Shown piece after piece: positions 1 through 64,000 of a DNA stretch of 64,000 nucleotides; position 1 is the first letter of the stretch, and every line of letters starts with the position of its first letter. Where the stretch lies: positions 372,001 through 436,000 of the forward strand of contig JBPGPT010000005.1 in NCBI GenBank assembly GCA_051047955.1. Reading direction: 5' to 3'. Below the pieces are notes generated by a model that had not been told where the DNA came from, made no database searches, and saw only the letters and a program-made list of their open reading frames with translations. Made by a program: the position numbers and the translations under genes. The stretch comes from Cystobasidiomycetes sp. EMM_F5 (lineage: Eukaryota).

Positions 1-1593
1 GCCCTACATTCGGCGGAGTTGAAGGCCGCATTACGCCAGCTGCTGCTGTATCCTGCTGTTCCTGCTGCGTCGGTGGGTGAGATCGAGCTTTCTCAGGATG
101 GTCACGATGAAACTGTTCGAGAGCTTGCGGGTCCAACGGAGTGACGAGATAGTCTCGCTGAGTGACAGCGGGAGCATTCACGGTAAGAGGGGCAGTCGGT
201 ACAAACATATGACCCGTCTGGACAGCTGGACCCGACACGATGCTCATTTTCGTATTGCCGTACGAAGGTGCTGCATTACGAGCTGTATTTCCCGCCGTCG
301 AAGCCGCAGTGGCTTCAGCTTCACTCGGTAGTCGTAAGCCTGTAGAGACTGGAGACGGAGTGAATTGCTTTGCGCCAGTCTTTGATGTAGATTTCGCTTC
401 TCCGGTAGTTGTGCTGGATGTCGCAGCAGCCGTTGTCGAGAGGCGATCCTCTCCGGCAGATTTGGTGACGGAGGGCTGTCTGGTCTTTTTGGTTCGCTGT
501 CTCATACCCTGACCTGGTCCGTACGGAATATCCGGAACTTGAGCTACGGCAGGCGGTCTCAGAGCTGCTCGAAACGTGACTCCTGGTGCTTGCAGTGGAT
601 TCTCTGGTGCCTTCATCGATATGGGTACAGGCGACATACTCCTCGCTGGCGGAAGCTGTGCATTATCTCCTGTCAATGCGGTTGTTGGATTGTTGAGCGT
701 CACGCCGGGCGGAAGGGGAGGAGCGGGCACCAAAGACTGAACAGGTCCATCTCCCACGACTTTATCACGTGGTGCTGTCGGTAATGATTTTTCGAGAATG
801 TTGACCTCGGAGGGGAGTGCGAACGCTGGTACGCCATACTCTTTCGAATGCTGGACTGTTTGAGGTTGCTTGGCAGTCCGTGTGGGAGACATGGGTGGAT
901 TGAAAGAGGGTGTCGCAATAAAAGACGACTGCGTTGTGTTTATACCTTCTGCCACTGTCGATGTCTGCGTCTGCGTCTGCAGTTGAGACCCCCGCCGTTC
1001 CCTTCTCGCCTGCTTTGTCGGGGTAGCAGTAGGCGATGTAGCAGCTGTAGATGGGACTGTAGACATGAAGGCGTCAGTAGCGTATTTCTTTCTCTAATCG
1101 ACTCGACTCGACGACGACGGACTGGCTGAATTGCTCGATGACGACGATGGCTGCAGAGGGGACGACAGGACTGAAGCTATCGACGGAATCGAGGCGGATG
1201 ACACTGCGACTGGATCAGCTGCTCCTGCGACGTCGTTCGATGACTGTGCTTGACTCTGGCTTGTGCTGCGACTGCGGTGATTTGACGATGGTGTCGCTGG
1301 TAGGGTGCTGGGAGTCCTGAAGGATAGCATGTTTGGGGGAGCTGTGAATGAGGCTGGGTGGGAGTGATAGTACGACACCGACAGAGTGTATTATATTTCA
1401 ATGTCAGCTCCATATATCGCCATTTTGGATGCAAGTCTCACTCACCCAGACGGGAGCGCTTCAAGGAAGCAATGACGAGCCCGCAATGTCGAGCGCAGGA
1501 GTGGAGTACTGTCAGCGTGTGCTTGCTACAAATGTAACTGCAATGTAAACATGACCGCATACTCACCTCCTTCTTAAGCGTTGGCTGGTACAT
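1..1593 (-). CDS. Ser/Thr/Pro-rich, probably disordered protein; N-terminal part only, runs off the window start
   Basis: Manual splice: ATG 1593 MYQPTLKKE | GTGAGT intron | 13-nt exon 1446-1458 | GTGAGT intron | ASFTAPPNMLSFRTPS... | intron | then a stop-free frame (PSTAATSPT...STPPNVG) to base 1. No recognisable domain. Confidence 0.6.
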
Positions 1594-1854
1594 TTAGCCA
1601 AGAATATGGCAGTGACCGTGACGATGGCTGAGCGAGTGCTGCGTGCAAGGCGGGCAGCGTCGTCGCAGGATTGTAGTATTGCTGCTGATTAGCTGGGTGT
1701 CGATTATCCTACTGGAGCATGGTTGACTGGTGGGAGCAGAGTGAGGCATGAATTCCACTTGTATTTTATATTGCAGCTCTTTCTTTGAATACAATCAATT
1801 AAATACTCTGCATTCATACATTCATACACTGCTACACTACATCCACCCTGACGC

Positions 1855-2830
1855 ATGGCCAACCCTCGACAGCGCAGAAAGGCTCGGAGCGGAGTGAGCA
1901 GGGTAAGGCAGTCGTCGAGGCAGCAGGACAAGCTCAAGAAGATTGTGGTGCGAGGTGATTTGGAAAGACAGGCTATGCAGTCAAATTGGGTGTACGCTCA
2001 CTCACTCCACGCAGGCCCATCCTCCCTCGTCAGGCAGTGGGACGTCACAAAGACGGCAAGGCAGAATTATGAAAACTTGGGTTTGGCATTGAAGAGGCCC
2101 CTAGCGTTGAGGCAGAGTGGAGGTGTAGTGGGAGAGGCAGAGCGGAGGAGTGACTTGGAGAGTGAGCAGGTAGAGGGTGAGGAAAGTGAGGAGAGTGAGG
2201 AGAGCGAGGAGAGCGACAGCGAGGACGACACCACTCACCCAAAGCAAACGCCCACCGAGCAAGACGACACTCCCACACTCGTGTCCAAGGATATACCCGC
2301 TGGATTTGCTCGCATCGAGAGGGATGCGGATGGGAATGTGCTGCGAATCGTCATGAGCGCTCATGATCAACCTCAGTCTCAGTCGCAGACAAATGCTCCA
2401 GGGAAAGCTACATCCACAAATTCGGATGTATGGGGAGGGATACAGGATAATGACACTTCTCCAGACACGCCATGGGGGAAACCATTCGATTCTAAGCGAG
2501 GGACGTCAGAGGCAGTACAGCCTGTCATTGCAAAGAATCGAGCAATACAAGGTATGTCATTTGAAGTGTTGCATTGTTGGTGTGCTCGCTCATACTACAT
2601 CCACACCCGTAGACCTAGAAGCGCAATCACTCAATCAATCAAAATCAACATCGCAAAGGTGGACAGCTCCAGGAGAAATAGAGTTTCTGAAGCGTCTCGT
2701 CCGCAAACACGGTAGTGACATTGATGCAATGGCGAGAGATACAAGAGTGAATACAAGTCAACGGACAGCGGGTCAGCTGAGAAGAGCATTCAAGGAGAAT
2801 CCTTCGCTTTTGGCCGCTCTGCCAGCTTGA
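1855..2830 (+). CDS. NOP16: Ribosome biogenesis protein Nop16 (2 introns)
   Basis: N-terminus MANPRQRRKAR, W..TKTARQNYENLGL, C-terminal FLKRLVRKHGSDIDAMARDTRVNTSQRTAGQLRR, all typical of Nop16. Confidence 0.85.
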
Positions 2831-3082
2831 GAAGACGAGCGACGCGGTGAGCCTAGTGATGCAAGTCTGGCTTCTGCGGCGATCCTAGATCGGGTGTGCT
2901 GTGTTGGAATCCGTTAGAAGTTTTGATGTTGTTGTTTCTATCTTCTTCCGACACCGAGAACTGTAGAAACTATCTCCTGAAATGGTTAATCCTTTCTCTG
3001 ATCTCCCTTCGGTCCTTCATGCTTTGCTGGCATTGTCAAATCATCTGCAGCTGACATTGCTCGTAATGGCTACACTTTTTTT

Positions 3083-4425
3083 TTACTCATCCCACGTTAG
3101 ATTCACATCCACATCCACGTCAATCCGAAATGGACAATGGTCACTCCTATATCTCCACTTTGGGTCTTCCAGATACTCCATCTTCCTTATTCGCTTTCCG
3201 TGTATGAGCGATTTTGAGACAAGTGCATAGTCTACCCTGGCAGCGTCTGATCGATCTGGTTTGTTACGAGCAAACCACTGCCATTCCCGCATTGCGTTAG
3301 CCGTCATTCACCCTGGAAATGTAGTATTGCACTGACGCTGTAAGACCTCTTATCGCCATGTAGTTCCCTGAATGCATCCATGACGCGTAAACTGGGCATA
3401 AATTCCTCGTTGAACAGCTTGCGAGCATAAGCGTGCGGTTCTTCTGTTCTCAATCGAGGAAAGCAATCCCTCGCTTCCCTTGAAACGTTCCAATCTCCAA
3501 CCATGACGACGTCCAAGCTCTTCTTTTCATCATCTCCACCCTCAACATCCGGTTTGCGTGTCGTTGGATTAGGGTACTGCGCCTGCATCCGCTTGACCTC
3601 CTCGGCCAGCAAGCGATTGAAATTTCTCTTACGCTCACTACGCGTCCCCTCTTCCCTTCCAGTGATCGGATCCCTCCATGGATATTCACTCCCATTCAGC
3701 GCGTAAACTGAAATGACAGCGAGGCGTAAGCTAGGGAAATGGACAATGACGATACGTCCTTCTGCGTCCCAGTCTACTTCTCGAGCAGTATACTGGGTGC
3801 AGCCAGAGATACGAGACGAGATGTATACAGCTACGCCGAATCGACCTGATCCCGTCTTGGCTTGACAGAGTGAGAGATGGGCAGTATATGATGGTCCGCC
3901 ATCTCCTGCGACCGACTCCGTCTTGACGTGAGCAGACGGTATCGATGTATCCGAGTCTGATGCTGAGCTTGATGAAGTGTCTCCCGAATCTTCGAGATTA
4001 GCCTTCTTCCCTTGTCGGACAACACTTGCAGGCTCCGCGTTTCCAGCCGACTTCAATGCCCGTATCCCAGCTTTATCTTTTGCGAGTGTACGGACTTCTT
4101 GTAGGCAGAATAGATCAGGCCAGTCATGTTCTTTCAGGATTCCGCGAAGGCTTGGTGCTAGGACATTTTCTTGCTTCTTTGGCTTTTGTCTCGACGTGGA
4201 TTTGGATGATGTCGAAGGAGAAGGCGAGAAGTAGTGTGATATACTGCGATTGGACGTACTTACTTCCGTGGAGCGAGCCGCATGGAGATAGGGAGCGGGG
4301 TTTTCGATGTTCCACGACACAATACGTAACGTTTCGATTTGGGAGGGTGCGCTGGTTCGAGCTCGCTTCTGTGGACGCTCATCTGGAGAAGTAGCAGGAT
4401 TATCGGAGGGGCGCTTACTGCTCAT
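3083..4425 (-). CDS. Exonuclease III / AP endonuclease (EEP, DNase I-like) family protein
   Basis: Motifs LRIVSWNI, DLFCLQEV, DAEGRIV, VYALNG, VGDWNV, RVDYALVS, SDHCP; one intron near 3283-3336; first ATG in frame at 4425. Confidence 0.85.
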
Positions 4426-4700
4426 ACTGTAGCAAGCTCGTGAATGAGGTGTGATGCTTGATGACGCTGTGCTCGGCGTGGCGGTCCTGGCAGACCCGAC
4501 ATACGCAACCTGGTGAAGACTCTGGAGGAACTGTTGGCGTATGATTGGAAAACGCAAAATAATCTCATATCACGCAGACGCGCTTTGCAGACATGATTGA
4601 CATGGCATTGGTACAACGCAACAAGCAAATGCCCCCCTAAACGCCGTGAGCATAACACGCTCACTGACAGCGACAAACCGGAATATCCTCCCGGTCCCTA

Positions 4701-6812
4701 CTACAGCTTGGCACCCAACCCTTTGGCGAGCTGAAAGGCCCAATCGAGTCAGATTCTGCAGCACATGCGGAGACGATTCAGCATTCACCTTGATCTCTTG
4801 TCGTACACCCAAATCGAGCATGATCTGATGCAATGCATGATAACGTCAGTCTTGTGTCTTGTCTCGCTTGTATGATCTCACCTCCTCTGCAACAAATAAT
4901 CAGTACGATGTGACATACAGTACGGCCCAATTTTACCCACCGCTTCCACCCGGAATGGCAATAGCTTTTATTTCTCTGTATGCTCTTTCTATCCTGTCGC
5001 CCTGTCCGCCTCGAGTATAGCCAATTCCGCCGAGTACTTGAACGGCTTCGCGACAGACTTGCTCCATCACCTGCAAGCAATCCAGACATGAGCGACCAGC
5101 CAGCAGACCATCCCTGATGACAGGAACGACATCACTCACTATACCGCAGTTGGCTTTGGCTAGGGCTGTTATGCCGCCAAGTAAGCGATCGCCTTCGGAT
5201 TTCGACAGATTCGATAATTGATACACTATTGCTTCGATCCAGGCTTGTTGCGCTTCGACAATTCTCGACATTTGACCTGTTTCGGGTGTCAGCGACTTTC
5301 CATGAAGAGCCGATGGCATTTATTATACCGAATTTATTGCGAATAACGCCTTGATCGATGAGCTTGCCGTCAAACACCTCTCGCTTGTGCGCGTAAGCCA
5401 TCGCGTCGGAAAGCACACTTCGAGCGATAGAATTTGCACCAATACAGATGTACAGACGCTCATGATTGAAATTTGTCATGATAATTTTGAAGCCTTCGCC
5501 TTCTTTGCCGATCAGGTTCTCGACAGGGACATGGACGTCTTCGAACGTGAGGTATGTTGTTCCAGCTGCCCACTGTCCTCCCATTTTCCTGGTTTCAGCA
5601 TGAGCACCTTCAGAAATGGGTTGTAGAATCTAAGAGTAATATCCGACGAACATCTTGCGAGTCTCCACGCCCTCTGTACGCGGAATAAGCAGTATACTTA
5701 CGCCCTCACGCTCGCCAGGCTTGCCGGACGTCCGCACAGCCGTGGCTAGAGTTCGCGCATCAGCCTGGAGACATGTCATCAACCCGGTAAGTCGAGGTAA
5801 CCGACTGAAATAATCCGACCAAATTCCGTTTGTAATCCACTTCTTCGCGCCCGTCACAATGTAGAATCTACCATCTGCCGTCTTCTTTGCAGTGGTTTCG
5901 AGTCTTTTCACGTCTGATCCGGCCGATGGCTCAGTGATAGCCAGACAAATACGCTTCTTGCCGCTATCGAATGTCATCAATCAGCATGTGTATACCGTGG
6001 CTGCTGCTGCCTTCATTGCCAGTGACGCCACGCCATTGTCTGAATGCGAGTACCTGGGTACCGAAATCTTTGCGCTCACCTCAAGATGTCTGGCAGAACA
6101 CGATCTTTGAGTTCCCGTGTGCCATACTGAATCACGGGCTGGAATTTATAATGTTAGAATTGTATATTGTATGGCGACTTCTATTTGTTAGAATACCACA
6201 TACAGGGATACCGATGACGAGCCCCCCGACGAGCCCCATGACCTGCAATATGAAGCACGATTAAGCAGTGTTTGTGACGCTGCGGCAGTAATCTGATATT
6301 TACTGCTCCGAAATCCGGTTTGTGAAGCTCCTCTATCAGGACGAAATCGTGAAATCCATTCCATTGCTCGGCTTTTATACCGCCAGGAAGCTTGATATCA
6401 CGCCAGTAGGGTTCATTAACTGGAATATGAGCTCCACCAGACAGAGCGGCTGCAACAGACATATCAGATACTTTCGTTAGCCGGAAACTCGTTTGCGAAG
6501 GGGTCGTAGGCGAGGGCACCGATAATTCCCATCTTTGCTGCTTCCTGATAGATCTCCGGCGGTATCTGACCTGCTTCAGACCATTCATACATGTTTCCGA
6601 CAAAGTCCCGCTCGGTCGTCCAGTCGCGTATCGCTGCCCGGAGTCTCGCGTGACTCTGGAGGAAAACCAGCAAGGTAGGTCAGATGTAATAACGACCGGA
6701 CCCTGCGACATACCTCATCGTAGTATGGCGAAGGCAGTCCCCTTGCCCAAGAGCTCTCTCCGAACGGAATCAGGGATCCATACGGCTTGGCGGCTGTTCC
6801 AGCTGGAGCCAT
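4701..6812 (-). CDS. Acyl-CoA dehydrogenase, peroxisomal (ends -AKL), multi-exon
   Basis: CLAITEPSAGSDV, GAKKWITNG, NFNHER, EAVQVLGGIGY, IPGGS|EE|IMLDLGVRQ; last exon 4701-4730 encodes LAKGLGAKL*. Confidence 0.9.
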
Positions 6813-7424
6813 TGAGTGTGCAGGGGAGAAGCGATGTGTAGCTATAGTATGTGTAAGATGGGAGAGTCGTCAGTCGTGTGTGAGTGGACTGCCAACACGA
6901 TGCGGACAAGTGCATACCCGGATGCCGAATTCAAGCAGAGACATGACGGACCGAGAAGATGGCAAACGAGCAAAAAGAGCACACTGAATGACACGTAGTT
7001 ACTTGAATGTGCATGTAGATCTGTATACAAGCTAAAGTGTTCAAATGTGGTGACACAGATTACTTCTCTATACAAACTGCCGTTGACCGTCCAGGAAGAC
7101 GGAACAGCCTGGATGGACTTTGCCAAATACACAGCGTTGGGTCAGAAAGCTGTGCATTCGTCGGATGGCCCGTACAATCTGCAGTGCTGCATGCTGAGTT
7201 ACGCACAGTCGGGTGCTCGGCTTTACGCCTAGTCTCGATCTCGCTCGTGCTTCACATATTCACTCCCCGAGTCTTTGCATTTCGTTCTCCTCACCTTCAA
7301 ATCACTGTGTAATTTCCTGCTCTACCTGCTGCTTCGACGTTCAGTCCGCGTCATACAACAGCAATTCTACGGTCGCTCTGCTTTCTGGCCTCGGGAGTGG
7401 TCCCGCTCTTACAAATCTGTGGAC

Positions 7425-9376
7425 ATGGCACTCGCAACAGACGGCGGCATAGGTCCACCGGCGTTCAGAGGCGGATCTGTCTTCCAATGTCAGCCTGTAA
7501 ACATCTCCTGGACTGTAAGTCTTGCTCGCTTAAAAGTCTGCATCTTCATTGTTACGTCCGGAAAGATCGACAATCACATCATCAAACAAAAGCTGACTAT
7601 CGAACAATGCGCACGCCTATCCATCACCACGTCTGACATACGTAGGGAGGCGATAACCCCGTCCGGGTGGAAGCTTGTAAGTCTTGGTCCGGCATCCATG
7701 ACCAAAAGTGTGATTGTCTTGGCGATAAAGCTGAACCATTGTACTCATTCTCTGTCTGGTTTCTTGGATACGCGACCTTTTGTGTATCGCGACATGCAGT
7801 CTACCAGGCAAATGCTACTTCAGCATGGAGATCCACAGGTTCCCTTCCAGCAGAAGCGGCATCGGGAAATAGCGTACAATGGCTGGCCAATGTTCCAGCT
7901 GGATCTCTAGCCTGGTGCGTAGCAGTCTGAAGTGATGAAACGTAACCTGCTAATTTGCGCACACCTCACCAACAGGATCACGGTCGTATGTAGCCGTGTC
8001 CTAAATCTGCCGCGATCCACATGTCTGACAACCGTACTATCCTAGGTTGATCATTCTGGACGCTATCGCCAATCAAGTACTGGTACCGTCGTACAATCGA
8101 GCGGTAATTCATCATGTCTCGAGCCCATCCAGACAGCTTCGGTAATTACACAGACCGTGTACATGTCGTCCGACACCACCACCCCTGCCTCTTCATCACT
8201 AGACAACAAAGCCCTGCTTATCGTAGCAGTCGTCTTTGGGATCCTCTTCTCCGCAGCTCTGTGTGCAATCATGTACATGTGGAGCAAGCTGCGTCAAGCG
8301 CGAAGGACTCGATCGAGGACCGATAGGTTTGGTATTGCAGGTATGGCGGGAGTTTCGGACGATACGAGCTCGATTTTCGAGGGTGGTCCAGAATATACAC
8401 CTCCATCTGTTCGATCCAGTCATCGGAACAGTCGAGTCGTCACGCCAGTTACCATCGGTTCCGCTGCGGCGGACAGGCAGAGAAAGATCTCGTCAGGCAA
8501 TGCATCGACTGTACGATCGCCTACTTCGCCCGTTGCAATGACGCCGTACCAGGGAGATGACTTTGACGAGAAGCATGAACGAACGCCAGATCGCACAAGT
8601 TCAGAGTATGTGCATCCTCTCACCTTAACCTCGCGAAAGTTTACTGATAGCTCCCATAATAGAAATAATCCGTTCATCGACCCGCCACAGCGTTCACCTA
8701 CAGACACGGGAAGACCATTGTCGCAGCGTTCAGTTACAATGTCGAGTCTCTCGTCCTTCCACCCGACAATGACGCCAGTCAGAAGCTTACAGTTTCCGCC
8801 CAGTCAGTTCGGAGGACAGCGACCAGGATACACAAAGTCTGATACGGGTATCGACTCGTTGTCATCCGCTACGAGCATGCAATTGTTTGGTACGGGAGGG
8901 GGATTGAGAGTAACGAACGATCCTCGATTGATACCTACGCCTGATGTGAGCGACCTCCTGTTCGAAACAATACTTGCACTTGTTTACTTACATTGATCTC
9001 TTTGTAGCTGTCTCGTGTCACCACGCAAGCCAGCGACAGGGTAGTAAACGGCACGGCCTCTTCCACGCCCATGCAGCCTACCCCGAGCTATGACACAAGT
9101 TCAAGCGAATCGCCTAGCCATCGCCAACGTAATGACAGCATCACCAGTGAAGATGCTCAGTTGCTGTCAAACTCTCGGTCCGTCCGCTCGTCCATCTACT
9201 CGCACGACTCGCATGCAACACAGTCGTCGCGCGTCAGTGGGAGCGAGACAATGAGCACCTCGGGCGATCATTATGCTTTGCAGCCTCGTAGGTCCTCGTC
9301 ATTGTCAGCGACGCTCTTCTACGCTGATCACCTCGCCAAATACAGACTCTTCACGAATGCACATGATAGCTCGTAA
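7425..9376 (+). CDS. Single-pass membrane protein: extracellular QC..ISWTGG...W.ANVPAG...SSC domain, TM helix, Ser-rich cytoplasmic tail
   Basis: Spliced exons give FQCQPVNISWT|GGDNPVRVEA|FYQ...WLANVPAGSLA|WITV|VDHSG...SGNSSC; TM ALLIVAVVFGILFSAALCAIMYMW followed by basic residues. True N-terminus uncertain. Confidence 0.65.
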
Positions 9377-9585
9377 AGATGGACAATGATAGATTTGTAG
9401 ATGACGACGATTAGCAAGCGGCTTGACGATTTCCACGATACATACAGACGTGTTCTTGTAGCTATATTCTAAAACATCTAATGAAGTCTGCCGTGGAGAT
9501 AATCTGTAGTCAAAATGGATCCCTCAAACGCGTACATTAGTTTGTCCCGACCAGAACCTCGTCGAGCTGGGCGAGTCAGACGACC

Positions 9586-12500
9586 ATGTCGGGCGCTGGC
9601 AGCATGTATGAGGTCTCGCTGCGTACGCTGGTGCTGGGGGAGATTACGCAGGTGACTTCGCTTATGCGCAAGAATGCGCGATGGGCTGGCCAGCAGCAGC
9701 GACACCATGGCAGCAACGGCGGCAGCAATTCCAGTCGAGCTGGCACGCCAAATCCCAATGCCGCTGGACCTTCCACTTCGTCATCCATGGCTGCATCGTC
9801 TTCATCGTCTTCGTCGTCCTTGGCGTCGTCCTCGACTTCTACCGTGCGAGCATCCACGGTCAATTCAAGCTTGATTAGCAATTCAAGTGCAGCGACCCTA
9901 GTACCGCCGGAGAGTGGAAGTATTGGCAGTAATGGAGAAGCCTTCAGCCATCTGGGCTTGCGCGCGCAAAAGAGCAGAGAGCGAATCAATAAAGCCAGCT
10001 CCTCCAACAACGTGGCACACAATACGCAACCTCCGTCTGGCAAGGACGCTCTCGGTAGTGCCGGACTCAGGTCTACATCAATGAATAGTCAGCTGCCCGT
10101 TCCTGGAGATCTGCTGTCCGGATTCGCTATTCTGCGCGACGAGCTGAAAACAATAGAAGGTACGTTGGCCAGACACGATCGCCTACATCTGTCTCAGCGT
10201 CTCCTAATATGCATTGTCTTGATATGTAAGATCCCCGACAGCTAGACGCAATTATCCTTCTTTCCCCCTTCCTGGACGTTGTCCGGTCTGGCGATACCTC
10301 CGGTCCAATAACAGCCATTGCACTATCTTCAGTCGACAAATTTATCACATACGGTCTTGTGCATCGCGACTCGCCGAACCTTGCAGCTGCAATGACGGCA
10401 GTGGCAGGTGCCGGCACTCACTGCAAATTCGAAGCGTCAGATTCGGTGTCGGACGAAGTTGTGCTCCTCAAAATCCTCAATCTTCTCAAAAATACTCTGA
10501 CTAGCGATCTTGGTAATGTCCTGTCGGACGAAGCAGTCTGCGAAATGATGGAGACCGGGTTGAGCATGTGCTGTCAAATGCGGCTGAGCGGTAAGCGCTT
10601 ACCGTTGTGGTGCGAGCGCGTCGATACTGTAATCCCTGACAAGTATGTACCGCAGAAATGTTGAGACGGTCGTCTGAACGAAACATGCAAGCAATGCTCA
10701 TTTCAGTGTTCCGTCGGATACACAGCATACCTTCCCCACCTTCATCGAGTGAGAACTCTGCCTTGACAGCCTTTGCAGAAAGTCAGAGCGGTGCCTCAAC
10801 GCCTAGTATTACTGGAGCCGAAGACCAAAGTATACGAATGACGGCACCGGACCCGACTTCTGCCGATATCCCAGCAGCCTCTACGCCAGCCTACGAGCAT
10901 CCGATCACACCGAGTCGGAGGACGAGCTCTTACGGGCTCCCTCAACCGCCAAAAGAGATTGTGTCTGTGCCGACATCTCCTCCATTAGGCACAATCGACG
11001 AAGGTAAGCTGAAGAGGAAGCTATATAGTCATTGACTTACGCTGGCACACTTCCCCCCAGACATGGCACTACCTGAAGTAAAGCCTTATGGTCTAGCCTC
11101 AATCAGAGAAATTCTTCGCGTCCTCATTTCCTTGCTCAATCCTCACGATCAAACGCACACAGATTCAATGCGTCTGGTAGCGCTCGGGCTACTTAACATT
11201 GCCTTCGAGGTCGGAGGCGCAAGCATAAGCCGATTCCCATCGCTGCGAACAATGATTGCGGATGAGCTGTGCAAGTATCTCTTCCAACTTGCCAGGTCGG
11301 AAAGCGTTCTTCTGCTTGCCAATTCTCTCCGCGTGATATCGAATGTTTTTGATACAATGCGAGAGCACCTCAAGTTGCAGCAGGAACTCTTCTTGTCCTT
11401 CTTGATGGATCGCTTGATCAAACCTTCAGGAAATATGGGCACTGCCGCTCGCAAGGGCGAAATGGAATCCGAACTAGATGCTTCCACTTGGAATTCTGAC
11501 GAGACTTCACCAATGATCGTCAAGGGCGTACACTCTCCACTAATGACTAGCACGAACAGACGTGGCTCAGGATCACTTGCAGGGAATGCGTATGGAAGCA
11601 GGCAAGCCCACTCGGTAATGGTTCAGCAGAGCGAAAGTCGGGATCTTATGCTAGAGTATCTGGCACAATTCGCCACGGCAGACGACTTTATGACGAATCT
11701 GTGGACAAATTATGATTGCAATGTGGATTGTGAAGACCTATTTGAACGCATCATCAAGTTTTTCAGCAGAGTGAGCATTGCACGCATTGTTTGGCGGACG
11801 TTACGGTACTAATGATGCCTTTGAAGGGTGTCTATCCGTCCGGTTCTACATCCCCAAATTTGCAAGACCATTCGCAATTGGTCTGCCTAGACACCCTCCT
11901 TACTTTCGTTAATTCGATGACGACGCGTTTGAACGAGGCTGGACAGAGTATACCCCTTCCACAAGAAATCGATCCGGCTGCCTTAGCAGCTGCAAAAGCT
12001 AGCAAGCGGAATTTACTGGAAGGCGCCCTGCGTTTCAATGAGAAGCCGAAGGACGGAATCTCGTTCCTGGAGGCGAAAGGTCTCATTTACACTGAGGAGA
12101 ACGCCGATTTACCTAGGCACGAAGTACTGGCTAGATTCTTGAAGAATTGCCCACGCTTAGACAAGAAACTGCTTGGCGATTACATCTCGCGGCCCGACAA
12201 TATCGCTGTTCTCAAATCGTTTATCGGTCTTTTCGACTTTCGGGACAAGGTCATGTCGGATGCAATGCGAGAGCTTCTCGAGGCATTCCGATTGCCTGGT
12301 GAAGCCCAGCAAATCGACCGCATCACCGAGACGTTTGCGCATGCGTATGTTGAAGTCAATAAGAACGAGGTCAGGACATCAGATGCAGCATACGTACTGG
12401 CATTCTCCATCATTATGCTCAATACGGATCTTCATAGTCCGGTCATTCGTAAACGCATGACACTGGAAGATTATAGCAGAAACTTGAAAGGCGTCAACGA

Positions 12501-15245
12501 TAAGGAGGACTTTCCGCAAGAATATCTGGTGCGTCTTCCCATACAACTCCTTTGCAATCGTGCTAAACATTTCCTAACAACACAGAAAGCAGTATACGAT
12601 GGCATTCGGAAGCGCGAAATGGTCATGCCAGAAGAGCATGTCGGTATACTGGGCTTTGAGTACGCTTGGAAAGAATTGCTCCGGAGAGCATCTACCGCTG
12701 GACGATATCTGGTCTGCCATACAGATCACTTTGACAAATCCGTATTTACACTTTCCTGGAAGCCAGTCATATCAGCCTTGTCATATGCGTTCACCCATTT
12801 CACCGACGATTTCATGCTGCAACGAGCTATAGCAGGTTTCCAACAGTGCGCTACTCTGGCTCACCGCTTCGGTCTACCCGAAGTGTTCGATTACATTATA
12901 CACTCTCTGTCAAAGATCACCACGCTTGCAGGCCCGCAAGGCACTTTGGAATCCTCCACAACGTTTCCGACGATTGATATTGACGGGCAGACCGTCACCG
13001 TGTCCGCACTGGCTCTCCGCTTCGGGACAAGCTTCAAGGCTCAGCTGGCGGCCGTCGTCTTATTCTCTATTGCCAACGACAATGCATCCAGTATCGAACA
13101 AAGCTGGATTGATGTGCGGACTATCATGAAGTGCGATTTTTGAGCGGCTTAACTGATTAGAGGCATGGTCTTGCAGATCTTCGAAGTATATCACACCCTT
13201 TTCGCACATTCTTTGCTGCCTCAATCGCTGTTGAACATGGAAGAATTCCTAGCAGGAACGCCGGCCATACCTCTCAAGGTCCGCGTAGAAACTCCAGCGC
13301 CGGAAGAGAAAAGGCGGAACGACGGGGGACTACTGTCTACGCTCTCATCCTATCTTTTGTCGCCATATGCTCACACTCCCGACGGCATCGGTCGCGATGT
13401 CACTGAAGACGACATCGAACATACGCTCAGTACGATCGATTGCATCGCGTCATGTCGGGTTGACACATTATACAGTACCATCATGTGAGCTGCTCACATC
13501 AAATCCGGAAAGAAAGACTGACGCACAATATAGTTCTCTCCCGGCTGATGCCCTCGGAGTTGCCGTGATGGGTCTCGTTGACCTCAACGAGCGGGCTACA
13601 TTAGTCAAAATTCGCGAACGCACTTACAACGCCGTATCGTCCAGTCCTTCCATTTCCATCAATAAGACACAGCTTGATTACGATCCGTCCAGCGTCTTCA
13701 TGCTGGAGTTGATGATGAGTATAGCTGCGGAGGCAGAACACGCGGTTCCTGAGACTTGGTACGTAATCAGTAGTAAGGCTATGAAGGATGTTGGCTGATG
13801 CCTCTGAAGGCCCGTAATCTTCGATTTCGTCAGCAAAGTCTTGGCGTCTTGCCAATCCTTCCACACTATCTACTTGGAGCGCGTAGTGACCGGTCTACTG
13901 CGTATGACATCTTTGATCGCCCGTCGCGAAAGCATGAGGGATCAAGTTTTCGTCGCTTTGAATGTCCTGCATACATTACCCAGCCATGTGATGACAGCGC
14001 TCTCAGAACAAGTCGCTGTCGGCTTATCGCGCGTGTTGATGGAGAACCCTACTGGCATAAAGTCTGCCACGGAATGGAATCTGGTCTTCTCCTTGTGGTC
14101 TTCAACCGCTTCGAAGGAGGAAGCAGCAGCTGTTTCTTTCGACATGATAAGCAGTCTCTCTTCAGGAAACCTGGGAAGTGGACTAAACGCCGATAATTTC
14201 GTCGGCTTCATTCGCGTTCTCAACGACTTCGCGACGACGGCTAGTAGTGGCGATCTCAAATATAGGAATAGCGCTTCAGGTGCAGGCGATCCCGTCGTCG
14301 CGCGAGGCAGACAAGCATTAGAAATGATCCGAGATGCGCAATCGCTGGTTAACGAGCTCATCCAGAAGTCCAGTCTGAATGCTGCCGCCGGTCGGTTTTT
14401 CTACTCACCCGAGTTAATTGTGCTGATTCATCCTTTTCAGCCTGGGAAACATACTGGCTCCCAGTGCTGACGGTATACTCGCAGCAAAGCGTAAATGGAT
14501 GTCGTGAGATTCGCCAGACGGCACTCGCGAATCTTCAGCGCACTTTGATCGCCAATGAGGTCCTTTCGAATGCGGAAGTAGACTTGATCATGGTCTTCGA
14601 GCGTCTCATCTTTCCAATGCTGGATGAGCTGCTAAAACCTCAGGTGTTCCGGCGGGATCCCGAAGGCATGGGTGAAACTAGGTTGAGGGCTTCTGCTCTG
14701 CTTTGTAAAATCTTCCTGCATTATTTGATACAGCTATCCGAAAGACAAGGCATGGCAGGCATGACTGAACTATGGATGAAAATCTTGGGATACCTGGATC
14801 GATTCATGCACAGCGGGCGTCGCGACCACATGGTAAGACAAAGTTTCCATATGGTCGGTCTTCAGTTCACTGAGCCAAAATTGCAGTACGAAGCAGTGCC
14901 GGAATCCCTCAAGAATGTCCTGCTGGTCATGCACGCCTCCGGCTTTCTTGTGCCGCCACATCAGACGCCAAGGACTGACGTTCAAGCCAACTTGTGGGAC
15001 GCAACCTTCGACCGACTAGACATATTCCTACCTATATTGCGACAGGACCTTTTCCCCACTCCTGTCGGTAAGCACCTCAAATACCACGCAATGATGTCAA
15101 ATTCCTAATTAAATGCTTAGCAACACGATCAAGCCAACTGGCCTTACAGCCAGCTCCAGTGAGGAGTCCTTCCCCGACTCCGCCGTCATCTAGCCAGGAC
15201 TCGGACTCTGTGCCAAATCAAGCCTTCTCATCGCTGTATCTGTAG
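9586..15245 (+). CDS. GEA2: Sec7-domain ARF guanine-nucleotide exchange factor (Gea1/Gea2/GBF1 type)
   Basis: Sec7 motifs FNEKPKDGISFL, FRLPGEAQQIDRITETFA, AYVLAFSIIMLNTDLH; DCB/HUS motifs (THCKFEASD, LWTNYDCNVDC); about 10 introns; last exon ends ...FSSLYL* at 15245. Confidence 0.92.
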
Positions 15246-15396
15246 CATGAACATTGGTAGCAATTGCATTGGTGAAGCGTGTTGTCAATTTACATTTGCA
15301 TTGCAGTGCAGAATATATATTTGAGGCCATGAACAATTATGTATCGTAAGACTGAAGAGGAGCTACACGTCTTCATATCGTATGCCTCCCTCCTGA

Positions 15397-18300
15397 TCAC
15401 AATCCGGCAGCGTAATGCAACGCATACGCAGGCTGTGCAACGTTGTTGCCGTAGGGCACGTTTTGATGGTGCGGCGCAGGTTCCGAAGGCATTGATGCAG
15501 GAGAGGGATAGTCGTATTTGTATTGGTTCGGGGTAGGACCGGCAGAATCAGTAGTATAGTACTGCCGCTGTGAATCGTTAGAGGAAGGGTTTTGCTGCAT
15601 GTGCATGTTATGCGTTTGCTGCGGATAGTGTGGCTGCTGAGGCCCGGATGCATGGATCTGGCTGACAGCCTTTGGCGGTATAGCAGGTTTAGCAATCTGC
15701 TGTTGCGCCTGTCCGGAGCGAGCTCGTTCCATGGGATTGTTCCTAGGCTTAGCGGGTGCAGCTTGACGCGACTCCGCCACCAAGTCCTCTGGCCAGACAA
15801 TGGCAGCATATTTGCACAAGGCGCGATTACCATCACCGAATTGGACTTCGACTTCGCCGTGAGCCGCTCTGTTTGCGACCAAAGTCACTGCCCAAACGCC
15901 AGTCGAGGCACGGATTTGAATAGGAGATCCAGATTGGAGTCTCGCAATTCGGTCAGCCAAATCTTGCCTCTTCTTTTCAGCCAAAGCTCGCTGCCAGACG
16001 GGGTTGTGTTGACGGCATGTGACCGCTAGCTGTAGAGTGCCCTCGCCTAATGGAGCGTCTCCTGGTAGCATAGGCTCCAGTACACTGCGGCCATTGACAA
16101 GTGCATCGAGAACGACACCGCTACCATCCTTCAATGCGCAAGTGGCGTGGAAGGCCCTAACGCATTTAGCCGACTTGGTACATTGGATCTGGGGATTAAT
16201 CTTGTTAGCATGTGCGTGCTTGCCTAAACTGGTATAGCCGCAACTCACCTTCGTGCCATGCTTATCATCACAAAGGCCGCATTTCAAGCCCCATCGAGCA
16301 GACTCGATTTGGTCGAATCCGTAAACCATCTCGATACCGGTTGCTGGGTCTTGCGCACACCACGTCGTGGGAGTGAACGTAACGCATACTTTGTGAGCCA
16401 TCAAGCTTCGATTTTTGGCCTTTTCAGAATAGATTCGCACGAGGCCGTCTGACGACTCTTCTGGACATAGTGCGCAAGGGTGAGGCCGTGGTGCTGGCTT
16501 CAAGCTGGTGTGAGATGAAGCCATAGACGCAGCAGGCGAAGCCTTCGCGCCCGCCACAGAACGCACTGCTTTGTTCGCAGAATGACCATTTCCTGCCCTG
16601 CCTGCAGAAGCAGGCGTGCTAGTCTGACTGTTCGTTTGGGGACGAGCAGGCTTCCTTTCGTGTTCACTGGCAGTCGCTCTCGGCTGCATGCGTGGCTGAT
16701 TGACCACAGGCTGCGGTGGTCTGTAAGCAGGGCCGAGAATCCGCCGCTTTTTGGCCTCATGTTGAGGGATGATGACAGCAGCGTCCCGTTCTTGCTTTCT
16801 CCGTTCCGCATACTCTGGGTCTTTGCGTATGCGCTCAGCGTCTTGTCGGGCTTCGTCCAGCCAATGATCGACGTTGATCCTGACCGTATCAGGAAAGCAC
16901 ACACACGCTTTTGTTCGTCGACCAATGTCGAGCCAGCCTTCGGTTGCAAAGTTGATACTCTCGGCACAATTGAAGCCCAAATTGAAGCCGGAGTGATATC
17001 CATAAGGATAAGTCAATATGATCTCGCCTGGGAACTGCACGCATCGATTTAGGGGTATGCCTCCATCATGCAGATTTGTGGGTGAGACGAGAAATTGCTT
17101 GTGTCGCATAAACTCGGGGCACTTCTGCTGATCATGAGGGAAATAGCTCGCCATCAAACGCTCGAATCTTTCGGCAGAGGTTTGTGGGATGCTGTACCAG
17201 AATTTGGGACCACCAAAGTGGATGTAATTAATCGAGTAGAGATCTGCATCCTCGACGTGCCAGGCGACTAACAAGACGGAAGTTAGTGCAGCAATGCATA
17301 TTTCGTGGAATTTATACGCACATGTTGCTCTCCACATGCCAAAGTAGAGATAAGGGGTGTTGACGCCCGGCATCGGCATGTGCGGGTTGATGCGCATAAG
17401 GAGATCATCCAAACAGGCCACATTCCAGTCCTTTACGCTTTCGTCGAATAGAGATCCAGACCCGTCCGCGCCGTACATTGGTGGTGCGCCCAGCGAGAAC
17501 CGCTTCCAGTACTGCCGCTCAATCTTCTTACACTCGTCTAAGGTATAGTCTTCAAGTTTTGCACCGTTGGGCAGAGCTTCGTAATCAAAGGTAGCCCATT
17601 CCTTGTCCCACTCTTCTCCAAGCTCCTCCTGGCGAAGCTGACGAGACCGCTTCTTGCCGGACTTTGTCACAGAAGCCGTTCCGGTTTCAGATGGTGCAGG
17701 CGCTTCCGACGAGTCGCGCGCGACTGGGTCGTGCCGTGCGGGTGTGGCCATCGTGGCTTGTACATTCTCTTTTCCGCTGTCGTGAGATGCAGCAGGTGAT
17801 GGTGGCGCCCCCAGCGCAGGTTCGGTGTTTTCCTCTTTTACTGTGAGCTGAGGATCGGTGTTTGCAACTTCGACGGCTACATCATTCAGCTTCTTCTCCC
17901 AGTTGTCGTGCTCTTCCGGATTTTGTAGAGTGTCCATGTCAACATCCGCGTTACCCATACTTTCTGATAGCGGTGTTTTGGATGGCTCCGGAAGCTGTTC
18001 GTCATTCTCTTCCTCCTTCTCCTTCTTCTTTTGCTTTGCTGGTCTTCCCCGTGGTCTTTTTGCGGGCGGGGGCCCATCTGCAGGAACTGCACCACCTCTC
18101 GTTGAACGTCGTGGTGCAGATGCGATCCTCTCCGTTCCGTCTCCTCCTTGGCTGGCTCTGCTTCTGGCGTTGAAAAAGTCTGGCGTAGCATACTTGTCCG
18201 TCTCGCACATCTCCTTCCACTGCTTGATGTTGTAGATGCGACGAGAGGCGACGTTGCTCTGACGGAATATACCCCTGCTTCCCATAAAGTGCTGTTCTAT

Positions 18301-19310
18301 AGGCTCACGGATGCTCGTATCTTTGAGCGGCTGAGACACGGATTTGAGTGTGGCAAACCTGTCATGACATTCTCAGAGTCAGAAGGATGATTTGCAACGA
18401 CAAAAGTTGTAAATTAGTCTCACCACTCCTTTGGCGGAACGACCTTGACTATACCGCTACGCATTCCGTAATTGTCAATCTTTGCGATGAAGCTGTTGAA
18501 GTCTCTGAAATCTTCGTACGACGGCTCAAACACGGGTACCCCGCGAGTCGCGTTGCTTTCGGTCGGATAATAGTAGCTTGGTTTGATCTTGCCATCGGTC
18601 GCAGTTTTGCGATAGCTCGACAGACGACGAGGACCATCGTAGCCTGCTGGGAGTGCAGTCTCGCCGGGCGCGAGCCCTGGCGTTCCCCAATCATCTTCGT
18701 CTTCGTCGTCTTCGTCACTGAGGTCATCCATGCCCTCGCGCACTGGCAGATGGATCCTGCGAACGCGCTCTCTTGCCTGATAAGGCTTTGTAGTTGGCTC
18801 TACCCATTCCTCGCCGTCGTTCTCGGCTGCCTGTTCTTGCTTTGGCTCGTCCACCGATACCTGCGCGACTGAAACTGGAGCTACAGGAGCAGGATTTGGG
18901 TGTGCAGCCGGCAGGGGAGGTAACGGTGGCAGGGCTGTTGGCGGCTTTGGCTGTTCTGGCTGCCATTGTTGGTGTTGCTGTCGCTGTTGCTGCTGCTGCT
19001 GACTCCAAACTAAATGCTGCTCGTGGGCTGGATTTCGCTGCTTCGGACCACCGCAGGCGTACGGGATGTATGCTTCCGGCGGGGGCACAAATGATGGCGC
19101 AGTCTGATACGCAGACTGCTGTTGCTGGTGCTGGTGCTGCAAAGGCTGGACTGGCGGAAGCGGCGGCAGGGCAGCGGAGGGCGACTGCATCGAACTGCCC
19201 GCGCTGACTGGGCCAGACGGTGCTGCTGGGTGGGCTGCGAGCTGCGGAGCGTACGCAGAGTACACAGACGGGTACGCAGTCCGCGAATCGCTCATCGTGT
19301 CCTCCAACAT
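15397..19310 (-). CDS. JmjN/JmjC histone demethylase (KDM4/Rph1 family) with a PHD-like zinc finger
   Basis: JmjN VPVFEPSYEDFRDF...SGIVKVVPPKEW; JmjC GVNTPYLYFGMWRAT|FAWHVEDADLYSINY, GYHSGFNLGFNCAESINFA; CALC..AHKVC..C..C..QC..C..FHATC finger. Confidence 0.92.
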
Positions 19311-20336
19311 GGCCGGAAAGAACTGGCCAAGGTCGTGGTGGGAGAGAACCAGATTATCTAACGGGACTCGCCGCGGGGCAGCTGGATGGGGCGAATATCA
19401 GGACTTGCCGAGATTTACACACCGACAACTCGTACAGTCTCATACGAGACGGTCGCTGTACTTCCCGCTGGATCCGGGCCCGATTTGACCGAGCTGGGCT
19501 GACGTTTACTCCTCATCAGCGCAGCAGGCTTGTGTCTAGGCATGCAGCTGGTCTATCCACAGCAGCGCACTTGGACTCCACACTGCTGACTCTCCCATGT
19601 TGCGTATCGCTGATGCCGCCCGCCGTCGATTTGAAGTGCATGCCGCCCGTTTTACACGACCCATTTTCGAATCTGCCAATGCTCAAGCATGGCTAACACA
19701 GACGCATACTAGCCTATAGGACGGCATACAAAGCTGAAAGCAACTTCTACAATGCTGCTGACATGTCTCTGCTCGCCGTTAGCGTCGTTGTGTGCCCGTT
19801 GGCGACCAGGATGCCGTAAATCGGTCCTGGGCGCGCCGCAAGCAAGACGAGCGTAGCTGCTATGTAGCAGGCCGGCCACGGGGCTGTCCACTACGTACAC
19901 ATACGTCATGCGCTATAGCTCTGCTGCCACTTGTGCATCCTTTACCTTCGTTGGTCACCTGTCAGCATGGCTGGGCTGTTGAGCATCAGCAATACGCTAC
20001 AAGCGATGGTAAACCGGCGCACAAGCCCCTCTGTTGTCAGTAGAATGTAGTGAATGTCAGCTTGGCTCTTTGCTGCACTTGGCTACTCTGCGGTGTGTTC
20101 ATTCGACCAGTTGCAAATGGTCGATTGATGTTCCGGTCGGTGTCGCCGTGCTAGTGATGCAGCGTATTCGCAAACTCGGAGTGCTAAAGCGCGACAGAAG
20201 CTTTGAGAGTTGCAGTACCGATGATACAACGACATGTCTTGCTACGGACTCCACGAATTGCCTTCCATCATACTGTGAACTTCCCACATTCATCCTGCAT
20301 CGTGCGGACAGACAGACGAAACGCGACTCATACCGC

Positions 20337-21636
20337 TCAAGCCGATCCAAACATCACGAGTGATCTAGCATAATACGCACGTTGAAGTATCCATCTTCTT
20401 ACGAAAGAGACGGGCCCGATGGTATTGGCCAGCGAGAATGGCACTCTTGTCAGTGGGTGTGTATGCCCCTGGACGTGCTTGGCACGGTGCTCCTTCAAGA
20501 CGTAGTACAAGCCTTCCTGGCGCCATGCATCTTCAAACAGGTGGAGCGCTTCATTATTGGCTTCCCCTCTTGTTCTCCCTTCGGCTGCCATGTGCGCTTC
20601 TAAGGCGGGATGTCGAGCAATGTCGACACTTGGTACAGCGGTCTTGAGATAGAATTTCGGCCGACGAGACATTCCAGTGAAGCCAATATTAAGCGGGACG
20701 ATGAATTTGGGTACCCGTCCGACGCAAAGATGACCTGCCATCCAAATATCGTCCACTAGATGAGCGGGACTAGATGACATTGCGGCCAGATCGAGTAATC
20801 CAGCTGCACTTTGCTGGCTGCCATCTGGAATACCTGATTCTCGTCCTGCAAACCAGCGAGGAAAGATGAGGTAACCGTCATTGGCAGTCAGTACGCTAGC
20901 TCGGTACGGGTCGTCCAATGTCCAGCCTTCTATGACATGGTCAGAATACTCGTCCGATCCTACTCCCCACTGCAGATCCTCTCGGATCCGCCAACCGCGT
21001 AATCCGATGGCGGAATCTCGTAGACTTGGCAAATGCATATGGAAGATCAGAGATGCTATCAAATCGGGGGAGTAGAAATGGTCATCGTCTGGATGATGCT
21101 AGCATCAGTCCAATGAGTATTATTGGCACAGCGTGCAGCATCTCACCAACTATCACCAGCGGAGAGTCTAGATCCCGAACATCCAGCAACTCTCTGATTG
21201 CATAAACAAACTTTGTAGCAGGTCCAATATCCTTCACAAAGCGAACCTGAATGGGGACGTTATGATTGTCCATTATAGCTCGCAGCCTGCGCCCATCTCC
21301 GCGAGTCTGGAGGAATCGTTCGAAACCAGCCTCAGTCTCCTGTGGGAGGAATACTCTAATCTCTCGCGGTTGTAAGGATTGATGTGTCAGAGAATGAAGC
21401 GTTGTAACGAGTTCGTGAGTGCGATTTGCCGTAGAGGCGAGAGACACAAACGGGCGGATAGCTTCTGGTTGCGGAGAGGACAGCGTGTCATGAATCTCCG
21501 TGCTGAAAGAGAAATCCACAATCGTTGCATCCTGAAACGGGCTCGGCGTCCCCCATGTCGACCAATATCCAAAGCAGCACAGGACAAAGATCGATATGAC
21601 CGTCCAAATGCGCCGTTGGGCTGGGACATAAATCAT
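20337..21636 (-). CDS. Type II membrane GT-A-fold glycosyltransferase-like protein (1 intron)
   Basis: N-terminal TM (IWTVISIFVLCCFGYW); SLASTANR..LHSL..QSLQP; DIGPATKF; spliced IV|DDDHFY (DxD); VDDIWMAGHL. Confidence 0.7.
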
Positions 21637-21925
21637 GGTGGAAGGGATGGCAGAAGGCAATTTAAATGCCTCTTCGACATTGTTCAGGCATGGAGTGATC
21701 AAAAGCCAGCCTGCACCTTCGTTGTACAGCTAGCCGGACGTCGATCGAGCTTGTCGAGCTAATCTCTCCAAATGCTCGCAGCTCATTCCATATACATGCT
21801 GACCATGCATTCGCCCTATCACCTCTGAATACATCATGATCCATCTGAAACGCTGAAGCCCTGCTTAAGACACTTGAATATTCATGTCTCACCCGTAAAT
21901 TTGGTCGAGCGAAGGCTTTGCAAAG

Positions 21926-24900
21926 ATGGCGTATAACGCAGCTCAACAACGAGGTCTCAATCGCAACAATGCTCAGCCTAACAGTCTGCCGCAACCTCCG
22001 CCGGCTTCCGCTGGCCTGCCTGCCCATCCAGGTTTAGTCGCGCAAGGTCCGCAAATACAAAACATGTCTGCTGAACAGGCTGCTCAATTCCGAGATTATG
22101 GCTATGGTAGTACACCTCAGCGAGGCGGAGGTCATCATGGAAGAGGTCGCGGAGGCCACAGAGGACAAAATCAAACGCATAATCCCGTAAATTTGGAATG
22201 ACTTCATACTTGTACAACTTTCGAAACTTCGCTAATAACCATTCCGATATGTGATTATCAGGTCATTGCTCCTCTTATGATGCCGCAACAGCCTCAAGCG
22301 CAGGTCGCGCCAGGCTATCCGCCTGCGCAACCAATCCAATATGGTCAGACCCCGCAAGGCGCATACTCACAGCCATATCAGCAAGGTGCTCCAGTAGCAG
22401 GTGCTGTCGTACCTTTGTACCATACGAATGCCCAAGTCATGCCTCAAGGCGTTCACCAACAGCCGTTTCCTCCCGTGGCATACAACAGCGGTCCTCCAGC
22501 CAAGAGAGCTCGGTATGACAATCCCATGAATACAAGCCCTATGCCAACAGGACCGCAGCAGATGATGTATAATACTCAACCGCAGCAGTATATTGCTACC
22601 GCCCCAGCTGGTACCATGCCGTTGCACCAGCAGCAGCAACAATATAATCAGTACGCGGAGCAGCCGCAGTATATGCAGCAACCGTACGCTATGGCAGGCT
22701 CGGGATCTGCTCCTATAGCGTACCATGACCCCCATTCGCAGCAGCACCAGCCCTATGCGAACATTGGCTTGGTCAACGGTTCAAACGGACATGGTGCTTT
22801 CTCCCCTCAACAATTCCAGCCATCTTCCCAACCCATACACCTCGCCTCGATGTCCTCCATGCCAGCACAGCCTGGTGCTCCAATACATTTGACTGCCGCT
22901 GGACCAGTCGGTCACGGTCATTCCCCTCATCCTCCACAAAACCGGTCCAAGAATAACGGACATCGCAATCAGAACAAGCCGAGACCGTCTTCACTTCCTG
23001 CTCCTCCTCATCTGCCTTCCAATCAACCGCCCCCTCCTGCTGCTTCAACTGCCCCTCCTCCGCCGCCGCCGCCACCGGGGCCTGCGCCCGCTCCTCCTCC
23101 AAATAACGCAGATGTATCGCAGCAGAGACCTGGCTCAGGATCAATACGACTAGCTCCGCAAGGAGCAGCGACTCTTCCGCCAACGCCTGTTGCCTCGACA
23201 TCAGGGGCGCAGATTAGTCAATCGGTTCCATCCAGAAACAATCTGCCTCACGGAACCTACTCAGATGGTACAGGTGGCAGTGCCGTCATGATCAGGCGAG
23301 ACCCTGCTCTCATGGCAGCTAATGCCTCAGGGCGTGGCGGCAGATCCGGGAGTTCAGGCCGAGGTGGGTACAATGACCGGGACGGAGGGAGGGGGAGGGG
23401 ATCTTCCCGTGGACGTGGCGGGCGAGGCGGATTCAATGACCGCCGCGGTGACCGTAACTCGTCGGGAGACTATAATAGCCGCAATTCGAGCGACAGGTAC
23501 GAAACTGCCTCAAACAGCTCAAATACTGGTCATGGGCGTAATACAAATCGCGACGGACCATTCCAAAAAGGCGGCAAGCGATCTGCCCAAAATTCTATGC
23601 AGTCTTTGAGCCCTGTGAATCAGCAACACCCTAACAAAAGACGGGCGAAGGGAGATGCAGCGGCCATCGCAAATGCGTATGCTGAGGAACATGGTAATCA
23701 CCGAGATCCATCGAACAATACAACTCGCAACCAGAAAGGCAAAGAGAAGGAGCAAAACCCGAGCGCTAATACTAAAGACAGTCAGAAGAAGGCACAGAAG
23801 AAAACCTTGACCGACTTTCGCATCGAAGGCTTGGAAATCGTCGAGCTTGGCTGGAGTTGGAAGGCTTTGCCAAATACTATTCCAGAAAATGAATCGCTGG
23901 AAACTGAACAACCCAATCTTGATCTGCCCCTTACGCGATCTGAAAAGGTGGAAACAGACGAGGAGAGCACTGACGATAGCTCAGATAGTGAAAGTGACGA
24001 TGATGAAGGGGAAGACGATGAAGATATCGTTGACAAATCGTCGGAAACTTCGGCCCTCGAGCAAATCGATGAAGCTGAGGAGGTTGAAAACAATGCTGAA
24101 GCGCTAGATACCGACCTAGATGGCATCGATATCTCGAAACCGCTTGAAACTGCTGCTACTTCTGTGACGATGGAGTCTAAAGCGAGTGTGGATTCTGCTA
24201 CAACGTCGTCTTCGACTACAGTAGATGCGAGTCTCACTGACAGGAGGAAAGAGAAGCGTAAACACAGCGGTAGCGATGACGAAGATCCCGACATTCACGC
24301 GGTGGACGGCGAGCTCGAAGAAAAAGATTCAAGCCATCATGGTCCACTCGGTAAGAAAGCAAGGAGTCTTCCTCAACCTGCGAACATCGAGCAAGAAATG
24401 CCTATGGTGGCCCCCTCCATTCACGACGATGTGCACGATTCCGCTTTAGTGGAGACAGAACATGCGCTGCCCATCAATGCGGGCAACGATACCGTCGCGT
24501 CTGTACAAATGGAGGATGTTCCCAACGCCGAGGATGTTCATGTCTTACCACTTGCCACCTCCGCGCCAGCAAATCTCGCTGAGACCCCGTCAGACCATCT
24601 TTCAGTCGCAATAGCAGGCGACGCAAAAGTCGATTTGAAGGAGGGCGTCGTTCCTGCCATAATCGAGCACGAGGATACAGTGGAGGCGCCATCAGCTACC
24701 CTGCACGGCTTTGCACATGCGGATCAGGCTAGTACAACAGCGGATGGAACGGCACATTCCTCTCCGAAGAGTGACTTGGCTATCCCTGAGTCAGCGCCTG
24801 AGCTCCTTCGGCCTCCTTCACAAGCATCTCGGAAGTCAGCCAAGAAGGAGGTGGATAACAGTCGGTTACGCCTGTATTTCTCTCATAATGTTCCGAAAGA

Positions 24901-26566
24901 ACCCGCAGTGCCGATTGTTGCGCCAGCTGTGGCAGCAAGTTCATTGCGCATGCAAGGACAAAAGAGACGGAGGTTGCAGACTCCTGCGGATGAAGTACCG
25001 TCAGAACCGGTGGAGATTGGTGCTGTGGAAGTTCAAGAGAGCAAGGCGGATGTCAAGGCGGACACGGCAATAACAGGACAGGCCGAAGTAGTAGAAGTCC
25101 ACGCAAGCGACAATGCCAAAACAGGAGAGGAGTCCGTTACCGAAGCAAAAACCGAGACCGACGACACGGTCAACGCATTGGGGTCGGATGCAGCGGAAGC
25201 TGAGGTCGTAGCGGCACACACGCCTTCTCTAAGTGCAGTCAATTACACCGAAAAGTTTTCAGAAGAAGCTCAATTCACGTCTACCGACAAAACATCGCTT
25301 GAAACACCTCTAGCGAAGCCTACGCAATCAACAATATCCTCAAATGAACCTAGCCCAGACCGTCTGTCCATCTCGTATGCTCACAACACTCATCGCCTCA
25401 TCATCGATGCTTCCGTCATAGAAGAGCTTTGCGTGTTTCGAGCAGAAGCCAAAGTCGAGATCAAAGTGCGGCTATCATCCTATTCCACGTCGCCGACAAC
25501 GCGTTGCTATAATGGCATATTTGTAAGCGGTGCTGTCTTTCATCGGACATTCGTGTATCAGTACTGACGTCTGCGGCTTCTGTAGCTCGAAGCGGCCATC
25601 AGAAGCGGGAATTTCGTAGAGGTCAAGCAAGGACAGCTCGAAGCCAACTGGCCGAAGGATGCTACGCCTGCACATCCTGAGCAGTCCACTTCCGGCAACA
25701 GTGCGTCCATGAATGCGCACGCTTCAGGTCACGACCCGCTCTTGCCGCCTTTGCACATCTTGTCCAGCGCACTTCCGGAGCTTACGGCAAAGGCGGAAGA
25801 CCAGAACGAAGAGAAACCGACTCAGGCACCGGGCGAAGCTGAAGACATCAAGCCGTCTCTACATGAGATACCTAACGACGAACCGAAGTTGTTGTCAATG
25901 ACAGTTATCGCTAGGCTCGACCGTGACCACCCGCTCACTGAAGCGAAGTGGGTGCGAACGGGAAGCGTTGACGAATGGATCTTGTCGCTGTCACCTCATA
26001 CTTCATCTCCGCAATTTTCGTCTTCAGCTTGGAAAGGCAAAATCAAAGTGTCCGATCCGGATCCTACTCCAACATTTCAGCACGCTCTGGAAAGTTGGGT
26101 GTCTACCGCTAATTCGAAGAATGGCTTTGATCATCTTCGATATCAATTTACTTCGTCACACTTCAAAGACGTTCGGAACGTGTTTGAGGTGCTTCTACGT
26201 CTGATTCGTCTTGGAAGTGGCAGTGGTGCTAGTAACGTTGCGAATACCTTCTCTCAGCAATCGGCGACTGCTGCCTTGCAGGCAACTTCTTTAGACGCAC
26301 CCTACCCTGATCAGCAGACTCCAGTCTCATTGGCTACATTTCAGTTGCTGCAAATGGGCGTTGAGGCAGCTGTGTCAGCTGGGCTCGAACAGGACGATAT
26401 TCTGCGCAGAGTAGGATCAGTCATCCGCTCGCTGCCCTACTCTATGATCTTCAAGTCCCTGGACTCGATGTTTGTAGATTACAAACGAGCTCAGCCGAAG
26501 AATGACCATGAACAGGCAAAGACAAAGGCAGGAAAAGACAGGAAAAGGGTAGAGCGTGATGCTTGA
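21926..26566 (+). CDS. Large mostly disordered protein: Q/P/Y-rich N-terminus, RGG boxes, acidic tract, folded C-terminal region; function unknown
   Basis: Three long ORFs joined by canonical introns (about 22187-22261 and 25523-25586); motif islands LTDFRIEGLEI..LGWSW, SRLRLYF, DRLSISYA..RLIIDA, PLTEAKWVRTG, WKGKIKVSDPDP. Confidence 0.75.
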
Positions 26567-27618
26567 AGTTTGCTGGTCCGTAAGTTAGTTAGTGAGCGTG
26601 TCGGAGTCGCGTCGTCACTTTTTGATTGAAATAGCATTCCAATGATCATATGCATGCCGAAAGGGATTATCCGAGCCGCCGCCACCCCCTGAAACGAGAA
26701 ACTTCGCTTTGCATTCGTTCCTACTCTCAACAGCCATTCTGTCACCTCCATCTACTGTCTACGATCTCCTCCCTGACATCACTAACCCGTCTGATCTAAT
26801 CAATCGGATCTCCGCCTTTTGGACCGTCGGTCTTCACGGGAGCCGCCGGACGTCCGGCCATAGATTCAGAACACTTCGTATACTGATGTGGGACAGCGCT
26901 GTCCTCGCGTCGAGCCTGGTTCCCGTGTCGGTTCTAGTGTACAGACCCTGCTCCACTGAAACTTCAATCCGCTCGTTTCTATTCAGTGACGTGCGCACTT
27001 CCAATTTGAAATGATGTTTTTTGAAAAGGTTTACCAGAGCGTGGTAGCTGTGGTGCTCAAGCGGGCAAGCCTAACACAGCCGTGTCATGCTCTAGTGAGA
27101 AAGGCTTAACTCGATCTTCACCCTCAATCTTCACGCCTTAAATTCTGGGTCGTTGCTTCGTACCAACACAACCGGGCATTGCAGCAGCCTGCTCTGGCGA
27201 GCGGCTACAATCACATTCGCTTCTGTCACGGTCTCTGCTCCATCTGTTGCCCATACACAGCTCTACTGGTTAAACTGCCCGCTGAAATACTGCGCTCCGA
27301 GTCCACCTTCCCCGACAACAAAGCCGACTTTGACATGCAGAGCGATGGGACAGACCATCACCAAAAGACTCGTGCTATACCTAGTGATTGTTGTCGCCTT
27401 TCTCGTTCACCAGGTTGAAACCAGCACGTCAGGTCAGTCAACCCCGTATCCTTGCGACTTGTCTGCTCCGAACGTCACACATTGGTCTTGGGGCGCAAAC
27501 ACAAGCCTTGGTACGGAGTCGATCTACATTACTATTCTGCTATTCTGATAGCATCTTGCGATAGCCTTCAATCATCTAACGCCTACTTCCCAAGTGTCGC
27601 CGCTGGCGGCCTTTTAGA

Positions 27619-27683
27619 CATTGATCCTCCTACTGGGGCGGGTGCATTCCATTGATCCTCCTACTGGGGCGGGTGCATTCCAT
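27619..27683. repeat. Perfect 31-bp tandem duplication
   Basis: CATTGATCCTCCTACTGGGGCGGGTGCATTC at 27619-27649 and 27650-27680, followed by CAT. Confidence 0.95.
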
Positions 27684-29057
27684 GTTCGCGCTGGAGTCGC
27701 GTGCAGCGATACCAGAATTGAAGTCGAAGGCGTGAGTACGAGGATCTCCTCAATCTCGTTTGGCAGCTGCCGCTGATGAGACTTGATCGCAGTAACACAC
27801 GCATGACTGAAACTTCACAACTCTTCCATCCTGGAAGCGTAGACCTCGAAGGTGCAGCAAAGTGCAATGTTGCTTCTGCGACTGTCTCGGATGCTGCAAG
27901 AGTCTGTTAGGACATCGAAGACAGAACTTTGAATTAACATATACTTATCTAGGCCGCAATCGCTGAAAATCCATTGCTATCGAAGCTGGTTCCCCTCACC
28001 GTCACCGGCGTGTCTTCCCTGACCCTTCACGATTCGCTGTACCAACACGACACCACCAGCGCCCACGAATCGTCTGCTGGGCACCGCGCAAATGGCATAG
28101 AGCCTTTCCTGCACTGCTTTCAGATACTGGATATCGCAGGTCTCCGCCGAGAAAGGCGTGCTACAGAGGCAGACTGGACTGGCACTGGTGCAAGTTCAAC
28201 GAACTTTATTATAGGAGGCATAACCTGCGATTCTGACAGGATTTTCATTGAATGACTCGTTTTGACAGATCTACGACCCTTCGCAATTAACCTACTTCTT
28301 TTCTCCAATCTGCGAGGTTAGCAGATCTGCAAACGCAGGTTGACATGCATATGCAGTATTTTGCTACCGTATCGTCGCTTATGCCGATTCGCTCGAACGA
28401 TTGGGCTCAGTGTCCACAAATACCTGCTCTTGATATTTCACGTATGTATTAGGTATCGACATTAAGGCGAGTCTCAGTCGATATGACGTATTACCGTGCG
28501 AGAAAGAACGGGCGCTAACCGCCTCTGCAATTGTACAGACTACTTACGCCTTGGCATATGCGACGACATACGAACCGTACGGTATGCGCGAGCGATGGCG
28601 AGAACAGTAGAGACAGTGTTGACTAGGATATAAAGCGCCTTGACCAAATTGCAGGCAGTCTCCGGCGTCTGAACTATGTATACGTACACAAGGATCCTGA
28701 TATACAGCGTTGTCAACGCAAGGATACTTTTGCATGTAGACATGCTCTTTTGTTTCTGTCAGACTTTGCCGTTGACAGCCGCCGAAGAAGCCGTGCTTTG
28801 GGTCCCCTCGGGTTCCCCTGACACTGTACCTCACTCAAACTGACGCCGTGCGCTGTGTTTTCTCTCTCCTCTCGTGCATTGACTGGCTCTACCGCATACT
28901 CATCGTCGACAGTTCTCCGCAATTTCTCACTCATCGCCCACCCACTCTCATTCGACAAACAGCAGCAGCACTTGCGCCTCAACAGTCTCCAGATCGATAT
29001 CACTCGGCAAATCCTGCCAGCACAATACAGACACCAGTCACTCACGCAGAAGTCACC

Positions 29058-30724
29058 ATGATCAGCTCATATCGATATTACAACATCGTTGCAGTCTACC
29101 TCGTCCTCCGTCACGCAGCTGGCCTGCACTTCTCGGTCGCCGCATCCTCGCACAATCCTGCAGTCCCCGCACCCCATATCCGCAGATCACAGCACGCAAA
29201 GCTCGCAGCTCGTCTCCAACTCGCACAGCAATCTGAGCGTAGAGGCCTGTCTACCCTGGTGTCTGGCACTGGCGATGGCACATTCTACTACGATGTGAAC
29301 GGAGCGGGTGCGATGACCCTCTCATCTCACCTTCCGTCACCGTTCGACGGCTGATGTGAAAGTCTAAACTATACAGGAACATGCGGTCCCGTCAATGGAG
29401 TCTACTCGTTCCCTGAAACGCACGGTATCGCAATGTGCGAACCCTACACAAAGTACAAGAACCTTGCCCAAAGAAATTCAAACAAGGTGGTGGCAATGTG
29501 AGTATCCGCAAATGTTGCCGTGAGCAAGCATACTCATCACAATCTATCTTCCTGCAGCTCGGCTTCTGCTATGCGCGGCAATCTCGCTCAGTGGTGCGGG
29601 AAGGAAGTTGTCATCTCGTACAAAGGCAATACCATCGGCGGATTTGTTCTCTGGGATGGCTGTGCCTCCTGCGACAGCACCGTGAGCAGACTCTGTTCAC
29701 TCCGTTGTCGAGTTGCCCTCGCTAAGGGCCCTCCATATTCAGAATGGAATTGACCTATCTTCGACCGAATTCGGAAACCTCATTGGCGCAGCCAATTGCG
29801 GGATGGGTCGTGTTGGCGGCGTTAGCTGTGAGTAGATGAAGATAATATTTTGAACACTTCGTCACTTATGCTAACATGTTGCACCGGCTTCCAGGGAAAG
29901 TAACGAGTAATCAGCTATGGGACTACCCAACAGGGAACCCTGTCAACAGGGGCGTAGACAGCAATGACAATAACCATGACGACAAGCCGGTTCCAGCCTC
30001 TTCTTCCTCTTCTCACATCGCTACTCCTGTCCCAAGCACTTCACACAAAGCGTCTTCCACCGCACCTACGTCTACAGTCTTGCCAGATGAGCCTTCTTCA
30101 ACATCTTTTATCACGAAAAGTACGTCTTCGACAGCACGTCCTTCATCTTCTTCTCAAGCTCCAGCTTCCGAGAAGCCAGTCCTCGAGCCCTCTTCGTCCT
30201 CCTCTTCTACCATCTCCACTCGCACACGAACCCGTACGCGTACTTCATTATCGTCGACATCTACTTTAAAACCTTCGATCAGCGTGCCAACATCAAGTGA
30301 TGCACCTGACAGTACCTCTTCAACAACAAGCGCTCCTGTTAGAACGATCACTAGAAACTTGATTCCTGTCCCGATTCTCTCTGGTAGCGCTTCCGACAGC
30401 GACATCAAGCTAGAGCCCACTCTTGAATCCAAATCTCCATCGAATGTGCTAATTCCGTCACCTACAACGTCACCCGCTCAAGCCTCCACATCTCCGCAAG
30501 CGCCTCTAGCAGGCCCATCCGACAATAGCGACGAAGAAGGCAGTCTATGCAACGCTACGCCAGGCGCGTGGCGGTGTGCAGCTTCTTCAAACAATATGCA
30601 ACAGTGCATCTACAATGAGGATGGCACGGCATGGGTGTGGACAACAAGAGTCGTCTGTGGATCGAAACCTTTGAATTGCGGGACGCCTGTTCCTGTCTGT
30701 GCGGATCCCATCAGTGGACAATGA
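29058..30724 (+). CDS. Secreted expansin-like / RlpA double-psi beta-barrel protein with Ser/Thr linker and a C-terminal Cys-rich (CBM19-like) module
   Basis: GDGTFYYDVNGA|GTCG, VAM, WCGKEVVISYKG, LWDGCASC, IDLS; long S/T/P tract; CNATPGAWRC...QQC...WVW...C..C..C. Confidence 0.75.
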
Positions 30725-31282
30725 TAACAAGGGATGATCTGGAATCGGAATGCACGCTACGCAAGCAAAAGGAGCCGGACTCTTGCGACGGTATTTTCAG
30801 GACTATACGCTCTGAGGAAATTTCAACGAAACAACATTGATCAACAGAAGGGGGATATCAGCTAGACTGATCAAAAAGCCGGCCTTACATTAGGGCTATT
30901 GTGATTCTATAATACGAGATTGAAATCTCGGATGCCAGACGGATGAAGTCTTTTCTCGCCCTTCTGGGTTCGGCACGCAAGTGGCAGTCGGATGCTTTGA
31001 CCGACAGAGCAACATCGGCGGAGCCATGTTTGTTAGTCTACAAATCCGTCTTTGCGCGTTTGGCGTATGTTGTTGTAGCCTTGATGGAATGCAGCAGTTG
31101 CCTATTTTATCGCAAGAATCTGCGAGCCGTGGTCGAGACTTCTAGTCTCGGGTGCAGGGCCTTGTTGAGAGATGTTGCTGTTGTTTGTGTAGCTTTGCGA
31201 GTAATGCCCAAGCTGGGTTCCTGCTGTCCAATGCTATTCGCTGCCGATATTGTGGCGCAAATCATGTTGCGGATGGAACAAA

Positions 31283-31599
31283 TCAACCTAGGACATCGGT
31301 CTTGTTTGCTTCTCCAGCGTGCTGTTTCTGAGTGCCGGGATCCAATCCTCTGAATCGTTTCCGCATGTCGAGCTGGAATGCCACAATCGACATCAGACGT
31401 AGCCAATGTGCAGTATCTGGAATCAGCGCACCATTCCGCGCTTGCATTCAAAGTATGCGAATCTTAAGTGCCTGCACTGCTCGGGCAATTCCTCTGCATG
31501 CTCCTTGATGCAGTCTTGCGGTGTATTATTCTGGCGGAGGACGCAGTCGGATCGCATTACGCAGGCGACGAAATCGTTGCGTAATTGGGAGCAGGACAT
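31283..31599 (-). CDS. PET191: Cytochrome c oxidase assembly factor Pet191/COA5 (missed by the ORF track)
   Basis: Exon 1 31432-31599 MSCSQLRNDFVACVMRSDCVLRQNNTPQDCIKEHAEELPEQCRHLRFAYFECKRGM, 59-nt intron, exon 2 LDMRKRFRG...; Cx9C pattern and CKRGMLDMRKRFRG signature. Confidence 0.92.
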
Positions 31600-31988
31600 G
31601 GCAGTGAAGCGGTGTGCAGAGATATAGGATCTGTGTGTAGTTGCTGTATTTCCAGATCTTGTTTCTTTGCAACGGATTTTTGGTAGGTTGTAAGGTTAGT
31701 CGACGAATGAGCTCGGGTGCATCCGTTACCGACAGTCGAATTACCAGCAGCAAGATACAATGCAAAGTCGGGATACAAGCATGGAGACCGCGTGCTTCAA
31801 GGTTGCAATATAAAACATGCTGATGGACAAAAGCTTTGCCCTGCCTGTTGAATATCAATTCGCATCAAACGCGTCCAGATCTCTCCTCGCGCCGTCAAAC
31901 GTAGCGAAGACGGACGGAGCGCGTCGACTTCTGAGAACACCTCTAATGCAAACTGACAGTGAGCCAACTGATGGCAGACGATTTGCAC

Positions 31989-33144
31989 ATGGTGCCCCGC
32001 GGGCGGACTTGTAGCGATGACCAGGATGAGCAAATGCAGCCTCCTCGCCAACGTCGGAAGATTAGCGACGACTGCGTAGACGAGCCAGATGTCATTCTTC
32101 TGTATGTCCGCTGTCGTAGCGAAACCGGTTGCTTAGGCTGCTGATATACTTAAGCTGACTTTCCCATTGCCCGACAGCTGTGACAACGGCGTAGAACTCC
32201 CTGCACACAAGAATCGTCTCATGGTCACTTGTGATCTCTTCGATGAAATGTTTCGTGTGATCCAGGATGACACGAATGGACCTAACGACACTACCTCCAC
32301 ATCCTCGAAATTGCCCATCATTCCTCTGCTCGAATCGTCTACGGTAGCATTCATAGTTTTGCCAATGATTTATCGGACAGCTCCGACCGACCTGGAGACA
32401 GAGGATTTAGATATTCTCATGCGAGCTACTAGACTCGCCCACAGGCTAGGCTTGTCATCTATGCTGGTTGGATGGATCGCGCACTATCTTGAACGCCAGT
32501 AAGAGCGCAACAGTAATGAGCAAGTTACCTACTGAAGTCATTGCCTGTGATGACGCCTCGCACATTAACAACCAGGATTATGTCGAGAGTATCTACAAGC
32601 TTGCGTGTGATCTCGATTTAGAGCGGTTGCGACTGGCAGCTGTCCCAGAGATGGTCCGCAAGCACAGTCTTCTCAATGGACCTGAATTAGTCGCGCAAAT
32701 TGGCCTCGCACAAGCCAAGTACATTGTAAGAGGCGGTCAATTCCCTGATGAGCGGAGGTCACAAACCTGAAGTCATTCATCACTTTCAATTATCGCTACC
32801 GCCTGCAGCACGAACATGAAACTCATCTGTTTTAAAAAGCCCTCAAACAGCTACGGCTTATCCATAGAGACCCCCGAACAAATCCAGACTGTTTGAGACT
32901 GGCATGCCCTTGCAATCCTAGAAGTGTTTTTGGCGGTGTCCTTGATGCAGGATCCGAATACATCGGCGGCATTTATCATGGTCTGTGCGATTTGGCATTC
33001 AGCGGCGAAAATAGATTGGAACGCGACATGCAGGATCTCCTGATTTGCCTAGGCGACATTGAGGGCGAGCATACTTGCAAGTACTGGGTCGCGGTAAGAG
33101 ACCAAGTTGAGGGACTACAGTCCACGCTGGACGGCCTGTGGTAG
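31989..33144 (+). pseudogene. BTB/POZ-like protein, paralog 1; probably disrupted
   Basis: DVILL|CDNGVELPAHKNRLMVTCDLFDEMF; in-frame TAA at 32833-32835 where paralog 2 has AAA; intron 2 has no obvious in-phase acceptor. Confidence 0.6.
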
Positions 33145-33570
33145 CAGTACAAAACATTCAGCAAACCGCCGACAATGCATACTTTGGACTACGCTCTCCC
33201 TAGCAGGTAGCTATCGTACATATGGGCTGCAAGCAATTTGTGTAGACGCAAAACACCGAAAAGCCCGCTGCTCCGTGCCATGCTGGATACAGATAATCCA
33301 GGCTCTCAGAAAGATTAAATCAGGTTTGTTTGCGCATTGAATGTGACTTAAATGAACGGGATATAGCGTAACACTTTGTGCGAAGCTACAGAAGCTATTG
33401 TCTGCTTTCGTGAACATATCGCGTTGATCCCCGCTCTGCGACACGGTACCTGAACGTTACAGTAACGCGCTGTTCCTGCCTATCGACCGATTTGCTTGGC
33501 CGCTCAGTACATGATCACATCCTTGTTTTCTCGCACACACTCGTCGCTCATTGTCCCAGACACAGCTGGG

Positions 33571-34693
33571 ATGCCACCACGTCGACGCGCTCGTGACAGC
33601 GATGCGAGCGTCACCCTCCAAGCAGAAGCGTCGAAACGCCGCAAGATTAGCGAAACTTGCTCCGACGAGCCAGACGTCGTTCTTCTGTGCGATCAGCTGT
33701 GCATACTATCATGCCACCGCAGACTGATCTGCCCTTTCGTGCGCACAGCTGCGATGATGGTGTCGAGATTCTAGCACACAAGAGCCGCCTGGCTGCGAAT
33801 TGCGAACTGTTTGATGAGATGTTTCGACTAGCCCGGTCCGACACGCCTGGGACCGTAGCTCAGGCATCGTCATCGTCCTCATCTTCCGCACCTGTCCTTC
33901 CTGTCATTCCCCTCCTCGAATCTTCTGCGATAGCTTTGCTTGTGTTGCCCATGGCATATCGAGCATCTCCTGCCACGCTACAGGACAGATCGTTCGATGA
34001 GCTACTCCAATGCGTGAAATTCGCCCACCGGATTGGTATGTCCACTGTCGAATGGATCGCGCAGTATCTGGAGCCACAGTACGTACATCTATGTCTTCGC
34101 AACATTGCGTAGCAGTCAATGAAGATATTTGATATGCAGTATACCACGTCACGTATCAGTGATATACGCGCTGGCTTGCAATCTTGACCTGCAGCGTTTG
34201 CGCAGTGCAGCTTTTCCAGAAATGCTGCGCTGTCATGCGCTCTCTGAAGGCCCTGACATCACCACCGAGCTCGGTCTAACGCATGCGAAGGAGGTGGTAA
34301 GTCAGATGCTCGCCCTCTTCTCACTTCTCGATTCTGAGAAGCTGACTTCTTACGTTCAACCTGAAGCACCTCGGCAAGCTGAACTTGTTCAAAGAGTTCT
34401 TGTGTCAATTAGACAACATAAAGTCAAGCTCAGAAGATGCCTGGGACTTGGCTTGCGGATGCCACTACTCCGATGTCGATCGTCGAGATCTCACCCTGAA
34501 TGTCGGTCGCATCTACCGCGGTTTATGCAAAGTCATACTTGGCGTTTGGTCATATGAAAACGGATTAGAAGAAGAATTGGACATTATGAAGGACGCGCTG
34601 GAAGAATCTAACCACATGTGTTCGGACTGGAGGGAGGTGGAGCAGAATCTGGAGAAGTTGCGCAACCTGAAAGATCGCTTATATGCGAGCTAG
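33571..34693 (+). CDS. BTB/POZ-like protein, paralog 2 (intact, 3 introns)
   Basis: DVVLL|CDDGVEILAHKSRLAANCELFDEMF, IPLLESS..LVLPMAY, IYALAC..L..L; NLS-like KRRKIS; same intron positions as paralog 1. Confidence 0.75.
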
Positions 34694-35090
34694 ATCATCG
34701 GTCTCAACTTCAAGTTTGTTGCGTGTCACGAAGATTAGTCGGGGTTGAAATAATACTCTGCAGCTGGCTCTTGTCACAATGTTAGAGCATTCTTCCTTCC
34801 ACGACATCGCAAAATTCTCGATATGTCCGGCTGTCCGAGAATGTTAAGGACAAGGAAGGGCAGGCTGAGCGGAACACATGCGGCCAGCCAAATATCAGAA
34901 ATACGTTCGTACGGGGCTAAGAGCTTCCCGGAGCAGTCTTAATATTGCTCCTTCGATCATGCTGTCACCGAGCTGGCCGGCCGAGTATGCAGACGCCTTG
35001 CTCTGCGCGATATGACAATGCTGCGATGCGAATGCTGCCATTGCCAGTCCATCTGAGCAGCGCAGCCCGCTGACCAGCCGTGTGCAGACA

Positions 35091-36450
35091 ATGTCGAAGG
35101 AGTTTGATTCGGAAGCAGCCTGGCCACATTTGAACGAGCAAGAAGATTACGACGGAGCTGTTGAACCGCTGCTGGAGGGTGATTCTGCTGTAGAACAGCC
35201 TGCGGCTACGTTCAAGTATACGCACATGCGCTTGATAGCCGCGTTCACTCTACCAGCGCTTCTTCTGGTCTTTGCGCTATATAGGGCCATCGCTGTAATC
35301 GCCTCTCCATCCGGCATGCTCGTCACCTCGTCGTCCCGCTCCAGCACTACCTCGACATTCGTGCCCACCAAGTACGAGGTAGTGCAAGGCGTCTTTGCGC
35401 AAAGCGAAAGTAGGCATGAACGGTGTCTAAAGAATTCGCTAATTTCACTGCTCATGAATGAGCTCCCTTACAGCTACATACACTGGCAACACCTATGACA
35501 TGCTCAATGACTCGTTCGGTCTCATTGATAAATCGCCAAACCGGTGGCGCAACCTCATCACCCAGATCAACATGCTTAACGCCAATTCGGACGGGCTGAC
35601 AGCCTACAAACTCTTTTACGTCGCAAGACATGGTGAAGGCTACCATAATGTTGGAGAAGCAAAGTACGGAACGGCAGAGTGGGATTGCGTGAGGGGTCTA
35701 ATTGTGCAAATATTGCTCGACTCTGACTAACTCGAGCCATAATCAGCATTGGTCGATGCTCAACGGTGATGGAGATATCGTCTGGGGTCCGGATCCACAT
35801 CTCACACCGAAAGGCGAAAGGCAAGCGAGTACGGTCAATGCCGCTTGGAAACGTCAAATCGAAGACGACGTCCCGTTACCTCAAATGATGTATTCTAGCC
35901 CTCTTCGGCGGTCATCGGATACTCTGCAGATTACGTGGTCAGACATATTGCTCGACAAGGGTTTCCAGCCCATTATCAAGGAGAATTGGCGAGAATCTAT
36001 AGGCTTACATACTTGCGATAAGCGATCAACAAAGTCGATAATTGCTGCAGAACATCCAAGATGGCGGTTTGAGGATACCTTCACCGAACAAGACGAGCTA
36101 TGGACGGCCACTTATCAGGAGACGAATCCTCAGCAGGCAATCAGGACGCATCACATTCTGAATGAGCTGTTTGCGACCGATCCAGCGGCCTTCATTGGCA
36201 TCACAGCCCATTCCGGTACCATTACAGCTTTCTTCACCGTCGTCGGTCACCATAATTTTGGAGTCGGTACTGGCGGTTTCGTACCGATACTCGTTAAAGC
36301 AACGGGGTAAGCTCTTGTCACGCATGTGTCATGCTATTCACTGCTGAAAAGTAAGACAGGCATCGCAACGAAAGCCAAGCCATCATTACTGGCGGTCAAA
36401 GTGCCACAGCTCCAGTTTGTGCTGCCACAGCGCATTCTGCTGCAATCTAG
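35091..36450 (+). CDS. Histidine phosphatase / phosphoglycerate-mutase-like protein (Pmu1 type) with an N-terminal TM anchor
   Basis: KLFYVARHGEGYHN, DPHLTPKG, YSSPLRR, RESIGLHTCDKRS, ITAHSG; TM LIAAFTLPALLLVFALYRAIAVIA. Confidence 0.85.
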
Positions 36451-36534
36451 AATTAGTGCATATTGTAGCATTCAGCAGAATTAGTCCACCACATAAGAGA
36501 TAATTGTAATTGTATGGAAACAACATCGTATGCA

Positions 36535-38122
36535 TCACTTTGCCCTTCTATGCACAACATTCTTGCCCACTTCCATGTATTCTGCTCTTCCAATCCACAA
36601 TTGATGGAAGGTGCCCAGACTTGCGAGATTACTTCCTCCGAGCCAGCTCGAGTATTTTCGCGCAACCATATTGCCCGGTGCTTCGATCTTGGGGCGCGCG
36701 TTGCCCGCAAGACGCGTCAAGTCGTAATTGAGCCTGTCGAGGAAACCTGGCAACAGCGTGGTTCCGCCAACGACCACTATATTTTGAAGAAGCGTTGGGT
36801 GTAGATCCACATCGTTTGCTCGTAAAGCGTTCATGACGAGTTGAGGTATTGGCACAGCCTGGCCTAGTGCGGGCGTGGGCATGGTACTGTTTGGAGTAGC
36901 TATTGAGGGTAGTGAGGTGAATTCTGGCGGTAACATGCCCGCAGGATTGAACATCACTTCTGGAATGCGATACCGCATCGCTCCAAAGTAATTATTGAAG
37001 CCGTCTGGGAACTCGAATAAGCGTGGCGGTTTTTGAGAAAGAAGACTGGGCGAGTAGTCCAGGTCAGCAGAATATAATGGAAACGTAGTATATGCGCCGC
37101 TTACTTCTCATCGAAAGAGGTTGTCGATACTTCCAAAACACTTTCCTTGAAATTATGTAGTACTTGCGCTTGGGCGTAACGCGAGAACGAGTCGGTCATG
37201 CCTTCTATCCGATCATCACGCAGGCTGAAGCGTGCCGGTTGACCAGGTTGCACTTCGCGCTTGTCCTTGATGGTGCAATGCGGTCTGATTTCTAAGGGTG
37301 GATTGCTCGAGCGAAAGAGGGAGGATATGTAGGAAGTGAGCAGCGAGCCACCCAACGGAGATTTCTGTATGCCTGAAATCAAATGGTCAAAAACGGTTCC
37401 GTAGGCTTTAGCAATATAGTTGACCTACCTTTGCGTATCACAAAGCCATCGTATATCGGCATACAGGAAGTCACATCTTCGCCGACATCTAGGATAAGAG
37501 ACGTCCCTTTGCCAACCGAAAAGCTTGTGAGGACGTTCTTGTCCACGCTGTAGAAAGCTGGGGCTCCCCATCCTTCGAAAGCAAGCTCTGTCCAGCGTTC
37601 CCTATTTTCTTTACTTTGCCATGTAGGCTCCGATACAAGCAGCGGATGCTCTTCCAGAGAGGACAAACGCATCTGTCCTCTCAGAGCGCCTTCCACTATC
37701 CGCTCTACGCCTGGCCAGTCTTCAATAACGCCATCTCGTAATGGACTGTGTACAGTCTTTCCTGCGCGGTAGACTGCTGGGCCGGAAGCGTCTCCAATGA
37801 AGTATTGACCGCTTTTGCTACTGCCAGCGCCATTGTTGGCTGTTGCGCCATCCGCTTCTCCGTCTGCCGCAATGTATCCATATGAACTTGGAGTGACAAC
37901 CCGTGGTGTATCTTCGCCGGCATAGCTGAAACAAGCCAACATGTAAGTAAAGGACAGCGAGTGTACTCGATAAGCCTTATTTGCTGACCCTGCGCGTGTC
38001 GTAGTTGTGCCCACATCCAGCACAACAGCCGACACTTCGTCTTTTTGGATACGGTCAATCAGCTGCCTTCGCTGAGCACGTAGGAAACTTCGCGTCTGCT
38101 CACCACCGCCGTAGACGACCAT
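36535..38122 (-). CDS. ARP4: Nuclear actin-related protein 4
   Basis: MVVYGG|DEVSAVVLDVG...RAG|YAGEDTP, HPLLVSEP, ELAFE, FEFPDGFN, SWLGGSNLASLGTFHQLWI. Confidence 0.92.
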
Positions 38123-38251
38123 CTAGCCGACAGCAATCACGAAGCCAGACCGTTCCTCTCAAATTGTATGGCCAGCTTCAAATCCCAGTCGAAGCTGTCA
38201 AGGTGAAGCAGCCTGTCCGACCAGGTCGTCGATCGAAGGCACGGCAGCGTG

Positions 38252-39581
38252 ATGCAAAGATATCTGATTGCCCCGCTGGCAAAGACTCGCAGTCTGCTTT
38301 CCGTCACTGGCGCAGATGCCGCGCACTTTCTCCAGGGCCTCGTGTCGAATAATGTTCTTCCTACTTCACATGCGTCATCAGATCGCAAAAACGGCGAAGC
38401 GCATGGCATTTACGCAGGCTTCTTCGCCGCCAATGGACGTCTACTCCAAGATACCTTTGTTCTTCCCTCGGCTAGCTCCTCCGCCTCTTCAAACACAGAC
38501 TACATCATTGATTATCCTAAACAAGTGACAGCTCCGCTGCTACCTTCCTATATCAAGCGGTTCATACTCAGAAGCAAAGTGAAGAGCAAGAGTCTCGATG
38601 ACAGTCTATCAGCATGGGGAGTCTTCCGTCATCCCCTCGCTCAAAAATTTGCCATGGGGGATAACGCAACGAGCATCGAAGACGAGCTATCCGCACTAGC
38701 TAACGAACATCATGGCACGTGGTGGAGGGATACTCGAGCTACAGGTATGGGCTACCGTCTGCTACTTCCTCCAACGTACGACGTGACCAGTAGGTGCCCA
38801 TCCGTGTTTGGTCCTGAGCCTTCGCTGAGCTTGTCTGTTGCAGACACATCATTCGAGTCTGCTGACACATCACTGCACTCGCTACTGAGGGCGATCGTCA
38901 ATGTACCCGAAATGCCCATGGAGCTCAAGCAGAACGTGGCAATACCGCTCGAAAGTAATCTGGACGTCATGGGTGGCAGTGAGTCTGCCGCAATTACCTG
39001 AAGACCGAGATGTTGTCTGAAAACAATGTAAAACCAGTCGACTTCCGCAAGGGCTGCTATATCGGACAAGAGCTGACGGCACGGACTTGGCATACTGGAG
39101 TCATTCGCAAGCGTATCGTCCCGTTCAGGCTGTATGGGCCGGAAGAGAGGTGTGCACAGCTGAATACAATTTTTGGGCCTGGCTGACGAAATTGTCGCAA
39201 AACAGCGCTCCCGACTCTTTGCTACCGCCAGATTGGACTGAGCTCGCATCGGTGGAAGAGTTACCGGATGCGGAATCTGCAGATGTGCGGGTGGACGGCC
39301 CTTCCGAGCCATCACTTCAGTCACGAGGAAGGTCTCGCGCGGCGGGGAATCTGCGGAGCATTGTGAAAGTGACTGGAAGTAATGGGGAGGTCATCCACCT
39401 CGGGCTGGCCCTCTTGAGGCTCGAGCTGGCAGATGAGCAGCTCTCAACTACTATCAACGGAGTTGTCACACAAAATGAGCCTTCGGCGCTCGAATCTACA
39501 GTGTCGACGACTGCACCTCATCCAGCAGCAGGGGATTGGCGCGTCAAGGTGTTCCGCGAAAGCCTTGCCAATGCGAGGTAG
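38252..39581 (+). CDS. IBA57: Mitochondrial Fe-S maturation factor Iba57/Caf17 (YgfZ/GcvT family)
   Basis: [57 protein letters not shown]. Confidence 0.9.
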
Positions 39582-39828
39582 ATCACGCATAGTCATGATA
39601 ATGCCTTGCTCTCTTTCATCCTGTTTGTATTGCCGTAGCTGGCCCACGACGCGTCGCGGAGGGTCCACGCGTCACTGCCCAAAGTCGCCACCTCAACGGT
39701 CGTTGCGCAATCACTGCTCCTGGCGAAGTTTCCAGGCGTCCCCAGGCCTTTCGTCTCTTGACTTCGCTCAGACCTTTCTGCAGAAACTTGACAACCATTA
39801 CTAGCAAACGTCGACCGCGCATCTCAAC

Positions 39829-40540
39829 AGTGAATCTATTTGTCCTCTCCTTCTCCGCAAATATCCTGCTAAACTGCCTGCAGTGACTCAAGACTACTCT
39901 GGACACCATCTCGGAGGACGTATGTCGTCTATTCCTGTGTTGTCTATTTGGTGCCTTCCTGATCCACAGCAACACAGTCAAGGCTGCTTTGCACAATCCA
40001 AATGGTTCGCCGCACAGACCCTCCAGCCTGTTCAGCGTTCATGTACTGATGCACGCAACGCCCGTAGTCTCTGAAGAGAAGAAGGCGGAAATCATTGAGA
40101 ATCTTCAGCGCGAAGGCTTCGAGGTAAACGAGAACAACGATGTCATCACAAAAGAGGAAAGCGCTCGCCTGGACGATCAGGTATCGACTGCGCTATCTCG
40201 AGATGCCTCTACGGACTCCAAGTCCTCGACTGACAGCGAGCATGAACATCGCGGTAAGCTGATCAACTCTTCAACATCATCACTTACTGATCGTATGATC
40301 TGCTATTGACTTACGTAGTCTTAGGCGGTTTGAAGGTGAGCAGAAGCACTTCTTTTGTGTTCGAGGTCACCGGAGTCATACGACCATTACAGGCTGCTCT
40401 CCACAACACCCACGTCAAGGAGGAGACCAAGGAACAGATCCGGGAGGAACTGGAAGCTCGTGTGAGTCGAAGCGGATACCTTTATAGCAACCAGGTTAAT
40501 CGAGTCTCCGCAAAAGGGAGTTGATGTCGACTCGCTCTGA
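39829..40540 (+). CDS. Conidiation protein Con-6-like small hydrophilic protein, two repeats, many small exons
   Basis: Spliced repeats HLGG|LKAALHNPN|VSEEKK and R|VLGGLK|AALHNTHVKEETK; start codon appears split A|TG by intron 39830-39883. Confidence 0.75.
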
Positions 40541-40756
40541 CAGGCTCAGCCGAAAGCAGAACTAGCTGGTCGTTGTTAGCGAAAGGACCGTTGTAATTTA
40601 ATCGGAAAGCGTGTGCCCACGTTGCAACCAATTTCTCACACGCCACTGGTATTGACATAGGTCCGACAGAATTTGCTGCATATGTAGGTGAGCGCATGCA
40701 AAGTATATAATGTTCGCTCTACGCTACAACAGGTATATTCGTATATCACGTTTGGT

Positions 40757-41871
40757 CTATTCCGCCTCCGCCTCAAACCGCTCTTCTTCAATATCCTCTG
40801 GTAGGCGAATAGCTCCCTTGCGTCGAGAATCGTACAGCTGCCACATATAGCCGGCGAAGAGCGCCACTACCTGCAGAGACGCTACAAGGATGAGAGGAAC
40901 GACGACCTGTACCGGCTTGTCTTCGCCCAAGAGCATGCTGACAAAGATGAAGATAGTGCATGCGGCCCAAGCAAAATCGCGACCTAGGAATACGATAAAG
41001 GCATCTGTGAGGAGGTCACGTTAGCACGTAAGAGAGACTGTCAGTGGCGCACACGTACTGATCAACCCTAGTCCGGTGACGACGCCGAAAGCAATCCACG
41101 CGTGCATTTCATGCTCCTTCTCCCATTTGCCGCTGTGTCCAGGCATACTGCCATTGTACTTGTACCAGTGCAGAGCGATCAAGCCATTTTGCCAAATAGC
41201 CAGATTGACGAGGAAAAGGAGGAACATGCGAACGGGCAAGTGGACGAAGAGGCCACTGACCGGAGTACGTATAGAGTATGGATATTTGAGCAGCGTAATC
41301 CATACGGTGAGCATCATGAATGCTGCCAGGAGCAGGAAGACTTCGGAAATTAAGAATTGCTTCATCACCCAGAAGACTGACCATAGTGCTTGGAAGAGAT
41401 TTGCAGCGCACTGCGAACCTGTGGTCAGCGAAGCCACACCTTTGATGCGTAAAGCTACGTACAAGCCTGAGACCGACGCCCTTAATGGCCATTTCTCGAG
41501 TCGCACGGCTTCTCGATAGAGTGATGACGAGGCAGTAACAGATTTGCAGCACGTACATCTAAGAAGTACTTGTCAGCTAAGGGACGAAAGCGCTGTGTAA
41601 ACTTAGGGCCCACAAAGAGAAGATATCCGCCGATGAACTCCTTCCAAGGCGTCCAGATAGTCTCGTACTCGTCACTGATTTCGCCAATGTTGGGTCTCAC
41701 TGCGAATATCGTGACAAGCTGTGCGCCCAGCGCAAGCAGCAGAGTCAACGGGGTAAATATCTGCAACCGGATGAGTTGCTGGAGAGTAGGCGAGACATCT
41801 TCGTCGAGCGACTGATGAGCCGGATCTGAGTGCTGTGCGTGCGTACGCAGTGTGGACGGCGGGCCAGTCAT
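40757..41871 (-). CDS. Multi-pass fungal membrane protein (DUF1774-like)
   Basis: About 7 hydrophobic segments across exons; ISDEYETIWTP..FIGGY, QICYC, LFVHLPVRM; C-terminus RKGAIRLPED...*. Confidence 0.6.
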
Positions 41872-42115
41872 TCTCGACGTTGCTCTCAGATGTGGACGGC
41901 GGGACAATCAAATAAAACCAAGCAATGTAGCAAGCAGCAAAAGCTACAAGTTGATGACGACGGACGATCGAATTACAAAGGTGGCGGAAGAACCACGAAG
42001 CTTAAGGAAAAGTAGTTCCATGCTTCGCGAGGTCAAGCACTTGGTATTAGGGCAAGAGGCAGGACAGTGAAAAATCCAGAACTATAGCCGAGCTGGATAA
42101 AATGGATCTATCTGT

Positions 42116-43028
42116 CTATTGCTTTGCCTGCCCCGCAATCTCGCGGACGAAGCTAGCAATCTCTTTGCTCTTCGTCAAAAATGGTGTATGAGAGGTGTTT
42201 AACCGAAGCACTTGCGTGATACCCGCCCCCTGAATCATTTTCTCTTGCGATTCCAATGGTATTGCCTTGTCCTCAGTGCACAGCACATACGCGCACGGTA
42301 TATCGCGAAACGCCTCATAAGTAACAGGACTGTCGAGAACCCTAGGCAGAGCCGGTGAGTTCACGTAACCGACGGACTTGAGGGCGAAACCTACTTGTAT
42401 GATTGATAAGTATTTTTGAGCTTGTCGAGATAAGGTCGACGAATGTCTTCTGGTACATCATGATACATCCACTTTTCAGGATCATGCAAATAAAGGTAGT
42501 GGTCCTGTATGCAGACAAACCATCAATTAAATTGGGTTACGTCTCCAAAACAAACTTGCATATTTGAGATTGTAGAATGGCGGAGTAAAGCCTTCTGGTA
42601 GAGAACCATTCAAGCTCATGCCTTTGGGGAGTGCGAATGCAGCTACGTAGACGATCGCTTGTATCCAGGTCTTCTTGCCGTCAGCGTTTCTGTCCTTTTC
42701 TGCCAAACCTTCCGCTGCGTTCGATGCTACGGCCCCTCCGTACGAATGGCAGACAACAACGACATTGTTGCCTTTATTGTCGAGGATGTCTGTGATGGCA
42801 TTTTTGACTACAGCAACATCCTGGGACATATCTTTGTGCGGAGGATTCGCCCCTACCGACGGTAAGGTGACTGTTGTATTAGAGTAACCGTGATGCCGTA
42901 AATCAAACGTGAGGGGGTGAAAATAGTCCGGAGAATGCCACTGTCATTCGAATTTAGTCTGTACTGTGGTTTAGAGCTTTATATCAACGTACTGCTCCGT
43001 GAACCCATAGAATTGTTGGTTTACTCAT
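42116..43028 (-). CDS. Alpha/beta hydrolase (methylesterase/HNL-like)
   Basis: MSKPTILWVHGA|WHSP, nucleophile elbow VCHSYGG, YVLCTEDKAIP (Asp), TSHTPF (His). Confidence 0.88.
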
Positions 43029-43178
43029 TTGCGGAGATCGGCTGAACAAGCTCTCGACTATCGTAAACGCAATAAGATGCAAAGGGAGCGCAGGTTTGCT
43101 CGAATCCAGAGCCTTGTGCCGGTTGCAACACGGCTAAGGGAAGCCGAAGTTGGCAGGACCTCTGTGTGGGTTCGACCC

Positions 43179-43183
43179 AAAAA
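43179..43183 (-). terminator. Putative Pol III terminator (T5) downstream of the tRNA
   Basis: TTTTT on the minus strand 13 nt after the discriminator base. Confidence 0.55.
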
Positions 43184-43196
43184 GAATAGAATGCAA

Positions 43197-43321
43197 CGAT
43201 CAAGAAGGGACTCGAACCCTCAATCTTCCCCTTAGGAGGGGGATGCCGTAACCATTTGGCCACTCGCTACTTTAATCATTAGAATGAACGTAAATCGCGA
43301 AACTCGGCCCGCACTCACACC
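43197..43321 (-). tRNA. tRNA-Arg(CCT), split into exon 1 (43319-43321, GGT) and exon 2 (43197-43266) by a spliceosomal-type intron
   Basis: Spliced 73-nt sequence GGTCGAG TG GCCAAATGGTTACGGC A TCCCC CTCCTAA GGGGA AGATT GAGGG TTCGAGT CCCTT CTTGATC G folds into a standard cloverleaf. The tRNA body itself is unambiguous; the 5' exon assignment is inferred from stem pairing. Confidence 0.85.
43267..43318 (-). other. 52-nt GT-AG spliceosomal-type intron in the tRNA acceptor stem
   Basis: GTGAGTGCGGGCCGAGTTTCGCGATTTACGTTCATTCTAATGATTAAAGTAG: GTGAGT donor, CTAAT branch site about 12 nt from the TAG acceptor, length like this window's mRNA introns. Confidence 0.75.
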
Positions 43322-43368
43322 ATCGGCTGCACTCTGGGAAGCAAGCGAGTGATCGAGATTATTTAGCC

Positions 43369-43377
43369 ATATATTTA
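43369..43377 (-). promoter_or_regulatory. TATA-like element upstream of tRNA exon 1
   Basis: TAAATATAT about 50 nt upstream of tRNA nucleotide 1. Confidence 0.4.
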
Positions 43378-43781
43378 CGTCTCTTAACTTTTCCTTCACA
43401 ATGCGAATCCAGCATCTCGTTAGTTGGGCGCCTTTCGGGCCCTACCGAGGCAGCAAAGGCATCAAATTGCCGGTGTAGTCTATTCCTGTACCTCGCGACC
43501 GTCAGCACATACTTTTAAATAGGTCTGCGGTTTTTAGCAATTTTTATTTATCAGATTGATTACATTGGTCTATGATACGTCGGATGTAGGATGGGAAGGA
43601 GGAAGCGACTGGTGGCCGGGGCTCTTCGTGTGAATTAATCGAAATGTATATTGCGAGTCAGAAAGAAATTGATATTTGAATATACATGTTGCATCAGCCA
43701 GATCCTTTGATGGCACAGCGAGCAGAAGATGATTGCGTGAAAGCGTTAAGATGTCATACACGCAGGCGCAGTACTGTTTGC

Positions 43782-45593
43782 TTATGTACTATTGCGATCA
43801 TTCGAGGTCGAAGTGGCTGGACTCGGACACTCGGATTTTCTATTGCAATCATTGGAAGTTGTTGGGATAGCTGAATCTTGGCAGAAGTCTGGTTCCTTTT
43901 GCTAATTAAAGAACAGGACATCGTCTTCAGCGATCTGTGATGCATAGCTTCCTTAAATCGGACACACCATGTAGATCCAAGTTAAGGGTGCCATGATGAG
44001 CGAGATCGCAGCTGTGATGCCAATTTGTATTCTGAAGCCGTTCGGGATCCCATATGTGTCTAGAATCTGTCCAGCCACGATGGGACCGATGAATGCAGCA
44101 AGAGAAAAGGTGAGGTTGAATCCACCGTACGCATAAGAAGTTCCACAGACGCCGTTTGATGTGCTGGAAACATGGGCTAGCCAGACCATTACGGGCTGTC
44201 TCCTTTGGATCAGCATACTTAGGATATCTAAATATCTTAACATACCGAATTTATGAGGCCAGAGCAAAGACCACAAAGCACGAGCAGAGCGATGAAAGCC
44301 GGCAGCGGCAGCTGCTCGATCATCAAAGAGCAGAGTGCCGGGATGAAGCCAGCACAACAGAGGGTGGACAGTATTCGGCATCCAAAGCGATCCGTGAGCC
44401 AGCCCTGTGCGGAACCCGTGTTAGCGGTATGCATGACAGATACTGTGAATTAGAGGGGCTCACAGCAGCAGGCGAGATGATACTAGAAGGAATGGCAACG
44501 GCGAAGTAGGCAAGACCAGCACCCTCCGCGTCTAATCCGTATCGCTGACTGAGTCGTAAGACTAGTGCGGTATTGTAAATACCTGGCAGACTCGGACGTC
44601 AGTCTAGTTCTTCGAGCTGGAGAGCGAGCGTGCTAGCCTAAACGAACCTGAAAAGATGAGTCCGTTCAAGAACGAAACCATCAAAGGAACAAGAGCTCGG
44701 AGATCGAATAAAAGAAATTTTATAGCAGCTGTGGTGTTGTGCTGGAGCTTATCTGAGGCGGGATCCGTGGGAGCTGTGTCGACGGTCTTTAGGTCGTCAT
44801 CCATCTCTCCCGCAGCTGTACTGGTCGCAGGCGCCCATTTTGCAATCTCGTGCTTTTCTACAACCAAGATCCGAAGTATCAAGTCGAGACCAACTGCAAA
44901 GATATCAGCAAAAACACACGTGAGCCCCGGCAGAACGGCGTACCTAAAGCCAATGCGAAAATGGCGGGCGCGTTCCAACCTAGACGCGTATACAGTACCC
45001 CACCTACGGGCTGTCCTACAGCGGTTCCGAAGGAATCTCCAATCATGGCTATGCCCATGCACTTCCCCAGCATTGTAGAGGGGCAATTATCCGCGACTAC
45101 GATGGTTGCAAGTATTAGCTATACTGGATGATGTAAGTCAGGTGGACAGTGATTGTGGCCTACCCAGAGCCAGGCCTATTGTCCAAATACCGGCGCCGCT
45201 AGCGCCTTGAAGTACTCTCGCACTCACCATGCCCGCATAATTCGGAGCAAACAGAAAGAAGAGGATACTGAGGGCCATCAAGACCAGCGCTCCTAGCAGG
45301 AGATTCCGTTTTCCTCTGTACCTGCTCCCCAGCCAGGCGAATGGAAAGGTCGCGACAACCAAGCCTCCTGCATATGCTGCCGCAAGCCAGCCTGTTAGGG
45401 AAGGTATATTTTGAAAGCCGAGCGCTTCAAGCCGGAAGGGAATAGCTGGCGTGAAGAGAGGATATAGACAAACGTCTGTGAAAAGGCCCATCCCGGTAAC
45501 GAGCGTGATGTAGTAAACGGAAGATCTCAACTTTAGCAGAAGCGGCATATTCATTGCTGTTGTAACGTCATCAGATCCGTTTCGTCGAAACAT
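43782..45593 (-). CDS. MFS transporter (vesicular amine transporter/SLC18-like), copy A
   Basis: GLFTDVCLYPLFTPAIPFRLE, ARVLQGASGAGIWTIGLAL|VADN, G..MGIAM, GWLTDRFG, YGGFNLTFSLAAFIGPIVAG. Confidence 0.88.
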
Positions 45594-46558
45594 AATTGGA
45601 AAAGTTTAGTGTGAAGCAACCGCAGCCTGGCGTCAGCTTGACCGAAAGGTATCGTATTGATATAGCACGATGCGAGGCCAGCACTTATAAAAAAACCGGC
45701 GTAACCCCGGCAGATTGCAGGGTTCTCTTGACCTGGAATGCACCCGGCTATTGACGAGGGAGATGTCTCGAGGAATCCACCCGTGCTCGACACTTAATTA
45801 AACGACAGAGGCTGTGCTGGAACATCATTGCTTATATCAAACTGACAGGTTTCGTAAGTGCCGGTACGAAAGCGACCGCGTACGGTATATCGCCGATCAA
45901 ATATCGTTCTAACATCTTTTGCCGATATAGGCGCGTTGTAACAACATCGTAACGTGTTCACGTAAGTTGAGTATGGTGTGACTTGCGACCTGCACAAACT
46001 CTGCAAGAAACCCGCTTCTATAGCTAGAGAGACCTGCTTGTCTTTCGAATGCACGAAGCCTATTCTGGTTCGGCGAGTCTACGAGACCGTAGCGACCCAC
46101 TCCAGTAGGCGTAAGAGGTTCTCCACGGTATTACCTCCAAGTACCTGCGTTCCAAGCCTGCGTAATGCTCTAGGCGGAATGTTAGGTGAGGTGATGCATT
46201 TGCATTCAGTCTGCAATTGCGTTAATTTCGGCAGTATCCTACTTTTACGGTATTTTGCGGGTGTGTAGATTATGCAGATTGAGTGAACACTTGTGAAGCG
46301 GCGTCAAGTTGATCGAGCAATACAGTCGCGTTTCAATCGTCTTTATTCGGCATGATTTTGTCGACCTGCCCTCAAGAATGTGATGAAGTAACCTTCCCAG
46401 ACATGGCATGGGGCCATGATTGCTGCTACTGGATGCTCTACGTATATTTCATGAACTGCCTCCAGAGGCGGCGTTATAAGTTGGGATTGCCGAGCACGTT
46501 GTCGGGCGTTGCGGAGGGTATACGGAACGGCCGAGTGTACGGGATTCCAAGGCGAGTT

Positions 46559-48310
46559 CTATGTCATGTCCAGCGTAACTTCAGCCGCCTCTGGTTCTTT
46601 CCGCTGAATGAAACACGACATTGGTCAGCGTGTATACCGGGACCAACTGGAAATCTACCACGCACCATATAAATCCAAGTCAAGGGCGCCATGATCAGCG
46701 AAATCGCAGCTGTGATGCCAATTTGTATTTTGAAGCCGTTTGCGACACCGCACGTTTCGAGGATCTGTCCAGCTACGATGGGACCAACGAATGCAGCCAG
46801 AGAGAAGGTGAGGTTGAAACCGCCATATGCGTGAGAGGTTCCGCAGATACCATTAGATGTGCTGGAGACATGGGCTAGCCAGACCATAACGGGCTGTCTC
46901 AATGAGATCAGCATCGAAAGGCGTACATTTTCATGTCGAAGCGTACCGAATTTATTAGACCGGAGCACAGGCCACAAAGCACGAGCAGAGCGATAAAAGC
47001 AGGCAGAGGCAGCTGCTCGATCATCAGAAGGCACAATGCCGGAATAAAGCCAGCGCAGCAGAGGGTAGACAGTATTCGACATCCAAGGCGATCAGTAAGT
47101 CCACCCTGGCGGAGTCGAACGACTGCTTAGCAGTGCATTTGGAGGGTAGAATACATAATGCGCTCACAGCGACTGGCGAGATGATACTTGAAGGTATGGC
47201 AATAGCAAAGTATACGAGACCGGCGCCCTCCGAGTTTAGTCCGTACCGTTGATTGAGCCTTAAGACAAGCGCAGTATTGTATATCCCTGAATTGAGTGAC
47301 AAAAGAAGTCAGATCAGCAAACCCCCGTTATTGCGCGAATCGATTTACCGGAAAAGATGAACCCGTTCAAAAAAGACACCATCAGTGGGACTAGAGCGCG
47401 TAGGTTGAACATGAGGTATTTTATAGCAGCCAGAGAGTCGTAGTGTGGCTTATCTTTGACGGGCTCGGGTGGTGCGGTCTCGACAATTTTCATGTCTTCG
47501 CCCAACTCAGGTGATTGTCCAGCGCTAGTGGTCACAGCTTCATCGCCCCGCCAGTTTGCGACCTCGTGCTTTTCAATAACAAATACTCGGAGGAGGAAGT
47601 CAAAGCCAACTGAATGTATATCAGTGTAAGCCTTGAATCCTGCTCGGAAATAGCTAGCCCGCACCACACGCTAACGCAAAGATAGCTGGAGCATTCCAGC
47701 CCAGGCGAGAATACAGAACACCACCAAGAGGCTGTCCTATCGCGGCACCGAAGGAGTAGCCAATCATGGCCAAACCCATGCATTTTCCCAGTATTGCAGG
47801 AGGGCAATTGTCAGCAACTGCATCGGTCGGAGTTTTGTCAATTGTGCATACATCGTCACTGCGAGCGGAACCCGTCGTACCTAGTGCCAGTCCTAACGTC
47901 CAAATACCTGCACCGCTAGCACCTTGCAATATCCTTGCAATGACCATTCCAACATAATTGGAAACCAGGAGGAAGAGTATAATACCGACTGCCATAAGGA
48001 CCAAAGCTCCCAACAAGACGTTTCGTTTCCCCCTGTAATTGCTGCCCAGCCAAGCGAAAGGGAACGTCGCAATGACCAGACCTCCTGCATATGCCGCCGC
48101 GAGCCAGCCTGTCAGGGACGGTATGTTTTGGAAGCCGAGCGCTTCAAGGCGGAAGGGAATAGCTGGCGTGAAGAGAGGATATAGACAAACGTCCGTGAAA
48201 AGGCCCATCCCGGTGACCAGCGTGATGTAGTAAACGGAAGATCTGACGTTCAGAAGAAGCGGCTTTTTTGAGGGTATGGCTACTTTATCAGCTCTCTGTC
48301 CCCGGAACAT
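46559..48310 (-). CDS. MFS transporter (vesicular amine transporter/SLC18-like), copy B
   Basis: Close paralog of copy A with the same intron positions; alternative upstream ATG at 48322. Confidence 0.88.
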
Positions 48311-48530
48311 GGCTAGAGGCATGTTTCAGATAGGCTGCCATGCAGCGAGATTGAGCTGATGCAAGCTGTCACGTCGCGAATGATTATTGATCGCTTGGAG
48401 AGCCGAAAGCCGGTATTGACCTTGGCTTCTGGCAACGACGGTGACAATGGCAGATGTTTGAATGCTGCTGCTGCAACCTGATCTGACAGCAGATAGCGCA
48501 GACATGATTAGCCTACGACTGTCGGCTCCT

Positions 48531-48565
48531 CATCGCATCGCATCGCATCGCATCGCATCACATCA
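48531..48565. repeat. Pentanucleotide microsatellite (CATCG)5(CATCA)2
   Basis: Directly visible upstream of MFS copy B. Confidence 0.9.
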
Positions 48566-49161
48566 CACTCTGTGATCACTCGCCAAAAGTTTTCGCCAAA
48601 TTCGTGTACCACAGTTTCCTCCATTCGCACCACTCGCGGGCTGCAACGAGTCTGCTGCTGTAGCATGAGCATATTCAAACAATGACACTGCCACAACAGT
48701 CCCGCTGCAAGAACGCCGCCTCACTTACCATATTTTATCTCCAAACGCTTTTCCATCGCATCATCCTCCACACCCCTCTCCACACGTTCACAATGATGCA
48801 AATGCCCACGTACATCAATAACTAGAGTCAAGTTGGTAGCATATTGCAAAAGGGATATCTCATGTCCAGTTTGTAGTGCCACGACCACACCGGGCTAGTC
48901 TGAGTATCCTCACTCTCCGCTTTCTCGCACACTTGCTTCCTGCCTCCTACTGCTCATGACTAGACTCTTCACTCTGTCATGCTTCTGTCAAGTAGTCTCC
49001 GTCTCGCTTAAGCTACTCCACTGGCATCTGTATGACGTAAACGAAGTCGACGTTGTAGCTTTATGCAATTATCAGTCCACAACGTTGCATAGCAATTTTA
49101 GTCTATTCTGATTTGCTCTGCCTGCATATGTCTCCGACGTATCTGCGCGACGCCTCTAAAT

Positions 49162-51000
49162 TCATTCTACGAGACTGTATACGAGAACGACAACCAGCAG
49201 GTGTCAGTTCAGCACGACCTCATCGCTATCAAAGTATACACATACGAAGTACCCTCTTTTGTCTGGATGTGCACGCTCGAGTGACTCTTGACCCCGTCAA
49301 TGCGGTTGTATTTGTTTAGATTCTTGTGGAGTGTAATCTACCAAGGTCATGAAATATCAGCAAATCCTCCTTGACTATGAGGAAAAAGCAGATCTACCTG
49401 GAAAACGGATGATCCACCCTGTCTTGCAACGATAACTGACCAAGCGAGGAAGAGTTTCCAGACTCGGTTAATCTTTTCGCCATACTTGGAGGAGCACTTG
49501 TCGGCGTTTTGCAGCCAGTTCTTGTACCATCTCCAGATAGTTGCGCTGTAATGTACTCCAAGTACATCGACGCTCTTCACCTCAAATCCAGCAGCTTCGA
49601 CCTGGTTGATAACCCAGCCGAGCGAAGCCGACGCATCTGCGCCTGGGAAGATGTATTTGTTCATGAAGAGTCCCCTATGTACACAATGTCGTCAGTCATC
49701 ACGATGCGGAGAACAAGGTAGAGCGCGGCATACCAGACGAGGTCCTCGTACTGCCACGAAGGACGCAGACCAGCGACTTGCAGGACAAAGATGCCATCAT
49801 CATCGAGCAGGTTATAGATCTTGCGCATAAAGGACTGGTATCTTCGTACTCCAATATGTTCGGCTTGTTCGAGCGAACTAATCTTTGTAAACCGGCCAGC
49901 TGGATGATCTGGAATATTGTGGGCGTCCATGCACAGGATGCGCGCTCTGTCAGCTGGAACGCTGCAGAGCAAAGACGATCAGTCGGAAATTGCAGATCGG
50001 CGTGATAGGATAGACATACCCATTCGTCGCGAGTCGCTCGGTGCCAAACTTGGTCTGTTCACGAGCAAGAGTAACGCCAGTAGTGTCGCAGCCGAAGTTC
50101 TTTGCAGCATACGTAGCAAGTGTACCCCAGCCGCATCCGATATCGAGATAGCGATCCTCTGGCTTGAGTTCCAATTTATGGCAAACGAGGGCCAGCTTGT
50201 TGTCTTGCAGCTCTTCCAAAGTCTCCTCTTTCGTCTCGTCCCGGACTACGCCAGATGTGTAAATCATGCGGGGACCGAGGAACCAGTTGTAAAAGTCGTT
50301 GCCGCTGTTATTAACAAATGTATTGGATCAGACAAGCTTTGTAATGCAATCAACACATTGGACGTACCGGTCGTAATGATCTCGAATCTGCTCTTCATCT
50401 TGGCTGCTGGTGTGCATTATGACATCTGGAAGGAAGCGCGTAAAGACGTCGTAGAATAGCTCCCAAGTAAAGGCAAAAGTAGCCCAGTCGTGACGCGCTT
50501 CCATCGTTTCGAGAATATCGTCTGACGAAACAAGGAAGAGGTGAGTCGAGGATCACGCAGGGTGAGAAGGATGCACTCCACTTACGATTAAAGTCCACCT
50601 TCTGGTCAAAATAGGCATCATACAGTGTCTGCATCGGAATCTTTTTCGACTCGTACTGGCTCTTCAGTTTTGCGTCCTTGAAGGTAAAGTAGTACGACAT
50701 TGGGCGGTTCGGGAGGAGCTTGAGCGCTGCTTCACGCTTCGCTCCGCCAATGCGCGACATGATGTACCAGTACCCGACCGTCGCAGGAACGCCAGTAATG
50801 GGCAGCCAGAAGAGCAGGTACGACCACGAGAAGAGCGAGATGGAGAAGAAGGGGATAAACTTGAAGAGCAGCCATGGCGAGAGGAGGACTATGGCTGCCA
50901 GCTGCAGGTTGCTAAAAGACCCGTTGCCGTCGACGGGGTACGGCGGTTGAGGAATTGTCACTGCGCCGCTTCTTCGCAGCGGTCCATCGATGCCCGACAT
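49162..51000 (-). CDS. Sphingolipid C9-methyltransferase (cyclopropane-fatty-acid synthase family)
   Basis: GNGSFSN, N-terminal TMs, KIPMQTLYDAYFD, HYDR|GNDFYNWFLGPRMIYTSG, YLDIGCGWGTL, FMNKYIFPGADAS, ITLHKNLN. Confidence 0.9.
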
Positions 51001-51527
51001 GGCGACAGAGTTGGTGTGCGTTTATCGAGACGGGTATTCAGTATTATATGCAAACCTAGCTCTGGCTTGTCAAAAACCAAAGTTCGAACTGGAATTCAGG
51101 GCGAGGTTTTCTTGACGCGTCGACCGAGCAAAGTCGCAGAAACTAGGCAGACGCTCAGACAGCTGCAAGGACACCCAAAAGCACTGTACACATAGGACTA
51201 CAACGCAAAAGTCGTGCAGACATCGCAAAAGCCAGCTCCTATGCGGCTACTACCGAATTCGAAACGCAGCAGTGTTCTAAGTTTCGACAAAAACTATTTC
51301 TTTGCACGTAACTGGTTGTGGTTTCCAATTTACTGCGAGATTCATACAAGACCTAGTCTCATATCGTATGGGCTGTATCGTTCATCATTGAGCCAGTTTG
51401 AAGCAACACACCGAGCTGTCAGGAATCTGTGATCAAACTCATCGATTGCCAAATTTCTGGATGTCGGGGTTGCTGTCCAGAGATCTTTCGTCTACGCTGT
51501 AATTCCCACTCCGCCCGCCTGCACACC

Positions 51528-52766
51528 ATGCCCAACAGGCTATCGTCTGTCCAGGGCTATGTCCGCATGTCCTGGGCGCCCGAAAATCTGTACAACCTCG
51601 CTCGGGTGTCGTTTGGAAAGCCAAACGAACTGCCAATACGGATAGCAAACATGGCAAGACTCGACAGGTCGAGGCTGACCATGTTTCAGCAACGATGGCT
51701 GAGCAAACGCTTGCTGCGGGCATACCACGGCGACTGGATACAGGAGAGAATCTTCAGAAGGAGGTTTCTACCGACAGCCCTTCCTCCGTTGCAAGCTCCA
51801 GCAGCGACAGTCACATACGATGATAAAGGAAAGCAAGTAATGCGAGAGGGCGATGCGTCAACGGGAAGGCAAGCCAGAGGGCAAGAGAACCAACGGATAC
51901 CTCTAGGCAGCTTGATGTGGAGGGAGCTGGAAGCGAGACTTGATGTGGTCGTCTTCCGGGCATGCTTTGCGCACTCAGTGTATGAAGCAAGACGACTGGT
52001 AACGCAAGGGCATGTAAAGCTGAATGATCAAGTGGTCGGTCGACAACATTTTTTTGGAAATTGTTGTCGTACTAATGTCTAGTGACAGGTGCGCGACCCA
52101 GGCTTGCTGTTGGCCCCAGGCGATATTTTTCGAGTGGATCCACAAGCAATGTACCTGTTACGGCAGCACGACAAGCCGTTCGAAACGCAGAGCATAGGCA
52201 CATCCGAAAATACAGACAATGCAGAAACAGAGGCCTCAACAACAACAGACGCTACCGACTCTGCTTCGGCATCATCTACACCCCCAGCTAATGAGACATC
52301 AGAAACCTCGCCGACGGCATCCACTTCCCAAGCTTCTGAATCTTCCACAAAACCAGAAAAGAAGCGAGGATCATCAATACCTGGGCAGCCTTTCAATCTT
52401 CCAGACTACGCCGCACCATTTCTATTCATTCCCGCATATCTCGAAGTTTCTTTTCCTGCATGCTCTGGCATCTACGTCCGGCATCCGACAGCTCGACCAG
52501 GATACTCGGAGATTCCGTCACCCTACGAAGCCGATGGAGATATTGCGCGGTTGACGTGGGAGTTTTATACAGGTGTAGGAAGGAGGAGGAAGGGAGTAAG
52601 AGATTGGGAGGAAGAGGCTCGTGATATGGAGAGGAGGAGAACGGCTCCTACAGACCGAAAGGATCGCAGAATCTGGGGAGCAGACTGGCCAGACAAGGAG
52701 CTCGAGATGAGGCGCATGCGGGGTGTCAGACCAGGTAACGGCAAGTGGGCACACAGGCCCGTGTAG
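51528..52766 (+). CDS. NAM9: Mitochondrial ribosomal protein uS4m
   Basis: VRMSWAPENLYNL, TMFQQRWLSKRLLRAYHGD, ELEARLDVVVFRACFAHSVYEARRLVTQGHVKLN, FIPAYLEVSF..CSGIYVRHPTARPGYSEIPSP. Confidence 0.92.
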
Positions 52767-53095
52767 TCAGATGACCTACACAACTCGCCACTCCGTGTCT
52801 CGATACCATGCCTTTGCTCCCCTTACTGACAAGCAAGTTACCCTTGATGTTTCTACCCTGCCTCCAAAGTGTTTGCAGAAAGAACCATCGCTACTGACCG
52901 GTCGCACAGCCATTCCAGTCCTACTTGCAGAGCCTCGATCAGATGAGCCTGATAAAGGGAACCTATTTGTTTTAAATCCCGTAATCCCGAGGAATGAAAT
53001 TTATCTCTTCTTTCATCCATCCTACATCCTCTCATTTTCCAATCTGAGCTGTCCTATATCAGTCCACCATCCTACTCTTCACGTCGATCTGTGCA

Positions 53096-53542
53096 ATGCC
53101 GCAGCCCAATGGCATGAGAGAGCAGTTCGGGGAAGGCTCTCATTCGGGTTCCGCATCTACAAGAGCTTATCACGGATTCGGCGCAGTCTGCACAATCCTG
53201 GCTTGTGGTATTCCGTTGCTCATATATGGAGGTTACGACAAAGCCATGCCTCCGAGGTATAAAGAGCAACGTCGGCGTGCTCGCTCCGGCCGCAAAGGCA
53301 GCGGTGGCCATGTTCTCCAGGACAATGGCAGGAGACATCTACAAACGGGCCCTGGGTCACCACAAAGTGACCCTAGGAACCGAAATGCAGCTACTCCTGC
53401 AGGTCCTCCTGCGGGAGGAGACCCGCGGCCGGTTCGTCAGCGGAAACAGACGAGGCAGTAGCTTGCTAACACAAACGTGGATCTTCATTGCTTATTGAGA
53501 TCGCAGTATTCTGTTGTCCGCCAGCCAGCATTGCTGTGCTGA
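53096..53542 (+). CDS. Small orphan single-TM protein (about 123 aa), tentative
   Basis: ATG 53096; hydrophobic FGAVCTILACGIPLLIYGG followed by a basic stretch; plausible phase-0 intron 53432-53506 (GTTCGT...GCTAAC...CAG). Confidence 0.35.
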
Positions 53543-56500
53543 GCATGCTCAAACTTTGCTTGACAGATTTACTGCCCTGAAGAAATCCAAGGCGTTCCGT
53601 GCGTAGAGCGTCTAGAAGTGCAGAAAATTCAGGACGGCAATATGACCTCGCGCACCAACATCTCCTCTCCGACTGACGCTTAATTGATACCGTGCAGGTT
53701 GGGAAATGATGCTTTTACGAAATGTTCGGCCATTGCAATTCAGACTCTGTCACACGCTGGTGTCTGCTCCGATCTCCACTGAGTCAGTCAAGCAGCACTG
53801 ATCTCTCCTGAGGGTCAAGCATCCCAATAGCAGACTTAATACCAAGTGACGTGTTTTCCTATGCTCTGTCCCAGGGCACCGCCACGGCGAGATCTCCAGG
53901 CAGAATCCATGCGAATCGGCCAGGAACTTATCGTATGGCGTGCCCCTGTCCTTGCTCGAAACACATCTGCTGCTCCAAGCGACTCGCTCGACCCCGAATC
54001 TCTGTGCACCTGCATACGCAAGCGGTGCGCTGGACAGCCAGCTGTGAACATGGGGGAAAACAATGACGATGCTGTCTTTCACCTTTCATGCACCGCAACG
54101 ACTGACCCACCGCATGAAATCTATGATAGGGAAGGCCTCTTTTGCATCGACCGTGAAAGATCACTTATATCCGCTCTTTCCTTCGCACCAGAACGACTGT
54201 TCGTCTTCATCGGCTCAGACAGCACCAACAGCGCAAAAACGCAACAACGCAGACTCGCTTCTTCTGCCGCGGGCTTGTCCAGCTCTTACACGTAGCATGT
54301 CCAAGCCTGCGCGACGAACCCAAGGCCGCCGGGGTTTCCAGTCCAACCGCGGTACTGATACTATGCGGGAAGTTGGCATTGCTGCAAACCTTATGTTATG
54401 CTGCATTCCGGTCTTAGTGAAGGATTTGTTTGATAGAGCGATGAACCGCCCTCACGGAGCCGCGCAACGAAATCGTCGACACCACAATACCCCACAGCAC
54501 AACGCCGATGGCCAGGGAGCCGTTCCTCCCTCCCAGAATTTTTAGGAAGAAGATCGAATAGCCCATCGACAGCCGTTAGGACAGGACGCAGGGGATGATG
54601 ATGTTGAGGTGCTCTGCCCTCTTCAGATGCGGCAAGTCTTAACATTCGAATGTTATATCCCGTATGCCGTGTATTATGCAGTCTCGTTTCGAAACTATCG
54701 GGCACCTGTCATGCCTACCCACCGACTTTCTTGATAATGGTGGAACTTCGTAGAGCGGGGTACTGATTGGCTCCGGAAATCGCGAATAGCTGACTGGTCT
54801 TCTGAGCCGCAAGCTCGATAGCGTGGATGAAAGTATGGGTGCCCGCTACTAGGATGAAGACAAGCCAAGCACCCTGCCTTGTCTTACAGATCATTCTCCG
54901 TAATCCATCGTGTCAGGGCTTGTGCGTGTCACAGTCTCCATACGCACGGCTTGTCTTGTCGTTAGAGGCGCTGTACTCTCAATCTCAATCTCGGTTTAGC
55001 CAGTCACAGTGGTGACCGAGCAGGATAGCGCTCGCCGCCAAGTATTCCATGCAGACTTGTCACCACCTCAGACGGATCGCCGCCGCAGGTCACCGGACAT
55101 CGCCGTGGCATAGCCTCACCGCAGGACAGCTGCGAACTGGTCGAGAAACATCGTTTACCACACCCCTGTATTTGTGAAGTGCTAGAAACGAGGATATGTG
55201 AGAGGTGTTCGCAGTGGCACTTCACGTGTCCCTGTCCAACTCAAAGACCTAGTCCACCCTGATCTCATCTGCCGGCTGGTTACAAAACCCTCATCTGTTC
55301 ATATCTGATCCAGAGTGGTGCATACATCTCGAGCGCCATCGCAAGTGTCGTCTTTCAAGCTTGCACGGACAACACTGTAACGGATTCGCCAAATCGGCAA
55401 TACGGAGCAAGGCTAGTTATGCCGCATCACGCGCCCGGGGGTGGTCCAAGGACGGCCGCTACCCGGCAAAGTGTAGGGGCTGGACTTTCGTGTGGCTTTG
55501 TCCCCTGTTTGAGAGGATATATGAGCACCCGCCCTGTAAGCTCGGCGAATGCGAGACATCTGTCCTGGGACTTTTCCGCGCCACCTGTAACTGCTCCGCT
55601 CCCTCCATCGCGCAAGAGGAAGCCCAGGAAGACAACATAACAATTTGAGTTGTGACGAGACTTCTTGTCCTCTTAAGAAACGCACAGTCCCCCGTAGTTG
55701 TACGGCCAAATTAAACCACGTAGTAGTGCTTGTACGTTTCATACAGATTGATGTCTTGGTGTTTGAGACGAAGCAGTGTTGAGCTGGGGCAGAAGTCGTA
55801 TGCATTCGCTTGTAATCAGCGGGGCGAAAGTCAGCTCGTGCAGTACCGCCAAAGCCCAGTGTTAACGTTCGCGCACATCACGCTAGTAAAAACATCAGCA
55901 GAGAGACGATGTCAGCCGGTCAGCATCACCGAAAAGACGGATCGTCAGGCATTGAGCTCGTTTTCGTGAAATTTCGGGTGACCGTCTAGGCTGCCGTTTT
56001 ATCTTGTCGCATTTTTACTGTCACCGTCCCCTATGGGATTCTCAATTTGCAAATGGTGGTCGCACCTGTAGCGAGCACACACAGGGTGAGCATTACGACA
56101 ACTGTCTTGGAGAGCTGTTATTGATTACAAACCTCGGCAACTTTATGACCGTAGCCCAGCATATTTGTCCACACAGGAGTTCATGACAATCCCCAGATCG
56201 GCGTAAAGTGTGCCTCACAACTGTACACGGTCCTCTTCCGCGAATTCCTAGAATATACCGCCTCGTTGCCAGGCACGCGACGCTATGCGTGTCTCGTACT
56301 GGAACCGAAATCGATCGCCGCCCGCCCGGCTGCGCACCCTTCCGTCAATGAGATGTCAATCATAATACGCAGTTCGGAGTATCAGCGGCGTGGACCAGAT
56401 GCATTTCGCGAAAAGATTAGTCGCAGTAACTGGTCGTACGGAAATATCTACAGCCGGCGTGGCGATTTGCGTTGAGGAGTGTTACAACGTAGTCAACAGA

Positions 56501-56567
56501 GATCAGTACGCCGGACGTACGTTGATGTGTCCAGTTGCGGTGCGTCGGACATGCGGTTGGCACCAGC

Positions 56568-57898
56568 CTATACTCCCCAAATCCCGCTGAGCATTGCATT
56601 GACTAGAGCGGCACTACCAGGAGTACCAGTGACTACGTTGATGCCAGTAAGATGTTCCAACTGTGCTTGTTCTGGTTCGTCGACCTGAACGGGAGCAGGG
56701 TCTTGTTGTCCCGCACTATCGGTTTCGGCTTGGAGTTCCGCTTTGCTCCTCCCCTTTTCGTTAGCTGGGCCTTTCCTGCGATCTACGACACACATGCCGC
56801 TCGTAACTTCTCCACGCTGCTCGATAACAAAGTCTCGGCGCGTGACCTCCCAACCAGGGGCCAGCTTTGAAGTGTCTGTGCGTCCAGCGTGTTGCATTGC
56901 AAAGAAGACTGCTAGCGGATCATGAAGCTCCATGCCTTCTTTTCCATACCTACGCATGATGCTCGCGACATGCCGCAAGAATGCAGATGTAAAATAAGAG
57001 ACGGGATCAAGCGAGGTGGGCGGTCTTTCGGCGACAAAGAACGATGTCTCCACCCGCTTTACGTACTCAGTCCATTGTAACATGTGTCGGCTGGTTATAT
57101 CGAGTGGCATGAGATATATCGGCAAAGGAGGCGTAGCCTCACAGACTGCGTACGCAGCAAACGGGTCCTGCGGACAATGCGATATATTAGCACGAGATTC
57201 GCCTTTTTGTAGGAAGTCCAACTCACTGCATAAAAATTGAATTCTGCAACTGGACTGGTATTCCCTGGAACATCTAGAGCGCCGCCCATGATAGAGATGC
57301 ACGAGACTTTACGCCTGAACAAGGCTTCGTCCTCTCGTATCGCCAGAGCCAGATTCGTCAAGGGACCGAGAGCAATGTAGGTCACGCTTGCGTCGGACTG
57401 TTTGCCTAGGAGCTCCAATACCTTCTTGTGTCCCTCTGTCGAGGATTCGTCGATTTCAAGGATATGTGACAGATTTGACTCGCTGGGCAGAGGAATGTCT
57501 GGGTATTTTGTGCTTATATCACCGAGCCCTGCGTAGAATTGGTGTCGTCGTTAGGTGAGCTAATAGTACAGGGCAGTGTGGAACTACCCACCGTCTCCAC
57601 CATGAAAGTATTTCGCGGTATGACCTTTACCAGATAACGGTCCATTCGCTCCGCGAATGAGCAGAGGCTTGGTTTTGCCAAAATTGGGGAAGCGACGCGC
57701 TGCTTCTGCACTTTTCTTGACGAGTGTGTCTAGAACGCCATACGTCTTGATTATGTTTGAGCGTGCGGCTTCACAGTCTGTGTTTCCGAATTGCGGGATG
57801 TATGCGATAATCTCCAGATCAGGGCAGCTCAGTCCGAGCAAAATTGCGAGAACGTCGTCGCAGCCCGGGTCGCAATCAATGATACACTTGACCGGCAT
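56568..57898 (-). CDS. Inosine/uridine-preferring nucleoside hydrolase
   Basis: IIDCDPGCDD, FHGGDG, ALGPLTNLA, MGGALDVPGN..AEFNFYA|DP, PLDIT, LHDPLAV. Confidence 0.92.
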
Positions 57899-58163
57899 TG
57901 TGGGATGTATCTGTGACGATAGGATATGATAGACTTGGGTAATTTATTAGCTGCAAGAAAGTCAGGCGAAAATGCAGGACGGAAGGTAGGAAGTGGTCAG
58001 TCTGATGGAAGAAGAGAAGCTGGTCAGCTCAGCGCAGAGATGCATCACGGCTGCATGTGGACGGCCAGCATGCTCGATCGCGGTCATGCGTTTTTGGGTT
58101 GCCGACTTGCAACACAATCTCGGACGAGCTGCGTTGCATGGTCAGCTGTTGGCAGCCAAAGTG

Positions 58164-59720
58164 ATGGTCGTGCCCGGACTGCCGGTGCCGTCGACCGTGT
58201 CGCGTACGCATCTCACGCACCGCAAGCGGATCAGCAGGTCGTGGGCAGGCCTGGTGCCTAGCAATCCGACAACGCGAAGAAGACTGGGCGTTGCAGTGCT
58301 GGTGCTACTCACCTTTCTCGTAGGAAGGCACTATGGACGCCGCACCATGCTCTACCCAAAAAGACCGAAGTTTTATGTCGAAAAGCTGCCGCCTCCATCA
58401 TCTGAAGCAACAGACGCGTACTTTAGCCCGACGCAGGACCGCAAGATTCCTCCTATCGTTCACTACGTCTTTGGGATGAAGGAGGACTTTGGCGGAAAGC
58501 CGTTTGGCTTCATTCAGTTTGTCGCAATGAACAGCATGCTGCAAAACATCCATCCAGAACGCATAATGTTTTGGCACATCTACGAGCCGCACGGCTGGTG
58601 GTGGAATAAGATACAGGAATATGCGAGCAAGAAGGGCGTCATACTCGAAAAGCGGAAAGCAAGACAGGTGGACGAGATCTTGTATGGCGCATAAGCGATA
58701 TATAGTCAAATTGGGCAACTGACGTGATTTGCACCTAACAGTGGAAATAAAATAGACCACTTTGCTCACAAAGCGGATGTGAGCTTTCAGGGTCATGCTC
58801 AGCGGGATCTTGACTGAGATTGAAGGTCCAGATCATTCGCCTAGAAGCGTTGAAGCAGTATGGAGGCATATACCTAGACTCGGATGTCTTTGTAATACGC
58901 GGTGAGTTGCGTACAGACCTCTGTCTCTCGAGCATGGCTAAAGGAATACGCCTGCAGACTTCAAGCCTCTATATAGATATCCAGCTGTTATGGGTCTAGA
59001 ATCACACCCTTCAGTCGAACAAGGCTGGTTAAGCGGGTTATGCAACGCCATCATACTCGCTCAACCATATTCTCCATTCATAGTGCGACTCATACGACTA
59101 CTATCGCACTTCCGGTACTAATGCTTGCACTTCTCACAGTCCCGCTGGTACGATTCCTATCATGATTTCGACCGCTCTCTATGGGCGACTCACTCTGTGG
59201 CGCGACCGTGGGATCTGGCGCGTCAGTATCCTCACGAAGTCACAGTACTCGATAGGCATGCCTTCTTCTGGCCGTGCGTACAATTATCATAGTTGTGAAA
59301 TGCTCGTACGGCCTGCTGAATTTTGTTCATAGGGTCTGGTCAGAAGAACATATGCAACTAGTATATCGGAGTCTCAATTACGACTTTGACAAGTCTGGGC
59401 AATTTGCATAGCACGTTGTCACAGTATGCTGGCATTCCGTCGTTTGCTGATTTGGGTCCTCACGCAGTCACGCTTGGGAAGCACTAGCTTGGGGATGGCT
59501 TGCACAGCTCGACCCTGATACCATCTGGATATACGGCACCGTGAGTGTTGTGCTTGGATCGCCCTCCATTGCGACTACCTAGACTGAATGAGCTTATTCT
59601 CGAATACAGAAAGAAGAAGGAGAGCCGCAAGAGACGTCATTTACGAAATTAGCACGCCGATGGGTCCCACAGGATCTACGGAACGAATGGAGAGAAGCAC
59701 ATGCAAAGGGCTTGGTGTAA
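58164..59720 (+). CDS. Glycosyltransferase family 32 (DXD sugar-binding), type II membrane protein
   Basis: TM LGVAVLVLLTFLVG, IPPIVHYVFG, HKAD|IIRLEALKQYGGIYLDSDV, LCNAIILA, FAY|HAWE; start could lie upstream (58005). Confidence 0.85.
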
Positions 59721-60256
59721 ATCATGATAAAGTCGTTTGAATTGGTAGTTTTCAGGTCGCAACAAAGTGTCTGTACGAACAAGCCCATTTAGATTATCGC
59801 AGCGCAGTAGCTCGTTCACAAGCAACTCTTTTGCATCACTAGTGAATGAGCGTACTGTATGCCAAAGTTGATGCCTTTGCTCTCGATCCCCTGCCCTTTT
59901 CAGATTGAAAGCTAGGGCCTCTCTGCTCTGTTCTGCTCCAACTCGCACCAACATTCAGCAGAGCGCATTACCTCTCGACACCTGCTCAACCCTTCCAAAT
60001 ACATCGCACACATCAGTGCTGCTAGCTGCGTACCGTCAGCTGCAGTGCTCTTGACGACGCTAGGTCGCACTCTCCCTCAAGCCTGACTCAGCAACGGTGG
60101 GTCGGACTTCGCAATGCGCTTTTGCAAAGCAGCTGACCAGGACAATGCACAGCTCCACGCTCGTCGGACACACAAATGTGCAAAGCGACCTCATCTACTA
60201 TGGCGTCGAGAAAAGTTGAAACTGACGTTCGTATTTTACGATAGCCCTCGCTCGCA

Positions 60257-60922
60257 ATGTCCAGCTGGACTCGTAGCAAATCTTTCTATGTCGGAATCGA
60301 CCACAGTATACGCACCAAAGCGCCATACGAGCGAGCTGTTCAGGAAGATTACATCGAAGCCTGTCGGGATTGCGGTACATACCTCATCAAGTGTCCCAAT
60401 CATCCGCGGGTATACTGTCATGATCGACGTGTAGCATACGTCGATGGGGCTTGCTCTTTCAATGGACAGCCGTATGCGACTTCGGGACTTGGCGTTGCTA
60501 TCGGTGAACTCAATCACCAGCAATTCAGCAAGAGCATTACTTCTCGCGTCCGTCACACCAATCAACGGGCGGACATTGCTGCTGCTATCAGCGGCCTACA
60601 CCGCTTGGCACAGGTTCAAGAGACGAGCGGCGGTCCCTCGCACTGCTCCTGCCACGCTCCAGCCAAAGAATGGATCATTGCAACAAACTCCTCCCAAATC
60701 GTCGAGACGATGACCGATCTTCTCATCATTTGGCGCCATAATGACTGGTGCAAGGCCAACGGCAAGAGGGCAGCCAATCTAGATCTCTGGCTCGAATTGG
60801 AAAGAGTCGTAGATGAGTACGAGGAGGAGTACGGAATTCGCATCGGATTCTTGAAGATCCGCGCCCATCAGAACCAGATTGCGGACGAACTCGCAAAGGA
60901 CTGCGCACAGTCTCGCCGATAA
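60257..60922 (+). CDS. RNase H-fold protein, intronless, with altered catalytic residues and a Cys/His-rich N-terminus
   Basis: VAYVDGACSFNG...GLGV, TNQRADIAAA, IIATNS, W..NDW....GK...NLDLW, NQIADELAK. Confidence 0.8.
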   Translation: MSSWTRSKSFYVGIDHSIRTKAPYERAVQEDYIEACRDCGTYLIKCPNHPRVYCHDRRVAYVDGACSFNGQPYATSGLGVAIGELNHQQFSKSITSRVRHTNQRADIAAAISGLHRLAQVQETSGGPSHCSCHAPAKEWIIATNSSQIVETMTDLLIIWRHNDWCKANGKRAANLDLWLELERVVDEYEEEYGIRIGFLKIRAHQNQIADELAKDCAQSRR

Positions 60923-61146
60923 GCGAGACGAACTCAGCAGCGATCTGCTCCACATGCAGAAGCTTACAGCGCTCGGCAGAACCACAACCTCCTCGGCACA
61001 GACTTAAGCATCGCAAGATTTGAAGGGCCGACCTAGTACAAACAATAAGACAGCTCTATTCTGCTCTCAGTGACATGTGTGAAGCCCACATCCTTGTATT
61101 CGTCTCAATCCAACCGCGGCAAACCTCCCTTCTCAAATTTCCAGAT

Positions 61147-62140
61147 CTACTTCGGTTGCTTCTGCGAACCTTGTTCCCTCACCACCTTTCGATTCTCGCC
61201 TGCTCTTGCTTTGCTCACTTTGAGACGCCCTTTACCCCAGGGAGAGAGCGAACCGTCGAGGCATTGTATAACGCCTTCGGCTTGTTCGGCGTTTTCAAAA
61301 TCAACAAATAAGTAAAAGAGGTCTGGAATTGGCTTGATGACGTCGCCAACAATTCTTGGAGAGATAATCTTAGAGACGACCTGAGGCTTTGGCAGCTTGT
61401 TTTCCGCGAGTAGACCTTGGAGAGCTGCATCAACAGCGGTTTGCGGTTCCATGCGGGGTAAACCGCCTATATACAACCGTCTTCCCTCCTCGATGGGTGC
61501 ATACCAATGGTCTGGAGCACCCTCGCTATATCGGTCAAATGCCGGTTTCGCTTTTCAATCCGTCAGCCGTGATGGTCCTAAAGCGGTTGTACATGGCCCC
61601 GTTAGGTCTATGCTCACTGTATTCGCTAGGAGTCTGATCTAAACGTACAGCAGACCACCCTCGACCCGGTACTTTCACTCGAAGATCTGGAGGGCCTTCG
61701 TAGATTCGCCGCGGTGTCTTCCAATTGATTTTCAGAGGTCGACCATGTAAGACGATACCATTGATATCTCTCACTGCACGCTCGGCCTCCTCTTCCGACG
61801 CTGTGTCAATGAATCCGTACGACGGATTTCGGCCAGTCATTGGGTCAATGCTGAGGTGGACATCTGTACTAGAGATTGTGAAGCCGTGTTCGTTGAAGAA
61901 TTGTAGGATATCTTCGCGCTGCACGACGTAATCCAAGTTGCCCACGTAGAATCGATTTGGCGGCGCAAGCTGTTCCGTATAGGTTTTTGGTTTACCGAAT
62001 GTCTGCGTCGCGTTGTTCGCCTGGTTGCCGCGCCGTTCGAATGTTGCTGTACGTCGATCCACCAACCCTTTTATTTCAAGCTGCGGTCCTGTAGACCGGA
62101 CTCTCCAATTGTCTGAAAAGTTTGCCCTTCCATCAGACAT
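61147..62140 (-). CDS. RNA-binding protein with two RRM domains (1 intron)
   Basis: RFYVGNLDY, IDPMTGRNPSYGFID; after the intron, RRLYIGGLPRM and FYLFVDF. Confidence 0.85.
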
Positions 62141-62522
62141 TGCCAGATGTGAGATTTTGCTAACGCTACGACTGCTGGTCAGTGGAAGTCAGAGAGGCAG
62201 CTCATTCGTTTGGCAGCCGAAAAATGTCTCTCGTCAACGAGCGCGTTCAACAACGGCCGTGCGACAAGCATTCGGCCGACAATGGTCACAAATGCTAGTG
62301 CATGCGGCACCCTGTCAGCCAGCATCCGTGAAAGCAGGACATGTCACAGATCTCCGAGCAACGCATAGCTGACATTGAGAAAGCAAGTCCTCCCGATGTT
62401 GGTGGAGTTGCAAGCACACTAGCGAAAGCAAAAGATTGCTGAAGAAATAGAGTTCTATATGTACGCTGCGCCTAGCCGACGACGTTGACGTAGTATCACA
62501 AAGATGCAACAACAGCACTCGC

Positions 62523-63430
62523 TTATAGTGCTGCCATGCTTCCGAACTTTTCAGTGTAACCTGGTACCGTCCACTTGCCATTCTTGACCATTGCTTCGGT
62601 AGTCGAGATGAGCTGTGGGCGGGCACGAGCAACATCGGCAGTCGTGAGGTCCTCCACTGGTCGGGCGGACTCGATGTCCTTCAGGGTTGCATTGAGGGCG
62701 GACAACTGTTGGTCGACCTTCTGGGCGGCTTTCTTTGCGCCGTCGACCTGCCGGATGCGGGACGAGCGTGTATTTTCACATACGGAGTGCGATGGAGCGT
62801 AGAGATCCATGCAGGTCGAGGAGTGGAACAGCGGAGATGGGCCATGTAAGGGCGATCGAGAATGAACGACGACGAGAACGAATTGTTAGAAGAGTCCGCT
62901 TAGGCTACAGGCAGCTTGCACGTACAGCACGTTCTTGGAATTGACCGATAGCCTTGATCTGAGCTTGTACATCGTAGTCGACCGGCTTGAACGAGGTGAA
63001 TGTCTTTTCGAGCTCGGAAACGACAGATTGATTCTTGAGGACCTGCTTGTAGTGAGCAAAGTCGACCTGGTGGAAGCGAAAGAGCAATTGAGATATCCGA
63101 GTCAGTAGGTGCACCTCGAGTGGAAGCAAGGCCTGCTCACATCCGCCTTGAGCTCCTTGACCTGCTGGTTGGCCATGGCGGCATCGGCGTGCCTCTTCCT
63201 GAAAGCATTGAGCGCAGCGAGGGTCTCTGCAGAACATTGAAGCATGTTCAGACAGCTGTAGAATCGTTGACATTTACAGCTCTGCTTCTCGTACCCTTTT
63301 GCAACCCGAGGTTTGAGGTAACTCTGCCCCAGTCCAGAGCGCTGGGCATTACCAAAATGTAAGCAGGCGTCCGGGAGACACTGGTGCACCAGTGCAGAAG
63401 CTGTTGAACTCACGCTGTCCTGGCTGCCAT
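62523..63430 (-). CDS. ATP7: Mitochondrial ATP synthase subunit d
   Basis: LDWGRVTSNLGL, ALNAFRKRH, VDFAHYKQVLKN, FKPVDYDV, TLKDIESARPVEDLT, MVKNGKWTVPGYTEKFG. Confidence 0.93.
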
Positions 63431-63792
63431 GGTTGCACGCATTTTGTCTGGGTTTGGCGGACTCCAAGCGCTGCCGCTGCGCTGGTGGATGTGGGCAATC
63501 GGAAATTCAAGGAGCAGTAGAGATGGGTGCAATCAATGAACGGCAGGCAAGGCAGACATGTGTCAAGTCACACAGACTGATCACCATTATGCTTTTAATA
63601 TTAAGCTAGTCTCGACGCCATTATTGAAGCATGATGGTGCTCGTTCTCCACCCTTCTAATGTGATTAAACGGTCATTATCGAAGCTTTTGCTAATGAACT
63701 ACCCTGGCATCCTCTTCTCTTCCACTTCTTCTTCGCCTTCAACTCCTTTTCTACCATTACCGGGAGAACAGCCCTACGCCTTTGAGCACCAT

Positions 63793-64000
63793 TTAATGGC
63801 TGAACAGATACGATGCTCGTCTTTGCAGCGATCTTCCCCTGGTTCCGCTTGCAGGTGACTTGCTTGCAACAGGCACTGATAGTTGTTGAAAGTTAGGGGG
63901 AGGCTGCATATCGACATGCATGGCCAACTTGTCGTCTTGACTGATCTGCCTTGTCCCGGTGAGCGTGATGTGGATTTCAGGAATATTGGACATGTCCAGC
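63793..64000 (-). CDS. Possible 3' part of a gene extending beyond the window
   Basis: Open minus-strand frame from the window end to a stop at 63793; no recognisable domain. Confidence 0.25.
   Translation of the reverse strand, partial: LDMSNIPEIHITLTGTRQISQDDKLAMHVDMQPPPNFQQLSVPVASKSPASGTRGRSLQRRASYLFSH

Follow-up and report, generated by a model that had tools for sequence, protein, structure and literature searches.

Can a tRNA gene be interrupted by an intron of the kind that is found in pre-mRNA? A tRNA-Arg(CCT) locus in a deep-branching Pucciniomycotina fungus raises this question. An earlier note had read the 52 nt in front of tRNA position 4 as a spliceosomal intron whose removal repairs a mismatched acceptor stem. 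We examined the locus in the window, that is, the whole 64-kb stretch of DNA that was analyzed. Judging from the signals in the DNA, the chance that this is a spliced, functional tRNA-Arg(CCT) gene is close to even, or slightly below.

RESULTS

The tRNA body is sound, and its mismatches lie in the first three acceptor pairs

ARAGORN called a contiguous tRNA-Arg(cct) gene at positions 43197-43269, which was the only tRNA found within the 64-kb window. The feature lies on the minus strand, which corrects the earlier note. The Rfam model RF00005 matched the same 73 nt over its full length (model positions 1-71) with a score of 48.5 bits, compared to a gathering score of 29. Both programs thus agree with the claim that the D, anticodon, and T arms are sound. 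The segment holding tRNA positions 4-73 (43197..43266, minus strand; ARAGORN and the Rfam alignment) comprises the remainder of the 5' acceptor strand, the D arm with the A box, the anticodon arm with CCT, the variable loop, the T arm with the B box, the 3' acceptor strand CTTGATC, and the discriminator G. The cloverleaf, with three arms and with A and B boxes inside the gene, is what a nuclear tRNA gene should have, the body is typical of a nuclear tRNA-Arg(CCU), and the context is nuclear-like as well, as the flanking protein genes carry spliceosomal introns. In the Rfam alignment, the universal tRNA positions and all helices besides the acceptor are intact. The anticodon loop is not interrupted. 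A run of five T's (43179..43183, minus strand; read from the sequence) follows 14 nt past the discriminator; an oligo-T shortly downstream of a tRNA resembles a Pol III terminator, and T5 probably serves as one here.

As the earlier note had described, the contiguous 5' strand TAGCGAG is mismatched to the 3' strand CTTGATC at 1:72 and 3:70 (U1-C72 and G3-A70). The Rfam alignment revealed that these two and 13:22 are the only nonstandard pairs of the contiguous tRNA. The contiguous gene therefore lacks a complete 7-bp acceptor stem, and the stem becomes complete only after positions 43318-43267 are removed. Both acceptor mismatches fall within pairs 1 to 3; by our estimate, if two stem mismatches were placed at random, both would hit the top 3 of 21 stem pairs in about 1.4% of cases. 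This is not the picture of an ordinary pseudogene, with scattered damage and a score below threshold, since the damage does not reach beyond the third nucleotide and 48.5 bits exceeds 29.

As a baseline only, we collected tRNA-Arg(CCT) loci by scanning metagenomes with an anticodon-arm/T-arm pattern. The scan returned 7 loci, all from unrelated organisms: five complete eukaryote-type genes in dense tRNA arrays, one locus cut at a contig end (L002), and one of bacterial type (L004). The acceptor stems were contiguous at 7/7 pairs in all five complete eukaryote-type genes, which scored 65.7 to 68.7 bits, so that the 48.5 bits measured here are 17 to 20 bits lower. The earlier expectation that standard finders would rate the locus as weak or pseudo was only half borne out: the score is indeed below that of ordinary genes, but ARAGORN and Rfam both call the locus well above threshold.

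AGG accounts for 97 of the 674 Arg codons in the long ORFs of the window. An exact 34-mer of the tRNA gave 0 loci in the genome contig and viral contig collections searched, and a search of a protein collection with a spurious ORF of 81 aa overlapping the tRNA returned no candidate. No second copy of the tRNA locus was found inside the tandem MFS duplication of the window.

In silico removal of a 52-nt GT-AG stretch restores the acceptor stem

Directly upstream of tRNA position 4 lies a candidate spliceosomal GT-AG intron of 52 nt (43267..43318, minus strand), with the three signals that the earlier note had pointed out. It starts with the donor GTGAGT (43318-43313), contains a branch-like CTAAT (43282-43278, with the branch A at 43279, 12 nt from the 3' end), and ends with the acceptor TAG (43269-43267), all on the minus strand. 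The TAG is identical to nucleotides 1 to 3 of the contiguous tRNA call. All three elements agree with U2-type signals (GTNNGT or GTRAGT, a CTRAY-type branch, and YAG). The donor is preceded by GGT (43319..43321, minus strand), the proposed 3-nt end of a 5' exon, which would become tRNA positions 1 to 3 on intron removal.

When GGT was joined in silico to position 4, the resulting GGTCGAG paired at 7/7 acceptor positions, including two G-U pairs. The new pairs formed by GGT are G1-C72, G2-U71, and U3-A70. ARAGORN, run on the programmatic join, returned the repaired stem together with one extra U-G pair, in agreement with the repair that had been claimed. In silico removal of the candidate intron changed the energy of the cloverleaf from -20.0 to -23.8 kcal/mol. 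Such removal would restore the structure of the host RNA, as expected of an mRNA-type intron in a noncoding RNA gene. The TAG has a competitor, an AAG placed 3 nt before it with its last base at 43270, whose use would leave the stem unrepaired. An ATG stands directly before the donor (CGATGGT, followed by GTGAGT).

We searched the two splice-site neighborhoods for a bulge-helix-bulge (BHB) and found no four-bp helix between them. An intron of the TSEN/BHB type was rejected on three grounds: there is no BHB helix, the interruption falls at 3/4 instead of 37/38, and nothing breaks the anticodon loop. We also rejected the idea that the upstream GGT arose when part of the tRNA 5' end was duplicated; the best local alignment between the upstream 76 nt and the tRNA scored 11, compared to a mean of 12.7 for shuffled sequences (P = 0.87).

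The candidate resembles local introns, and its anatomy is unlikely to arise by chance

For comparison, we used 31 introns inferred at ORF junctions of the window, a heuristic set in which false calls are possible and which superseded two loose ORF-junction screens (3990 and 970 candidates). These introns were 45 to 87 nt long with a median of 63 nt. The 52-nt candidate is within this range, and 3/31 local introns were 52 nt or shorter. The introns of the neighboring alpha/beta-hydrolase gene, read by eye, measured 52, 51, and 53 nt. The donor GTGAGT was present in 3/31 and the acceptor TAG in 7/31 of the local inferred introns. In the 14 local introns with a strict CTRAY, its distance to the 3' end was 13 to 28 nt, so that the 12 nt of the candidate are shorter than in all 14.

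We defined a loose intron pattern (GTNNGT, YTNAY, and YAG over 45 to 80 nt), a strict one (GTRAGT, CTRAY, and YAG), and a repairing triplet (G[AG]T). The loose pattern ended at 145 of 128,000 window positions and was preceded by the triplet at three of them, one of which is the candidate site. The strict pattern ended at 10 window positions, and the candidate site alone had the triplet in front. Strict-pattern matches in the window numbered 11, compared to 9.5 ± 2.8 in Markov shuffles, which is not an enrichment. The counts with the repairing triplet make it unlikely that the combination of intron and repair arose by chance. The candidate was picked out of a scan of very many windows, a matter of multiple testing.

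The earlier note had called the intron textbook for this genome. The signals and the length are in range, but GTGAGT is found in 3/31, local introns have a median of 63 nt, and the branch distance is outside 13 to 28 nt; moreover, such signals are not the norm of this genome, because the strict pattern is not enriched over Markov shuffles. It had also stressed that the intron holds no run of four or more T's. This is true (the longest run is 3) but weak as an argument about Pol III, and we dropped it as evidence because 27/31 local inferred introns likewise lack T4 runs.

A predicted leader-trailer helix starts upstream of the proposed exon, and the A box would lie far from any exon-containing start

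In minimum free energy folds, the leader segment AGAGTGCAGC (43326..43335, minus strand; -14 to -5 relative to the proposed G1) pairs with the discriminator and 3' trailer GTTGCATTCT (43188..43197, minus strand). The two form a 10-bp helix with two G-U pairs that starts upstream of the GGT exon. Compared to 20,000 shuffled leaders, this helix had a P of 0.00075, and a helix as good was found for 93 of 18,278 window 30-mers (P of about 0.005). Both of its non-Watson-Crick positions are G-U solely in the tRNA-sense RNA. The 30 nt immediately 5' of the contiguous tRNA pair with the trailer over 5 bp only.

Two TATA-like elements, TAAATATAT (43377-43369) and TAAATAA (43365-43359), were read from the sequence at 43359..43377 of the minus strand, 56 to 38 nt upstream of the proposed tRNA nucleotide 1. 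A TATA element at -30 is the rule for fungal Pol III genes. It is possible that these elements determine the start site of an exon-containing transcript.

TFIIIC normally directs initiation to a site some 20 nt ahead of the A box. To include the exon, transcription has to begin 62 nt or more before the A box (3 + 52 + 7). A start about 20 nt from the A box would mean ordinary Pol III initiation inside the "intron," yielding a mismatched tRNA. The earlier note is silent on promoter geometry. On the same strand, the alpha/beta-hydrolase gene starts at about 43031, and its ATG follows the tRNA at a distance of about 165 nt. No ORF of at least 80 aa was found between 43340 and 43927 on the minus strand.

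Alternative explanations

The same anatomy could belong to a dead or dying gene, which we consider unlikely while giving it real weight. An intron-like 52-nt insert would have entered a once normal tRNA gene, through intron transposition, through reverse splicing and reverse transcription, or through repair-mediated insertion. There would be no productive splicing, the locus would be a young pseudogene with a tRNA body still undecayed, and AGG would be read by another tRNA-Arg gene. The GGT triplet, a leader-trailer helix of ancestral origin, and the intron signals are all accounted for in this way. Several of the observations above fit such a history: given the usual placement of Pol III initiation, a start would be expected inside the insert; the distance between branch and acceptor is short, and AAG competes; and the Rfam score is 17 to 20 bits under that of normal tRNA-Arg(CCT) genes. 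On the other hand, the universal positions, the other helices, and all three splice signals are intact, and a neutral locus would hold such a state only briefly. We also found no second or source copy of the 52-nt insert within 64 kb.

A damaged or odd tRNA gene could have acquired an intron-resembling flank and a repairing GGT by coincidence. The reader who proposed the intron was free to seek any upstream fix and many windows were scanned, strict intron-like patterns occur at chance level in the window (11 versus 9.5), and CTAAT-like words arise easily in the AT-rich 5' flanks of tRNA genes. Yet the loose pattern with the repairing triplet occurred at only 2 of 128,000 other positions and the strict pattern with the triplet at none. 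The acceptor would also have to fall at position 3/4, both mismatches lie exactly inside the replaced triplet, and the leader-trailer helix is independent of these features (P of 0.00075 to 0.005). We judge such a coincidence improbable.

The GT-AG element or its donor may instead be owned by an overlapping Pol II transcript, for instance as an intron in the 5' untranslated region of the hydrolase gene, with incidental repair of the stem. The tRNA would then be an independent Pol III gene, either defective or tolerated. The proximity of the hydrolase ATG to the tRNA on the same strand (only about 165 nt), the TATA-like elements upstream of the donor, and the ATG that directly precedes the donor agree with this arrangement. 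It leaves unexplained why an acceptor at 3/4 coincides with a repairing triplet at the donor, for which we estimate a chance of about 1/32 times about 1/100, and it does not explain the leader-trailer helix; the same strand carries no ORF of at least 80 aa from 43340 to 43927. Its probability is low.

That the contiguous 73-nt tRNA is itself the product, with its mismatches tolerated or its first three nucleotides replaced posttranscriptionally by template-dependent 3'-5' polymerization, is very improbable: the restriction of the mismatches to the first three pairs is a signature of 5' editing, and the A box, B box, and T5 terminator are in normal arrangement, but the context is nuclear-like, with flanking genes that carry spliceosomal introns, and this reading does not account for the leader helix or for the splice signals and GGT triplet.

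DISCUSSION

Our preferred reading is that of a nuclear tRNA-Arg(CCU) gene of a Pucciniomycotina fungus in which a GT-AG intron of the pre-mRNA type (U2 spliceosome), 52 nt in length, separates nucleotide 3 from nucleotide 4; based on the sequence, we hold this with a confidence just short of even. The structural part of the spliceosomal-intron proposal has survived every sequence test run, namely, the exact repair, the chance counts, the absence of a BHB, and the leader helix. We counted in favor of splicing the exact stem repair, the signals and length in the local range, the low chance expectation, the leader helix, and the host lineage. Against it, we counted the promoter geometry (an A box at least 62 nt from an exon-containing start), the short branch-acceptor distance (12 nt), the nearby AAG, the lack of enrichment of the strict pattern, multiple testing, and the lack of precedent. 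We found no spliceosomal intron in a tRNA gene in the literature searched.

A pathway can be proposed in which this gene would give the first spliceosome-dependent tRNA, through a noncanonical upstream start, spliceosomal removal of the intron before trimming by RNase P, and a leader-trailer helix that holds the exon. We put this forward tentatively, at somewhat under even confidence. The precursor would start upstream of 43321, with Pol III positioned by the TATA-like elements or with Pol II. The leader would pair with the 3' trailer and keep the tiny 5' exon beside the tRNA body. The spliceosome would then excise 43318-43267 and join GAUGGU to CGAGUGG, for a predicted spliced junction of CCGAUGGU to CGAGUGGCC. 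Cleavage by RNase P before G1 and by RNase Z after G73 would follow, and then CCA addition. The end product would be a tRNA of 73 nt whose acceptor stem has all 7 bp and whose 5' end is GGUCGAG. The prediction is directly testable, as it comes down to one junction and one 5' end.

How does the candidate compare with known introns of small RNA genes? The review PMC5855946 describes mRNA-type introns in fungal snRNA genes, including U6 of S. pombe, U6, U2, U1, and U5 of Rhodotorula hasegawae, and U6 of many fungi, and cites for them Tani and Ohshima 1989/1991, Takahashi 1993/1996, and Canzler 2016. Like the introns described there, the candidate is short, has a canonical 5' splice site, branch, and 3' splice site, lies in a small structured noncoding RNA gene, and would restore the RNA when removed. 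U6 is a precedent for the splicing of a Pol III transcript, and the documented cases include Pucciniomycotina yeasts, which belong to the subphylum of the host studied here. Unlike in the snRNA cases, the candidate is hosted by a tRNA. A tRNA is not part of the spliceosome, so an origin by reverse splicing near the active site is not directly applicable. The candidate also differs in that it interrupts the acceptor stem after only 3 nt, which would leave a 5' exon made up mostly of leader to be discarded later, and in that its A box lies downstream of the intron, against normal tRNA promoter geometry. Its splicing is, moreover, a prediction.

Noncanonical BHB introns of tRNA genes include introns at position 3/4. 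The candidate resembles them in interrupting the 5' acceptor strand, in the part that the leader plays in precursor structure, and in being misscored by standard finders. It differs in its GT...AG boundaries, its branch-site motif, its local pre-mRNA intron length, and the lack of a bulge-helix-bulge. In the reviews PMC4090602 and PMC3978253, noncanonical BHB introns are reported from Archaea (Thermoproteales and DPANN) and from Cyanidioschyzon merolae.

Canonical eukaryotic tRNA introns at 37/38 are removed by TSEN and tRNA ligase, according to the review PMC10275265. Like these TSEN introns, the candidate lies within a nuclear tRNA gene and would have to be taken out to make the tRNA, but it lies at 3/4, leaves the anticodon loop uninterrupted, and has spliceosome-type signals. 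The reviews searched, including PMC10275265, treat the spliceosomal and tRNA-intron pathways as separate.

As in substrates of 5' editing, the genomic mismatches of the candidate tRNA are found only in the first three acceptor pairs. Such editing, by Thg1-like proteins, acts on mitochondrial tRNAs of Acanthamoeba, Dictyostelium, and chytrid fungi. We know of no 5' editing of cytosolic tRNAs. Unlike the edited tRNAs, the candidate lies in a nuclear-like setting and has a ready-made repairing triplet and splice signals upstream.

As taught, spliceosomal introns are a feature of Pol II transcripts, with a small number of snRNA and rRNA genes in addition, and introns removed by endonuclease and ligase belong to tRNAs. 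If our reading is true, a tRNA that requires the spliceosome would break this division between eukaryotic intron classes. It would also be a new case of intron gain in a structured RNA outside the spliceosome, and it would pose the puzzle of how a gene is transcribed whose A box sits behind an intron. Annotation pipelines could then misread functional tRNA genes as mismatched or low scoring. For the fungus itself, the supply of the AGG-decoding tRNA would be coupled to the pre-mRNA splicing machinery, and tRNAs would join the snRNAs among the small RNAs of Pucciniomycotina whose genes carry mRNA-type introns.

Results

A tRNA-Arg(CCT) gene with an imperfect acceptor stem

ARAGORN made a single tRNA call in the window, a tRNA-Arg(cct) on the minus strand (43197-43269). 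The same 73 nt scored 48.5 bits against Rfam RF00005 (gathering score, 29), and a permissive Rfam search across all 64 kb gave no further match. The covariance-model alignment recovers the D, anticodon, and T arms together with the universal positions, and its non-standard pairs are confined to 1:72, 3:70, and 13:22. The contiguous 5' acceptor strand, TAGCGAG, lies opposite CTTGATC, which leaves U1-C72 and G3-A70 unpaired. A T5 run is located 14 nt 3' of the tRNA, and AGG accounts for 97 of the 674 arginine codons in the long ORFs of the window.

As a baseline, we used tRNA-Arg(CCT) genes from metagenomes. Seven loci were returned, and five ordinary eukaryote-type genes were kept (L001, L003, L005, L006, and L007); L002 was truncated at a contig end, and L004 was a bacterial-type tRNA that fell out of register under fixed offsets. 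All five have a contiguous acceptor stem with 7/7 pairs and scored 65.7 to 68.7 bits with Rfam, so the gene in the window is 17 to 20 bits low. The earlier note had predicted that tRNA finders would score the locus as weak or pseudo; the score is indeed depressed, but both ARAGORN and Rfam still call the gene. The baseline contigs are very dense tRNA arrays (44 tRNA matches and one U2 snRNA in 6,054 bases by Rfam) with both strands used and a spacing of about 100 to 150 nt; an alga or a giant virus of algae is their candidate origin.

An intron-like element whose removal repairs the stem

On the minus strand, the order is ...GCAGCCGATGGT/GTGAGT...CTAAT...AAAGTAG/CGAGTGGCC... The 52-nt candidate intron (43318-43267) starts with the donor GTGAGT, carries a branch-like CTAAT (43282-43278) whose branch A lies 12 nt before the intron 3' end, and closes with the acceptor TAG, which forms nt 1 to 3 of the contiguous tRNA call. 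Joining GGT (43321-43319) in silico to position 4 gave the pairs G1-C72, G2-U71, U3-A70, C4-G69, G5-U68, A6-U67, and G7-C66. ARAGORN folded the joined tRNA with a complete acceptor stem and an additional U(-1)-G73 pair, and the cloverleaf energy went from -20.0 to -23.8 kcal/mol. Every detail of the intron-like stretch and of the repair described in the earlier note was borne out, read on the minus strand and with the join made in silico.

Directly 5' of the GGT exon, GAT (43322-43324) also pairs perfectly with positions 70 to 72. It offers no second splice solution, as no GT donor follows it; the doubled complementary triplet is curious. On the same strand, CACTCGCT (43344-43351), 23 to 30 nt upstream of the proposed G1, is a perfect 8-nt complement of tRNA positions 2 to 9 (AGCGAGTG); this may be chance, or it may give the 5' acceptor strand an alternative partner within a long precursor. 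Just past the T5 run, the 11-nt TGTGGGTTCGA on the plus strand (43165-43175) is 91% complementary to the T arm and resembles a B-box/T-arm fragment facing the tRNA. Neither Rfam nor ARAGORN detected a second tRNA there, and the fragment may be what is left of an opposed tRNA, or it may be chance.

Other explanations of the element were rejected. A bulge-helix-bulge intron of the TSEN type was excluded since the sequences around its two boundaries cannot form a 4-bp helix with each other. Nor are the 76 nt upstream a degenerate copy of the 5' portion of the tRNA, as their local alignment scores 11 and shuffles average 12.7 (P = 0.87). The best, non-significant alignment, with that score, placed the leader GAGTGCAGCCGATGGT (43321-43331, minus strand) against tRNA positions 5 to 20, the A-box region; this faint resemblance to an A box close to the proposed start is no evidence by itself. 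No second copy of the tRNA or of the 52-nt insert was found within the 64-kb window.

Comparison with introns of the host genome

Open-frame junctions in the window yielded 31 inferred introns, a heuristic set in which false calls are possible. Their lengths are 45 to 87 nt (median, 63), with 3 of the 31 at 52 nt or less; by eye, the adjacent alpha/beta-hydrolase gene has three introns of 52, 51, and 53 nt. Donors follow GTNNGT (GTATGT in 6, GTACGT in 4, GTAGGT in 3, and the candidate's GTGAGT in 3), and acceptors are CAG in 24 and TAG, as in the candidate, in 7. A strict CTRAY branch occurs in 14/31, 13 to 28 nt from the 3' end, compared to 12 nt for the candidate. In 13/31, a further AG precedes the acceptor in use, downstream of a loose branch site; the candidate likewise has AAG 3 nt before TAG. 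In length and signals the candidate falls within the window's range, with its length and branch distance toward the short end. Calling it a textbook intron for this genome was an overstatement, because the window contains the strict intron pattern about as often as Markov shuffles do (11 versus 9.5 +/- 2.8). The reported lack of a T4 run was correct (longest T run, 3) but carries little weight, T4 being found in just 4/31 local introns.

Pairing between leader and trailer

As an independent feature, the leader at 43335-43326, 5 to 14 nt upstream of GGT, pairs with the discriminator and 3' trailer (43197-43188) over 10 consecutive bp, 2 of them G-U. Against a target of the 14 nt that precede the terminator, 10 bp were reached by 0.075% of 20,000 leader shuffles; 93 of 18,278 window 30-mers reached 10 bp with the trailer, and the 30 nt immediately 5' of the contiguous tRNA gave a maximum of 5 bp. 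A version of the test that included the T-rich terminator lost much of its specificity (4.8% of window 30-mers), and so it was not relied on. Leader-trailer pairing is also found in ordinary tRNA genes, with maxima of 6, 11, 5, 7, and 5 bp across the five baseline genes. In the present gene, the pairing involves the leader 5' of the proposed exon, as expected if 52 nt had been inserted into a once contiguous gene.

Genomic neighborhood and host lineage

An MFS transporter gene on the same strand ends about 600 nt upstream of the tRNA, and an alpha/beta-hydrolase gene, also on the minus strand, begins near 43031, some 165 nt 3' of it. The transporter gene is tandemly duplicated (43927-45605 and 46564-48177, minus strand; period, about 2.7 kb) in six repeat blocks that are 70 to 84% identical, and its first copy matches PF07690. 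The tRNA lies just outside the duplicated unit and does not belong to the duplication.

Neither the JmjC/PHD protein (15397-18372; best non-self match, 55% identical) nor the Sec7-domain protein (11746-13143; 50%) has a close relative in the protein collection, which assigns the host to a little-sampled Pucciniomycotina lineage. The nearest named relatives of the JmjC protein are from Microbotryum, Meredithblackwellia, Rhodotorula, Rhodosporidiobolus, Sporobolomyces, Mixia, and rusts (local identity, 59% or less); the Sec7 protein had distant basidiomycete matches only.

Discussion

Judged from sequence, the 52 nt are most simply explained by a spliceosomal-type intron inserted into a tRNA gene. 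They read best as a GT-AG intron between tRNA positions 3 and 4; its anatomy is observed, and we infer every step of its expression. A precursor would initiate upstream of 43321, the leader-trailer helix would keep the exon close to the tRNA body, the spliceosome would excise the intron, and RNase P and RNase Z would then finish the tRNA ends. That such splicing yields a working tRNA we hold, tentatively, to have a nearly even chance.

The main difficulty of this pathway is the promoter. TFIIIC normally positions Pol III initiation some 20 nt ahead of the A box, and a start that includes the exon would lie at least 62 nt upstream of it. TATA-like words, located 56 to 48 and 44 to 38 nt upstream of the proposed G1, might recruit TFIIIB unaided; the precursor might be made by Pol II; or the locus might yield mainly defective tRNA. 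The short branch distance (12 nt) and the AAG just before the acceptor raise further doubts. These points favor a less likely alternative, the same insertion in a tRNA gene that is no longer productive; against it, the gene keeps its universal positions and its D, anticodon, and T arms.

We give little credence to a coincidence of an intron-like upstream flank with a repairing triplet. Over both strands (128,000 positions), the loose pattern (GTNNGT, YTNAY 6 to 30 nt from the end, YAG, 45 to 80 nt) occurred at 145 end positions, 3 of them, including the candidate site, with a preceding G[AG]T; the strict pattern (GTRAGT, CTRAY, YAG) occurred at 10, and the candidate site alone had the triplet. 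At the tRNA 3/4 boundary, taken as a single predetermined site, the expectation is about 1 to 2 in 100,000, excluding the added demand for a tRNA with serious defects solely in the replaced triplet. The intron-like anatomy is real, and its chance origin is very unlikely. Equally improbable is that an overlapping Pol II transcript accounts for the GT-AG element; the nearby hydrolase gene on the same strand speaks for it, and against it no ORF of at least 80 aa occurs on the minus strand between 43340 and 43927. Tolerance or editing of the contiguous tRNA is the least probable of all.

Spliceosomal introns are known outside mRNA. The single, Pol III-transcribed U6 gene of S. pombe carries one, many fungal U6 genes have them (up to four), and others interrupt the snRNA genes for U2, U5, and U1 (Takahashi et al., Rhodotorula hasegawae) as well as rRNA genes; according to the review of U6 biology that describes these cases, what determines their insertion into noncoding RNAs is unclear (PMC5855946). 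In the available text of tRNA reviews, tRNA splicing is kept apart from the spliceosome or the spliceosome goes unmentioned (PMC10275265, PMC4090602, PMC3978253, PMC12530127), and our full-text search of a limited literature collection found no tRNA gene reported to carry an intron of spliceosomal or mRNA type. If function is confirmed, the range of mRNA-type introns in small RNA genes would extend to tRNA.
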